Origin: Eledone cirrhosa
Taxonomy: Eukaryota
Reading direction: 5' to 3'
Assembly: GCA_964016885.1 (NCBI GenBank)
Contig: OZ024746.1
Location: 76,322,001 to 76,386,000 of the forward strand
Length of the DNA stretch: 64,000 nucleotides
Positions 1 through 64,000 of this stretch are shown here, in pieces. The notes under the pieces were generated by a model. It ran no database searches. It had not been told where the DNA came from and saw nothing but the letters and a program-made list of their open reading frames with translations. How positions within the stretch are numbered: the stretch's first letter is position 1; each line of letters begins with the position of its first letter. A program made the position numbers and the translations under genes.

Positions 1-109
1 AGTTCCTTTTTGAGGGAATATTTTACAGCCAGATGCCTTTCCTGATACCAACCCTTTTAGTCATCTCTTAGGACACACGGTGATATAATGAAATGTTGAT
101 TGCTTTCAG

Positions 110-228
110 GTCTCCAACCATCTTTCAGTAGCTGGATTATTTTGACAGTTGATAGGCAAACGAAAGCTATGGTTGCTAATGGCTCAGAACTTGTTCAAAT
201 TGACCAAGGCGGACAGTATGAAGTAAAA
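110..228 (+). CDS. VPS16: VPS16 exon (..[40 protein letters not shown])
   Basis: tttcag acceptor, gtaagt donor, open frame. Confidence 0.85.
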
Positions 229-3200
229 GTAAGTTTTAACACTTTTGTTACCATAGTTTAAACAAAAATATACTTCTTAACCCTTTAACTTTTTCATTAC
301 TCTATATTTATTATTATGTTTTCACAGTAAATGTTTACCTCACATAATATCGAATCTACAAGATTTTGATATTATTTATTTTGAGAACAATACCTTAACA
401 TAAGTATGAGCAGCTGGTTATGGCCAGTTTGAACAGAAAGAGGTGAGAGAATTCTGGCTGAATACAGCCGGTTTAAATGCAATAATTATTAGCAATAATT
501 ATGAGAGGTTTAGTGAAATAACTAACTTTCTATGCAATACTGGTTTCTAATTTTGACACAAGGTCAGAAATTTTGGGTGGGGAAGTGGAAAGTTCATTAT
601 ATCAACCCAATACTTGACTGGTACTTTATTTTATTGACTTTGGAAGGATGAAAAACAAAGTTGACCTTGTTGAGATTTGAACTCAGAATGTAAAGATATG
701 GAAAAAATACTGCTAAGCATTTGTTCACTGCTCTAATGACTCTGCCAATCCATTTTGTTGTACAACGCAATAATAAAAGAAAAATATTTAACTGCTGAAA
801 TTGCTAATCAGTGAACTAACAGGTGACTAAAAGGGTTGGTGAATTTTCCTGTAGCCATGTTCAGATAATATATATTTGTCTGTGGTTCAACAAAAAAAAC
901 TTTAATTTCAGATATTTATTCTTGAATATATAAACTGAATGACCACTTAGCAACATTGTTAGGGTGTCAGATTAAATTCTATGGTATTTGTTCCAGCTTA
1001 CTATGGTTTGAGTTCAAATCCTAGCCAGGTAAACTTTGCTTTCATCTTTGTAGGGTGAATGAATAAAGTACCAGTCAAAGTGAGGTGGTTTATTAGAATT
1101 ATTAAAGATGCTTTGCTGTATCTGATCTGACTCTGTGTGTTCTAAGTTCAAGTTCTACATTGAGTTGTAACTGATAGATAGTAACAGCCAGCAATAGATG
1201 TGGCCATCCATTGCAGTAAAGCAGCCATTAGAAAAAAGTTATGTTAAAATCAATGAAAGCACTGTTTCTATTGTCTGATTTGATGATCATCACCTTTTTC
1301 TTTTTCATAGTTTAAAATCTTTTTTTATTTATAGCCTTTTCCTCCTCCAAACTCGGCTGAAGCAAATGTGATTGACATGGCTTTATCTTCAAACAAGAAA
1401 TCTATTGCTTTGTATATGTCAACCGGCCTTATTTGGGTTGGAACTGTAGATCTCAAAGTAAGTCCAACAATCTTTTTTTTTATATCTTACTGCTGTGATA
1501 AATACAATTTTATATTTCCAGATTAATTATTTGTTTTACCTTTTTTTGTCACCATATTTCTAATGGAATATACAGCCTATAATTTTCAATTCATTTTTTA
1601 AATGATTTTTAAAAATTGAAGGATTTAGTAGGCTGGTGTTTAGAACATAACTTATGGAAATGTTCTTACAAAAAGTTATAATGGAAGGTTTAAATTTAAA
1701 CATGAACACTTTAAAGCAAATGGTTTTTCTTCATATAAGCAGGGGTGGTTTCAGGCAGGTTGATATCAAAAGGATTAAAGACATATTTTTAGTAATAATT
1801 TATTTTAAAGATATTTTTGCAAATTTGGGCAATTATTTTTTTACCAGTAGACTCTCTTTCAAATTTTAATCACTTAATTATAAAATAGGAAGCAACAAGT
1901 GCTATGATCTTCCAAAATCTTGAGGGTTTATTTCATTACTAAGATAGTATCTTAACATAAAGCATGTGATTTAGTGGCTATTGTGTTGGGTAGTATCTAA
2001 ACATATGATTCTAAGATAAAATTATATTGGAAGATTTTAATTTAAATAGGAACAACCAGAGCTTGTTTTGGCATCAAAATACTCTAATTATTTTTTTTTT
2101 TTTCAGACTAAACTATGGGAATTCAACACTAAAGGGGCACCCAAACCACTTTCATTTCTCTGGTAAATATTTCAGTTTCTCTTTCAAACTGTTATCAACA
2201 TATTGTTGCTGTGATATATTCATTATATATTTTATGTTATATGTACATATCAATACAGACGTGGTTTAGGTTGTTAAGAAGTTTGCTTTGCAAACGTAAT
2301 TTTGGATTCAGTCCCACTGCATAGCAACTTGGTTAAATGCCATCTAATGTTGACCATTGTGAAATTTCATAGACAAAAACAGCAGAAGCCTGTTGTATAT
2401 GTGTACATCATCATCATTGATTAACACCTGTTCTCTTTGGTAGCAAGGCTTAGACATGTTGTCACAGACTGGTGAGTACCCAAGTGAAGCCTCTCACCTC
2501 CAGGTGAGTTGGGGACCTGACATCTACAGAGTACATTTTATCATGGGACCAACATTAGGGAAGTTATGTCTTTGACATAGCCAAAGAGTCTTCCCAACTC
2601 TTTATTTGGTAGGTTTTCTATTATTAGATGTGCTTCATATCAGCCATCGCAGTGTTGTCCGACAAAGAAAAGTGAACAGCTTTAGTCTCCTTGTTATCAT
2701 ATTTCTAATGAAATATGATACGATTTTCAGTTAATTTTGAAAATAATCAAGAATATAACTTATTAAGCTTGTGTTTGAATCATAACAAAATTTTCTTACA
2801 CAAAATTATGGAGGAAACTTTAAATTTAAATAGTGCCGGTACCACAAGAAAATACAGCCAGTCCACTATAAAGGACATCCAGCTTTAGAAACCGTTTCAC
2901 AAATGAAACTTATGAGCAAAATATGGTCCCTCTGATCTGTCTGGTCTCATCATCATCATCATCATCATCAGGTTTAGCGTCCGTGTTCCACGCTTGCATG
3001 GGTTTGGACGGGGGTTTTCCCACTTGAGGCAAGAGTGTTTGTCTTGCTCGCATAGGACTGTCTGGCGGGTTTTCTACAGTTGGATGCCCTTCCTAACACC
3101 AACCACATTTACAGTGTGGGGCTGGGAGGTTTTTACCGTGTTGCCTACACGGCCACATTACAGCGTGGACTGTCTGGCGGGTTTTCTACAGCTGGATGCC

Positions 3201-6200
3201 CTTCCTAACACCAACCACATTTACAGTGTGGGGCTGGGAGGTTTTTACCGTGTTGCCTACACGGCCACATTTACAGCGTGGACTGTGTGTTTTTTTGTCG
3301 TGACACCTACATGTCAGACCATGACAACCTTTCTAACCCATTCAAGCATGGAAAATGGAAATAAAATATAGCGGAAATCTTTTCATCTGTGTCAAACAAC
3401 CCTGAGCACCTGTTTGAATTCCATGTGTCTAACACACGTGGGCATGCCTACAAAGTCAAAAAACAGCACAGCTCGCATGACTTTTGGAAACATTTTTTCA
3501 CACTCAGAGTTGCTGAAGCATGGAACAAACTACCTGCATCAGTTGTTAGCTGCCGAGACACTGCATCCTTTAAAACCTCCATGCTTCTTGAAATTCGCCA
3601 ACACTACACCTGAAATCCCCCTCCATACACATGCACACATGTATTTCATGACCCATACACTGTTCACTTTCCTGACATTTGTACATTATTCTATGTACTA
3701 TACATACACCTTTGACGAGTTGTACACAATAATTTCATTATTTTTTTTGGTTATAAAGATATGACAACCTCTCTATAATGCTGGTGCCATAATAAAAAGC
3801 ACTCAGTAGAGCATGGGAGTTTATGTGAGATGCAGACCCCTAGCCCATCTGAGAACTCCACAAAATACTGACTTGTTCTGTGACAATCTGTCCAACTCCT
3901 GCTAACAGGAAAAAAAGGCATTAAATGATGATAGTGATGGACAACTTAGAACAAACAGTTTTGTATCAAGGACAGTTTCAGGTTATTTGGTATCAGAAAG
4001 GTTAAACTAGTATCAAAAGTATCATAAATTCAACTTACCAACAGATTACATCTACTCAGAGCTTTAACTTATATGTTTTATTTAAATGTTTTCTTTTGTT
4101 TGTTTGCCAGGTGTGGTAATGGAGCTGTGGTCTGTCACTGGGATACTTTAATGTTAGTTATTGGACCAGATAAAAACCATATTTCATATCCTTTTCATGT
4201 CCATATTTCTGATGAAATAAGCTCTATTTTCATTAATTTATGCAGAAAAGAATTTTGAGGGATTTACTAAAATTATTTCATCACTATCTGGTGCTGTGTG
4301 GAAGTCATCTACAATGTCAGTTTCGACAGCACTGGCTGGCAACAGGTGAAGTCCCTGTGAGATTCGGTGGCCTTGGCCTCCAATCTGCATCAGATCTGGC
4401 ACAGACAGCCTACCTCTCCTCAATCACGTCCAGTGGCATTTTCATCAGCAAGGTTCTCAACAGGACTGCAGAATCTGGTGTGACCCAAGAACTGGAGCAA
4501 GCTCTGGCCAACTGGACCAGCAAAGGCTTCTCTGTCTGCCAGTATACAAATGTTCAACATAACTAGAACAAAATCAACTGCATGTCTACTTTCAGGTGGA
4601 TCGAGTCTAGATTGGACCAACACTGCCTCGCCTGCCTCCATTCTGCCTCGCAACCAAATAGCTGCACGTGGCTCAATTCAGTGCCTTCCTCATCAACTGG
4701 TACCCTTTTTGGTGGCAAGTGCACTCGCAATGGAGTAACCCAAAGCTTCAGCCTCCTCGTGTTTGAGTCACATAAATGCCTTTGTGGAGCTGTTGTCGAT
4801 GAGTTTAGCCTGCACCCATATCATGCCGCCAGAGTGCAGACCGGTTCCCCCAACATGCCACTCTCAATGACATGATAAGAAGGAGCCTCGACGCAGCTGG
4901 CTTCTCCTCACAACTGGAGCAGAAGGCATTGACCATGGTGTTGGTAAATGATCCGATGGAATTACCCTCTTCCTTTTCAAAGGAGGTTAATCCCCCATCT
5001 GGGACACGACATGCTGTGACATGTTTTCCGCTTCTAACTTAATCACCTCAGCCACAAACTCCAGTACCAGGCTCACAATGCCACTTCCTCTTTGCACCGA
5101 TCACTGTTGAGACCTCAGACGTCTTCAGACCCTAAACAGCTGACCTCCTCCGTAAAATTGGATCGATAGCAGCTTGTCTAAGGAAGGAGCCCCGTGAGGT
5201 GGGATGGCTATTGCAGCGTTTGTCATGGTCCATTGTTTGCAGAAATGCCTTTGCCATTTTGTCCATGGGTTGCAGCCAAAACACCACTCTGACCTAGGTG
5301 TAGAGTCTGTTACCCTCTCCGCTTCCCCCTTTCTTTCTTCTTTTGTTGTTCTAGTAGTCCTTGCTCTTAACTCATAGTTCTTGTACAAAATTATGTTGGA
5401 AAATTTCAATTTAGATATGAATCCTTTAAGATGGGTAGTTTTGTTTCCATCTACCTAATTTCACACAGAAGGTATTCATCAACCTGAAGCTATGGTAAAT
5501 GACACTTGCCCAAGATGCCATGCTCTGGGATTGAGCCCAAAACCTAATGATTGCAAAACAAACTTCTTAACCATTCAGCCATTTTTCATCCACAGTTTTA
5601 AGATAATAAATTCTTACAGTGGTGTATCATTTCTCCTTAACTCGGATTACCTACATGCTTGATGGTCCCGTTTATCTTGTTGAAGAAGTGGATGGAGTTA
5701 GAATTATTGGCAATATGCAACATGAATTCTTAGAGAAAGTTCCAGGTAATTATCTAAATTTTTAAAACTATTTCATTACCATATTTCTAATGGCATACAC
5801 CAGCTTTCAATTAGTTATTGAAGAATTTGGCAAGATTTTCTAAAGTTATTATTTCATTATTAAGATAGTATTAGTAATATAACTTATCAAAGGGTTTTTA
5901 TATTCGATTATATTGAGAGATTTTAATTTGAATTGGGTCGCTTTAAAATGGGTCGTTTTGTTTCATAGAACCAGAACTAGTTTTAGTTGGGTTGATATCA
6001 AAACGGTTAAATAGGTGGATTTTTAATTGTTTCTTCAATACATTCTTGATAATTTCTAAATAATATCAATAAATAAACAGCAATTGCAATTTGAAAAAAA
6101 TAGTCACCACAATGCAGATAACTATAATAATAGTTGAATAAATTGGGGTCCTCTGGAGATGGATAAAAGGGAATAGATACTCCTGTGGAGGAATCAAACC

Positions 6201-9200
6201 ACACATCTATCATATGCCAGGCAGGCATTTTTAACCATTATACTAAAAGGTCATTGACTGCTAATTACCAAAGTTTTAGAAGTTTAAATGGTAGCTAGAA
6301 GTAAGTCAACCAATCTTGTTTATAATTTGCAATGATTTTCTGTTCTCAGATGCGACATTAGATGTCTACAAAATCCTGTCTTTTGCTCCGGGTGCCATGT
6401 TACGGCAAGCTTCTAATGAATACCAAGTGAGTTACTGAAATATTTCAGTGTTATTACAGTATTTCTTTCTAATTGCTGGAGTTTATTTAGTTGTTGTTGG
6501 TTTTTCTTGAATGAACGAAAATGGGAGAGGAAGACAAACAATTATTTGCAGAAGATGATAGGATTAGAGCCAGTAATTAATGTTGGGTCATATATTGAGG
6601 AAGGATGAAGATGACTGGGTGTGAGGAGTGATGGGAATAGAGCTAGTGATAAATGCTGTGAAGAGAAATGGAATGAGATGGTTGGGTCATGTGTTGAGGA
6701 AGGATTAAAGTGACTTGGTGGGAGGAATAACAACAGTGATGAATGTTTTAATAATGAAATTATTGTGTACAGTGCTCAGGTGCACTACAACTCATCAAAG
6801 GTGCATGTATAGTACATAGAATAATGTACAAATGTCAGGAAAATAAACAGTGTATGAGTCATGATATAATAACAATAACAATAATGAAATATTGTGCACA
6901 GTGCCCAGGTGCACCACAACCCATCAAAAAAGTGCATGTACAGTACATAGGGCAATGCACAAACATCAGTAAAATGAACAGTGCACACATGTGTGCATGT
7001 GTATGGAAGGGGCACATCAGGTGTAGTTTTGGCGTATTTCGGGAAGCATGAGTGTCTTAAAGGATGCAGTGTCTCGGCAGCTAACAATTGACGCAGGCAG
7101 TTTGTTCCATGTTTCAGCAACTCTGAGCGTGAAAAAATGTCTGCGAAAGTCATGGGAGCTGTGCTGTTTTCTTATCTTGTAGGCATGTCCACGTGTGTTA
7201 GACACATGGAGATCAAAGAGGCGCTCAGGGTTGCAGTTGGCGAGATGGTTAAAAACTTTGTGGGTATTCACCAAGTCCACTGCCAGACGTTGGAGCTTCA
7301 ATGAATCCATGCCCAGGGAAGCAAGGCGTTCAGAGTATGGTAGGTGTCTGATGGAGGGTATGCGCTTGGTTGCACGTCTCTGAACAGTTTCCAGGAGGTC
7401 AATGTTCCGAGCAAGATAGGGGTTCCAGACTGATGATGCGAATTCCAAGTGTGGTCGCACCATAGCTGTATACAGTTTTAAATAGATGGCTGGAGAGCGG
7501 CTAACAAAGGTCTTGCTGAGTGATGCCAAGACACCCTCGGCCTTCTTGACAATCTTAGAGACATGCTTTGTCCAATGCAAATCGTTGCTGACAGTAATGC
7601 CTAGGTCACGTTCACAAGAGGACTTTTTGATGTCAGTGTTGTGGAGGGAGTATGTGGACGCTGGATTTTTCCTTCCAAAATGCATGGTGGTACACTTGTC
7701 CACAGCCAGCTTCAGTTGCCAGTCTGTGATCCATTGCTGCATTGTGTCCAGGTCTGATTGTAGGAAAGAGTTGTAAATTTCAGGATCAGTCCTTTTGATT
7801 TCAAGGTACAGCTTGATGTCATCTGCATATTTTAGTACCGTGGCATTCTGTAAGTTGGCATCTATGTCATTAATATATGCCACAAACAAAAGAGGACCAA
7901 GAACAGATCCCTGTGGTACACCAGATGACATCTCATATGGTGAAGAATGCTGTCCTAGAACCGTGACTACTTCCCTTCGGCTGAGAATGAAGGATTTCAG
8001 CCAGTCGAAAAGATCATCCCTCACACCCATTGCAAAGAGTTTTGCCATAAGTCTTTTGTGTGGCACAGAATTAAAAGCCTTAGCAAAGTCAAGGTAAACA
8101 ACATCCACCCATGAGCCGCTGTCAGTGATCCGGGTGATGTCCTCAAGGAACTCGATAAGCTGATCACAGCAGCTGGAGTTAGGGATAAATCCAAACTGTG
8201 ATGGCCGGATGAGGCTGTGAGAGCTCCAGAAGTTCCAAAGTGTTTCTTTGACACAGGATTCCATCAGTTTGGCCATACAGCTAGTAAGACTGACTGGACG
8301 ATAGTTGACAGGTGACATGCGGTTGCCCTTTTTGAACAGGGGAATGACACTGGCAGTTTTCCACTGCTCCGGAGTAGCACCATTGCTGAGACAGTATTGA
8401 AAGAAAAAAGAAAGCTGGCGCAAAAGGAAATCCCCGCCACGTTTGAGAAGCAGGTATGTCACACCATCAAGACCAGGGGAGGCATAGTTGCGCTTATTCT
8501 TAAGGTGACGTCGCAACATTGCAGGTGTAAATTCCATAGTTGTTATGGAATTTGATGTTAGAGATGGTGGAGATGGTACATTCTGGTTTTCAACAGTAAA
8601 AATACTTGCATAGCACTCAGCAATGAGTTCTGCGCATTCCTTGGGATCGTCAGTGATCTGGCTTGTGTGGGGATTGCGAAGAGGACCAACTGGAGAGTGA
8701 GGTCTCTGCTTTGAATGAACATATTTCCAGAACACGTTACTGTCAGGATTGGTTGCGATGCACTGTTCAAATTCAAGCACTGCCTTCTTTGTCACTTGCT
8801 TGAGATGGTTAGAAGATTTATTCCGCTTTTTTCTGTTGGCATCTGATCTATGCAGTTTATATTCCCGTTCAGCGTTCCGACGTTCTTTCCTGGCAAGTCG
8901 GACTGCTGAAGTTTCCCAGATTGCACTTTTGGGGTGGTTATTTTTCCGCTTCCGTGGCACTGATGCTGCACACGCTATCCATATTGAGTCCAGGATGCTC
9001 TGGAGTATAGAGTTCACATCTCCAGAGTTATACATCTCATGCCAGTTTGGGCGCTGTAGCTCAGTGCAGTACAAGTTCCAATCCGCCCTCTTCCAATCAA
9101 AGCAAGCAGATTGGAGATGGCTCTGGTTTTTGTTGCTGCCCTCAAGTGCCAGATTGGCAATGATCATAGCATGATCAGAGTCGCCTAGAGGTTCCTCAGT

Positions 9201-12200
9201 AGTACAACTGATAACCACTTCAGGAGTAGTGGTGAAGATCAGGTCCAAAGTGTTGTCACCTCTTGTTGGAGAGGTGACTACTTGTGACCAGTTTGAGTCC
9301 AGCACTAGTTCAAGGAAATCGTTTGCACCCTGTGGCCAACGAAAGGTTTCCCAATCGATCTCAGGATGATTGAAGTCACCTGCAATAAACACATAAGTGG
9401 CTGTTTTCTTGGCAGCAACTCTGAGGATATCGCAAAGCTGTGTGTCCTGATGGTAGTTTGGGGGGCGATAAACAACACCAAGCAGAAGTGTTGACATGGT
9501 CATACGTATGTCACAGAAAAAAACTTCTTCCTGTGATTCGTTCAAATCAACGCAAGGAATTACCGAAAAGTTTGAACGAACGTAGACCATCACACCACCA
9601 CCACGGCGGTTAATGCGGAAAAGGTTGTACCCAGTAATGGTGAAAACCCCATCACAGAGTAAGGAATGTGCCCATGTTTCCGTGACTGTGATGAAGTCAG
9701 GGTCGATGCTTCTGACGTAGGATTCGAACAGATGTATCTTGTTGCATAAACTGCGAGCATTTAAGGACAACAATTTGTACCCTGCTCGCAGTCTATGATG
9801 GTGTGTAGAGGGTGGCAGGTTGTTCTGGTTTAGTTTCCCAGAGTTGTAGCAGTTTTTACATTGCCAGTTATTGTGGGTAGATCACACTCAGACCAGCTGG
9901 TATCTCTCTTCCACGTTTCACCCGCCTTGACAAACCTCCAGATCTGCCCATCATCACGCAGACTGAAACTTTCATCTTGTGCTGAGTTCCGATTCAAGGA
10001 GGCTGCAGCACGTAGTTTTGGACGTACATGGGGTGGTAGGCCTGGGCGTGTTCGGAAGGTAATCCGATTTTCACGCCCAGCTTTAGCAGAGGCCAGATGA
10101 TATAAGGTTGCCTCTGCGGGGTCCGAGAAAGACAGCCTGATGAGTCTGGGTTTTGGACCAGGTCGACCAAGGCGGAGGGCACCCTTTGGGGGAACACAGC
10201 CTAGGTCTTTGGCCGAGCTGGCAGCAAATGCCTGAAGATCGGCCTTGTCCTCTGGTACCCCAATGGCAATCACTTCATGGGTAGCAGATTCCGCAGTCTT
10301 TTCAGTCTTTCCAGCAAGAGGTACAGGGAGATTCTTTAGCAAGGCATTCCGATAAGACCCCTCATTGTGGGGTCCTACCCGAATGCTTGCCTCTATTCCT
10401 GCAACTTCCCTTCTCAGAGCAGAAATCATTAGTTGCAGTTCCGCAAAATCTGTACTGGTCGGTTGTTGTTGTTGTTGTTGTTGCTGCTGCTGCTGTCGTT
10501 GTTGGTGATGATGTTCCTCCACGGGAATGGCAGGGGAGGACACAGTCGCAGGTTGTTGCTGTTGTTGTTGTTGGTGATGATGATGTTCCTCCACGGGAAT
10601 GGCAGGGGAGGACACAGTCGCAGGTTGTTGCTGTTGTTGTTGTTGGTGATGATGATGTTCCTCCACGGGAATGGTAGGGGAAGACACAGTCACCAGTTGT
10701 TGGTGTCGAGATGTACTGGGAGTGGAAGACATGGGTTGTTGTTGTTTCTGATGTTCTCCCACAGGAATAACAGTAGAAGCCAGTGTCATAGGTTTTTGCC
10801 GTTGTTCAGTAACAGTGGTAGAGGAAGACACAGTCATTGGTTTTTGTTGTTGTTGTTGTTTTTCAATAACATTAATAACATTCGTGGAGGCAGGCACACA
10901 GGCCAGACACTGAAAGGACCAGGATTTTAGCTGGACCATCTCCCATATTCCATCCATCATAGCATTATGGTGTCTCTTTTTTTGGCCTGGGATCCTCCGG
11001 AAGCCTGTGGCGCATTGAAGGCAGACAGAGATGCGACAGGTTCCACATTCGACCCAGCGATTACGGAACGAGTTTTCGGGTTCCGCACAGATATGGCAGA
11101 TGTGATTTTCTGGGCAATGTTCTATCTTGGGACATCGGCCGGTTTTGTCGCATATTTCATCGATGGATATCACCATGGCAATTTTGTTATTTCTACCCAT
11201 CCGTAGAAAAACACAGAATGTAAACAATATAGGTTTAGCGCACTTGATTACGATAGAAATAAAATGTCTGTTTTTTTGTGTATTTTGTTTCCGTTTTCCT
11301 AAATGTTGTGTGTGTACAGAAGAGTCTGAATTACATTACATGTAAACAAATAAATATGCTGCGTAAGTTAAATGAAACGTACTGTAGAAGGCAGTTGTTT
11401 ATTAACAGCGAAATAAGGTTTTTTTTTGTTTTTTTTTCCCCTGATACTGCTTCTTTATAGTAAACTTTCAGTAATATTTTTTTTTCCAAATTATTAACTT
11501 TCAGCTGCTAGTATATATATATATAATTAAAAGGTGTATGTGGGTTAGAAGCGAGGTCAATGTTAAGAAATATTTTACCAATGTAAATTGGTAAAATTGG
11601 CCGGTATAGTGTCTCACACGAAATAGTGTGGTTTCTTTTCACGTGTGTGTATATGCATATGGTATGTATCTGTATATAAATCTGTGTATATTGTTGTTTA
11701 TATGTTTTGTGGAGTACTTACTGCGATCCTTAAGGGACGTAGTGATTTGTTTTGTTTTTTTTTCCTTTTTTCCCCGTCCATGTCCACACGTGGTTTGTTG
11801 GCGAAAATCAAGTCAAATTATATATACTTCGTTAAGATAATTCTATCTTGAAACTGGTACTAGTTGTCAGGGAACAGTGAAAGTAATTGTGATAATGAAT
11901 ATTGTAATCCATCTGACATGTGTTTAAAGGGCAGTTTTTGGTGAAAATATTATATTTTGTTCGGTCAAGACGTGGTCAAGCGACCTTCCTTGTCGCCATG
12001 TTAACTTGAAGAGAAATAGAATGATGTGGTTGAGTCGTATTGAGGAAGGCTGAAAGTGACAGTAAGATCAGTAAAGGGAATAAGCCAGTGATGAATGTTG
12101 TGAAGAGAAATGTTGATATCTGTTAAAAATTATAGATATAAAACTTAGTAAATTGTGCTTTGTACATGCATTAGTTTTTACTGTAAAGTTTTATATTTAT

Positions 12201-15200
12201 TTCATCAAATTTTCTAAATGACAATGTATTTATGCACTTATAATCTATATTTTAGAAATGTGTTTACTATTGGGATGTCAAGTTCTTCATGATTATAATT
12301 ATAAGGCAGCAATTTGGCAAACTCATTAAGGCCTCAGATTAAATGCCTTGGTATTTGTTCTGGTTCACTGTATTCTGAGTTAAAATGCTGCCAAAGTCAA
12401 CATTGCCTTTTATCCTTTCAAGGTCAATAAGAAAAAATCCAATTCAGGGATGGTGGGTTTGCAGAATTGTTATAGTGTCGCACTGGATGCTTCATGGTAT
12501 CTGATCTGGATCTAATCCTACCTCTTTCTACCAAGTCTTGTGACCAGCAGATAGTATTATCTTGCAACAGAAGTGGTAACTCATTGCAGTAAACAGCCAT
12601 TAGGCTTCACTTTCTCAAGGGATTACAAGAAACATTATGAAAAATTCTGTCATTTATTGGGGATAATTATTCCAATTTTCTCTCTTGCCAGAAAGGAAGC
12701 CAGAAAGCTGATGAACATTTAAGAATGATTGAAAATAAAGATGTAGCTGTTGATCAGTGTATTCTAGCTGCTGGGAATCAATTTGAACCAGCAGAACAAA
12801 AAGAATTACTTAAGGTAGGTAACTCTTAATAACTGTTTCAGTGTAAATAGTTACGTATGTTTATATGTAATGTGAATTGGCAGACACATTAAAACGTCAG
12901 ATTGAATACTTTGCAGCATTCATTTCGGCTCTCTGCTCTCAAATCCAATAAAAAAAAGTACCATTACTGGGGTCAATTCTTCCTCTATATCTCTTTCTCA
13001 CTTCCATTCTCTCACCCTCTATTCTACTCTGGAAGAAATTGGCTATATTCAGATCATGTCGGTACTTAATTGGGGCCACTGACCTCCCAGATAGGCCGGA
13101 GACCATATCTCAATTACATATGTTCCCACTCTTTATAGAGTGTGCCGGGTACATTTTATCATGGCACCAGTGCTAGGGAGGTTGTTTTTGACAGAACTGA
13201 AGAGTTCTCTCTATTCTTTGTTTGTTGACTAGATGCCCTTCTTATCACCAACCTCTTTACAGAGTGTACTGGGTATATTTTATCATGACACCAACACAAC
13301 TGAAGAGCCCTCTCAAGCCTTTTTTGGCATGGTTTCTACAGCAGGATACATTTCCTATCACCAACCACCTTACAGAGTGTACTGGGTATATTTTCATGGT
13401 ATCAGTACTAGAGAAATTGTCGTATTTATTATTGTTGTTAACATTCATTCTTCCAGTATAATAGATGACTAAAGCTACTTATGTTTGTTGTTTTTTTCTC
13501 ACAGGCAGCTGCATTTGGTAAAAGTTTCCTCACTGAATATTCACCAAAGAAGTTTGTGTCAATGTGCCAGACACTTCGGGTTCTTAACCAGATTCGTCAC
13601 TTTAGTATTGGAATACCATTGACATATACACAGTATCCTTTTGTGTATAACAGTGTTTCTCAAGTTGCGGTATGAAACTTCAGAATGGGGTATATATAGT
13701 ATGCTCTATTTTTTGCCTAGTTATGGTCGGGCATGGGATTTCAGAATGAGGTGTGTAAACTATGTTATATATTAACTATGGTGAGTCGTAGGACATCAGA
13801 ATGGGGCATATGTACTATGCTATATATTTTGTCCAATCATGGTAGAGCATGGGACTTCAGTAAGAGGCATGTATATCATGTTATATACTAACTTTCTCCA
13901 GTCATGGTTAGGCATGTGACTTCAGAATGAAGTGTATATACTCTGTGTCTGTGTGACAGCTCACACCTATGCAGGTTTAGCTGGCCTCCCCCAAGGTATA
14001 TCTCGTTGGAGGTGTCTTGGGTGATTTAATGATAGAGACCCCAGTCCCATCATTTTATTTCTACAGCTGAGTAAACTGGAGCAACGTGAAATAAAGTGTC
14101 TTGCTCAAGGAAACAACACATCACCCGGTCCGAGAATTGAACTCACAACCTTTCGATTGCAAGCCCAATGCTCTAACCACTAAGCCATACATTAACTTCA
14201 TCTGATGCTGGGGCACATATTTTCTCTTCAAATCAAAGTGGGACTGGGGGATATATTAAAATTGAACAGAAACACAGAACTCTAATCTTTGCTTCATATT
14301 AGTAATTTGAGGGGTGATAAAATAAAGTACCAGTCACGAACTGGAGTTTGTTTCATTGACTTTCCTTGGATATTTTTACCAATGCTTCTCATATCTTAAT
14401 TGGTTTTACTCAGCCTAGGATATCTTCCACTGTCACCCCATATCTTATATAAATATTTTGAATTTTTTGTAAAAATATGTAAGAAAAACAATTTCAGTTT
14501 GTTTCATTTATTTATTTATCATTATAATACTCTGAATTCAAATCCTGCTGAAATCATCTTTGCATTTCACCCCTCCAGGGTCAATGAAATAAAGGACCAA
14601 TCAAGTACTAGGTCAATTTAATTGATTTTCCTTTCCTCTCAAAATTGCTGGCCTTCTGTCTAAATTAGAAACATTATTTCAACATTCTGAGTTCAAATCC
14701 CGCTGAGGTTAACTTTGCCTTTCATCCTTTCGGGGTCGATAAAATAAAGTACCAGTAATGCACTGGATAATTGCTGGCCTTGTGCCAAATGTAGAAACAA
14801 TTATTTCAACATTCAATTTTGTTATGCTGAGATAGAAGGTTACCATTCTATATGATTTTGCATCTTTGATTTGCGTGGATTTGATTCCTAGACTGGGCAG
14901 TGCATTGTGTTCTTGAAGACAACACTTCATTATCCTAATAACCCTAACCCTTATCTTTAAAACACCTGGGAAACTTCCTATGAGATGCAACCTTATAGAA
15001 CACTAGCTAAACTTGCATAGGTGTGAGCTGTAAATTTCATGGCATTATTTTCTTGATTACAAGTGCGCTGGTTTGGCAGTATTGGCAGAGCGTGAGACAC
15101 CATGCATTGCAGTTATGGCCCTTTACGTTCTGAGTTCAAATCCCGCCGGGGTTAAATTTGTCTTTCATCCTTACGGGGTCGATAAAATAAAGCACCAGTA

Positions 15201-16914
15201 ATGCACTGAGGTAATTGCTGGCCTTGTGCCAAAAGTAGAAACTATTATTTTCTTAATTACAAGTTTATCTTCATTTGAACACTTAATTATGTATTAATCA
15301 ACTGCTTTAAGATTCCTTAATAATACTTCAGATTAGAGCTATTATCCAAAGAGGTTTTGATCGACCGATTAGTATTGCGTATGAAATTCTTATTAGCTAT
15401 TCGTATCTGTCAGTTTCTACATATTCCTGATGCTGAGGGTGTTAGTCGGATTCTTGCACATTGGGCGTGCTACAAGGTACAGTATTTTATTTAAATAAAT
15501 TTGTCTGTGTGTATCTGGGTGTGGATGTGTGGTTAAGAAGTTTGCTTCGCAGTCATAAGGTCACCTGTTCAATCCCACTGCATTGCATCTTGGACAGGTG
15601 TCATTTAAAATAGCCCCCCCCCCACCTTTTCCCCCTCTCTGTTCAATCCCACTGTGTTGTAATTTGTACAGGGGTCTTTTACAAACCATGCCTTGTGGGT
15701 GAAATTGGGTTGACGAAAACTGTTTAGAAGCCTGTCAAATGGACTGTACCTGTAATTCAAAGCTTTGTTATACAGTTTCACTAAGTCTCCCTGGAATGCT
15801 CAGCCACTTGCATATTCCATTGATTGAACAACTGAAAGGCACATCGTTGAAACTGACAGAAATCCATTCCAATTCCAGAGTGTGTGTGTGTGAAAACCTC
15901 CATTTCCTGTTACTTGTACTTTAATATTTGGGAAGTTGTAAGGCTAGTAGATTGGCAGAATTGGTAGAGCATCAGATAAAATGCTATTGTGCTATTTGTT
16001 CTGTATTAAAATTTAGCCACGGTCAAGTTTGCCTTTCATACTTCCAAAGTTGATAGAATAAAGTACCAGTTAAGTACTGGGGTTGATTTAGTCAACTTTG
16101 CCATTCACCAAAATTTGCTGGCCATGTGCCTAAATTAGAAATCAATATTTATGAAGTTGCCTTTTTCAGTTGGGTTAGATCTCTTGTTGATATGTTTTGG
16201 TATTTCCCATAGTGACATGCTGTTAATTACTGCCCAATTCATGGGCAGTAATTAACAGCATGGACTGTCAGAATTATTAAAGTACTGTATGACATGCTTT
16301 GACATATCTAATCTCTATCTGTGCATTCTCACTTCAAATCCTATGTCCTACCAGGAATTATGACAGGCATATATATCAACAACAGAAAGACCAATGGAAA
16401 CATTGTTTCCTTGAACCAATCTGACAATCAGCTTCTTTCTTTTCTTTTTGGTTAAAACTTGGCATCCTGTAATGATTTAATAGGAAATATCTAAAAACAG
16501 GTTTGTTAATTCAAATGTTTATAGCATTTTTACAAGTGGACAGATCATTGTCAAAATTTTCAGTGTTAGAATAAAGACTTAAACTTTTGATGTCCATGGA
16601 AAAGCAAATGTAAAAGGATGATGTAGTCAAAGAGCAGTTTTGTACTTTTCAAGAATGTCTTGTTAATGTTGTTTCATGTAGTGCAGGACATTTATCTTTT
16701 TCTTTTTTTGCTTTTACAGGTTCAACAGAAATACGAGAGTGATGAAGCAGTAGCATATGCAATTTCTCAAAAATTGGGAGACACACCTGGGGTATCTTAT
16801 TCGGAAATTGCTTGCAAAGCTACAGAATGTGGCAGAGACGAGTTAGCTATTAAGGTAAAGTTTAACTACCTTGATCTCTCTCTCTCTCCCCCTCTTTCTC
16901 TCTCTCTCCCTCTT

Positions 16915-16949
<35 letters not shown>

Positions 16950-19900
16950 TTCTCTCTCCCTCTCTCTCTCTCTTTCTCTCGCTCTCTCTCTCTCTCTCTC
17001 TGGTATGAGTTGTACAGGTTATCACTGTCAGAGACGAGACAGGTCAGTTAACCTTTTTGGCATGGTTTTTATAGATACCCTGCCTAATGCTAACCACTTT
17101 TCAACATATACTGGATGCATTTTTTAATGGTGCCACCACTACCAATTTATAAAGTCTTCTGGGTGCATTTTATCGTGGCCCAACACTACCACTTTACAGA
17201 GTGTACTGGGTACATATTATCATGGCCCCAGCATGTGTGTGTGTGTGTGTGTGCCAATTGCCGCAATTGTCTTAACACCATTTCTAAATAATGCAGTGAC
17301 AGTCCTCTATAAATATCACCTCCTGCAGCAAATCAGTTTGACAAAGTGCCTGTAGCATGTACCATACTTCCTGAAAGGTATAGGTTATCACCAAGAAGAA
17401 TATCCAGTTGTACAAGAAAAGAACATATGAATATAAACAATAAGGATGAAGACATTGACAAAGATGATAATGATAATGTGGAGATGGCAATGATGATGGA
17501 ATGTAACAGACATGCCCTACTCCTGCATAAAACAAACATGATGATGAAGATGAACGTTCATTTTCTTAAATTTTATTTATTTATTTATTCTATCTGCCCT
17601 CTTATTTTCTACTTTTGATTTCCATTGATTTAATCTTAAATGTATACATATTTTATTTTTTAGCTTTTAGAGTTTGAACCTAAAGCTTCAGAACAAGTTC
17701 CTCTATTAATGAAAATGAATAGGAATGAGTTGGCATTGTCAAAGGCTATTAGTAGTGGTGATACAGACCTTGGTAAGACACAGCATTCAGTTGTATTTCA
17801 TTTACCATATATACTCATATATAAGCTGAGAAATATGTGACATAAAAAATCAATGGTAAAATGGGGATTGGTTTATATTCGAGGTCAATATTTTGCCAAT
17901 TTTCACCAACTTCAAATTCTACATAAATAAAGTGCTAAAATATTCTGAGAAATTATTTTACAATGAAACACTGTTTTTCTACATTTGCTACATTGTCATT
18001 TGTGTTATTTATGCATTCCCTTGAAAATATTTCAAAAAAAATTATATAATTTGAACATTTTAATACATGTATAGACCATAGATATACACATATGTGCACG
18101 CACACAAACATGTTTTTCTCTGACAATACATTTTCTTTCAATCTTACTTCGGATTTTATTTTATTGCTCTCACTCTCACCCTCTCTTTTTCTTGCTCTTC
18201 CTCTCCTTACTCTCACTTGCTCACCCCCTCTCTCCCTTTTCTACTCTATAAATCCCTATACAAAGTTTTCTTATTCAATATTTTGCTTTCATAGTACTCC
18301 TAGCATGTGAGTGCTCAGAAGTAAACAAAAATTTGAGAAACTTGTTGAAACTTAACATAATGGAAACTTATTACATAATAGAGTTGTGAAACAAAAACTA
18401 CACTTAAACAACACTTAAAACATTTTAAACATCAAAATATTAAAACTTCATGAATATATTTTATACTCATGAAAATTTCAAAACCGCACCAACTAAGCAT
18501 AATATGTTTATTAGCTGCCTCAGCTTATAAACGGGTTTGGAACTTTGCCCATTTATCAGGCATAAAATAGGGGAGGAAGGGCTTATATTCAGATCAGCTT
18601 ACATTTGAGTATATATGGTAATTCTTAACATTCTCTACAAGAAACTGTGTTAGGACATTCTCGAAAATTAAAAAACAGTACTTTGACTGAATCATATTAA
18701 AAATTAAAGTATTTCTTCTAAAACTGCAAATTTTCACAATAATCTAATAAAGATACTATAAACATTTGAATTAACAAACCTGTTTTCAGACATTTTCTGC
18801 TACATCATTACAGGATGCTAAGATTTAAAATTTGTTAAAGGTTTGAAATGGCAGAGTCATTATGGCATCAAAATAAAATGCCTTATGGTATTTGTTCTCT
18901 GCACTTAGTTCAAATCCCACCCAGGTTAACTTTGATTTTTATCCTTTTGGATCTGATAAAATAAAGTAGTAGTGTTTTCTGTTTGAAGATGCCTTCCTTT
19001 TTTCCTCCTTTCCTCCAATATTGGAGGCTCTAAAATGAATGATGACCACAGCCATTCTATACTTGTAATATTTCTTTCATATTTTGTTTTCCAGTCTATA
19101 CAGTTTTATTGAAACTGCAGGATTCTAATACATCAGATTTTCCACGTCAAATTCGCAATATGCCAATGGCTTATTTCCTTTACTTACAGGTTAGTCAGAA
19201 TTTGATGCAAATGCTTTCTCTGTGTTGTAAACTTTCTTTATCAGTCTGTTTGTCTATCTGTTTCTCTGTTTGTCTGTCTATTTAACTTTATTATGTTCTG
19301 ATGTATGTAAGTGAAAATATTTGTGAGAGCTACACAGTGTTTTGGTAGTACCAAGTCTGTTTTGATATGTAGAAACATTTGTACTATCACTGTAATTTGT
19401 TTTAATTTTATTCATTTAGAGTCCATTTGGGCTTCTGCTTATGAATATGGTATTTTGGATTGTAATGGGGATTTCAGCTCCCTGAAACTAGTATCCATGT
19501 AAAAGTCGACTCCATAAAGTTAACCTTATAAATTAGTCTAAAAAATTAAACTTCTACATGACTATATACACATGCATACGATATATTTATGGTTGGGTAA
19601 ATTCAGATATTTATAAAACATTTTCCAACAAACACAGGCGATAACTCAGGAAAATGTTTTGGTCTAATTTTTACCTCTCCTGTGAAGCAAGCCAACCGCC
19701 AACATTATATTTATGGTTGGGTTAACTCAGATATTGGTAAGAATTTTCTGGCGGCACGGGAGATAACTCCGGGCATGTTTTGGTCTAATTTTTGCCTTTT
19801 AAGTGAAGCATAGCCACCCAATATTTTACTTGCTAAAGTTTTAATGAATGACTAGCCTCTAATTTTTGGTTTATTCTATATTAATAGTATTGTCGGAAGC

Positions 19901-22900
19901 AAAACCGCAAGGAGCTCCAGAATATGTACTATACAGAAGATAATTATTTAGAAGATGGCTTATGTTTTGTCATTGATAGCTTCAGTTATGATGTAAGTAT
20001 ATACCTGGTTTAACCTTTTCATTTCTGTGTTTCTAATGGAAGTCATTGCCTATTTTCAAACAATTTTTAAAATCATCAGGAAACTGGAAGGATTTAGTAA
20101 TATAACAAACTTTCTCATTATTAAGTTGGTGTTTGGAACATAACTTAAATGAAGGTTCTTAGATAAAATTAATGAAAGACATTGCCTATTATTTTGAAAA
20201 TCATAAAGAATTTATAAAGATTTAGTAATATAATTAATTTTCTCATTAATAAGCTGATGTTTGGTTCATAATTTAAGGGAGGTTCTTACATAAAACTAGG
20301 ATTGAAGGTTTTTAGGTAAATATAAGCACTTTAAAACAAGCAATTTTTTTTTTATCATAGAACCAAGGGTGGTTTCAGATGGGCTAATATCAAACGAGTT
20401 AAATCCGGGGTCTCTAAAGTGGTCGATATTGACCCCTAGAGGTTTGAAGGGACTACCCAGAACATCAATTGAACTTTTGGGTCTAAATCTGACATTTGTA
20501 TAAGAAATGAAAATATATAAAATAATACAATAAAATACAACTTTCAGGTTTCTGATTTATATATAATTTAGTCTTTATTGTTTTTATTTTATATTGTGTT
20601 TACTGGTTATATATATTTGTATATTGCCTGGGGTCAATGAGGAGTCAAGAGTTCCATAAAGAAGTTGATGATCTAAAAAATTTGGGGATCCCTTCTTCAG
20701 AATTTAAATATCATCATCATAGGTTTTATGTCCATTTTTCCATGCTGGCATTGGTTGAAGGACAACATCATCAACATTATTATCACATGTCTGTCTTCTA
20801 TTATGGCATGTGTTGGCTAGGTTTTATTTATTTACCTATATATTTTTGTACATGCCTCGGCTCAATGGGGGTGGAGGTGTTTTTGATCTGAAAAGGTAAG
20901 GGATCCCTCGTTTAAATTCTGATTTATTTGCATTCCTATGTTTTTGATTCTTCTAATACTATCAACCAACAAATGAATAGTTATAAATTTCAGACACGGA
21001 TTGAACTTTGACATTCCTAATGAAATTTATTTCTAACCAACCAGTTGTATAAGAAACTCAGAATAACTTTACAAAGAAGCTTTAAGTTAACCCTTTCATT
21101 ACCATATATTTTGTGAAAGTCACTGCTTATGAAAGTTAACCCTTTCATTTTCATTTAACCCTTTAATTACCATTATCCTAATTCTAATAAAAAAAAAAAA
21201 CAGCCTTGATTTTTGAATCATTTCTAAAATAATCGAGAATTTTTGGCGATTTAATAATTGTTTCTACTTTAGGCACAAGGCCAGCAATTACCCAGTGCAT
21301 TACTGGTACTTTATTTTATCGACCCCGTAAGGATGAAAGGCAAAGTCAACCTCGGCGGGATTTGAACTCAGATCGTAAAGGGACGTAACTATGCTGGAAA
21401 GCATGGCGTCCGACCCTCTACCGATACTGCCAATCCACCGCCCTTTTGGCGATTTAATAATGTAACTAGCTTTGTCATTATTTATCTGGTTCCTGGGTAA
21501 TAGCTTAAGTTCTGACATAAAATTATCATGGATGACTTTTAAATAAACATGATCCTTTGAAAACAGTATGAAAAGGGTTAAATCATTTATACTTAAGTAA
21601 AAAATATACAATTTTTTGTTTTTGTTATTGCAGCGATTAGAGGACCGAATGTGTGCATTGAAGGATGCTGTGATTCGTTTTAATAAATCCAAAAATGAAT
21701 TTGTAACGAAGGTAAGCAACTTTAATTTTGAAATTCAGAAAAAATAAGTTTATATGTCTTTAGTAAGTGAGTTGACAGAATCCTTAGAACATTTGATTAA
21801 ATAACCCAGTATTTGTTCTGAGGTCAACTTTGACTTTTTTCCTTTCATAAATAAAGTACCAATCCAAAAATGGTGGATTGGCGGGATTGTTAAAGTGTTG
21901 ACAGGATGCTCTGCAGTATCTGTTCTGAGTTCTGTGTATTCTAAGTGGAAATCTTTCCTTTTGTGACCAAAAAACAGTGACATTTTTGCTTGAAATTTCC
22001 TTGCTCCTTTTTATATATCATCAGAAGTCACCTCTCTTCATCTTATTTGATGGAATTTTTTAGCAAGGCGTGGATATCTGGTTAAGCAAAATTTCCCTTG
22101 CAAAATTTCCCACTGGTTAAGCAAAATTTCCCACATGCTACCAGCTGAAAAATGGAAGGATGCCTTCGATAATGTAGTCTCTGATATTCAAGTTGATTAC
22201 ATCTAATATGAACATTTTTAAAATACCCAAAATAGTATACAATGTTTTTTTATAGATGTTAGCTCTATAATGAGTTGATGGAACCTTTTAAAACAAAGCC
22301 AAATCCTAGAAGAAATCTTTATTATACAAATAATAATAAATTCTGCTTAGGCTTTACTGTTGTCTCAAATTTTTATTATTGGTACTAACTTCTTCAGCAA
22401 ACAGAGGAACAAGTCAAGTTGCTGGATATGCAGCAGAAATTTGAAGAGGAGTTTAACAGATCTTATATAGATTTGACTTTACAAGAAACTATACATCAAT
22501 TGATTGTGGATGATAAGATGAAACAAGCTGAGTTTATGAGAAAGACTTTTAAAGTTCCTGACAGAAGGTAAGCATATGCACACTTGAAAGCATATGAGTC
22601 TGATATTTTCTTTTTGTTTTTTATTGAATTTTAGTATGAAAGGTTGTACCCATTGCCTTTGCATGTCCTGTTTGCCACCTTGTATGTCTGGTTTGAGGAA
22701 ACAGCAAATCAGTCATTGATGCAAACTGAATGCAGCATAGCTGGATGGGGAAGAAGGTTTACAATTAAGAGTCTTGGGTTTGAGCCCACTGTGTGACATC
22801 TTACGGAAATGTCATTTACATAGCCTCAAGTCAACCCAAGCATTGTGAATGAAATTGAGCTAGTATGGAAGAATGCCCACTCGAATGATTGTACCTGTAT

Positions 22901-25900
22901 TTCAAATGTTCAGGTTTGTTACATACACGGATTCTGCCTGAGGATTATAATAAGAGTGCATAAGTGTGTGGAACATTCAGCCAATTACATGCTAATTCAA
23001 CAAGCAGGTAGTTCCATTGATCAATCAACTGAAGGTTCATCATTGAAATTGACTGAGATCTATTTACTATTTTACATTGATGTAGACAAAAAAGACTAGG
23101 GAACATGACCAAATCTTAATTACAAAACATTACTTACTTATTCTGGTTTTCAGCTGGAAGTTCCTGTTAGCTACATCTTGGCATCTGAAAGGTTTTCGTT
23201 TTGAATTGTTTCATGTGTTCTTTTAATTGCATAGACTCACAACCAGATTTACATATGAGATAAGTGAAAGGGTCTCATACGTTAAAGTATAGCTATGAAA
23301 CACATCTTTGTCAGTATTTGGAATATTGTAATTTTATTAAATACATTTCTTTTTTTTAAGTGTCACTTCTGTTTTAAAGGTCGACATGGATCGATGCTGG
23401 ATCTCATTATCATTCTACATCATCATCATCATCATTTAACCTTTTTTTCCTTGCTATCAAAGCCTAAATTCATGTATTCTTACAAGCAGGTACTGGCCCC
23501 AAATGTTCTCTAACCCCTAGTTGCTTTAATCCAGCCTTGCATTGATTTCCTGTATACTAAATATGACTGTTTCATTAGCTCTGTTTAATTTACCTTTTAC
23601 TCCTATTAACTGACACCTCTTATTAAGATAACCCTCTTTATAACTGTTTTTCTTTATTTATCCAACAATATTTTGTTGTTGAAGAATTTAACTGCTCCAA
23701 TTGTGATACTTCATATTTGACAAAAAATTAAACTTTCTTGTTGATAATTCTATTTGCTTCTGTTTCATGACTTATATTTTTCGCTATAAATATATTTTCC
23801 CTTAATTCATTAATTTTTTGGGCAGGTTTTGGTGGTTAAAAATCAATGCCCTTGCAAGTTCTCATTTATGGAGTGAATTGGACAAATTTTCTAGAACTAA
23901 AAAACCACCTATTGGAATAGAGGTAAAGCACACTAATTATTCATTTTTTTGTGAAAGACAAATTAAAAAGCTCTGTTAATATGTATTATACTTCACATCC
24001 TAAAGATAAAGGCATTTTCTTGTATCTTCATAGACATACTTTTTGTTTGTATGTTCCATTTTGGGCAAAATTTCTATGGCTAGATACCCTTCCTAACAAT
24101 ACCCACTTTACAGAGTGTATTGCATGCATTTTATCATGGCGCTAGTACTAGAGAAGTGGTCATGGCATCAACAAGACTAAAGAGCCCTCTTTACTTTACG
24201 TTGGCTCAGTTTGATCACCAGTCTTTATAAGAACAAATAGTTAATTTGCTATATATGTGAAACATATATAGCAAATTGCAATTTATAGTTTAAAAATATG
24301 GAAAACTGCGTATATCTACAAAAATGTAATTTCAAATCTCTTTCTTCATTAACTCTATATTCTAAATAAAGATTATTTTATTTATCCTGTACAGTTGATT
24401 TTGTGATCAATAAATGATTTTTTTTAAATATTATCAGGAGAGATATATATAACCATTTTTGTCACTATAAACACTATAATCTAGTTATCCTAACTTAATG
24501 ATATATCATTAAAAAAGTTTATCATCATCAATCTGAATTGGACGGGTTGTCACAGTCCAAGATTGGATGAGTCAGAGAGACCTCACCTTGTTTGTATATT
24601 CCATGTTTGGTATAGTTTCTATGAGTGGATGCCATTTCTAATGCCAACCTTTTTACAAATTGTATTGGTTGCATTAAAAATTTATATTTTAAAATATTTT
24701 GATAGAAACCATGTTTTTATAGAGTTTTTACCGACTCTTTGTTATTTTTTTTAGATGATTTCATCTAAATTTTTTCCTTCAATTTTGATCAACATTTTTC
24801 TTGTATTTGCTATATTTATTTTCAAATTAATCAGGCCTTTGTCGATGTGTGCATGAAGAACAAAAATCCTGAAGAGGCACGGAAATATATTCCCCGTGTT
24901 CAACCTGAGAATAAAGTCCGATGTTTATTGAAGACAGGGTAAGTAAGGACTTCAACTTTCATCTTAAGGAAATTTATACTGCTATAGTTTTAAAATTTCA
25001 AAAATGATTTGAAACTCGCAAATAATTTATATTGCACTATATTGCAATTAATTAGAAAATGATCGTTTCCTCATTATCATCATTTTTGATAAATAATTTC
25101 TTTTTTTTTACGTTAATGCCTAGATAAATACTTTTTCTAACACCAACCACTTTACATATCTGGAGTGATTATTTTGCAGTGAAACACTGTTTTTTTTTAC
25201 ATTTACATTGGTATGAGTTCTATGTATTGCTTGAGAACATTCCCTACACATGTGCGGCGACTGTCTTTCTCTGTGACTTTTCTTTCAACCTTGTTTTGTT
25301 TTATTCTGCTTGTCCTCTCTCGCCCTCTATTTTTCTTGTTCTGCCGCCTCTCCTCACTTTCTATCTCTTCCTCCCCCTTCTAAAGTCATTACATAGTGGA
25401 TTTGTAAAACAAAATCTATTCTCTAATCGATACTTAAAACATTTGAAATATTAACACAGGGTTTGGATTTTTGTCCATTTCTCAGACATAAAATGGTGGG
25501 GTGCTTATATTTGAGTATATATGGTAGTTGCATAGCAAACTTCTTAACCACATAACCATGCCTACACCTAATTTATTTGACCATATCAATTAACACCACA
25601 GTTAAGCAAAATGTACACTCAGTGAAGTCATCATCATCATAATAATTATTATTATTATAAGTCCGCCGAGATTAACTTTGCCTTTCATCCTTACGGGGTC
25701 GATAAAATAAAGTACCAGTAACGCACTGGGTAATTGCTAGCCTTGTGCCAAAAGTAGAAACAATTATTATAAGTCTGTTTTTTTTTTGTTTCCCATGCCT
25801 CATAGGTTGGATGTGTCTTCTTCTGTATGCCCTTCCTCCATTCAGTGTATTCCATCGTCTTCCTCAGTCTTCCTCTACATAGACTCATATCATATTATTT

Positions 25901-26112
25901 TTTTGTTATATATCTTAAGATTTGATTTAATTTCTTACAAACAATATATTTACTTCTTTCTCTGCAGGCAACTGAAAGAGGCAGCAGAAACTGCTTTTGA
26001 GAACCGCAATGAAGATGAATTAAATATAGTGCTATCTAAATGTAGTACATCTAATCCAAGTTTAATGGAAAAGATTAAAGGATTAAAAGCCCAGTTGTCA
26101 TCTAAGAAGTGA
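110..26112 (+). CDS. VPS16: Vacuolar protein sorting-associated protein 16 (HOPS/CORVET core subunit); 18 exons in the window, 5' exons lie upstream of it
   Basis: Manually spliced exons give one continuous frame with matching intron phases, colinear with metazoan VPS16 (e.g. [87 protein letters not shown]). TGA at 26110-26112. Confidence 0.97.
1335..1457 (+). CDS. VPS16: VPS16 exon ([35 protein letters not shown])
   Basis: tag acceptor, gtaagt donor, 123 nt, phase 0-0. Confidence 0.9.
2107..2162 (+). CDS. VPS16: VPS16 exon ([19 protein letters not shown])
   Basis: polyT-cag acceptor, gtaaat donor, phase 0-2. Confidence 0.88.
3050..3290. repeat. Tandem duplication (2 x about 113 bp) of an abundant interspersed repeat (GGATGCCCTTCCTAACACCAACCAC..TTTACAG motif, probably an RTE/SINE 3' tail)
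   Basis: Near-identical direct units; the motif recurs many times in the window (e.g. 13230, 28640, 38186, 48350, 59250, 63880). Confidence 0.7.
3395..3741 (+). mobile_element. 5'-truncated CR1-group LINE fragment (ORF2 C-terminus plus a single 3'UTR unit)
   Basis: [22 protein letters not shown]; homologous to 35550-36050. Confidence 0.9.
4111..4185 (+). CDS. VPS16: VPS16 exon ([25 protein letters not shown]), followed by a U12 AT-AC donor
   Basis: cag acceptor; followed by ATATCCTTTT. Confidence 0.9.
4186..5650 (+). other. U12-type AT-AC intron of VPS16
   Basis: 5' site ATATCCTTTT; branch site TTCTCCTTAAC at 5631-5641; ends ..GGATTAC; the join TC|C keeps the frame (HIS-YMLDG). Confidence 0.93.
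4245..5110 (+). mobile_element. Degenerate RLE-type (CRE-like) non-LTR retrotransposon fragment inside the AT-AC intron
   Basis: Frameshifted [29 protein letters not shown], zinc-knuckle-like [10 protein letters not shown], and nuclease-like [17 protein letters not shown]. Confidence 0.7.
5651..5745 (+). CDS. VPS16: VPS16 exon ([31 protein letters not shown])
   Basis: AC acceptor, gtaatt donor, conserved LVxExDGVRI motif. Confidence 0.92.
6350..6426 (+). CDS. VPS16: VPS16 exon ([26 protein letters not shown])
   Basis: ctcag acceptor, gtgagt donor, phase 1-0. Confidence 0.92.
6580..6747 (+). repeat. About 85-bp minisatellite, split by the LINE and resuming at 12007-12112
   Basis: Repeated TTGAGGAAGG..GTGATGAATGTTGTGAAGAGAAAT units on both sides of the insertion. 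Confidence 0.75.
7017..9773 (-). CDS. LINE ORF2: APE endonuclease plus reverse transcriptase (the listed start is TTG, not ATG)
   Basis: LNARSL, TETW, GDFN, LDL, SDH (endonuclease); [32 protein letters not shown] (RT); RPHLEF..VWNP and TRGH (CR1-type C-terminus). Confidence 0.95.
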   Translation of the reverse strand: MLSLNARSLCNKIHLFESYVRSIDPDFITVTETWAHSLLCDGVFTITGYNLFRINRRGGGVMVYVRSNFSVIPCVDLNESQEEVFFCDIRMTMSTLLLGVVYRPPNYHQDTQLCDILRVAAKKTATYVFIAGDFNHPEIDWETFRWPQGANDFLELVLDSNWSQVVTSPTRGDNTLDLIFTTTPEVVISCTTEEPLGDSDHAMIIANLALEGSNKNQSHLQSACFDWKRADWNLYCTELQRPNWHEMYNSGDVNSILQSILDSIWIACAASVPRKRKNNHPKSAIWETSAVRLARKERRNAEREYKLHRSDANRKKRNKSSNHLKQVTKKAVLEFEQCIATNPDSNVFWKYVHSKQRPHSPVGPLRNPHTSQITDDPKECAELIAECYASIFTVENQNVPSPPSLTSNSITTMEFTPAMLRRHLKNKRNYASPGLDGVTYLLLKRGGDFLLRQLSFFFQYCLSNGATPEQWKTASVIPLFKKGNRMSPVNYRPVSLTSCMAKLMESCVKETLWNFWSSHSLIRPSQFGFIPNSSCCDQLIEFLEDITRITDSGSWVDVVYLDFAKAFNSVPHKRLMAKLFAMGVRDDLFDWLKSFILSRREVVTVLGQHSSPYEMSSGVPQGSVLGPLLFVAYINDIDANLQNATVLKYADDIKLYLEIKRTDPEIYNSFLQSDLDTMQQWITDWQLKLAVDKCTTMHFGRKNPASTYSLHNTDIKKSSCERDLGITVSNDLHWTKHVSKIVKKAEGVLASLSKTFVSRSPAIYLKLYTAMVRPHLEFASSVWNPYLARNIDLLETVQRRATKRIPSIRHLPYSERLASLGMDSLKLQRLAVDLVNTHKVFNHLANCNPERLFDLHVSNTRGHAYKIRKQHSSHDFRRHFFTLRVAETWNKLPASIVSCRDTASFKTLMLPEIRQNYT
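9830..11227 (-). CDS. LINE ORF1: PHD-like zinc finger, Q/H-rich repeats, coiled coil, probable RRM-like C-terminus
   Basis: CHIC..WVECGTC..VCLQC..FQCLAC; three [19 protein letters not shown] units; [19 protein letters not shown] heptads; [16 protein letters not shown]. Confidence 0.88.
   Translation of the reverse strand: MFTFCVFLRMGRNNKIAMVISIDEICDKTGRCPKIEHCPENHICHICAEPENSFRNRWVECGTCRISVCLQCATGFRRIPGQKKRHHNAMMDGIWEMVQLKSWSFQCLACVPASTNVINVIEKQQQQQKPMTVSSSTTVTEQRQKPMTLASTVIPVGEHQKQQQPMSSTPSTSRHQQLVTVSSPTIPVEEHHHHQQQQQQQPATVSSPAIPVEEHHHHQQQQQQQPATVSSPAIPVEEHHHQQRQQQQQQQQQQQPTSTDFAELQLMISALRREVAGIEASIRVGPHNEGSYRNALLKNLPVPLAGKTEKTAESATHEVIAIGVPEDKADLQAFAASSAKDLGCVPPKGALRLGRPGPKPRLIRLSFSDPAEATLYHLASAKAGRENRITFRTRPGLPPHVRPKLRAAASLNRNSAQDESFSLRDDGQIWRFVKAGETWKRDTSWSECDLPTITGNVKTATTLGN
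12692..12814 (+). CDS. VPS16: VPS16 exon ([36 protein letters not shown])
   Basis: ccag acceptor, gtaggt donor, 123 nt. Confidence 0.94.
13505..13632 (+). CDS. VPS16: VPS16 exon ([28 protein letters not shown]), followed by a U12 GT-AG donor
   Basis: acag acceptor; donor GTATCCTTTT. Confidence 0.94.
13655..13945 (+). repeat. Diverged minisatellite, about 5 units of about 60 bp
   Basis: Recurring GGCATGGGACTTCAGAATGRGG..TATGYTATATA. Confidence 0.75.
15064..15250 (+). mobile_element. tRNA-derived SINE (family A)
   Basis: A-box-like TGGCAGTATTGG, B-box GAGTTCAAATCC, core TTTCATCCTTACGGGGTCGATAAAATAAAG, (ATT) tail; partial copies at 14530-14810. Confidence 0.85.
15332..15476 (+). CDS. VPS16: VPS16 exon ([29 protein letters not shown])
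   Basis: CA|A join keeps the frame; gtacag donor. Confidence 0.94.
15520..15735 (+). mobile_element. tRNA-derived CORE-like SINE (family B), diverged
   Basis: GTGTGGTTAAGAAGTTTGCTT..GTTCAATCCCACTG..CTTGG(A/G)CA(A/G)GTGTC; relatives at 2260, 5485(-), 22740, 45830(-), 48090, 59895. Confidence 0.7.
16720..16854 (+). CDS. VPS16: VPS16 exon ([32 protein letters not shown])
   Basis: tacag acceptor, gtaaag donor, 135 nt. Confidence 0.95.
16875..17001. repeat. (CT)n microsatellite
   Basis: Seen directly. Confidence 0.95.
17664..17772 (+). CDS. VPS16: VPS16 exon ([36 protein letters not shown])
   Basis: tag acceptor, gtaaga donor. Confidence 0.95.
17805..18618. mobile_element. Non-autonomous pogo/Tc1-mariner-type DNA transposon with TA target duplication
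   Basis: TA|CCATATATACTCA..TAAGCTGA at the left end, TCAGCTTA..TGAGTATATATGG|TA at the right end; another right end at about 25460-25524. Confidence 0.8.
19095..19189 (+). CDS. VPS16: VPS16 exon ([22 protein letters not shown])
   Basis: ccag acceptor, gttagt donor, phase 1-0. Confidence 0.92.
19581..19822 (+). repeat. Direct tandem duplication, 2 x about 122 bp
   Basis: TATATTTATGGTTGGGT..GATAACTC..ATGTTTTGGTCTAATTTTT..GTGAAGCA present twice. Confidence 0.85.
19888..19992 (+). CDS. VPS16: VPS16 exon ([26 protein letters not shown])
   Basis: atag acceptor, gtaagt donor, 105 nt. Confidence 0.9.
20010..20402. mobile_element. TTAA-flanked (piggyBac-like) MITE with an internal duplication; relatives at about 1536-1779, 5762-6010 and 21087-21582
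   Basis: TTAACCTTTTCAT..ATCAAACGAGTTAA ends and a shared body TTTCTAATGG..GATTTAGTAA..GGTGTTTGGAACATAA. Confidence 0.6.
20406..20692. mobile_element. hAT-like MITE
   Basis: Ends CCGGGGTCTCTAAAGT.. and ..AATTTGGGGATCCCT; subterminal TTGACCCC/GGGGTCAA inverted motifs. Confidence 0.55.
21259..21443 (-). mobile_element. tRNA-derived SINE (family A), full length, with target-site duplication
   Basis: Flanked by TTTTGGCGATTTAATAAT at 21241-21258 and 21444-21461. Confidence 0.9.
21634..21711 (+). CDS. VPS16: VPS16 exon ([26 protein letters not shown])
   Basis: gcag acceptor, gtaagc donor, 78 nt. Confidence 0.92.
22398..22567 (+). CDS. VPS16: VPS16 exon ([25 protein letters not shown])
   Basis: tactaac branch site and ttcag acceptor, gtaagc donor. 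Confidence 0.94.
23826..23922 (+). CDS. VPS16: VPS16 exon ([28 protein letters not shown])
   Basis: gcag acceptor, gtaaag donor, phase 2-0. Confidence 0.95.
24835..24938 (+). CDS. VPS16: VPS16 exon ([35 protein letters not shown])
   Basis: tcag acceptor, gtaagt donor. Confidence 0.94.
25968..26112 (+). CDS. VPS16: VPS16 last coding exon ([31 protein letters not shown])
   Basis: ctgcag acceptor, TGA stop. Confidence 0.94.
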
Positions 26113-26307
26113 TGTGTCTATAAACTAAACACCATAACACTTTAATCTCTTAGCATATTCCATTCCGAAGCAATTCACACGCAATCAAGAACACAGTTTA
26201 ATTTTGATAAGCCAAATTTTAAAACTTATTTTTGGTTAAATATATTTATCTGATCCTTCTTAAAGGCTATGTATATTCATTTGAAAAAAAATTATATATA
26301 TATATAT

Positions 26308-26587
26308 TATTTAATTACATAATAAACAACACAATATAATTATTCAATTACCAAAGGTTTCAGGAAACTAGACAATCCTTACACAAGCATCCAGCTTGTT
26401 CATCACATGAAATAGATAACTATTTCATCTGATGAACGAGCTGGACGTTTCTGTAAGGATAATCTAGTTTCCTGAAACCTTTGGTAATGGAATAATGATA
26501 TTGTGTTGTTTATTATGTAATTAAATAGCTCTGTACTATACATAGAGCACTCTTCTTTCCTTTACCTTTTCTATGGAAATACTTAAC
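26308..26587 (+). mobile_element. 220-bp palindrome plus tail: Penelope/retrozyme-like remnant in (TA)n, downstream of the VPS16 stop
   Basis: Arms 26308-26415 and 26420-26527 are inverted copies with a 4-nt loop; the right arm contains a hammerhead core. Confidence 0.7.
26421..26494 (+). ncRNA. Type I hammerhead ribozyme motif
   Basis: TATTTCAT-CTGATGA-(stem II GAGCTGGA/TCTAGTTT)-GAAAC-CTTTG-GTA-ATGGAATA; stem I pairs over 8 bp with one G-U. Confidence 0.7.
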
Positions 26588-27165
26588 ATATATATATGTG
26601 TATATATATTTATATATATAATATATGTATATATATAATATATGTATATATATAATATATGTATATATATTATATTATATATATGATATATATTATATAT
26701 ATTATATATATATATATTATATTATATATATATATATTATATTATATATATATATATTATATTATATATATATATATTATATTATATATATATATATTAT
26801 ATTATATATATATATATTATATTATATATATATATATTATATTATATATATATATATTATATTATATATATATATTATATTATTTATATTATATTATATT
26901 ATATATATTATATTATATTATATTATATATATTATATTATATATATTATATTATTATATTATATTATATTATATATATTATATTATATTATATTATATTA
27001 TATTATATTATATTATATATATTATATTATATTATATTATTATATTATATATATTATATTATATATATTATATATATATATATATTTCGTTTCTGACCCT
27101 CCCAAAGCATAACAATATATATATATTATATATGTATATATATATATTATAAATATTTATATGTA
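26588..27165. repeat. (TA)n/(TATTA)n compound microsatellite
   Basis: Seen directly. Confidence 0.95.
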
Positions 27166-27438
27166 TGTATTCCATAACATTTTGTTCTTTTTAAACAGCT
27201 GTTCCAAGTTATACTGACACACTCAGACATTGCTACTCAAGAGGATTTCATTATTAAAACATTTTATATGCTTATCAAATACTATAAGAAAAGTAATATC
27301 TGTACAATGTATTAAGAATGATTTTTATACTGAATAATTTTTTTTTCCATCAAAATACTTGATGAGTTACACTAATGACTTTAGCCAGCTATTTGTTTAT
27401 CAATCATGTTTTGTTGTTTTTATTAAAGTTAACTCCCA

Positions 27439-27476
27439 TATATATATATATATTTATATATACACACACACATGTG

Positions 27477-27510
<34 letters not shown>

Positions 27511-27515
27511 ATGTG

Positions 27516-27551
<36 letters not shown>

Positions 27552-27583
27552 ATGTGTATATATATTTATATATATACACACAC

Positions 27584-27625
<42 letters not shown>

Positions 27626-27832
27626 GTGTGTGTATATATATATATATATACACATGTGTGTGTGTATATATATATATATATATACACACACGTGTATATA
27701 TATATATATATTTATATATATACACACACATGTGTATATGTATATATACATACATACATATATGTATACATATACATACATACATATATGTGCGTGTGTA
27801 TATATATATATATATATTTATAATACACATAT
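27439..27832. repeat. (TA)n/(CA)n/(TG)n compound microsatellite
   Basis: Seen directly. Confidence 0.95.
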
Positions 27833-28908
27833 AGGATTTTGTTTTTGTTCTTAAATCTGTGATAAGTAAAGAGGAATTGTGAGTGAAGTTTTTGATTCAC
27901 TAACTTTGTAAAGTCAAAATTCATCTTCAATAGAAGAGAAACAATTGTATGAATATGACAAATAAATTATATTTCGATTACCTGAAATATTATTTTGTTT
28001 TCAGTGTATGCAAAAAAAAAAAACAACATATTTGTGCACCTTTGCCCTTTTGGTATAGCTTTGTCATGTTCTTGTGGAGACAAAGTTTTACATTATCGTA
28101 ACCCTCTTTTTTTTTCAGTTGACCATCTCAGCTCTATTTTTTTCATCCAGCAAAAGTCAGAAATCCTTCTTTGATTTTGAAACCAAAAAGAATTAATTTT
28201 TTTTCTCTTTCACCAATTGGATATTTTTGTTGACTAATTTATAGAATAAAACTTATTTTATAAGCTGTTTCTTGTTTAATGTGTATGTGTTGAAACTCTG
28301 GTTATGAATTTTATAGTTGATCTGATCAATGTAAAATTAATGTGCAAGTAATGGAGTATCCTACTGACATATGCACCCATACTTTGCTAGCAGGGAAAAT
28401 GGATGTTAAATGATAGATATATATATATATATATATATATCTATCATCATCGTCGTCATCATTTTAACGTCTGCTTTCCCTGCTAGCAAGGGTTGGACAG
28501 GTCTACATAAACCAAGTCAATACTGAATTGGGGCTACTGATCTCCCAGACAGACCAGGGATCTACGTCTTGCTTATGTATGGTCTCACGTTCTATTGAAT
28601 GCATCTTCTCAACTCTTTGTTCGGCAAGCTTTCTACAAATGGATGCCCTTCCTATCACCAACCACTTTACAGCATGTACTAGGTGTGTTTATCGTGTAGA
28701 TTACCAACACTAGGGAGGCTGTCATGTCCTTGACACAACTGAAGAGTCCTCCTGACCCTTTGTTTAGCAAGCTTTCTATGGCTGGATGTTCTTCCTATCA
28801 CCAACCACTTTACTGTATGTACGGGGTGTGTTTATCATGTAAAATTACTAAACACTTGGGAGGCTGTAGTTGGAACACATGTATCATATAATCACTGAAA
28901 GAAAAGCA

Positions 28909-29445
28909 ATGCAACCAAACAAAAACCCTCCATAAGGCATCTGCCATACTCTGAATGCTTTGCTTCCCTGGGCATGGATACATTAAAGCTCTGACATCTG
29001 GCAACTGACTTGGTAAACACCCACAAGAATATTAATTATCTTTCCAACAACAACCTGAGCACCTTTTTGAAATCCATGTGTCTAACACCCATGGACATGC
29101 CTACAAAATCAGAAAACAGTACAGCTCCCATGACTTTTGGAAAAACTTTTTCATGCTCAGAGTTGTTGAAGCATGGAACAAACTACCTGCATCAGTTGTT
29201 AGCTATTGGGACACTACATCCTTCAAAACTTCCATGCTTCCCAAAATTTGCCAACACTACACCTGATATTCTCCCTCCATACACACACACGCATGTGTGT
29301 GTCTGTGTGTATCATGACTCATATACTGTTCACTTTCCTGACATTTGTACATTATTCTATGTACTATATATGCACCTTTGATGAGTTGTAGTGCACCTGA
29401 GCACTGTACACAATCATTTTCATTATTACTATTCTTATTATTATT
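28909..29445 (+). mobile_element. Older 5'-truncated CR1-group LINE fragment
   Basis: Diverged match to 35410-36060, with stops; single 3'UTR unit. Confidence 0.9.
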
Positions 29446-29641
29446 TAATCTTTCATCCTTACGGGGTTAAAATAAAGTACCAGTAATGCACTGGGTCTGA
29501 TTTAATCGACTTTCCCCTCCCCTAAAATTGTTGGCCTTGTGCCTAAATCAGAAACCATTATTATTTAAACTGGTGTTGGGAACAAAGTTTCTTGCATAAA
29601 TTTATGATGAAAGATTTTAACATAAATATATACATTTTAAG

Positions 29642-29813
29642 GTTAGTATAAAGAATGATGTGTTAATGCATGGAAATGTTATAAACAAGTAAGTTGTCAT
29701 TGGCCACTAGTGGCCAATGACAGCTTACTTTTCTGTCTTGAAGGTTCTTCACCCTTTTCTATAAGCTAGTTTATAGCATCTCCATGCATTAACACATCAT
29801 TCTTTATATTAAC
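29642..29813. repeat. Nested palindrome: 45-bp outer inverted arms enclosing a 44-bp near-perfect inner palindrome
   Basis: GTTAGTATAAAGAATGATGTGTTAATGCATGG / CCATGCATTAACACATCATTCTTTATATTAAC; inner AAGTAAGTTGTCATTGGCCACTAGTGGCCAATGACAGCTTACTT. Confidence 0.85.
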
Positions 29814-30484
29814 TCTATCTCCTTAGCTCTTCATAAAAATCCAAGAGATCGGCTAAGTTTACATGATGTGTGTATACATTTTAACTTTTGATACCAACCT
29901 GGCCAAAACCACCCATTTTAAAGGGTTTATATATTAATAAAAGATCTTCCAATATAAATATATATAAGAATCAAATGTTAAGTTACTATATTGATAATGA
30001 AGTAATTAAAAAATTTTAGTAAACCTCTCAAAATTCTTCATTAATAAATAGAATGTATTTCATTAGAAATATAGAATTTAGGTAAGTGAAATGCAGCCCA
30101 TGGTCCATCTGGGCACTAGGTACAGTGCAGGAGTATATGTAAGTGAAATGTAGACCATCTGAGGGGTCAAAATCATTGCTTAAGTACTGGTTCAGTTTCT
30201 GACGAACAATCAAGCACTTGCTAACAGAGAAAACAGTCATTATATGATGATGATGATGTATACGTATCATCATCACCATTTTACATCATTTTACCTACAC
30301 ATACATACATATTGATATTAGTAGGTTATGAATCAAATAGTTTTCTAAATAATGTCAAGAATGTTTTGAAAAATAAATTCAATACAGATTGCCTTAAACA
30401 ACAAAAATACTGTTTCAGACCAACAACTCAAATTTATATTGCATTTTAAGTATATGAAGTGTTTTATTGTCCAAAGATAGATAG

Positions 30485-31670
30485 ATAACTTTCTTTTTAT
30501 TTGCCACCAGGGCGTCAAAGAGTGGGACAAGTACAATGGGGGGAGTTTACATAAAAAGGCGTCCTCAATAAGGAGGGGGCAATAACAAAATATAAAAATA
30601 TAAGATATAAAATATAACAAAATCCTCAATAGTGAGGAGGCGTCTTGGGAGGTCGCACACACCCCCGAAAAAGTGTGCAACCCTTCTCCTCAGGAGCAGA
30701 GAGAGAGGGTGCTCCCTTGATCTTTCATCTTTCTCACCTACAGTCTGATGTAGAGTGAAGGCCCATTCACACGGGCCATTCTCGCCACTTTCACCCATCT
30801 TTCATAAAAACGGCTGGGGTGCAGCACCTCTCTGTCCATCCTGATCCTTCTTCCGAAATGATATCGGAAGAAATGGACCAGTTGTTGGCCAGAGAGAAAG
30901 GTGTCTGATCTCAGTGCTTTCAGACGCATCCACCATACAACCTCTTTCACAATGGCTATTACGCACAGAAACACCGCCTCTCCTTCGTTTTTGAAGAGGG
31001 GAGGCGGCTTGATCGTTACAATAGACTCGGTGGTCAACTGGATCAGTCCCACCCGTGACAGCAGTCGTTCGACATAGCCCCACAGATCGGCAATGCGCGT
31101 GCAACGGTTTCCTCGTCGCACCCGCATCTGGGACATCTTTTTCGAGGGGTCCCTACCCAGGCGCCCATGTCTGTAGAGCCTTTCTCGAATGGGCAGAGCC
31201 CCTCGGTAGCACTGCCAGGCCAGGGACCTCTGGAATTTATCCATTGGTCTCGGGCTGAATGTCCTACCGAACAGGTTGGCCAGTTCGTTTTCCTCCATGC
31301 CTAGGGCTGCTCCGAGGGTGTCGTCGCACCTGCTAACCACCAGCCCTCTATAGAATGACGAGGTGGATTCTCCACTGACAGCCGGGTCCGCCTGCCAAAG
31401 AGCCGTGAGCACCTGGGCAGTTTTCTCGGTCTTTGTTTGACCCAGGATTGCAGCTCGGTGAGCGAGACGAGTCTGGGAAAGGCTTGCCTCACAAACGGGG
31501 CCCACACCGGTTGACCGATGAGGAATACCTGGAGGTGCTGTAGCCTTAATGCGTGTTTACGCATCATCAGCCACGGCATCCCCAGCCCTCCTTTCGAAGG
31601 GTGTTGACAGCAGATGGATCTCCTCACCATAGGAGCTGCTTCTTCCAAAGGAATTGGAAGAGTGCGCGCA
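30485..31670 (-). mobile_element. L1/Tx1-group LINE 3' fragment (post-RT domain, zf-RVT-like region, 3'UTR), frameshifted
   Basis: RRSICCQHPSKGGLGMP, LAWQCYRGALPIRERL, WGYVERLL, KEVVWWMRLK. Confidence 0.8.
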
Positions 31671-32235
31671 GATAGATAGATAAGTAGATAACTGTTGCTG
31701 TACCAACTACCAGAGAATGGGTATGCCTTGTCAACTCTGAGACAAGTAAGGAGGAAGATATAGAAACACATACATGTTCAAATTACCACTTCCCAAACAA
31801 ATCTAGCACAAAGTGGTTGTCTCATTTCCAAATTGAAGGATGAGTATTTAAACTTTATTTTATTCAGAGTTAAGGCTCTATTGATTTTTCCCTGGATTTC
31901 ACAAAATTCTATGGATAAATCTATGTCTTGATTTTTTTTAAATTGAGTTTGAATTATTTTCCCACATCTTACATTAATTATTTTCCATTTTGACGTTATA
32001 GTCACTTATATATTCACGCTCACAATAATTTCTATACTTTCATTTATATATATATATATACAGGGTGTCTCAAAAAATGTATAGCTGTATGATGAGGTCA
32101 TAGCTATTACATATATAACAGCGACTATAAATAAACAAAGTTAATTTTAACCTGTTGACTTACACTTCTTGTTTATATATATATATATAACATCATCATC
32201 ACCAACAACAACAACAACAGCAACAACCTGCGACT

Positions 32236-32946
32236 GTGTCCTCCCCTGCCATTCCCGTGGAGGAACATCATCATCACCAACAACAACAGCAGCAGCAGCA
32301 ACAACAACAACAACCGACCAGTACAGATTTTGCGGAACTGCAACTAATGATTTCTGCTCTGAGAAGGGAAGTTGCAGGAATAGAGGCAAGCATTCGGGTA
32401 GGACCCCACAATGAGGGGTCTTATCGGAATGCCTTGCTAAAGAATCTCCCTGTACCTCTTGCTGAAAAGACTGAAAAGACTGCGGAATCTGCTACCCATG
32501 AAGTGATTGCCATTGGGGTACCAGAGGACAAGGCTGGTCTTCAGGCATTTGCTGCCAGCTCAGCCAAAGACCTAGGCTGTGTTCCCCCAAAGGGTGCCCT
32601 CCGCCTTGGTCGACCTGGTCCAAAACCCAGACTCATCAGGCTGTCTTTCTCGGACCCCGCAGAGGCAACCTCATATCATCTGGCCTCTGCTAAAGCTGGG
32701 CGTGAAAATCGGATTACCTTCCGAACACGCCCAGGCCTACCACCCCATGTACGTCCAAAACTACGTGCTGCAGCTTCCTTGAATCGGAACTCAGCACAAG
32801 ATGAAAGTTTCAGTCTGCGTGATGATGGGCAGATCTGGAGGTTTGTCAAGGCTGGTGAAACGTGGAAGAGAGATACCAGCTGGTCTGAGTGTGATCTACC
32901 CACAATAACTGGCAATGTAAAAACTGCTACAACTCTGGGAAACTAA
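32236..32946 (+). pseudogene. C-terminal half of LINE ORF1 (5'-truncated, no genuine start)
   Basis: Matches the C-terminal part of ORF 9830-11227. Confidence 0.88.
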
Positions 32947-33002
32947 ACCAGAACAACCTGTCACCCTCTACACACCATCATAAACTGCGAGCAGGGTACA
33001 AA

Positions 33003-35768
33003 TTGTTGTCCTTAAATGCTCGCAGTTTATGCAACAAGATACATCTGTTCGAATCCTATGTCAGAAGCATCGACCCTGACTTCATCACAGTCACGGAAAC
33101 ATGGGCACATTCCTTACTCTGTGATGGGGTTTTCACCATTACTGGGTACAACCTTTTCCGCAAGGACCACATTAACCGCCGTGGTGGTGGTGTGATGGTC
33201 TACGTTCGTTCAAACTTTTCGGTAATTCCTTGCGTTGATTTGAACGAATCACAGGAAGAAGTTTTTTTCTGTGACATACGTATGACCATGTCAACACTTC
33301 TGCTTGGTGTTGTTTATCGCCCCCCAAACTACCATCAGGACACACAGCTTTGCGATATCCTCAGAGTTGCTGCCAAGAAAACAGCCACTTATGTGTTTAT
33401 TGCAGGTGACTTCAATCATCCTGAGATCGATTGGGAAACCTTTCGTTGGCCACAGGGTGCAAACGATTTCCTTGAACTAGTGCTGGACTCAAACTGGTCA
33501 CAAGTAGTCACCTCTCCAACAAGAGGTGACAACACTTTGGACCTGATCTTCACCACTACTCCTGAAGTGGTTATCAGTTGTACTACTGAGGAACCTCTAG
33601 GCGACTCTGATCATGCTATGATCATTGCCAATCTGGCACTTGAGGGCAGCAACAAAAACCAGAGCCATCTCCAATCTGCTTGCTTTGATTGGAAGAGGGC
33701 GGATTGGAACTTGTACTGCACTGAGCTACAGCGCCCAAACTGGCATGAGATGTATAACTCTGGAGATGTGAACTCTATACTCCAGAGCATCCTGGACTCA
33801 ATATGGATAGCGTGTGCAGCATCAGTGCCACGGAAGCGGAAAAATAACCACCCCAAAAGTTCAATCTGGGAAACTTCAGCGGTCCGACTTGCCAGGAAAG
33901 AACGTCGGAACGCTGAACGGGAATATAAACTGCATAGATTAGATGCCAACAGAAAAAAGCGGAATAAATCTTCTAACCATCTCAAGCAAGTGACAAAGAA
34001 GGCAGTGCTTGAATTTGAACAGTGCATCGCAACCAATCCTGACAGTAAGGTGTTCTGGAAATATGTTCATTCAAAGCAGAGACCTCACTCTCCAGTTGGT
34101 CCTCTTCGCAATCCCCACACAAGCCAGATCACTGACGATCCCAAGGAATGCGCAGAACTCATTGCTGAGTGCTATGCAAGTATTTTTACTGTTGAAAACC
34201 AGAATGTACCATCTTCACCATCTCTAACATCAAATTCCATAACAACTATGGAATTTACACCTGCAATGTTGCGACGTCACCTTAAGAACAAGCGCAACTA
34301 TGCCTCCCCTGGTCTTGATGGTGTGACATACCTGCTTCTCAAACGTGGCGGGGATTTCCTTTTGCGCCAGCTTTCTTTTTTCTTTCAATACTGTCTCAGC
34401 AATGGTGCTACTCCGGAGCAGTGGAAAACTGCCAGTGTCATTCCCCTGTTCAAAAAGGGCAACCGCATGTCACCTGTCAACTATCGTCCAGTCAGTCTTA
34501 CTAGCTGTATGGCCAAACTGATGGAATCCTGTGTCAGAGAAACACTTTGGAACTTCTGGAGCTCTCACAGCCTCATCCGGCCCTCACAGTTTGGATTTAT
34601 CCCTAACTCCAGCTGCTGTGATCAGCTTATCGAGTTCCTTGAGGACATCACCCGGATCACTGACAGCGGCTCATGGGTGGATGTTGTTTACCTTGACTTT
34701 GCTAAGGCTTTTAATTCTGTGCCACACAAAAGACTTTTGGCAAAACTCTCTGCAATGGGTGTGAGGGATGATCTTTTCGACTGGCTGAAATCCTTCATTC
34801 TCAGCCGAAAGGAAGTAGTCACAGTTCTAGGACAGCATTCTTCACCATATGAGATGTCATCTGGTGTACCACAGGGATCTGTTCTTGGTCCTCTTTTGTT
34901 TGTGGCATATATTAATGACATAGATGCCAACTTACAGAATGCCACGGTACTAAAATATGCAGATGACATCAAGCTGTACCTTGAAATCAAAAGGACTGAT
35001 CCTGAAATTTACAACTCTTTCCTACAATCAGACCTGGACACAATGCAGCAATGGATCACAGACTGGCAACTGAAGCTGGCTGTGGACAAGTGTACCACCA
35101 TGCATTTTGGAAGGAAAAATCCAGCGTCCACATACTCCCTCCACAACACTGACATCAAAAAGTCCTCTTGTGAACGTGACCTGGGCATTACTGTCAGCAA
35201 CGATTTGCATTGGACAAAGCATGTCTCTAAGATTGTCAAGAAGGCCGAGGGTGTCTTGGCATCACTCAGCAAGACCTTTGTTAGCCGCTCTCCAGCCATC
35301 TATTTAAAACTGTATACAGCTATGGAGCGACCACACTTGGAATTCGCATCATCAGTCTGGAACCTCTATCTTGCTCGGAACATTGACCTCCTGGAAACTG
35401 TTCAGAGACGTGCAACCAAGCGCATACCCTCCATCAGACACCTACCATACTCTGAACGCCTTGCTTCCCTGGGCATGGATTCATTGAAGCTCCGACGTCT
35501 GGCAATGGACTTGGTGAATACCCACATAGTTTTTAACCATCTCGCCAACTGCAACCCTGAGCGCCTCTTTGATCTCCATGTGTCTAACACACGTGGACAT
35601 GCCTACAAGATAAGAAAACAGCACAGCTCCCATGACTTTCGCAGACATTTTTTCACGCTCAGAGTTGCTGAAGCATGGAACAAACTGCCTGCGTCAATTG
35701 TTAGCTGCCGAGACACTGCATCCTTTAAGACACTCATGCTTCCCGAAATACGCCAAAACTACACCTGA
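33003..35768 (+). CDS. LINE ORF2: APE endonuclease plus reverse transcriptase, open, 921 aa (the listed start is TTG)
   Basis: Same endonuclease and RT motifs as copy 1; retains FRKDH. Confidence 0.94.
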   Translation: MLSLNARSLCNKIHLFESYVRSIDPDFITVTETWAHSLLCDGVFTITGYNLFRKDHINRRGGGVMVYVRSNFSVIPCVDLNESQEEVFFCDIRMTMSTLLLGVVYRPPNYHQDTQLCDILRVAAKKTATYVFIAGDFNHPEIDWETFRWPQGANDFLELVLDSNWSQVVTSPTRGDNTLDLIFTTTPEVVISCTTEEPLGDSDHAMIIANLALEGSNKNQSHLQSACFDWKRADWNLYCTELQRPNWHEMYNSGDVNSILQSILDSIWIACAASVPRKRKNNHPKSSIWETSAVRLARKERRNAEREYKLHRLDANRKKRNKSSNHLKQVTKKAVLEFEQCIATNPDSKVFWKYVHSKQRPHSPVGPLRNPHTSQITDDPKECAELIAECYASIFTVENQNVPSSPSLTSNSITTMEFTPAMLRRHLKNKRNYASPGLDGVTYLLLKRGGDFLLRQLSFFFQYCLSNGATPEQWKTASVIPLFKKGNRMSPVNYRPVSLTSCMAKLMESCVRETLWNFWSSHSLIRPSQFGFIPNSSCCDQLIEFLEDITRITDSGSWVDVVYLDFAKAFNSVPHKRLLAKLSAMGVRDDLFDWLKSFILSRKEVVTVLGQHSSPYEMSSGVPQGSVLGPLLFVAYINDIDANLQNATVLKYADDIKLYLEIKRTDPEIYNSFLQSDLDTMQQWITDWQLKLAVDKCTTMHFGRKNPASTYSLHNTDIKKSSCERDLGITVSNDLHWTKHVSKIVKKAEGVLASLSKTFVSRSPAIYLKLYTAMERPHLEFASSVWNLYLARNIDLLETVQRRATKRIPSIRHLPYSERLASLGMDSLKLRRLAMDLVNTHIVFNHLANCNPERLFDLHVSNTRGHAYKIRKQHSSHDFRRHFFTLRVAEAWNKLPASIVSCRDTASFKTLMLPEIRQNYT

Positions 35769-36041
35769 TGTACCCCTTCCATACACATGCACACATGTGT
35801 GTATCATGACTCGTGCACTGTTCATTTTACTGATGTTTGTGCATTGCCCTATGTACTGTACATGCACTTTTTTGATGAGTTGTGGTGCACCTGGGCACTG
35901 TACACAATATTTCATTATTGTTATTGTTATTATATCATGACTCATACACTGTTCATTTTCCTGACATTTGTACATTATTCTATGTACTATACATGCACTT
36001 TTGATGAGTTGTAGTGCACCTGAGCACTGTACACAATAATT

Positions 36042-36072
<31 letters not shown>

Positions 36073-36073
36073 T

Positions 36074-36110
<37 letters not shown>

Positions 36111-36129
36111 ATATATTCTTTTTTCTGTG

Positions 36130-36797
36130 AGAAGTAATGATGTTAAGAAGACAAAAGTATTCATGCGCATGCATGATTTTTGGCCAGCTCACGGGATGTC
36201 ATTGTCAGCCAGCATGTGTAATGCTATATTACTTGTATTTTCATGTTGCCTAATACTTCCAACAGGGATCCTAGAATTCTGAATACTGTGATAACTGGAA
36301 ATGAGATGAGGGTATATGGCTACAGCCAGGAAACCAAAGCTTAGTCATCAAGGTAGAAGCATCCAATGCCACCAATGGCTCAAAAATGCATTGTGCATCA
36401 TGAATACACACCAGAAAAATAAAAGGACTCAATCAACAAGATCTCACACCTCATTCGCTTACCAAGTGGAGTGGAGCTCATCAAATCAAACCAGGGAAAC
36501 AATGTTTCCATTGCTGATACTATCTACCAGTCACAACTTCTGGCAGATATGCACCAAAACAACAGACTGAATGGCTCATGCTATGAAAATGAAGAGGACA
36601 GCATATGGATTACGATAGTGGAGCTAAGAGCCATTTCAGAAGAATGATGAGCTCTGAACAGTTGAGGGATTGCTAGGCCAAGTGTGTAGATATACAAGGG
36701 TACTTAGATTGAATGGGGATTACTGATTGAATCGCAGCAAATACATAATTTATTTTCCACTTTAAAGTCAGATACTTTTTCAGCAAACACCCAATAT
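36130..36797 (+). mobile_element. Degenerate mariner transposon remnant
   Basis: DPRILNTVITGNEMRVYGYSQETKA*SSR*KHP resembles the mariner motif VITGDE(S/T)WVYGYDPETKxQSSQWK; decayed C-terminus KCVDIQGY and TIR-like AAAGTCAGATACTTTTT. Confidence 0.7.
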
Positions 36798-37172
36798 ATG
36801 TGTGTATGTATGCACACGTGTGAGTGTGTGTATGTATGCACACGTGTGAGTGTGTGTATGTATGCACACGTGTGAGTGTGTGTATGTATGCACACGTGTG
36901 AGTGTGTGTATGTATGCACACGTGTGAGTGTGTGTATGTATGCACACGTGTCAGTGTGTGTATGTATGCACACGTGTGAGTGTGTGTATGTATGCACACG
37001 TGTGAGTGTGTGTATGTATGCACACGTGTGAGTGTGTGTATGTATGCACACGTGTGAGTGTGTGTATGTATGCACACGTGTGAGTGTGTGTATGTATGCA
37101 CACGTGTGAGTGTGTGTATGTATGCACACGTGTGAGTGTGTGTATGTATGCACACGTGTGAGTGTGTGTATG
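36798..37172. repeat. 26-bp minisatellite, about 14 near-perfect units (GTGTGTATGTATGCACACGTGTGAGT)
   Basis: Seen directly; one variant unit at about 36951. Confidence 0.95.
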
Positions 37173-37356
37173 AATTTATGTAGTGACTAACAGTCATCAC
37201 AAATCAACCCATGAAAGCTTGTCATGTTCTTTCATTCAATATTCTATTGAATTATGCAAAACAACTTCTTGTTTATACATTTTTTAAAAAACTTTTCATA
37301 CCAAACAATTTTGTCAGCATATAATTCCATGACAGCATGGAAAGGTGAACATTAAA

Positions 37357-37760
37357 TAGTGATGATGGTGGTGGTGATTGTGGTGATAGTGATGGTGATA
37401 GTGATGGTGGTGGCGATAGTGGTGGTGGTAGTTGTGGTGGTGGTGGTGGTGGTGGTGGTGGAGGTAATGAGCATCATGGTGATGGTGACAGTGATAGTGA
37501 TGGTGATGGCGATAATGGTGGTGGTAGTTGTGGTGGTGATGGTGGTGGAGGTAATGAGCATCATGATGATGGTGATAGTGGTGATGGTGACAGTGATAGT
37601 GGTGGTGGCAGTTGTGGTGGTGGTGGAGGTAATGATCATCATGGTGATGGTGACAGTGATAGTGGTGGTGGAGGTAATGAGCATCATAGTGGTGGTGGTG
37701 GTGGTGGAGATGGTGATAGTGATAGTGGTGGTGGGGGTGAGCATCATGGTAATGATAATA
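37357..37760. repeat. (GTG/GAT/ATG)n triplet low-complexity repeat
   Basis: Seen directly. Confidence 0.95.
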
Positions 37761-38299
37761 TTTAGTGGAATAAAAATGAAATAAATCCGAGAGAATTCTG
37801 GTGTTTATATTTTAGAGAAAAACACTCCCTCTTTATCTTTTTCTTACTTTCGCCCACACAATTTCACACATGCACACACACACACACACACACTGCATCA
37901 GCCATTCAACCATGAGGTGGAATAACTAATGTACTAGGTATTGGTAGCTGTTCTCCATCACAGTGCTTTCACCATGTCCAGTCAAGGCTGTAGAGTTTGT
38001 CCCCTCCCCATTTCTCCCCCTTTTTTCATTCTTTATTCTTTTTCTCTTTCCTTTTGTCATTGCCAAACTATTTTGTAACATTAGTCATCCTTTCTAATAT
38101 ATATATCATCATCATCATCACTTTATGTCATTTTCCCTGCTTGCAAGGGTGGGACGGGAACTGACTCTGGCTTGATTTCTACAGCTGGATGCCCTTCCTA
38201 AACACCAACCTCATTTACAGTGAGTGCTGGGTGCTTTTTTGCCGTGGCACCTCCACGACCACTTTGCAGTGGAATGATATGGACCCCAGTTCCTATCAT

Positions 38300-38442
38300 C
38301 TCATTTCTACAGCTGAGTAAACTGGAGCAATGTGAAATAAAGTGTCTTGCTCAAGGAAACAACATACCACCCGGTCTGAGGAGAATTGAACCCACAACCT
38401 TTCGATTGCAAGGCCAATGCTCTAACCACTAAGCCATGTGCC
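38300..38442 (-). mobile_element. tRNA-derived SINE head (family C); a copy lies at 14045-14190
   Basis: Reverse strand reads GGCACATGGCTTAGTGGTTAGAGCATTGG..GGGTTCAATTC..TCCTTGAGCAAGACACTTTATTTCAC. Confidence 0.8.
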
Positions 38443-38485
38443 TCTATATATATATACATATGTATATGCATATGTACATACACAT

Positions 38486-38543
<58 letters not shown>

Positions 38544-38545
<2 letters not shown>

Positions 38546-38918
38546 AATGGTAGCTAAGATGCTTCCATAGTATAAGGTGGTATACCGGTTGAGCACTCTA
38601 TGCTCCTACGGAGCAGAGTATGATATAATGGAAAATGAAAAATCAGTGATGTATCGGAACTCAATTTATTGCGTATTACAATTGTTTCCTCGGTGAACAG
38701 CTCGAGGTGCAATCTTGTGTGGAATGACCTGACTCTGGATTCACAGGTTCCTCAGACACATCTACTGATTTCAGAGCAGATCCTCTTTTCAATACTTAGG
38801 GTAATATAAAAATGTTTAACCCTGACGGCAGGGCTCAAGCCATTTCGACGGCTATTTCTGTCCAGAAATAGCCGTCGAAACGGCTTGAGCCCTGCCGTCG
38901 GGGTTAAACATTTTCACA
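38544..38918 (-). mobile_element. Penelope/retrozyme-like remnant in (TA)n: degenerate hammerhead motif plus a 106-bp hairpin
   Basis: Minus strand TGTGT-CTGAGGA..GAAAC-AATT-GTA-ATACG (38672-38760); palindrome at 38809-38914; tail similar to 26528-26587. Confidence 0.6.
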
Positions 38919-39446
38919 TATATATATATATATACATCGTTTCATGATGATGATGATGATAATAAAAAGAAAAAGAAAGAAAGAGTTTCCCTGCTTGTTT
39001 CTTGAACTGCTAAATTCCAATTGAAGGATACACTCCAGCACTCTGGAGTGAAGCTTTTAGGATGCATATGAATAATATATGTGGCTAAGTGGTTAGAATG
39101 TTCCACTCACAAACATAAGATCATGAGTTTTATCTCTAGTGGCATGTTTTATCTTTGAGCAAGGAACTCTATTTTTCATGTTGTTCCAATCCACTCACCT
39201 AGAAAATATTAGTTTTACCTTTAATTCAGAGGGCCAGCTTTGTCACACATAGTGCCATGCTGAATCTCCCAGAGAATTAAGTTATGGGTATATGTGTTTG
39301 TGGAATACACCACCACTTGCACATTTATTTCACAAGCAAACTGTTTAATTGATCAAGCAACTGGAATACTTGTCATTGGAACCAATTGGTGTCTAATACT
39401 AACACTTTCTTATCTGCAAAATACAGAGTAAGCAATGTAAAATTAA

Positions 39447-39668
39447 CCGTTTAGCTTTTAAACCAGCCGTATCCAGTCAGAATTCTCTCACCTTTTTCTT
39501 TTCAAATTGGCTGTAACTGGCCACTCATACTAATGTTAAGGTATTGTTCTCAAAATAAATAACATCACAATCTCATAAGATTCCATATTATGTGAGATAA
39601 TTATGTGAGATAAAGCCTTTACTGTGAAAATATAATAGTAAATATAGAGTAATGTAAGTTCTAAAGGG
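39447..39668. mobile_element. piggyBac-like MITE with TTAA target duplication; inverted relative at about 278-483
   Basis: TTAA|CCGTTTAG..CTAAAGGG|TTAA; the body is the reverse complement of 290-480. Confidence 0.75.
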
Positions 39669-40093
39669 TTAAATAAAATCCATTTTTAAGTAGCAGAAAC
39701 GTTACTGGCAGTTTTCTTTACAACAAATTTCAATGGTGCCAATAGCATGGGTCGCCCACTATTCTGGATTCGGTTATTTCAAAAGTCTACTGTAGTTGTT
39801 GATTAGATTAGATTGCTCAGAGGCTAAAATTGTTGTCACTGTAATTGAATTTTATGAAACATTTATGGAAACAGTCAGTCACTGTGACAATCTATTATCA
39901 TCATAAATTTGATTAAGATTTAGATTCAAATACTAAACAATAAACAGCATATACAAATCTCTTTTATGTATGTATTATGGTAAGAATTGCTGACATTACC
40001 TAAAACTGGGTTTCTAAGTGTGTCTAGAATTATTTTAGAGTTGTACTTCTATAGTAAGTAACTTGATCTGAGATCGTGTGTCGAAACTAAAGC

Positions 40094-40315
40094 AATGACA
40101 TCACGGAAGTGTAATTTTAGCCCTTCAAAAACACACAAAAATTGTTAACTTTACTTTCAATATATATTTCTTAGTGTTAAAATGTTCATCAGTGGTCAGG
40201 TCACAAACAGTGCAATGACAATTTTGACACCAAGAAATACATGATGAATGTAAAGTGAAATTAACGATCTTTGTGGGTTTTCTGAATAACTAAAATGATT
40301 CTTCCATGTTGTAAT
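40094..40315. mobile_element. Imperfect hairpin/MITE with about 95-bp inverted arms
   Basis: CACAAAAATTGTTAACTTTACTTT..TATTTCTTAGTGTTAAAAT pairs with ATTTTGACACCAAGAAATA..AAAGTGAAATTAACGATCTTTGTG. Confidence 0.65.
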
Positions 40316-41119
40316 TATATAGAATGATTTTAATCTTTTAAAAAGGAATGAATTGTTTTACAACGAGTTCTTTTAATTGTAGTCAAGCAAATAATGTTTA
40401 TATTTGGAATGGTTTCCAACATAAACCTAGCTTGAAGATCAAGGTGACATTCAAAATTCTCCTCGGACTACCTAATATAGTGCTCTGAGATATAGAAAAC
40501 AAGCTTAACTCTTTCATTATCATATTTTAATGAAAGCCATCGCCAGATAAATTCATGTTTACTGACTACATACTAAATATTTCTCCTCAGCCACTGACAA
40601 ATTGAAAATTTTATGAACATAAAGCAATGGAATCTAGATGTATTATTGGGATCCCATTATTTGACTGGTAGAATAAAAGGCAAAAGGAAACTCAGTGAGT
40701 TTTGAACTCATAACAGAAAGAGCTGTAACTAAGTACCAATAGATATTTTATCCAACATGCCAATGGTTCTACTGATCCACTGCCAAAAAATTCAAACATT
40801 GATCTCTTTTTATGAAAGATTTCCATATGTTTCTGGTTAAAGAATTCCCAGGTGTTTGTTTAGAAACAGAACTGAAGCTTCTGTACACCAAACAATAACT
40901 AACAAAGAATTTTAGAGACATGAATAAGTAATCAATAACATGAAAATATATTCATTATATAAAAAGTGGGATGTTTCTATGTATGTGCATATAAATGGGT
41001 ATGTAGGTGTGTATGTATGAGTAGAGATATGTATATACACATGTTTGAAATATGTATAAATTTTGTATGTATGTTTATATGTGTATAGTTGTGTATGCAC
41101 ATGTATATAGATATGTATG

Positions 41120-41154
<35 letters not shown>

Positions 41155-41499
41155 ATAGATGCACATGTGTATGTCTATATGCATGTATACATAAGTGTAT
41201 GTATGTATGATAGGTGTGTATGTACGTGTATATAGATGTATATATATACATGTGAATCAGTGTACATGTGTATATGTGTGTATATACGTGTTTATTCAGA
41301 TGTGTGTGAGTGTATTGCATTCATGGATGTATACATATGATTAGTGGTTTGTTTTCTATCTTCTTGGTGGAACCTAACCCTTATGTACTGTTATCCACAT
41401 CTATGGTGAATGTTGAAAACTGTAATACCACAGTTATTATGAAGCCAAGTTAATGTTCTAGATATATATACTTCTCAAATATATATATACATACATACA

Positions 41500-41567
<68 letters not shown>

Positions 41568-42771
41568 TGTATGCATGTGTGTCAGTTCAGGCACGTAATT
41601 ATAGAAGAGACATTCCAATGTTTATTCAGTGAAAAGATTGATGTAATTCAAGAACATAGCCAAAGGTAAAATTTTATTTTACTTTAGATAGTTCTTCAGT
41701 TTTATTTTATTATTTTCTTTAGCCATCATGGGCATGGGTATGCTAAAGTACTGACCATACACACACACATGTATGTATGCATGCATGCATGCATATGCAT
41801 ATATATATATATGTGTATTTCTCTCTTTCCCTCTCTTTCTATATATATGTGTGTATATATGTACATGTATATATGTGATTAAATATATATATATATATAT
41901 ATATATTAAAGAGTTAAACAAGATTCAATGAGTATATCAAAGAATGAGTTTTACAGTAGATTGGAAGCACTCAACGGGTAAAATATTTTTCCAGAGTTAT
42001 TAATATTAAAATACAAATATTAATAAAATAGATGTTCTTTTGATCAATTACATTTTATTATACATATTTCAGATGTACAACAGTACGTCCTTATCAGACA
42101 AAATATAATGATACATGACATACCCTGAGATGTTAAATATATATATGAAAAAAAATGCAATATCCTCTGTAGTTGAAATTTCTTTATATTCTTTTTTGAA
42201 TTGACATTTCATAAACAAAAACGTAAGTTGGGATGGGGAAGTAATGGTTTCTAATTTAAGCACGTTCAGTATTTTGGAGGAAGCAGAAAGTCAATTATAC
42301 CACCCGCAATACTTGACTGATATTTTATTTTAAAAATCAGCCCCTTGAAGGATGAAAGGCAAAGTTGATTTTAGCAGGATTTGGAACCAAAATGTTGAGG
42401 GCAGTAAAGAATTATTGTAATGCCTTTCATCTGACACACCATTCTAATAATCATAATAATAATGATTTCTACTATAGGCAGCAATTTGGGGAGTGGGAAA
42501 AGTGGATAAGTCGACCCTAGTGCATTACTAGTGCTTTATTTTAACTCAGATCGTAAAGGGGCGTAACTCTATGCTGCAAAGCATGGTGCCCGACGCTCTA
42601 CCGATACTGCCAGTCCAATGCCCTTCTCTCTTTAATAATAATAATGGTAATAATGGCAAGTGTCTTCTACTATGGCTCTGGGTAGACCAATATCCTGTGA
42701 GTAAAATTTGGTAGGCAGAAATTATGTAGAAGCCCATTGTTTGTATGTGTATATATATATAATTGTTTCTA

Positions 42772-42942
42772 CGTTAGGCACAAGGCCAGCAATTACCAGT
42801 GCATTACTGGTACTTTATTTTATCGACCCCGTAAGGATGAAAGGCAAAGTTAACCTCGGCGGGATTTGAACTCAGATCATAAAGGGACGTAACTATGCTG
42901 GAAAGCATGGCGTCCGACCCTCTACCGTTACTGCCAATCCAC
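42772..42942 (-). mobile_element. tRNA-derived SINE (family A)
   Basis: Near-identical to 21259-21443. Confidence 0.88.
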
Positions 42943-42962
42943 ATAATCATCAGCAAACACAT

Positions 42963-43045
<83 letters not shown>

Positions 43046-44023
43046 TTCAAAATATTAACAAAATAGATATTCTTGTGATCAATTATATTTTATTATACAT
43101 ATTTCAGAGGTACTGAGTTAAGTTCAACAGTAGGTCCTTATCAGATAAAATAAGATGATGCATGACATACCCTGACATAGTAGATGGTTAAGATTCAGTT
43201 ATGGTAGTGATTAACTTATGACAAAATTCAATATTTATACCCTAATATTGAGAACATGAGATAACATAATACAAACAATAGAGAGGGTGCATGTAATAGA
43301 GCTTAAGAAATACATGGCATCAATATAACAGTTATTAAATTTTTTTATTTTTAAAAACTACTGGAGAAAGAGGAGGGAAAGGAAAGCATAGAGGAAGAAA
43401 CAGCTGATGTGATAATATATTTAGTAGGTGGCTCGAAAAAACAAATGGAAGATGATTAAAGAGAGAGAGACAAAGGGGAGTAATTTATGTTCAAGTTTAT
43501 ATACTTCCATATATGCAACACATGTCCAAATTAATATAGTTGGCAGTTAATTTTCTAAATATTTAATTTATGTTATTTCAGAGTAATAAATAATATTTTA
43601 GGTTTTAAAAGTTAATAGGTATTTGTATTAATATTATAATTATGTTTAATTTCTAAAATTCAAATTTTATGAAAACAAGTTTAAAGGATTTATGAAACAC
43701 GAGAAAGAAAATATATATATATAATGCTTTTATATCTTCACAAAGGTAATCTATACCAAAATTATTTATAATATTGACAACAATATATTTATATATATAT
43801 ATACTAGACCACCTGTGACCCATTTAATCACACATTCACTTAAAAATAATTTTTCAATAATTAAAATATACAGACATACAATGAAAATGGAAGGCCCATA
43901 TATATATATATATACGCGTATATATGTATATATATAAATGTGTGTATGTGTATACATATATATATGTATGTGTGTGTATATATATATATGTGGGTGTCTA
44001 TGATCTATATACACTGGTCATAG

Positions 44024-44058
<35 letters not shown>

Positions 44059-47000
44059 CACACATTCACATATATATATACACAACAACACGACTAGCTC
44101 TCTCTCTTCCATTTTCTTTATGTGTCTCCTCTTCCTCTCTCTATGGCTCTCTTTCAATCTACTCTCTCACAACCACTATCTCCATCTCTCTATCTCTTTC
44201 TCTCTCCCTGTTTATGAAGGTACCTGGAAAAACCCCATATTTCGGGCACCCGTGCTCCAATTTATGCGAAACTTGTTTTATTTCATTTGTATTCCCATTT
44301 CAGGGTCAACTTCCTTTCAAAGTATTTTCCTATCATGCACCCCTTTAGCTGCATTACATTACAGACAAGCAAGCCAACAATCACAGAGTTTTAGTAGTAT
44401 ATAGATACATAAATAAGAGTGTTATTGCTCCAGTCAGTCCACAAACCCCTAGCAAACACCCTAAACTGAATGCCAGCTTGTATCCATGACCCCTGCCAAA
44501 CCAAACTGTTCCAAATTCAGCAAATCAAATGTGGACCACCCATCCTCCCAAACTCAGCATATGTAACTGGACCTCAACAGCCACCTAATGCGGAAGACAG
44601 ACATTATCAAGCTGCAGCTGTCATATTACATAGTTTCTACATAATAAAGCTAAAGTTTTACATGTATATATGTGTGTGTATGTATATATACATTTAGTAT
44701 TGACAGCCGCGAGAATGATTACTCAGTACCGTAGTAAAGATTTACAAAATTGTGTGCATCTGTGTCTCTATGTTTACATTTACTGTATCTTATCAGTTTG
44801 ATATATAAGAGATCAATATAATAAGCACCAGACTTTAAAAAAATGTATGAAGGTTGATAAAATTGACTAAATCCTTTCAATGCAGTGCCCCAGCATGGTC
44901 ACAGTCTAAGGACTGAAAAAAAGTTTAAAAAATAAATAAAAGAATCATTAGATATAATATTTCATAAAAATATTTTTTTTTATTATTGCCAGCCCCTACC
45001 TCTTTGTCAGTCTAAAAATTCTAGAGTCTGTCTCAAGCTCGGAAACTCATCAGACCAGTGCTTATCCTGGTTTTCGCGGAGTGAATGAAGTGACTGAGAG
45101 TACTAGACTCCCCACTGGACAGGACACCAGTCCATTGTAGGGTTAAACCCCCAGCTATTGCTGGTACTCATTTTCAACTGAGTATAGTGGAGAAATATGA
45201 AATAAAGTGTTTTTCTCAAGAACACAACACACAACCCAGTCCAGGGATTGAACCCACAACATTATGATCGTAAGTCCAACACCCTTATAAATTTTACAAC
45301 TCATTAGTTTCCAATGTAATAAATATTGAATCTCATTATTTTTTAGTGGCCTTTTTTTCTTTTACTTTATTGTATGAACTTGGAAGAACTTTCTGGACTC
45401 ATTTACTTTATTCAACCAACCTCTCAATGTTTTTAAACAGTGTGCTCTGTGGCATGTGATGTGTTGGTATTCACAAGCATCCAGGAAACCAAAACAAACC
45501 ATGATGTCATAACTTCTTTCACTAGGAATGATCTTATGAAGTTTCATTGTTTTCTTGTCATAGGTCACATACCACTGGGAATTGAACTCATGGCCTTACA
45601 ATTGTGAGCTGAATACCCAAACCATGTACCTTCATATCTATTGTTACAATTGACAAGCAAAACTAATATAGATTCTCTTCTGATAAGGAGCACCATGCAG
45701 AAAAACAGTAAGAGGAAGAAACTATCAGGATGGAACAGAAATAGGATAAAAGAAGTTGCAATGGATAAAAAGAATCATCAGTTATTCTGAGATTGTACGC
45801 ATACTTTTCATTCATCAAACACACAAGGTCATTGGTCAACCCCAAGGCTATATATAGTAAAAGAGACTTGCTCAAGGTGTCATGCATGAATGAAAAACAA
45901 ACCGTGTGTTTATGAAACAAGTCCCTTAACCACACAACCATGCCTATGCCAGCTTTTTTTTTTAATATACTAATCCTCACAAAGGTTCATAGAATGATAG
46001 ACAAAAATATATAAAACTGAATTTAATCTAATCTTAAATTATCTCCTCTTGCTTTGTTTACAGATGCCAATTATGACACCATTGATGTTCAAACAGTCCT
46101 CTATTTGATAACAAACACAAAACAAATGAAATAAACAGTTGAAATATACTTGTACAACTTTGTGGAAGATCAAATAAACCTGTTGGAAAATGCTTGAATT
46201 GATTCTACTCAATATTGTCATAATACCTAGCATTTTGTATGTTGTAATAAGTTTGCTTTTGGACACTGTTTTAGTCACAACTTCAGTATTAGTGCTTCTA
46301 GGTATGATAACTGGAAATATTATGATGGTTCATGCTTCAAATTATCTCTATAAAATATTCACTTGGTTAATATATTCTATTCTAGAATATATTTTTGAGG
46401 AATAAACCTGTTTATGTTATCTTTTAAATACATTGTTCTTATTGTTATTATTATACTAGAAATCATTATTTTATACTAGAAATCATTATTATTCAGTGAT
46501 GTAAGGGTGGTGGATTGGCAGTATCGGTAGAGTATCAAACAACATGCTTTGCAGCATATATTTATGTCTCTTTATGTTCTGAGCTCACGGTTAGCTTTGC
46601 CCTTCATCCTTACGGGGTCGTAAGTGCTAATTTAGAAAGAAATATTACACAGGAACCAATAAAATGAAGTACCAATTGAGTACTGGGGTCAATACAATTG
46701 ACTTTCCTCACAACCAAAATTGCTGTCTTTGTATCTAAATTAGAAACCATTATTATTCAGTGATAGAAATAGGGATGTTTCCTGGGGTTTTTTATATGCA
46801 TAATGTCTACTAATGGAGACATTTATTAGTAGCTACCCTTTGATAGGTTTCTATCATAAAAAATTTACTATTTCCTTTTATTATAATTATGCGTACATAT
46901 TTTATTTAGTACTCATAATAAAATACATAATATAAATGGAATTTATACTATACTATGACATTACTCTTATATTGGAAACTATAACATGATTGGATTATCT

Positions 47001-47384
47001 ATTCCAGCCATATCTGTCCATTATGCAGAGTCAGATTAAAAATTTCTGCTTTCAAAATGGGAAGGAGATGATTCCAATGACCAGAAAGCTAACAGTTAAA
47101 AGTCTAGACCATATCTATGCCATTTCTTTAAATGAAGGAATTTTAAATCAGATTATAACTACATGCTGCAAGATATTTGTTCCATGGCATAATTTTAGGC
47201 TTAGTCAATTATATCAACCCTAGTATTTGACTGATACTTTATTTTATTGACCTCAGAAGGATGAAAGACAAATTTGACCATGGCTTCATTTGAACTTAAG
47301 TAAAAGTCTCTAACTAAATACCACAAGCCATTTTTTCTGATGCTCTGATGATTCTGCTAATACACACCCCAAGTAAAAATAATG

Positions 47385-47757
47385 CTTTCTTTGGGGAAGG
47401 GGAAAGTCGATTAAATCGACCCAAGTACATTACTTTATTTTATAAACTCCATAAGGATGAAAGGCAAAGCTAATCTCAGCAGGGTTTGAACTCAGTACGT
47501 AAAGGGTCAAAACTCTATGCTGCAAAGCATGGTGTCCGGCACTTTGCCGATACTGCCAATCCACTGCCCTATCCCAAGCAAAAATAATTGTTTCTACTTT
47601 TGGCACAAGGCCAGCAAATACCCAGTACATTACTGGTTCTTTATTTTATCGACCCCGTAAGGATGAAAGGCAAAGTTAACCTCGGCGGGATTTGAACTCA
47701 GAATGGAAAGGGCCGTAACTCTATACATCAAAGCATGGGTGTCCGACCCTCTACCAA
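47385..47757 (-). mobile_element. Two tandem tRNA-derived SINEs (family A)
   Basis: Two copies of the GGATGAAAGGCAAAG..TTTGAACTCAG core. Confidence 0.85.
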
Positions 47758-49445
47758 ATGACAGAAGGTTTGTCCAAAATAGTAAGTTGGGATTTGGACA
47801 TCATTCTCAAGGCAATGAGTCTAAATCTTGATGGAGCCAGTTTTGTCTTTTATCTTTTCAAAATCAATAAAATAATTGTTAATTATCTGTAATGTAGGTG
47901 ATCAACTGAATCAATTATATGCCCTTCCTTCCCTTAAAAACATTGACCTTCAGCCAAGTGACAAGAAATCAATATTTATCCCAATAAAAACGTAAATAGA
48001 AATAACACTGTTCCAAACGTGAGCAAATCAGGAGCAAAATAGAATATTTGAATATTTTTTGTAGAACAGCAGAATATATAAAAGGTATAGGCATGGCTGT
48101 CTGGTTAAGAAGTTTGCTTCACAACCATGTGGTTCTGGGATCAATCTCACTGGGCAGCACCTTGATCTTTTACTATAGCCTCAGTTTGCTATGATAAAAT
48201 GTACCCAACACACTCTGTAAAGAGGTTTGTGTTAAGAAGAGTTTCCAGCCATAGATATTATGTCAAATGTTTTGAGACAACCTTTCCAATCACAACATGA
48301 CAACCTCCCTAATGCTGGTGCCATGAAAAAATGCACCCAGTACATCCTGTAATGTGGTTGGGGATAGGAAGGGCCTCCAGCTGTATAAACCATGCCAAAA
48401 AAGTAATAAAAGGACTCTTTACTTGTGTTAAGGGCGTGACAATCTCTCTAGTGTCGATGATCTAAACGACAAACACTTTCAATATACTCTGTAAATTTGT
48501 TGGTGATAGTAAGGCTATACAGCCATAGAAAACCTGCCAAAGTCAGGAAAACTTTTCAAAGACATAACAATTTCCCATGCACCTGGTGCATATGGCGGAA
48601 TAGAGGAATGAATGTAAGCAAAATGCATGGCCATGGCCTATCTCAGAGGACGCAACAATAAAATGCACCAGTGCAATGAGTAGAGTGCAGAAAGGATGTA
48701 ACCCCCAGTCTGAGAGGTCAGTAGCTCTGATTAAGTACTGACTTGGTCTATGAGGACTTATCCAAACTTTGCTAGTAGAATAAACATGTTAAATGATGAT
48801 GATGATGTAAGGTGGTTGGTGATAGGAAGGGCATCCAGCTGTAGAAAGTATGCCAAAATAAGAATGAGAAGACTTTTCACTTGTATCAGGGGCATGATAA
48901 TTTCTCTAGTATTGGTTCAACATCATCATCATCATCGTTTAACGTCTTCTACGCTAGCATGGACACAATAAAATGCACCCAGTAAACTCTGTAAAGTGGT
49001 TGGTAATAAGAAAGGCATCCAGCTGCAGAAAACTCACCAAAAAAAAAGGTTGAGAAGACTTTTCAATTGTGTTAAAGACTTGACAAACTCTCTGATACAT
49101 GTAACAAGTGCATTTTATCATGGCCCCCCACCTCTAGAGTGCAGGGATATATGTAAGCAGGATGCAGGATATATGTAAGCAGGATGCAGGCTCCTGGTCC
49201 ATCTGTAAGGTTAGTAGTGCCAGTTAAGTACTGGCTTTGTCGATGACAACTTGTCCAACCTTTGCTAGCAGTGAAATGGTGAAGATGATACACACACATA
49301 TGCAAACACACACACTCACACATACGCACATGCACACACACACACACACACACACACAAATATATATATGCATATATATGTATATATTTGGTATCTATGA
49401 GATATATCAAATATGACTTCAAATGATAGGAATTGTTATTATTAG

Positions 49446-49652
49446 AGGGTGGTGGATTGGCAGTATTGGTACTGCCCCGCGACATAGAGTTACGGCCATT
49501 TACGTTCTGAGTTCAAATCCCTCTGAGGTTAGCTTTGCCTTCATCCTTACGGGGTTGATAAAATAAAGCACCAGTAAGTACTGGGGTCGATTTAATCAAC
49601 TTCTCACCCCCTTCAAATTGTTGGCCTTGTGCCTAAAGTAGAAACAATTATT
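49446..49652 (+). mobile_element. tRNA-derived SINE (family A, long-tail variant)
   Basis: GGTGGATTGGCAG..GAGTTCAAATCC..GGCCTTGTGCCTAAAGTAGAAACAATTATT. Confidence 0.85.
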
Positions 49653-49694
49653 AGACTGCAAACAACAGTAGATTCTGAAGCAGTGATTGCCATG

Positions 49695-51617
49695 GTTGTG
49701 ATAGTGGTGTTGGTGGTAGTAATGATAGTGGTAGTTGCAGTTGTAGTAGTGGTGGTGGTAGTAGTGTTGGTGGCAATAGTGGTGGCAGTAGTAGCTGTAG
49801 AAATGGTGGTGGTAGTAGTGTTGGTGGTAGTAGTGTTGGTGATAATAGTGGTGGTAGTAGTAGCTGTAGAAATGGTGGTGGTACTAGTGTTGGTGATAAT
49901 AGTGGTGGTAGTAGTAGTAGCTGTAGAAATAGTGGTGGTAGTAGTGTTGGTGGTAGTAGTGTTGGTGATAATAGTGGTGGTAGTAGTAGTAGTAGCTGTA
50001 GAAATGGTGGTGGTAGTAGTGTTGGTGGTAGTAGTGTTGGTGATAATAGTGGTGGTAGTAGTAGCTGTAGAAATGGTGGTGGTAATAGTGTTGGTGGTAG
50101 TAGCTGTAGAAATGGTGGTGGTAGTAGTGTTGGTGGTAGTAGTGTTGGTGATAATAGTGGTGGTAGTAGTAGCTGTAGAAATGGTGGTGGTAGTAGTGTT
50201 GGTGATAATAGTGGTGGTAGTAGTAGTAGCTGTAGAAATAGTGGTGGTAGTAGTGTTGGTGATAATAGTGGTGGTAGTAGTAGTAACTGTAGAAATGGTG
50301 GTGGTAGTAGTGTTGGTGGTAGTAGTGTTGGTGATAATAGTGGTGGTAGTAGTAGCTGTAGAAATGGTGGTGGTAGTAGTGTTGGTGATAATAGTGGTGG
50401 TAGTAGTAGTAGCTGTAGAAATGGTGGTGGTAGTAGTGTTGGTGGTAGTAGTGTTGGTGATAATAGTGGTGGTAGTAGTAGCTGTAGAAATGGTGGTGGT
50501 AGTAGTGTTGGTGATAATAGTGTTGGTGATAATAGTGGTGGTAGTAGTAGTAGCTGTAGAAATGGTGGTGGTAGTAGTGTTGGTGGTAGTAGTGTTGGTG
50601 ATAATAGTGGTGGTAGTAGTAGCTGTAGAAATGGTGGTGGTAGTAGTGTTGGTGATAATAGTGGTGGTAGTAGTAGCTGTAGAAATGGTGGTGGTAGTAG
50701 TGTTGGTGATAATAGTGGTGGTAGTAGTAGTAGCTGTAGAAATGGTGGTGGTAGTAGTGTTGGTGGTAGTAGTGTTGGTGATAATAGTGGTGGTAGTAGT
50801 AGCTGTAGAAATGGTGGTGGTAGTAGTGTTGGTGATAATAGTGGTGGTAGTAGTAGCTGTAGAAATGGTGGTGGTAGTAGTGTTGGTGGTAGTAGTGTTG
50901 GTGATAATAGTGGTGGTAGTAGTAGCTGTAAAAATGGTGGTGGTAGTAGTGTTGGTGATAATAGTGGTGGTAGTAGGAGCTGTAGAAATGGTGTTGGTAG
51001 TAGTGTTGGTGGTAGTAGTGTTGGTGATAATAGTGGTGGTAGTAGTAGCTGTAGAAATGGTGGTGGTAGTAGTGTTGGTGGTAATAGTGTTGGTGGTAAT
51101 AGTGGTGGCAGTAGTAGCTGTAGAAATGGTGGTGGTTGTAGTATGGTGGTAGAAGTGGTGGCAGTAGTGACCTTAGAAATGGTGGTGGTTGTAGTGGTGG
51201 TGGTAATAGAGGTGGCAGTAGTAGCTGTAGAAATGGTGGTAATAATGGTGGTGGTAATAGTGGTGGCAGTAGTGGCTGTAGAAATGGTGGTGGTTGTAGT
51301 GTTAGTGGTAGTAGTGTTGGCAGTAGTGGTTGTAGTGTTAGTGGTAGTAGTGTTGGTGGTAGTAGTGGCTGTAGAAATGGTGGTGGTAGTAGTGTTACCA
51401 GTAGTGACTGTAGAAATGGTGGTGGTAGTAGTGGAGGCAGTAGTGACTGTAGAAATGGTGGTGGTTGTAGTGTTGGTGGTAATAGTGGTGGCAGTAGTAG
51501 CTGTAGAAATGGTGGTGGTTGTAGTGTTGGTGGTAATAGTGGTGGCAGTAGTAGCTGTAGAAATGGTGGTGGTTGTAGTGTTGGTGGTAATAGTAGCTGT
51601 AGAAATGGTGGTGGTGC
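49695..51617. repeat. 1.9-kb triplet-based satellite (GTG/GTA) with a higher-order unit marked by GCTGTAGAAATG
   Basis: Seen directly; units of about 54-70 bp. Confidence 0.95.
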
Positions 51618-51772
51618 CTACAAATCATCAATTAAATCTCAAATTATTCAGAAAATATTAGAGGGAAATACCAGCCTTCTCTGTTGCAGTGTCTAAGTCT
51701 GCCTGTCTTCTCCATTTTTTCTCTGATTAATTTTTGTTGAATTCGTCTCTTTTTAAAACCATATTCATTATA

Positions 51773-52131
51773 TTTGATCTCCATGTGTCTAACACACGTG
51801 GACATGTCTACAAAGTTAGAAAACAACACAGCTCCCATGACTTTCGGAAACATTTTTTTCACGCTCAGAGTTGCTGAAGCATGGAACAAACTGCCTGCGT
51901 CAGTTGTTAGCTGCCGAGACACTGCTTCCTTTAAAACCCTCATGCTTCCCGAAATTCGCCAAAACTACACCTGATCTACCCCTTCCGTACACATGCACAC
52001 ATGTGTATATCATGACTCATGCACTGTTCATTTTCTTGACGTTTGTACATTACCCTATGTACTATACATACACTTTTGATGAGTTGTAGTGCACCTGAAC
52101 ACTGTACACAATATTTTCATTATTATTATTC
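51773..52131 (+). mobile_element. 5'-truncated CR1-group LINE fragment, single 3'UTR unit
   Basis: [22 protein letters not shown]; (ATT)n tail. Confidence 0.9.
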
Positions 52132-52133
52132 AT

Positions 52134-52321
52134 ATTGGCAGTATCGGTAGAGAGTCGGACACCAGGCTTTGAAGCATAGAGTTACGTCCCTTTATGATCT
52201 GAGTTCAAATCCCGCCGAGGTTAACTTTGCCTTTCATCCTTACTGGGTCGATAAAATAAAGTACCAGTAATGCACTGGAATAATTGCTGGCCTTGTGCCA
52301 AAAGTAGAAACAATTATTATT
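52134..52321 (+). mobile_element. tRNA-derived SINE (family A) abutting the LINE tail
   Basis: TTGGCAGTATCGGTAGAG..GAGTTCAAATCCCGCCGAGG..AAACAATTATTAT. Confidence 0.88.
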
Positions 52322-53048
52322 CATATTATGTGAATATTCCATGGACGCTGAACCCCTGGTGGAGTTGTAGGGTGCGTTGTCTTGAACATTTAAAAAATCT
52401 GGTTGAATCCATCCCCCAGCAAATTTGAACACAGGGGGATTTCTTTGTGTGTGTGTGTGTGTTTACGTAAGAGACAGAGAGAGAGATGTAGGAAAAATAT
52501 TGGTCCCAGTATTTGATTGGGACATTATATATCAACCTTGAAACGATAAAAGGCAAAATTAACCTCAGCAAGATTTGAACTCGAAGAGTAGAGAGCCGGA
52601 ACAAATACTGAGGTTCTAACAATCCTGCTAATTCGCTGCCTCAAATTATAATGAAAATCAATGGTGAATTTACAGAGGTAGTAGTGCATCACCTTCTACA
52701 TGCAAAGTTCAAATCCCGTTAGAATCTCTACAATGTATATATAACGTGTACCAGTAATACACTGCTGTAAAATCAATTGCCAGCACCTCTCTAAAAGAAA
52801 TTGGTTTTGTGTCATGTTTGATAGAATTGCTTTTTAAAATCAATGAATATAGCAACCCACTTCTGTAGTTGATGTATGAGCATGTGTATGTGCATGTACA
52901 TTTGGATTTGCAAACAGGAGAAAAAAAGTACTCAATACATGTGGTACATTATATATATATATATATTGTTATTAGTAATGCACTTGGTAATTGCTGGCCT
53001 TGTGCCAATAGTAGAAACAATTATTATTATATATATAATTAAAATTTA

Positions 53049-54062
53049 TTAACAGTTTTTAGTGAAGAATGTATGAGATTTGCTAATGTTCTTGAAGAAT
53101 AGTGTCTCGTTTATTACCCCAGAGTCCTTGTCAACCGTATGAGAAACAAAGGGCCACATAAAGTGTATTCTGGTACACGGAACAGATTTCCTCCAAAACG
53201 GTTGTGATACTGACTCTGATTTGTGCCTGAAGGAGTTTCCAGTGCACATATCAACATCATACCAAAACTTCAGGAACAAAAATGGATTACAAGGCGATTC
53301 TATCAAAGCCCCTTCAAATGGTCGTAACTTTAATGGGAAAATATTTTTCTTTGTAAAATTATATCTTGGCTTACCGTATGTGTAGTCAAAGATTGAAATC
53401 TCATTTTCTCCAAAGAAAAATATATCAATATAAGGCCAACGGAACCCATGATATTTTAAGGTTTTAACATCTTTAAAGAAAAATTTCCATTGAAATGTCT
53501 CAGGATTGTACACCTGAAATCCATCAACTGTTTGTGTCACATTATAAAAGATTTCTCTCTGTGAATAATTCATAAAGATATCAATGTCATCGTCCCAAGG
53601 AATCATGCCATGATGACGGTAAGATCCTAAAAGTGAACCTCCGTACAAGAAAAATACAATTTTGTTATGACGGCAAATATCAATAAAAGATTGAAAGACA
53701 TACAAAAGGAGTTTCTTCTCTGTAGGTGTGATTGTGTTTTGGTAAATTATAGCCAAGGATTCATTTCCTGTAATTGATGAATTGACAGTTTCATTGACAA
53801 CGATGCCGATATGTGTGTCATTGAAGTGAAAGTTTCCAACTAAATCAGGAAATGTGTTTTTATCAAAGTTCCTTTCAGCGATGACATAATTATTCATAAT
53901 TATCCGAAACTGCCTACTTTCTTCTTGATCAATTGGCCATAAGGTGATACCAGACAGAAAAAGTATAGTAATGAAAATTCCTAGGACAAAAATCAGTTTC
54001 TTTAACAGCAATGGGATTTTTAATCGATATGGTGAACAATATAAAACACTATGTTCAGACAT
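53049..54062 (-). CDS. LicD/fukutin-FKRP family phosphotransferase (nucleotidyltransferase fold), type II membrane protein, single coding exon, 337 aa
   Basis: N-terminal TM helix ([20 protein letters not shown]); N-glycosylation sequons in the stem; LicD signature [26 protein letters not shown]; WPYIDIFFF; [11 protein letters not shown]. Confidence 0.92.
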
Positions 54063-54639
54063 ATTTATATAAATATATATATATATATATATAAAATTAT
54101 ATTTTCTGTTTCAGTCTCTGTTTACTTTGTTTTGATATCTCTGTCTTTTTCTTCTCTATTTACTTTCTTGTTATTTCATCAATCCCATCAAAATTAAACC
54201 AAAATTACGAAAAAATTGTCAGTTTTGTAGTTTTTAAAATATAATTTGAACTATAATAGATAAACGTTTAGCAGTTTTGTTAGAGCATGTTCTCCAGAAG
54301 GCCATCAACACCTATTACAACATTTCAAAGACAAAATGTGGTTTATACTAAATAAGCTATGACAAAACAAAGAGGCATGGGATGTGGGCCATGCAAAATG
54401 TTTATTGTTACACTGATGTACATATGACATATAAATGTATAAATAAATTTTATATTCTTTCCTGAGACAAACATATTTTTAGAGAATATTTTTATGTGAA
54501 TGTTTTTGGAAGTTTACTACTACCAACACCACCACCACCAGACACAGAAGAAGGTCATGTAAATGACCAGGGGATGGGGGGGGGGGGATTAAACAGAAAT
54601 TAATCGAAAAGAAGCTACCTTTCATATTTAGATTTCTAT

Positions 54640-55160
54640 ATTTTGATCAAACCGCCACCCTCCTTCAAAAACGAAGGAGAGGCGGTTTTCCTTTGTGTAA
54701 TAACTATGGCGAAAGACGTTGTTTGGTGGATGAGGTTAAAAGGGCTGAGGTCAGACACCTTTCTCTCCGGCCAACAACTGATTCTTTTTTTCAAATACCT
54801 CTTTGGAAGAAGAATCAGGATGGAGAGAGAGGTACTGTACCCCAGCAAGTTTTATGAAAGGTGGGTGAAAGTGGCGAGAATGGCCCGAGTTAATGGGCCT
54901 TCTCTCTATATCAGCCTGTAGATTGAGGAAAAAGAGGAAGAGAGGAAAGGGGTACAAACTTTTCGTACTCCTGGAGATGAGGGTTGTACATTTTTTTCGG
55001 GGGTATGTGTTACCCATATAAAATGTCTCCCCCTATTAGGGAAAATCGATTAATTTTTAAATTGCATTTGTGATAGTATTTTACACGTTTTTATTGTATG
55101 TAAACTTCCCGCTTTGTATTTGTCCCCTTCTTTTGTACCCCTGTAGCTAATAAAGAAACA
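54640..55160 (+). mobile_element. Short 3' fragment of the same L1/Tx1-group LINE family as 30485-31670
   Basis: IKPPPSFKNEGEAVFLCVI..VVWWMRLK..RWVKVARMARVNGPSL; 3'UTR ending AATAAAGAAA. Confidence 0.85.
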
Positions 55161-56993
55161 TATTTTGAGGAGTTAGTTCCTTTCCCCTCATATAGATCTA
55201 CATGATTGGCATGTTATAACAATCATTGTATATATGTTGGCATTCTGCTTTTTTCATGTCTATATTATGAAATATTAGTTATAGTAGCCCGAGCTAGTGC
55301 CTCAGTATTTAGTACCCCAGGTTAGCTCTACAATCTGTGCCCCTTTCTTCCAAATATAATATAATTTCAACTTAAAATTTGACAAACAGACAAACCTAGT
55401 TATTGATACTTGTTGCTTTGACTACACTAAGAAAATTATTAAGCCTGTATTTTCCACTACACAGTCCACACTCAGATACCTTTCACTGCTTTGGATATTT
55501 CCACTATGTTTATAACATTGCAGATGTTTGTGATTTATTTATTAATTGCAGGAAATCATTATATATTTAATTTAATGGTACAAATGTATAAAAAAGAATT
55601 GCGATCCTTTGGGGTTCAGTAATGCACCTCTCTGAAGTCTGTGCCTTAGACGGCTGCCTATTTGGCCTTAATGGTAGCTTGTGGGTATAGCCCATTCCAT
55701 TGCAATGAATTCTGTTTCAGTTTCAATTTTCAGCAGCTTATAAAGGATATCTGTAAAACTTTATCACATAGAATTATGATCCATTTCTTGAAAATTTGTT
55801 TGAGCTCAACTCCTGCAGGGAACATAATTAAAAATATTTGACTGATCTGTGCCACCAAGATAAAGATAGTGACTACCTGGAAGGTAAACTTGAATCAATG
55901 CTTCATAGAAAATGTCTCATATTGAGACTATAATTATAGTAATATGCATTCTTTGAAGAACTTCTCAGAAATAGTTTTATCAATTACAAAGTCCTTTGGC
56001 TGAAGCCTTCTTTCACTCAGAATTGATTAAAAAAATATAAATGTTGAATGTGCTTAGGTCCGTAAAGTAACCTTTAATCTAGCACCAATTCCTGGCAATT
56101 TTCCCAAGTTCCAATCAAAATGACAAACTATACATTTATTATTCCAAATCTACAAAATCTTTCGACGTGAAATGTAAATTGTTTGTGAAAAGAGACAAAA
56201 ATGAATGAATATAAAAATGAATAAATAAAATAAACAATAAAAAAAGAAATCCTTTGATTTATCAGCGAAATTATGAGATTCATCAGTGAATTAGGTTTAA
56301 GTAGGTCTGATTAGTGTGTGTAGAACAACCCAGCATATGCAGAGAATTGATTCTTGTCATTAACAGTTTCCTACAGTTCTCCCCCCCCCCCCCCCTCTCA
56401 GGCAAAAGGATAAAATAGCTTGGCTGATAACACATGAGCTTTTTTTCCTAAACATTATTTATTATCCTTCCTCCCTATCTTTACTCACTCTCTATCTTTC
56501 TATTTCATCTTTTATTTCTCATTCTATCTCCTGATGGAGGACTAGTGTACAAAATTTAAAGACTCTTTTCCTACTATATCAAGTGTTAAACTAATATATT
56601 TCTTTACTGAACTGCGTTGTTTGCTTTGTTGTTTCTATTTACTTTTCTCAGACATACATATGTGTGTGTAAGTGTATGTATCATCATCATCATTATCACT
56701 CTTTAACATCCATTTTTCCATGTTTTCATGGGTTAGATGAGTGGTCCCATTGTAAGGCAAGCCAGATCAGAAAACCGTCTCTTGCTCATACAAATCTGTT
56801 TCTGGCTTGGTTTCTATGACTGGATGTCCTTCCTGATGCCAATCACATTTACAGTGTGGACAGGGTGCTTTTTATTGTGGCACCAAAATGACCACTTTAC
56901 AGTGTGGCCTGGGCACTTTTATCATGGCATCAACACGACCACTTTACAGTGTGGACTGGGCAATTTTTGTTATGCCACTAAGACGACCACCTA

Positions 56994-57042
<49 letters not shown>

Positions 57043-59600
57043 TTGGGAGTTACCAGTTTAGACTAGTAAGACCATTGTTCAACTTAGTACAGTGTTGGCA
57101 GGGCCAGCACATAACAGAAATATTTATTATGAAGTGTCTATGGTGTCTCTCCGTGAATGATGTGCATTATGCTAAAAGGGTATATTTCTTACGTTTTTTG
57201 ACAACCTCTTTAGTGCTAATGCCAGAATAAATTGTACTTAGTCCACCCTGTAAAGTGGTAGTGTTGGTGCTATAATAAAACACACCAAGTCCACCCAGTA
57301 AGGTTGTTGGTGATAGGAAGGGCATGCAGCTGTACAAACTATGCCAAATATGGAACATACAAAGAAGATGAGGTTATTCCAATCCATCCAACCCATGCCA
57401 ATGTAGTGAGGGAACATATAAATCATGATGACAACAACAACAATGGTGATGATATTTTGTAGATGCATCTGGGAAGGTTTTTTGGCATATTTTTCAGCCT
57501 TTCTTTATGAAACTCAGTGAACTAATTGTTATAGATATTTTTAGCCAATGTTTTCATTGGGAAACAGCCAAAATCTTCCTTTAACATGCAATTAACACTA
57601 AAGGTGTTAGTTGCCATCAAATTCAATTTTGCAGTGTCAAACTGAAAAGATATTTTACGAGAGGCCATCTATGAGAAAAATACCTTTGAAAATAATTGAT
57701 CCACCACATTTTCTATCTATTTGTGGCTTTCTTATCTAATGAGAATTCTAGCCAGGCTTTCAGTGTTCCAATGTTATCTAGATTCAAAATTACAATAAGA
57801 ATTATTTTTAAACGTTAACCTCAATCTGCATATCAAGATAGAATGGCGAACATTGACTCAGGTAAGTCATACGTCAAGTTTTGCATCATTTTGATTTTAT
57901 TCCAAATCAGCTTCCAAGAATTAATTGATTGTTTTTCTTCTTCATGATCACTTCATCTTAGTTTGTCTTTTTCACTTTGTCTTTTTTTCTTTCTTTCTTG
58001 CTTGCTTTCTCTCTTCTTCATCCATTCTGCCATCTCACTGCCATAGTTTCTTTGTTCTTCTTCTTCCTCCTCCTTTTCTTCATCATAAACTATGATCAGA
58101 GGCCAATCACTGTATACAAGCTGCTCCTATTTTAATTCTACAAACAATCAAGATTGACAAAAGAAGACTAAATCAATGAGGTCAGTGTTTTTCTAAAGTT
58201 TATAGAACAACTAACACACAATGTAGTCAACAGTCTCTCATCTTCTTCTTGACTGTATTTTCTGTGTTTATTTGCCAACATCATCATCATCATTTAACAT
58301 CCATTTTCCTTGTTAGCACAATCAGTGGATATTATATTATGTCACTTTAACTCCTAACATCTTGTACAACATGAAATCACATGAGCAAGTAAGACATTCT
58401 TGAAAAGTATAAAATTGAACTATGATTGAATAACGTAAGAAAATTAAGTCTTTAATTTAATTCACTGAAGATTTTTACAATGATCTGTCAAAAAAGATAC
58501 TATAGACATTTGAATTAACAAACCTTTTGGTGGGCAGAGGGGGGCATTTTCAGCTAAATTATCACAAGATGTTAAGTGTTAATTATGGTTTCTTGAAATC
58601 TCTATACTCAGTATACTCACATTTCTTGTTGTTGTTTGGTTATAGATAAACCCTGATTGAATGCACCCATGATTAAAGGTATTCCAGTCATGACCATGTG
58701 CAGACAAGCAAAAGCTATATTATCCAGCATAATTTTTATAAGACAATAGGGTGTGATTTGAGGTAGATTTGGTTGTTATCTTGCAGATCAAATGATTATG
58801 TAGAGGTTCCTTGACTGATGCATTTCTAGCATATTTAGTTCACTCTAAGTCTATTCATTTGTTTGTTGGGATTAACTGGCATTTATGTGTTGTTTAGTGC
58901 TGGTTTTTTATTTAGTTTTAATTTGATATTTATGGTTTTGTGGTGTTTGGGTTGCTATAAATTTCTGAATTGGATTTGACTTTAATATTGGTATTATATA
59001 TTACAGCCATGAAACTCCAGCCAACACACAGTTCCAATATGTGCAAGGTACAGCGTGGCCATCTGACTAGACTTGCCTCATAACAGGACCACCCATAACA
59101 TGACCCCCATTAAAAGTAAGGCATGGCCCTCATTATGGGATCACCCAGCTCCTAATTTATGGTTCCACTGTAAGCAGAGTATGGTGCAACAAACTGGCCA
59201 GATGCTCCTCATAACGATGCCACCCAGTTCCACACTGTAAACATGGTTGATGTTAGGAAGGGCATCCAGCAGCCATAAAAACCTAGCCAACACAGCCCAA
59301 ATATGAGGAAGGTATGGCGTAGCCAATTGGCCAGACTTGCCTCACAACAGTTCTACCCAGTTCCACATACTATAAGCAAGGCATGGCATGGCCAACTGGC
59401 CTATCCTTCTTCATAATGGTGCCATCCAGTTCCACACTGTAAACTTGGTTGGTGTTAGGAAGAGCATCCAGCTGTAAAAATCCCAGCCAAAATAGTTCCA
59501 TCTGAGCTGAGCAAGGTACGGCATGACCTGCTGGCCAGACTTGTCACATGACCCATCTAACCCATGCAAGTATGGAAAAATAAACATTAAATGGTGATGA

Positions 59601-59644
<44 letters not shown>

Positions 59645-61311
59645 TGTGTATGTGCATGTGCACACGTATCTTCATGTGTGTGATCATATTAGCCCAATGA
59701 TTAAAGAAATAAGCAGGAAAATGTTTCAAGTTTTTTTCTTTTCTTTCCAGCCAGCCATTTTATTCTAGACTGCCCTAGCCTTTGAAGTAATTATCAAAGT
59801 CACTTTGGTTCTCTTCAGTTAGTAATTCAGTCAACTTCAAATGACAAGAATTACCTCGCCTTCATTTAGGTTGGCTTTCAATATGTACCAAAGTTGTGTG
59901 GTTAAGGAGTTCAGTTCACAACCAAGTGATTGGAGTTTCAGTCCAATTGCAGTGTCAAACCTAGGTCAAATGTTTTCTACTAAAGCCTCGGGTTGACTAA
60001 TCCGCCATCATCGTCATTGTTGTCGCCATCATCATCATCATCATGTTTTACATCTGTGTTCTACACTGGTATAAGTTAAGTTGTAACGTTCTGAGACTAG
60101 ATTGGTAGGATGACCACTTGTTCATATTCTACTATTGGATACCCTTCCTAATGCCAACTGGGTGCATTTTATCATGGCACCAACACCAATACCTTACAGA
60201 GTGAGTTGGATACAATTTATCGTGGCACCAGCCTTACTACTTTATAGAGTGAATTGAGGGCATTTTATCATGGCACAAGTCGAACCATTTGCAAAATGCA
60301 CAGGGTGCTTTCCAATGTGACATTAACATTAATGAGTGAAATCTAGTAGACAGAAATATATTTTGAAGAACATATTTCTTTCATACTACAAGTTTTTTTT
60401 TTTTCCATTGAGTTAAATGCAAACTGACATACTTAACTCTTAATGTCCTGCACCACATGAAACCATATTCTTTTTCAAGTATAAAAGATCACTAAAATTA
60501 ATGTAACCAATAGAAATCAAATCCATTATGAGTTCTTAGCTTTAGTCACAATGCATGCCAAAAAAGGCAAGGTAGAGCACATCAAATTAAAATTAATTAA
60601 TAATTAAATGGAGATATATTAAACTGAAGGAGAAATCATTTGTCAATCTCTATTTTCCAACAAGTTAAAAATACATTTCATATGCAACTAGCAGAAATAA
60701 TTCCCATTGGGTGTTATTTCTGATAGTATATATGTTATTGGTGACTGGGTGGTAAATTGCTTGTAATAGATTTATTTGTATTTGTAACATAAAATATAGA
60801 TAAAAACAATCACAGTAAGATGATATAAAAATGGGTGCAAGCTTTAAATGCATTGAAATATGTCAATAACATGTGAGTCATATTTTCATTTGATTCCACC
60901 ACTTTAATAAAGGTTGATTCAAGCTATTAATGTTAGTAATGGCTATATCTCAGTTTTGAGAATTACCATCCCCCCGACCTTTTTTCTTATACATGGTTGG
61001 CATGAACATAATTTTCTAGCCCTGCCAAGGACTTAGATTCCTTTCTGCATATGCTGCAGAGAAAGAAAAAGAAAAGGCCATGTTCATGCAACACATGTGA
61101 AAGTCTTTTAGCTCAGTTGATGCCTGTGCTTGACACCTTTTTAAGTGAAAAAAAAAGGTCTTGCACTGAACTAATCCTATTCTCTGAATAATCGTGACAG
61201 GTATCCAAAAAGAAGGGCAGGTAAACATCATTGGCTGACATTGAGTTGCAGGTCTTACATTAGTATTTTCTTACTCTTAGAATGATCTCCTAAAAAGAAC
61301 TAGGGGTCTCT

Positions 61312-61915
61312 CACTCACATATTGGATAGCAAGCCAAGGGCACTAAATATCCAGGCACACATTGTAGAATTAGTCTAGGGCACTAAATACCCAGACACGC
61401 ACTGTAGGCAAGAGGCACTAAATACCCATGTGCCAACCTTAGTCATATAACATTGATAGATTTCTTATTGAAAGTCGATGAAATGGAGAGACTAGATTTA
61501 TAACTCAACACACACATACACACATAATATAAATATACATATATAATACATACTTTCATTCATTCATTCATTCATTCAAGCAGAGTTTTTGTGCTTAAAC
61601 TTATAAACCTTAATAAATGCCAAAGCAAATCACTGCTTGTATTGAATCTATTAACAACTAACATACACATATTTTTTCAATCAAACACCTCAGGTTCTCA
61701 CTTTAGTATGGCAGCATCGATTTCTGGGTAAACATTTCTGCTGAGGAAAAGAGAAAAATTGATATAGAAAATCGACTTCCATTAGTTTATCATACCTTCT
61801 ATCAGCTAGTTTCAGATTCGATCTATTGTTTTATTAAGATTCATGCATAGTATCTATGCATCTACGTTCTTTGAAAGATCAAAGATTTTTAAAACTATTT
61901 TTTCCCCCTCAGTCA

Positions 61916-61953
<38 letters not shown>

Positions 61954-62603
61954 GTGGGGAGAGCTTTAAGTAGGTAGCAGACATTCAAGAATGTTTTTAT
62001 GACATATTCAATAAAATACTGATAAAGTTCTCCTAGATGTTAGTGTAAAATAAACCGACAAAATAATGCAGTGATTGAATAATATTGAGTTAAAAATCTA
62101 GTCTCTCCATTTTGTTGACTTTCAATAAGAAAACTACCAATGTTACATGGCTAAGGCTGGCACTTGTGTATTTAGTACCATATGGTAGTTCTACAAAGTA
62201 AACCTGGGTATTTAGTGTCCTAGGTTAGCTCTACATGTGCCCAGGTATTTAGTAACCTGGGCTAGCTCTACAATATGTAGCTAGGTATTTAGTAACCTGG
62301 GCTAGCTCTACAATGTGTACCTGGGTATTAAATGCTCTAGGCTAACTCTACAATGTGTGTATGGGTATTTAGTGCCCTGGGCTAGCTCTACAATGTGTGT
62401 CTGGGTATTTAATGCTCTAGGCTAGCTCTATAATGTGTCTGGGTATTTAGTGTCCTAGGCTAGCTCTACAATGTGTCCCTACGTATTGTGCCCTTGGCGA
62501 GCTCTACAAGGTGTGCCTAGGTATTTAATGTCCTTGGTTAGCTCTACATGTGCCTGAGTCATCTGTACAATGTGTGCCTAGGCTAGCTGTTCAATGCGTG
62601 TGC
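61312..62603. mobile_element. Foldback-like element: long inverted arms built from about 40-bp tandem units
   Basis: Left arm 61312-61508 is the reverse complement of right arm 62085-62603; unit GGGTATTTAGTGCCCTGGGCTAGCTCTACAATGTGT occurs about 3 times on the left and about 10 times on the right. Confidence 0.75.
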
Positions 62604-63264
62604 AAATGATTTGTTCTGAGTTCAAATCCTGCTGAGGTCAGCTTTGTCTTTCATCTTTCCAAATTCTACAGAGTATGATATCAGTTGAGTGCTGGAGTTG
62701 ATTTGACCAATTATTATCCCCTCAAAACTGTTGGTCCTATGCCTAAAATCCCATGTACCTGTTGGCTACCAAAAATTCAAGTTAAAATGGAAGAGAAGGA
62801 CACAGTCAAGGAAGGAATGGAAGCACAGTGTGACCAGTGATGTATAAAGTCATCTGATAGACTGGTCAATCCTTCACTCTACCAACATCACATCCTCTCC
62901 AGTGCTGGTACCATGATAAAATGCACCCTGTATACCCAGTAAGGTGGTTGGCATTAGGAAGGGAAAAAATGGAACATATGAGCAAGATATGGTCTTCTGA
63001 CCTTGTCTTGCCTCAGACTGTGACACCCCATGCTAACATGGAAAGCCTTCCTTAACAGTCTCAGAGGACCTGCTGAGGTTAAAGGTCAGGCCCAATCTCA
63101 GAGGCTCATCTAGTGGGAGCTTATTGTGGTTTCATTGGTGTTAAGCAACTGAGATTACAGGGATGCAATTGGTGGGTTAACCCTCATAACTGCTACTACT
63201 CATTTTTAGATGAATTGATGGAGCAAAGTGAAATAAAGTGTTTTGCTCAAGAACACAACACACT

Positions 63265-63625
63265 ACCTGATCCGATGAGGCTTGTCCATCTTGCAAGATC
63301 ACAAATCTGTTCAGAAGCCAGCCCCATATCTGCCAAATCCTCTTCCACAGACCTCAACCGTGTGTGTCTTGCCTTCCCACCTCTCCTAGCTTTCAATTAA
63401 GGGAGGCACTCATTAGTCTTTCTAGAAATATATTGCACTTGACCAAACAATTCTTCCATCTTTCAGTGATGGTATTTCAAAGCTCAGCTCTTTCTATAAT
63501 CTTTTCCTTTGTGATGTGATTATGCAGATATTCTTAGTATGACTCTTTATTACGACGACGGTTTCCTGAAAATCACTCAGCTTGGCCTTTTCTATGGCTT
63601 CATTCATGATGTCACGTCAAGAAAT
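63265..63625 (-). mobile_element. Degenerate RTE-type LINE ORF C-terminus
   Basis: Minus strand reads KARRGGKARHTRLRSVEEDLADMGL..DLARWTSLI, typical of RTE C-termini. Confidence 0.55.
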
Positions 63626-64000
63626 TCTAAGCTGGTTAAATGTTACAAAACCCATTTATCAGTACAAGCACTGCAACATTAAAAGTAAATGTGGTGAGAG
63701 ACCAGAGGCTAGTGCATTTCATGACTGAATAGAAACAAGGTAGGAACTGAGGAATCTTCTGTCTGGAAAAGCACGAGACAACTTTATTGGTGTTGGGGCC
63801 ACAATAAAATGAACCTGTCCATCTTGTAAAGCAATAGTGTTGGTGTCACAATAAAATGCACCCAGTCAACTCCTTAAAGTGGTTGGTGTTAGGAAGAACA
63901 TCCAGCCATAGAAACCATGCCAAATCTGAAATGTATGATTGAGATGAAGTCACTCCAACCCATCCAACCCATGCCAGCATGAAAAGTGGACATAAAAATG

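Follow-up and report, generated by a model that had tools for sequence, protein, structure and literature searches.

Can a hammerhead ribozyme lying in sense orientation past the stop codon of VPS16 in the octopus Eledone cirrhosa cut the mRNA of its host gene? An initial annotation of the locus had described a type I hammerhead paired with its own antisense copy, and had proposed that poly(A) site choice and ADAR unwinding of the hairpin could gate self-cleavage of a long VPS16 3'UTR isoform. We analyzed a 64,000-nt stretch of contig OZ024746.1 (assembly GCA_964016885.1, positions 76,322,001 to 76,386,000 of the forward strand), referred to here as the window; positions are counted from its first letter and features are collected in Table 1. 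The gene was named VPS16 because the Pfam family Vps16_C matched its upstream exons and, weakly, its last exon. Matches above the cut-off were obtained for three upstream exons in the window (three of four matches, the fourth lying on another contig), and the last exon matched the end of the model (positions 279-316) with an E-value of 0.0024, which falls below the cut-off.

Table 1. Features of the VPS16 3' region and of the insertion (window positions)
Feature	Position	Strand	Detail or basis
Last VPS16 coding exon	25969-26112	+	TGA stop at 26110-26112; sequence and Pfam
Left (TA)n target-site microsatellite	26293-26307		Sequence
Inverted, 5'-truncated, tail-less copy of element end	26308-26415	-	C3G core, GUGAUGA at 26406-26400
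AATAAA brought in by inverted arm	26321-26326	+	Pairs with TTTATT 26509-26514 in the hairpin
Direct 5'-truncated 3' end (pLTR) of Hydra-clade Penelope-like element, with tail	26416-26588	+	
Type I hammerhead	26421-26494	+	CUGAUGA 26429-26435, stem II 26436-26473, GAAA 26474-26477, predicted cleavage after A26486
One-sided tail, 61 nt	26528-26588	+	Small hairpins 26528-26548 and 26556-26579
Right (TA)n-rich microsatellite array	26589-27083		Sequence
Distal AATAAA	27961-27966	+	Sequence
Distal AATAAA, then U/GU-rich tract	28245-28250	+	Sequence

The core boxes, the GUA cleavage site, the 8-bp stem I and the 3-bp stem III were all found where the initial annotation had placed them. The boxes read CTGATGA (26429-26435), GAAAC (26474-26478) and GTA (26484-26486) in the DNA. 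Stem I joined TATTTCAT (26421-26428) to ATGGAATA (26487-26494) through seven Watson-Crick pairs and one G-U pair, and stem III was ACC/UUU/GGU. The required core (C3-U4-G5-A6-N7-G8-A9, G12-A13-A14-A15.1 and U16.1-H17) was intact in the right arm; in the left arm the same requirement failed at position 3 (C3G). The G10.1-C11.1 pair that closes stem II was absent, its place being taken by an A-U pair and then a C.C mismatch, and a related sister family was unpaired there. Two inner stem II pairs had been lost in the VPS16 copy (26461, 26462). A search with the Rfam hammerhead models, which the initial annotation had proposed, gave no match at the gathering score over the window, nor at E<=10 over 26100-26620; the Rfam scans otherwise returned only generic hairpin (miRNA) models, below their cut-offs. 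The isolated 74-nt motif folded like its shuffles (z 0.20), and its active fold lay 5.5 kcal/mol above the ensemble. The 5' core box is contained in the palindrome TTCATC-T-GATGAA (26424-26436), which folds into a short competing mini-hairpin, and many inversion junctions of the repeat family, judged by eye, were located at or near it.

The sequence also confirmed the 108-bp hairpin and the GUGAUGA reading of its left arm. The inverted arms (26308-26415 and 26420-26527) were 92% complementary, with nine non-Watson-Crick positions. The two small tail hairpins had a folding z of -2.6, and the repeat family had two end points, one just 5' of the first tail hairpin and the other just 3' of the second. 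At the VPS16 locus the short end was found on the left arm and the long end on the right arm, which gives the one-sided tail. The first tail hairpin was nearly identical in the sister family and, by eye, resembled the 3' end of the published Hydra-2_Amil.

This arrangement is not specific to VPS16; insertion of this family normally yields an inverted arm as a by-product. With the right arm as query against the E. cirrhosa genome (3.0 Gb), 2573 first-look candidates were obtained, and among the 40 that were scored the best arms were 93-96% identical to the query. The exact two-box pattern with fixed spacing occurred 212 times genome-wide and not once in the reversed control, which together with the covariation described below argues that the motif is not a chance occurrence. 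An opposite-strand arm adjoined the copy within 80 nt of its 5' end at 17 of 30 fetched loci; the other 13 had no adjacent inverted arm, arm start points were variable, and a same-strand tandem unit was seen at none of the 30. For a wider sample, 76 distinct copies were drawn from 96 loci as those covering query positions 9-75. Their 3' ends were bimodal, 24 falling at query positions 101-108 and 47 at 160-169 (5 elsewhere). By eye, most fetched copies were bordered by TA/CA tracts. L064:397-565 and L065:8128-8296, opposite copies separated by about 11.6 kb, are both tailed and have diagnostic variants in common; they probably represent the ends of a single insertion that nested elements later broke up.

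Comparison of sequences indicates that the hammerhead is real at the family level. The sister family (1476 candidates) kept the boxes and changed the stems, and covariation was assessed in an alignment of 24 sequences, 14 from the VPS16-locus family and 10 from the sister family. Across these two families 89.8% of stem cells were paired, compared with 26-54% in slid controls. Three two-sided (compensatory) changes separated the families; as only two lineages are compared, the number of independent events is small, and pairs changed on both sides were no more numerous than in shuffles (73 of 500). Stem III was invariant in all 24 sequences. Among the 76 copies, core positions carried 17 substitutions where 47 were expected from base-matched positions (permutation p 0.0025), C3 itself being no more conserved (8 of 76). 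This low core variability would fit selection on the source elements.

Many other type I hammerhead families were encountered in the flanks of fetched loci, examples being L002, L008, L029, L035, L063, L066, L067, L071, L086, L087, L090, L105, L110 and L120. In 29 distinct motifs outside both families, the fourth stem II position was a C.C mismatch in 15 and another pyrimidine mismatch in 8. A C.C mismatch occupied the second stem II position in 43 of 64 motifs of the VPS16-locus and sister families. In both tallies, copies of one family were counted separately. The stem II C.C mismatch may be a conserved tertiary or protein contact.

Longer copies led into coding sequence. At L122, RT and GIY-YIG remnants on one strand continued through an AT-rich, microsatellite-like 3'UTR, within which lies one nested insertion, into the VPS16-locus repeat. 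At L064, an inverted family copy abutted a 5'-truncated ORF 82% identical to that of L122 over 2.2 kb, and L078 had the same order. L118 showed inverted copy, ORF and direct copy for the sister family. RT followed by a C-terminal GIY-YIG was therefore present upstream of the pLTR as broken remnants continuous with the repeat (L122, L064, L078); among the walked and fetched loci no intact ORF of the VPS16-locus family was found, and the copy in the window carries neither RT nor GIY-YIG. Translated frames of L064, L118 and L122 contained the CxCX5C linker, CxxC and CxH, and CCHH was absent, a combination that marks the Hydra clade of Penelope-like elements (PLEs; PMC8557442). This clade inserts into (TA)n and includes Hydra-1_Obim of Octopus bimaculoides (PMC8557442 supplement); the VPS16 locus has (TA)n on both flanks, and by-eye comparison placed the parent RT as a clear relative of Hydra-1_Obim in a different family. 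The link to Penelope-like elements drawn in the initial annotation was thus borne out by the RT/GIY-YIG ORF, the motifs and the anatomy, and now reads as a Hydra-clade pLTR stub.

Two further elements were at first considered possible parents; the different pLTR and hammerhead that each of them carries led to their rejection. One (L063:3474-7370) is a near-complete Hydra-type PLE of another family with two direct pLTRs bearing their own hammerhead; its ORF is frameshifted, with 639 aa open in the second frame, and RWK- and DKT-like N-terminal motifs were seen only in this family, the recovered sequence of the VPS16-locus family not extending to the N-terminus. The other (L061:2590-4560), which lies between copies of the VPS16-locus family, is a decayed PLE of a different type with RT and GIY-YIG remnants and its own hammerhead. 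Pfam found no family in the ORFs of either, and a PDB sequence search gave just weak SET-domain matches (E>=0.047). Within the window, 41099-41251 matched the parent element's low-complexity 3'UTR weakly (70%).

The VPS16 insertion is built like Hydra-clade PLE insertions and, by the features tested, belongs to them. PLE insertions were described by Craig et al. 2021 as showing 5' truncation, an inverted adjacent copy and a one-sided tail (PMC8557442), and Penelope-13_HM carries the same inverted 5' copy (PMC8557442 supplement). The VPS16-locus family shares with the published clade the order of RT and GIY-YIG, the CxCX5C/CxxC/CxH motifs, the (TA)n target, the inverted 5'-truncated copy with its one-sided tail, and a hammerhead near the 3' end that has a 3-bp stem III, a GUA site and a non-G-C stem II base. 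In the Hydra hammerhead table of that supplement, short stem III, frequent GUA sites and a mismatched stem II base recur, and most entries are without G10.1-C11.1. Because the published Hydra hammerheads mismatch at the stem II base, the missing G-C pair is normal for the clade. Unlike Hydra-1_Obim, the VPS16-locus family has a different hammerhead sequence, a longer stem II that spans the 38 nt from one core box to the other and contains a bulge and a C.C mismatch, and a parent with a microsatellite-like 3'UTR of more than 1 kb; the tail is about 61 nt, compared with 30-40 in the published Hydra elements. Two motifs of the VPS16-locus family were not found in the PMC8557442 supplement.

Other hammerhead systems resembled the locus in part. 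Like the minimal hammerheads of metazoan PLEs (Cervera and De la Pena 2014, PMC4209133), the VPS16 motif is of type I with a large helix II and a short helix III, and those hammerheads likewise include dispersed single motifs from truncated elements and close opposite-strand pairs. Unlike them, it is without G10.1-C11.1, there called highly conserved, its loop 3 (UUU) is not palindromic, and its stem I, with 8 bp that can be extended to about 12, exceeds theirs in length. In the Anolis Poseidon element PAc (Frangieh et al. 2024), C3G abolishes cleavage by the hammerhead, and the tail is explained by two internal RT start sites at a stem-loop (PMC11167929). PAc shares two genomic end points that define the tail and AT-rich targets; unlike the VPS16-locus family, it belongs to another clade and its ORF starts within the hammerhead (PMC11167929). 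By analogy, a PAc-type mechanism with two start sites may operate in the VPS16-locus family, and the first tail hairpin is a candidate RT start signal. The hammerhead of mammalian Clec2 genes is also a sense motif downstream of a host stop codon; it is a discontinuous type III motif common to mammals (PMC6155905), whereas the VPS16 motif belongs to a repeat copy that looks recent and is sealed by an antisense arm of its own. A type I hammerhead in a short repeat is likewise found in non-LTR retrozymes (Cervera and de la Pena 2020, PMC7229834), and the VPS16-locus family differs from them in having no tandem 170-400 nt units, an inverted layout and a coding parent. An O. vulgaris repeat paper names Penelope families and makes no mention of hammerheads in the part available (PMC13282606). 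Outside subscription journals, Repbase/Dfam and bioRxiv supplements, no literature was found that deals with the VPS16 locus, with this repeat family, or with a Penelope hammerhead that an antisense arm keeps locked in the 3'UTR of a host gene.

Whether the element is transcribed with VPS16 bears on any effect on the host. All three AATAAA signals claimed for the region were present, and ATTAAA, which the initial annotation had not listed, also occurs at 26520, 27253 and 27422. By eye, no GU-rich element followed the AATAAA at 26321; the one at 28245 looked best and is likely the ancestral poly(A) signal. A 2750-nt contig from run X4 (type not on record) began aligning at 25967, an exon boundary, and its 2380 letters before that point departed from the intron sequence. 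VPS16 is about 840 aa long. The contig looks like spliced mRNA, because 2380 letters approximate the remaining VPS16 coding length. It aligned up to 26279, and a further 57 letters fell over skipped repeat. A second X4 contig, its run type likewise not on record, spanned 27825-28204. The X4 cover, from one study, ended at 28204, 40 nt short of the AATAAA at 28245 and with no loose end; contigs of X1, X3 and X5 continued past this point. The X5 contigs, from a related organism (B), aligned to 26254 and over 27825-28399 at about 90-95% identity, did not span the insertion, and broke at the microsatellites flanking it; among the differences shown, which are all but one, neither distal AATAAA was changed. 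Long-term retention of the insertion is conceivable. No contig bridged the element, the contigs show neither strand nor transcript ends, and no RNA data were listed for 25900-26600. In the runs, alignments to the two arms were dominated by other copies of the repeat, which masks any editing there. A long VPS16 3'UTR containing the hairpin, hinted at by one contig set, is plausible, and the element may well be part of the mature mRNA and could be exposed to selection there.

We then compared the hairpin with the ribozyme fold by a nearest-neighbour energy model, in which helicases, proteins and inosine specifics are ignored and I-U is modelled as G-U or as unpairable. In VPS16-sense RNA the hairpin was predicted to beat the constrained ribozyme fold by about 85 kcal/mol, and by 82-87 kcal/mol in a co-transcriptional model with the 3' end emerging. 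It remained ahead by 63 kcal/mol when all left-arm A were read as G, by 26 kcal/mol when all 46 were made unpairable, and by 35-78 kcal/mol upon random loss of 25-50% of left-arm A pairing. Proximal poly(A) cleavage (modelled 5' ends 26337-26356) would leave the downstream RNA with some 60-80 nt of the blocking arm, and there the hairpin was ahead by 61-73 kcal/mol; the gap fell to 5-7 kcal/mol only with the arm removed to about 26410. The competition between hairpin and ribozyme proposed earlier was therefore upheld in the models, at 26-87 kcal/mol in all states that keep the arm. The proposed gating by ADAR or poly(A) site choice was not supported and is unlikely, since the hairpin wins despite loss of A pairing or proximal cleavage; what stands of that proposal is the long 3'UTR isoform, which is plausible from X4 contigs on either side. 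ADAR acts on both strands of a duplex, and right-arm editing would also hit five core adenosines. No model that kept the blocking arm yielded the accessible active fold needed for a Clec2-like domestication.

The state of this copy was compared with the rest of the family. The left arm differed from the family majority at 7 positions in 108 nt and the right arm at 4 in 169 nt, two of the latter breaking the inner stem II pairs; of these changes, 3 in the left arm and 2 in the right arm fell at CpG sites of the majority. The right arm was among the least diverged (2.4%, fifth of 76), in a set picked by likeness to it, and an intact core was common (58 of 76 copies). Arm-to-arm identity was 91.7%, which lies within the 87-98% spanned by 11 fold-back loci whose arms measure at least 60 nt. 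Relative to the 76 copies and the 11 fold-back loci there was no sign of extra conservation or special upkeep at VPS16, and both arms appear to decay neutrally. Because A-to-G on the VPS16 strand accounted for only 1 of the 11 changes, a hyper-editing fossil was rejected here. A dimeric hammerhead that would include the left arm was also rejected, as that arm is antisense in the same transcript.

We consider it very probable that the locus holds a 280-nt fold-back stub of a Hydra-clade PLE, inserted in (TA)n about 200 nt past the VPS16 stop, whose hammerhead is predicted to be permanently locked by the inverted arm and is therefore unlikely to cut VPS16 mRNA. The family assignment, the number of copies, the anatomy of the insertion and the connection to an RT/GIY-YIG ORF were observed directly. 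From the known Penelope mechanism, the endonuclease would have nicked AT-rich DNA and reverse transcription would have started at either of two stem-loop sites, the two sites giving a tailed copy (end 26588) and an inverted tail-less copy (end 26308), with synthesis of each breaking off a few bases beyond the 5' side of the hammerhead. This motif would have served the parent element, where selection on the core appears visible. In a VPS16-sense transcript the antisense arm would be made first and would zip up the ribozyme as it emerges. Any host effect would likely be passive, through a 108-bp duplex and an extra weak AATAAA in a long 3'UTR.

A passive effect of this kind, in which the duplex is ADAR-edited or masks the proximal AATAAA and thereby shifts VPS16 isoform use or stability, is compatible with the locked stub, and we regard it as possible though rather unlikely. 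The length and 92% complementarity of the duplex, the base pairing of the AATAAA at 26321, the downstream X4 cover and the high ADAR activity of coleoids count in its favour; against it, the arms show no sign of being kept complementary. It is improbable, in our estimate, that the inverted arm is a built-in safety catch, silencing a sense hammerhead that would otherwise cut off the host poly(A) tail which would explain the survival of insertions of this kind in 3'UTRs such as that of VPS16. Once sealed, the duplex may have gone on to become an element that is edited by ADAR and modulates poly(A) site use, and in the boldest form of this reading a helicase or element protein may reopen the duplex and cut the long VPS16 isoform. 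If the catch were real, sense copies in mRNAs would be enriched for fold-back over solo forms.

That the host has adopted the ribozyme as a switch, one that cuts a long VPS16 3'UTR once poly(A) site choice and unwinding by ADAR have released it, seems very unlikely. The sense orientation, the intact core, the distal AATAAA with its GU-rich tract, the spliced-looking X4 contig that reaches the left arm together with the one downstream, and the co-opted Clec2 3'UTR hammerheads of mammals (PMC6155905) speak for it, but the hairpin leads in every modelled state, editing would strike core adenosines as well, two stem II pairs are gone from this copy, and the arrangement recurs at many unrelated loci. 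Moreover, the Anolis PLE hammerhead gave no cleavage without its own protein and no RNA-seq reads end at its site (PMC11167929), and minimal PLE hammerheads are weak in vitro (PMC4209133). A non-autonomous retrozyme, that is, a tandem hammerhead repeat yielding circular RNA, would account for a type I motif in a short non-coding repeat, and retrozymes have been proposed to derive from PLE pLTRs (bioRxiv 10.64898/2026.07.22.740005). With no same-strand tandem units, and with longer copies leading into a coding PLE, this origin is largely refuted by the ORF link and is extremely unlikely. The long inverted repeat in a TA target would also suit a fold-back DNA transposon (MITE) in which a hammerhead-like motif arose by chance; variable arm starts, the loci lacking an adjacent inverted arm, the one-sided tail, covariation, core conservation and the RT ORF link make this almost certainly wrong.

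The locus most likely represents a further insertion from a retroelement clade already described, of little consequence for VPS16. What it contributes is a Hydra-clade family from an octopus whose hammerhead is tied to its ORF, together with a clean setting in which to test whether the inverted arms of Penelope hammerheads neutralise them in host transcripts. A demonstration of cleavage or regulated editing would make it a rare case of an invertebrate retroelement ribozyme adopted for mRNA control.

Follow-up and report, generated by a model that had tools for sequence, protein, structure and literature searches.

ADAR-type A-to-G hypermutation is known from avian retroviruses. Integrated proviruses of BLV carry A>G clusters that have been ascribed to ADAR, and HTLV-2 and STLV-3 are cited as further cases in the same report (PMC8025556). 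Among cytidine deaminases, APOBEC has left G>A marks in vertebrate LTR elements, which were reported absent from the 19 invertebrates screened (PMC4866542). At the RNA level, hyper-editing has been described in octopus, and in chicken the 3' ends of 5'-truncated CR1 copies are heavily edited when paired with inverted neighbours (PMC5625713). Squid repeats are also edited in RNA, a defence role being called unexplored there (PMC9068888). For human elements, two reports describe reporter RNA of L1 and new Alu inserts totalling 52 kb as free of editing (PMC5224506, PMC3415434), and according to a review it is 'not yet determined' whether ADAR editing plays a part in the evolution of subfamilies (PMC4982230). 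LINEs and SINEs have been found to gain the 3' end of another element, and 3' recognition can be stringent (PMC3747384, PMC13174262, PMC4476161). Active CR1 families are reported in O. vulgaris in a study whose available text does not mention editing (PMC13282606), and the available text of PMC8586724 does not mention retrotransposition. Among the best-ranked papers of the mostly open-access literature, at the level of main texts, we found no description of clusters of the ADAR type in LINE copies of a genome. Here we describe an octopod LINE subfamily whose A>G cluster, judging from its sequence pattern, probably arose when RNA of the LINE, edited by ADAR, was copied back into germline DNA and gave rise to the subfamily.

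The DNA analysed is a 64-kb stretch (the window) of a 3.0-Gb genome. Copy A of the LINE (32189..36065, + strand) is 5'-truncated inside ORF1 and carries a double 3' end. Its ORF2 (32895..35768, +) is a 957-aa open frame with an AP-type endonuclease (PF03372/PF14529) and a reverse transcriptase (PF00078), RVT_1 being the sole family assigned to the latter region. Copy B, of the same subfamily (6749..11335, - strand), has an upstream open frame (9830-11335, -), an open ORF2 (7017-9881, -, 954 aa) and again a double 3' end; its part at 6749-10587 (-) is 98.2% identical to copy A over 3.9 kb. The earlier note had described the double end in one LINE and had overlooked copy B; the duplication itself is real and, since both copies have it, the structure is a subfamily trait. 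The element is a non-LTR retrotransposon, an APE-type LINE with AP endonuclease and reverse transcriptase in ORF2, 5'-truncated copies and a simple-repeat tail, which we take to be CR1-like from its ORF2 C-terminus and tail. The ORF1 N-terminus, in the upstream frame of copy B, is Cys/His-rich by eye, and no Pfam PHD match was found in it at E<=1. ORF1 also contains a 72-nt tandem repeat of Gln/His-rich units (10480-10706, with 3.2 copies in copy B, and 32189-32310). Compared to copy A, copy B lacks 9 bp in frame in the endonuclease region (window 33161-33169). Just upstream of copy A lies a 272-aa open frame (30738-31556, -) of another, probably degraded retroelement. The window also holds three 3' fragments of the family: an older TT-type fragment (3392..3724, +), which is inverted relative to copy B and lies 3.0 kb downstream of it, an older TT-type single-unit fragment (28910..29441, +), which serves as an outgroup with A alleles, and a CC-type single-unit fragment (51773..52136, +), which is the unedited sister form of the proximal unit.

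The double end of copy A was detected by TRF as a 131-nt tandem. Its proximal unit (35801..35932, +) is the element's own end and is CC-type. The distal unit (35933..36063, +) is without edits, matches the older TT-type and has the ATT tail at its end. A global alignment of 35802-35932 with 35933-36063 gave 14 substitutions. In ten of them (35813, 35815, 35835, 35841, 35846, 35858, 35884, 35894, 35920 and 35926) the distal unit has A and the proximal unit G, and none has the reverse; the other four (distal/proximal) are two T/C, one C/A and one C/T, and there are small indels in addition. This agrees with the one-directional A/G cluster, 10 of about 14, that had been found by manual alignment. 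It also holds that the three single-unit copies, at 3645, 29310 and 52008, have A at most of these sites, the copy at 52008 already having G at 35815 and 35835. For the proximal-unit subfamily as a whole, the A>G sites are 35801, 35813, 35841, 35846, 35858, 35864, 35884, 35894, 35920 and 35926. Decay of CpG was rejected as their cause, accounting for 35834 only. In copy B, the double end has extra A>G at the equivalents of 35772, 35878 and 35902. In contigs from runs X1 and X2, which come from other organisms, joints skip the proximal unit. Among the sequencing runs listed as containing this stretch, none is recorded as RNA.

Throughout the genome the 3' unit comes in three forms, namely TT-type, CC-type and a G-rich CC-type. 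The TT-type is older, with 751 exact matches to one upstream pattern and about 86% ORF2 identity; for the CC-type, 3,076 matches were counted irrespective of the A/G state. The G-rich form has 1,463 matches, on both strands and with distinct flanks, and is a young LINE subfamily of about 1,460 copies. Singleton divergence falls from 2.8% in the TT-type (12 copies) to 1.0% in the CC-type (30 copies) and 0.57% in the G-form (37 copies). Since the proximal unit belongs to the CC-type and the distal one to the TT-type, the double end is chimeric, with parts from two subfamilies. The proposal that the terminus had duplicated itself, with a fresh copy of the element's own end appended, has to be given up: the distal unit has the TT-type diagnostics instead, and these rule out self-duplication of the element's own end.

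In order to determine the direction of change, we compared columns of 53 G-form, 57 CC-type A-form and 30 TT-type copies, polarity being taken from column tallies of real copies against outgroup copies. Alleles common to the G-form and absent from the other two groups comprise, in the 3' unit, 10 A>G at 29 A sites, no T>C at 40 T sites, no G>A at 14 sites, two C>T and one C>A. In ORF2 (34400-35768), where 349 sites are A, the same allele class is made up of 11 A>G and 6 T>C changes together with 23 G>A and 14 C>T. The A>G excess of the unit is significant both compared to T>C in the unit (p=6e-5) and compared to A>G in ORF2 (p=3e-7), the latter contrast being rough because ORF2 is under selection and the rule of n of at least 2 admits recurrent CpG changes. 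Both outgroup subfamilies support A as the older base, as had been thought likely. They reject G as the older base at all sites except 35864, which is G in the TT-type too and whose origin is ambiguous; the five other sites of the burst described below are unambiguous.

For relative timing, six late A-form single-unit copies with the ORF2 markers of the G lineage were set against the nine earliest G-form copies. There were no fixed differences over about 33850-35768 (about 1.9 kb of ORF2) and six differences within 54 nt, all of them A>G (35841, 35846, 35858, 35864, 35884 and 35894). This founding burst (35841..35894, +) altered 6 of the 15 As in its span and none of the 39 other bases (p=2e-4). 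The ORF2 tree has poor resolution near the burst. An earlier, balanced TT-to-CC step accounts for 35815 and 35835, and later sublineages added 35813, 35878, 35902, 35914, 35920 and 35926, with 35920 and 35926 polymorphic in the subfamily. The ten A>G differences of copy A had been read as a record of editing events; two of the ten sites are older than the founding burst, and 35920 and 35926 came later.

We then looked at other copies of the family by a forced-site search that for each of three sites demanded an A>G, or for each of three context-mirrored sites a T>C, and left other changes of the same type free. For A>G and T>C alike, every match with at least two same-type changes was retrieved, plus some single ones. 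A locus was called clustered if it had at least four changes of one type and at least twice as many as all other changes, a criterion that was fixed after the data had been seen. The totals were equal (168 forced-A>G and 164 forced-T>C matches), which indicates that ordinary private mutation is symmetric. Clustered loci made up 8 of the 168 A>G matches and 0 of the 164 T>C matches (p=0.007). For one palindromic site, a further change of the same type occurred in 5/8 (A>G) against 1/18 (T>C) matches (p=0.0045). Taken by itself, the replicate of this mirrored comparison in the older subfamily did not reach significance (7/39 against 3/38, p=0.31). The count of A>G against T>C for which the earlier note had called therefore has a divided outcome, with symmetry among single private changes and a signal only in the rare clusters and in the lineage-founding changes.

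The largest cluster, at L177, has 17 A>G, no T>C and 4 other changes in 279 nt and extends into ORF2. L216 and L257 each have 11 A>G and no T>C, L257 having come from an additional search, and L011 has 9, 9 and 8 A>G in its three units. The counts are 7 for L174 and L208, 6 for L194 and L217, 5 for L178 and 4 for L172, which is below the cluster criterion yet included in the pooled set. The 11 units from these ten loci together have 112 private changes, of which 87 are A>G and 4 T>C. The A>G changes are always on the sense strand of the element, while the loci lie five on each genome strand. L174 and L216 have four changes in common, so they are not fully independent. Inside the cluster spans, 27% of the As are altered. 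The three-unit end at L011/L267 (G000:C23:~16980800-16981260) has an edited distal unit that was itself duplicated, its units 2 and 3 having seven A>G in common. At L244 (G000:C2:224303500-224305531), which had been chosen as a T>C control, A>G is present at 35748, 35758 and 35761, sites altered in clustered copies, and this locus may be an older edited insert.

Such clusters are not a general property of the family. None was found in about 130 unselected copies, and G>A clusters, the signature of APOBEC, were found neither in 85 units nor in unselected copies. Among the first 100 edited-form matches listed, none had a further A>G at 5 open sites; together with the symmetric singletons this rejects hyper-editing of each copy as a rule. 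A pooled test outside the search span gave no separation (A>G of 3.8% around A>G-selected loci and 4.1% around T>C-selected controls) and is uninformative because old control copies differ from the small outgroup set. In mid-ORF2 there were two forced-A>G matches, neither with a second A>G, a result that says little without a mirror control.

Neighbour context was counted without the forced sites. By 5' neighbour, the altered As are 30/56 for T, 15/32 for A, 9/44 for G and 10/107 for C, that is 45/88 for T/A against 19/151 for C/G (p=2e-10). By 3' neighbour they are 11/20 for G, 24/89 for T, 23/99 for C and 6/31 for A, and the share for 3' G exceeds that for the other 3' neighbours (53/219, p=0.006). 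The ADAR preference is reported as 5' U/A and 3' G (PMC11276115), and the clusters agree with it, the 3' G being the preference of the human ADARs. They fit less well with invertebrate editing as described in PMC5625713, where 5' G is strongly depleted and the 3' side leans to A, in contrast to 3' G here. A 5' G is altered less often than 5' U/A (9/44 against 45/88, p=7e-4), but as a share of the edits it is not significantly reduced (9/64 against 35/175, p=0.35), and the least-used 5' neighbour is C, not G. Of the context that had been predicted for ADAR, the 5' preference for T, here as U/A, was recovered; the 3' G enrichment fits the human enzymes but departs from the invertebrate lean, and 5' G is reduced relative to U/A but not as a share of edits. 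Sites of the founding burst were altered again in independent copies more often than other As (15/36 against 14/125, p=1e-4). All clusters lie inside 35663-35909, even in copies that span 550 nt, 1.7 kb and 3.3 kb, in searches that were aimed at the 3' end.

The main rival to editing is error-prone synthesis of the second (sense) strand at insertion, either by a polymerase-eta-like enzyme or by the LINE reverse transcriptase through T:dG wobble. We consider it unlikely, yet it does predict sense-strand-specific, clustered changes that are tied to insertion, and the 5' A/T preference (45/88 against 19/151) and the weak depletion of 5' G fit it. Polymerase eta makes T:dG errors at rates of a few percent. 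The 27% of As altered here, over up to about 200 nt and with few other errors, counts against such an enzyme, which predicts neither the 3' G enrichment nor clusters that keep to the final ~250 nt of long copies. If low dATP were responsible, T>C from the first strand would be expected as well, whereas 4 T>C were seen against 87 A>G. The 5' A/T (WA) motif by itself is common to ADAR and polymerase eta (PMC11817618).

Less probable again is a change made after insertion, by RNA-templated repair or cDNA gene conversion with edited RNA, or by ADAR acting on DNA in RNA:DNA hybrids. A route of this kind has been argued for cancer genomes (PMC11817618), and there are mosaic copies in the family (L054 and L076) that would suit it. 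On the other hand, the cluster of L177 takes up most of the 279-nt truncated insert and stops at its edges, the 281 upstream flank columns having no A>G and the 342 downstream ones two. Moreover, transcription of host genes would affect elements in both orientations and would leave T>C clusters, of which the mirrored search found none.

It appears very improbable that the pattern came from ordinary mutation and from drift of the source elements, in a neutral UTR of alternating purines and pyrimidines, or that the unit was imported from a diverged subfamily that has escaped notice. It is true that single changes are symmetric and that source-lineage changes in ORF2 lean to purine transitions, albeit in both directions. 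The founding changes, however, are six of six A>G while ORF2 is unchanged, the edited proximal unit retains all CC-type diagnostics, contrary to an import, and a symmetric process cannot yield one copy with 17 A>G and no T>C; the private clusters contradict it. Although systematic mismatch clusters, mainly G>A, are known from old trace data (PMC2873906), a sequencing or assembly artefact can be practically dismissed given 1,463 occurrences on both strands with distinct flanks and a contig from another public sequencing run that covers 35500-36028 with 2 differences.

Taking the clusters, their strand, context and extent, the relative timing and the chimeric end as established, we return to the retrotransposition of edited LINE RNA. 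That proposal of the earlier note keeps the support of strand, clustering, ADAR-like context, recurrence and an octopod ADAR host, and loses the per-change asymmetry and the fresh end of its own. The steps would be as follows. A read-through LINE transcript would pair with a 3' fragment of its own family that is 5'-truncated and lies inverted, and within the last ~250 nt ADAR would deaminate many As. Inosine would be read as G by the reverse transcriptase of the LINE, which would insert the copy. One such rare edited copy would have kept an intact ORF2 and become a source element, and at about the same time this source would have gained the 3' end of the older subfamily. Later rounds would have added further A>G in the unit that was now internal.

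The adenosine-deaminase domain (PF02137) has matches at four loci of the genome. One PF02137 exon has matches among human ADAR2 structures and shares 95% identity with ADAR2 of Octopus vulgaris, and by this homology the host octopod encodes ADAR2. As for the substrate, the UTR folds no better than its shuffles (z about -1.1), and copy B has no long inverted repeat inside it, only one 16-nt inverted pair; an intramolecular UTR fold was rejected as editing substrate on these two grounds. Read-through RNA of copy B together with the inverted fragment 3.0 kb downstream is predicted to form a 331-bp duplex of -525 kcal/mol, compared to about -150 kcal/mol with a shuffled partner. No inverted fragment was found within 3 kb at 20 ordinary loci (0/20), which is in line with the rarity of clusters. 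Editing is described as rare in sense-antisense duplexes (PMC13445718), and this favours read-through over antisense pairing. We infer that the duplex substrate of the clustered copies may have been read-through pairing with an inverted fragment. At L192, two 3' ends of the family lie tail to tail in opposite orientation, which is a ready-made hairpin.

Among the collected loci, of which a few overlapping ones were counted twice, a second unit follows the CC-type unit in 0 of 70 with zero or one marker edit and in 71 of 77 with two or three. Of 53 G-form copies, 51 end on a TT-type unit, including two collapsed hybrids, a 13-unit array and one copy interrupted by a SINE, and 2 (L053 and L076) end on an edited unit. 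The terminal hairpin is weak in all three forms (z of -1.4 to -1.7) and the edits do not weaken it (predicted -12.8 kcal/mol edited, -11.5 unedited). Terminal units edited at 35875-35907 were inserted at L194, L217, L257 and L011, L194 covering the edits at 35884/35894. The claim that an unedited end was needed for recognition by ORF2 thus has no clear support, since the predicted hairpin survives the edits, 2/53 copies end on an edited unit and edited terminal units did insert. The association fits rescue and a founder effect equally well. The added end may have come from a template switch, from insertion into the tail, or from landing inside an older end followed by read-through, and these are indistinguishable here.

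Several copies show what can become of a double end. L059, L108 and L172 are collapsed hybrids, with an edited 5' half and the 3' half of the older subfamily in one unit, and they offer a way for edits into single-unit lineages. In L010 (G000:C27:21918507-21921745), a single proximal unit precedes 12 further arrayed 3' units whose alleles are mixed, which suggests repeated slippage or unequal crossing-over of the double end. L116 and L015 have a SINE-like repeat placed precisely within the ATT linker that separates the two units; the same repeat often follows ATT tails, which suggests that it targets them.

RNA editing normally vanishes with the transcript. If the preferred reading is true, it enters inherited DNA by way of a LINE, in the most heavily editing animal group, ADAR meets retrotransposition-competent RNA in the germline or the early embryo, and a subfamily can go back to a single edited transcript. 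The phenomenon is of modest scale: inserts with clusters are rare, at well under 1% of copies, and are in repeat DNA, not in genes. A larger scenario is tentative and in our view rather doubtful. According to it, octopod ADAR would be a recurrent heritable mutagen of LINEs; hyper-edited RNA would have lost its 3' recognition, been rescued by the end of the older subfamily and become the youngest active lineage; genomes would hold a datable fossil record of germline editing; and editing would drive the succession of subfamilies. Because the strand-mirrored cluster test needs only genome assemblies, the question can be tested across cephalopods and other CR1-rich genomes.

Several known systems share part of this pattern. 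With the APOBEC editing of LTR elements (PMC4866542, PMC2873906) it has in common strand-biased, clustered and motif-biased changes that are fixed in genomic copies, with the complementary change as control; the difference is that APOBEC, a cytidine deaminase, makes G>A changes on cDNA of vertebrate LTR elements, whereas the change here is A>G in an invertebrate LINE. The RNA hyper-editing of chicken CR1 and octopus repeats (PMC5625713, PMC9068888) has the same proposed substrate, 5'-truncated LINE 3' ends with inverted neighbours, but consists of mismatches between RNA and DNA, while the mark here is genomic and inherited. Human L1 and Alu are likewise non-LTR retrotransposons on which ADAR1 acts, there without editing of inserts as far as those reports describe (PMC5224506, PMC3415434, PMC4982230). 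As in the LINEs and SINEs that gain a 3' end (PMC3747384), the end is chimeric and comes from a related element; unlike in other described gains, the end passed from one subfamily to another of the same family, at about the time of an A>G burst. The closest likeness is to the BLV proviruses (PMC8025556), which also have short windows of at least seven sense-strand A>G near the 3' end of integrated DNA, rarely, with ADAR recognised from the pattern alone. BLV and its relatives are somatic exogenous LTR viruses in which such changes are described as minor, dead-end variation, in contrast to a germline non-LTR element with about 1,460 descendants. The mechanism proposed here would thus be akin to ADAR hypermutation of proviruses, and what would be new is that it struck a germline LINE and that one edited copy founded a large subfamily.
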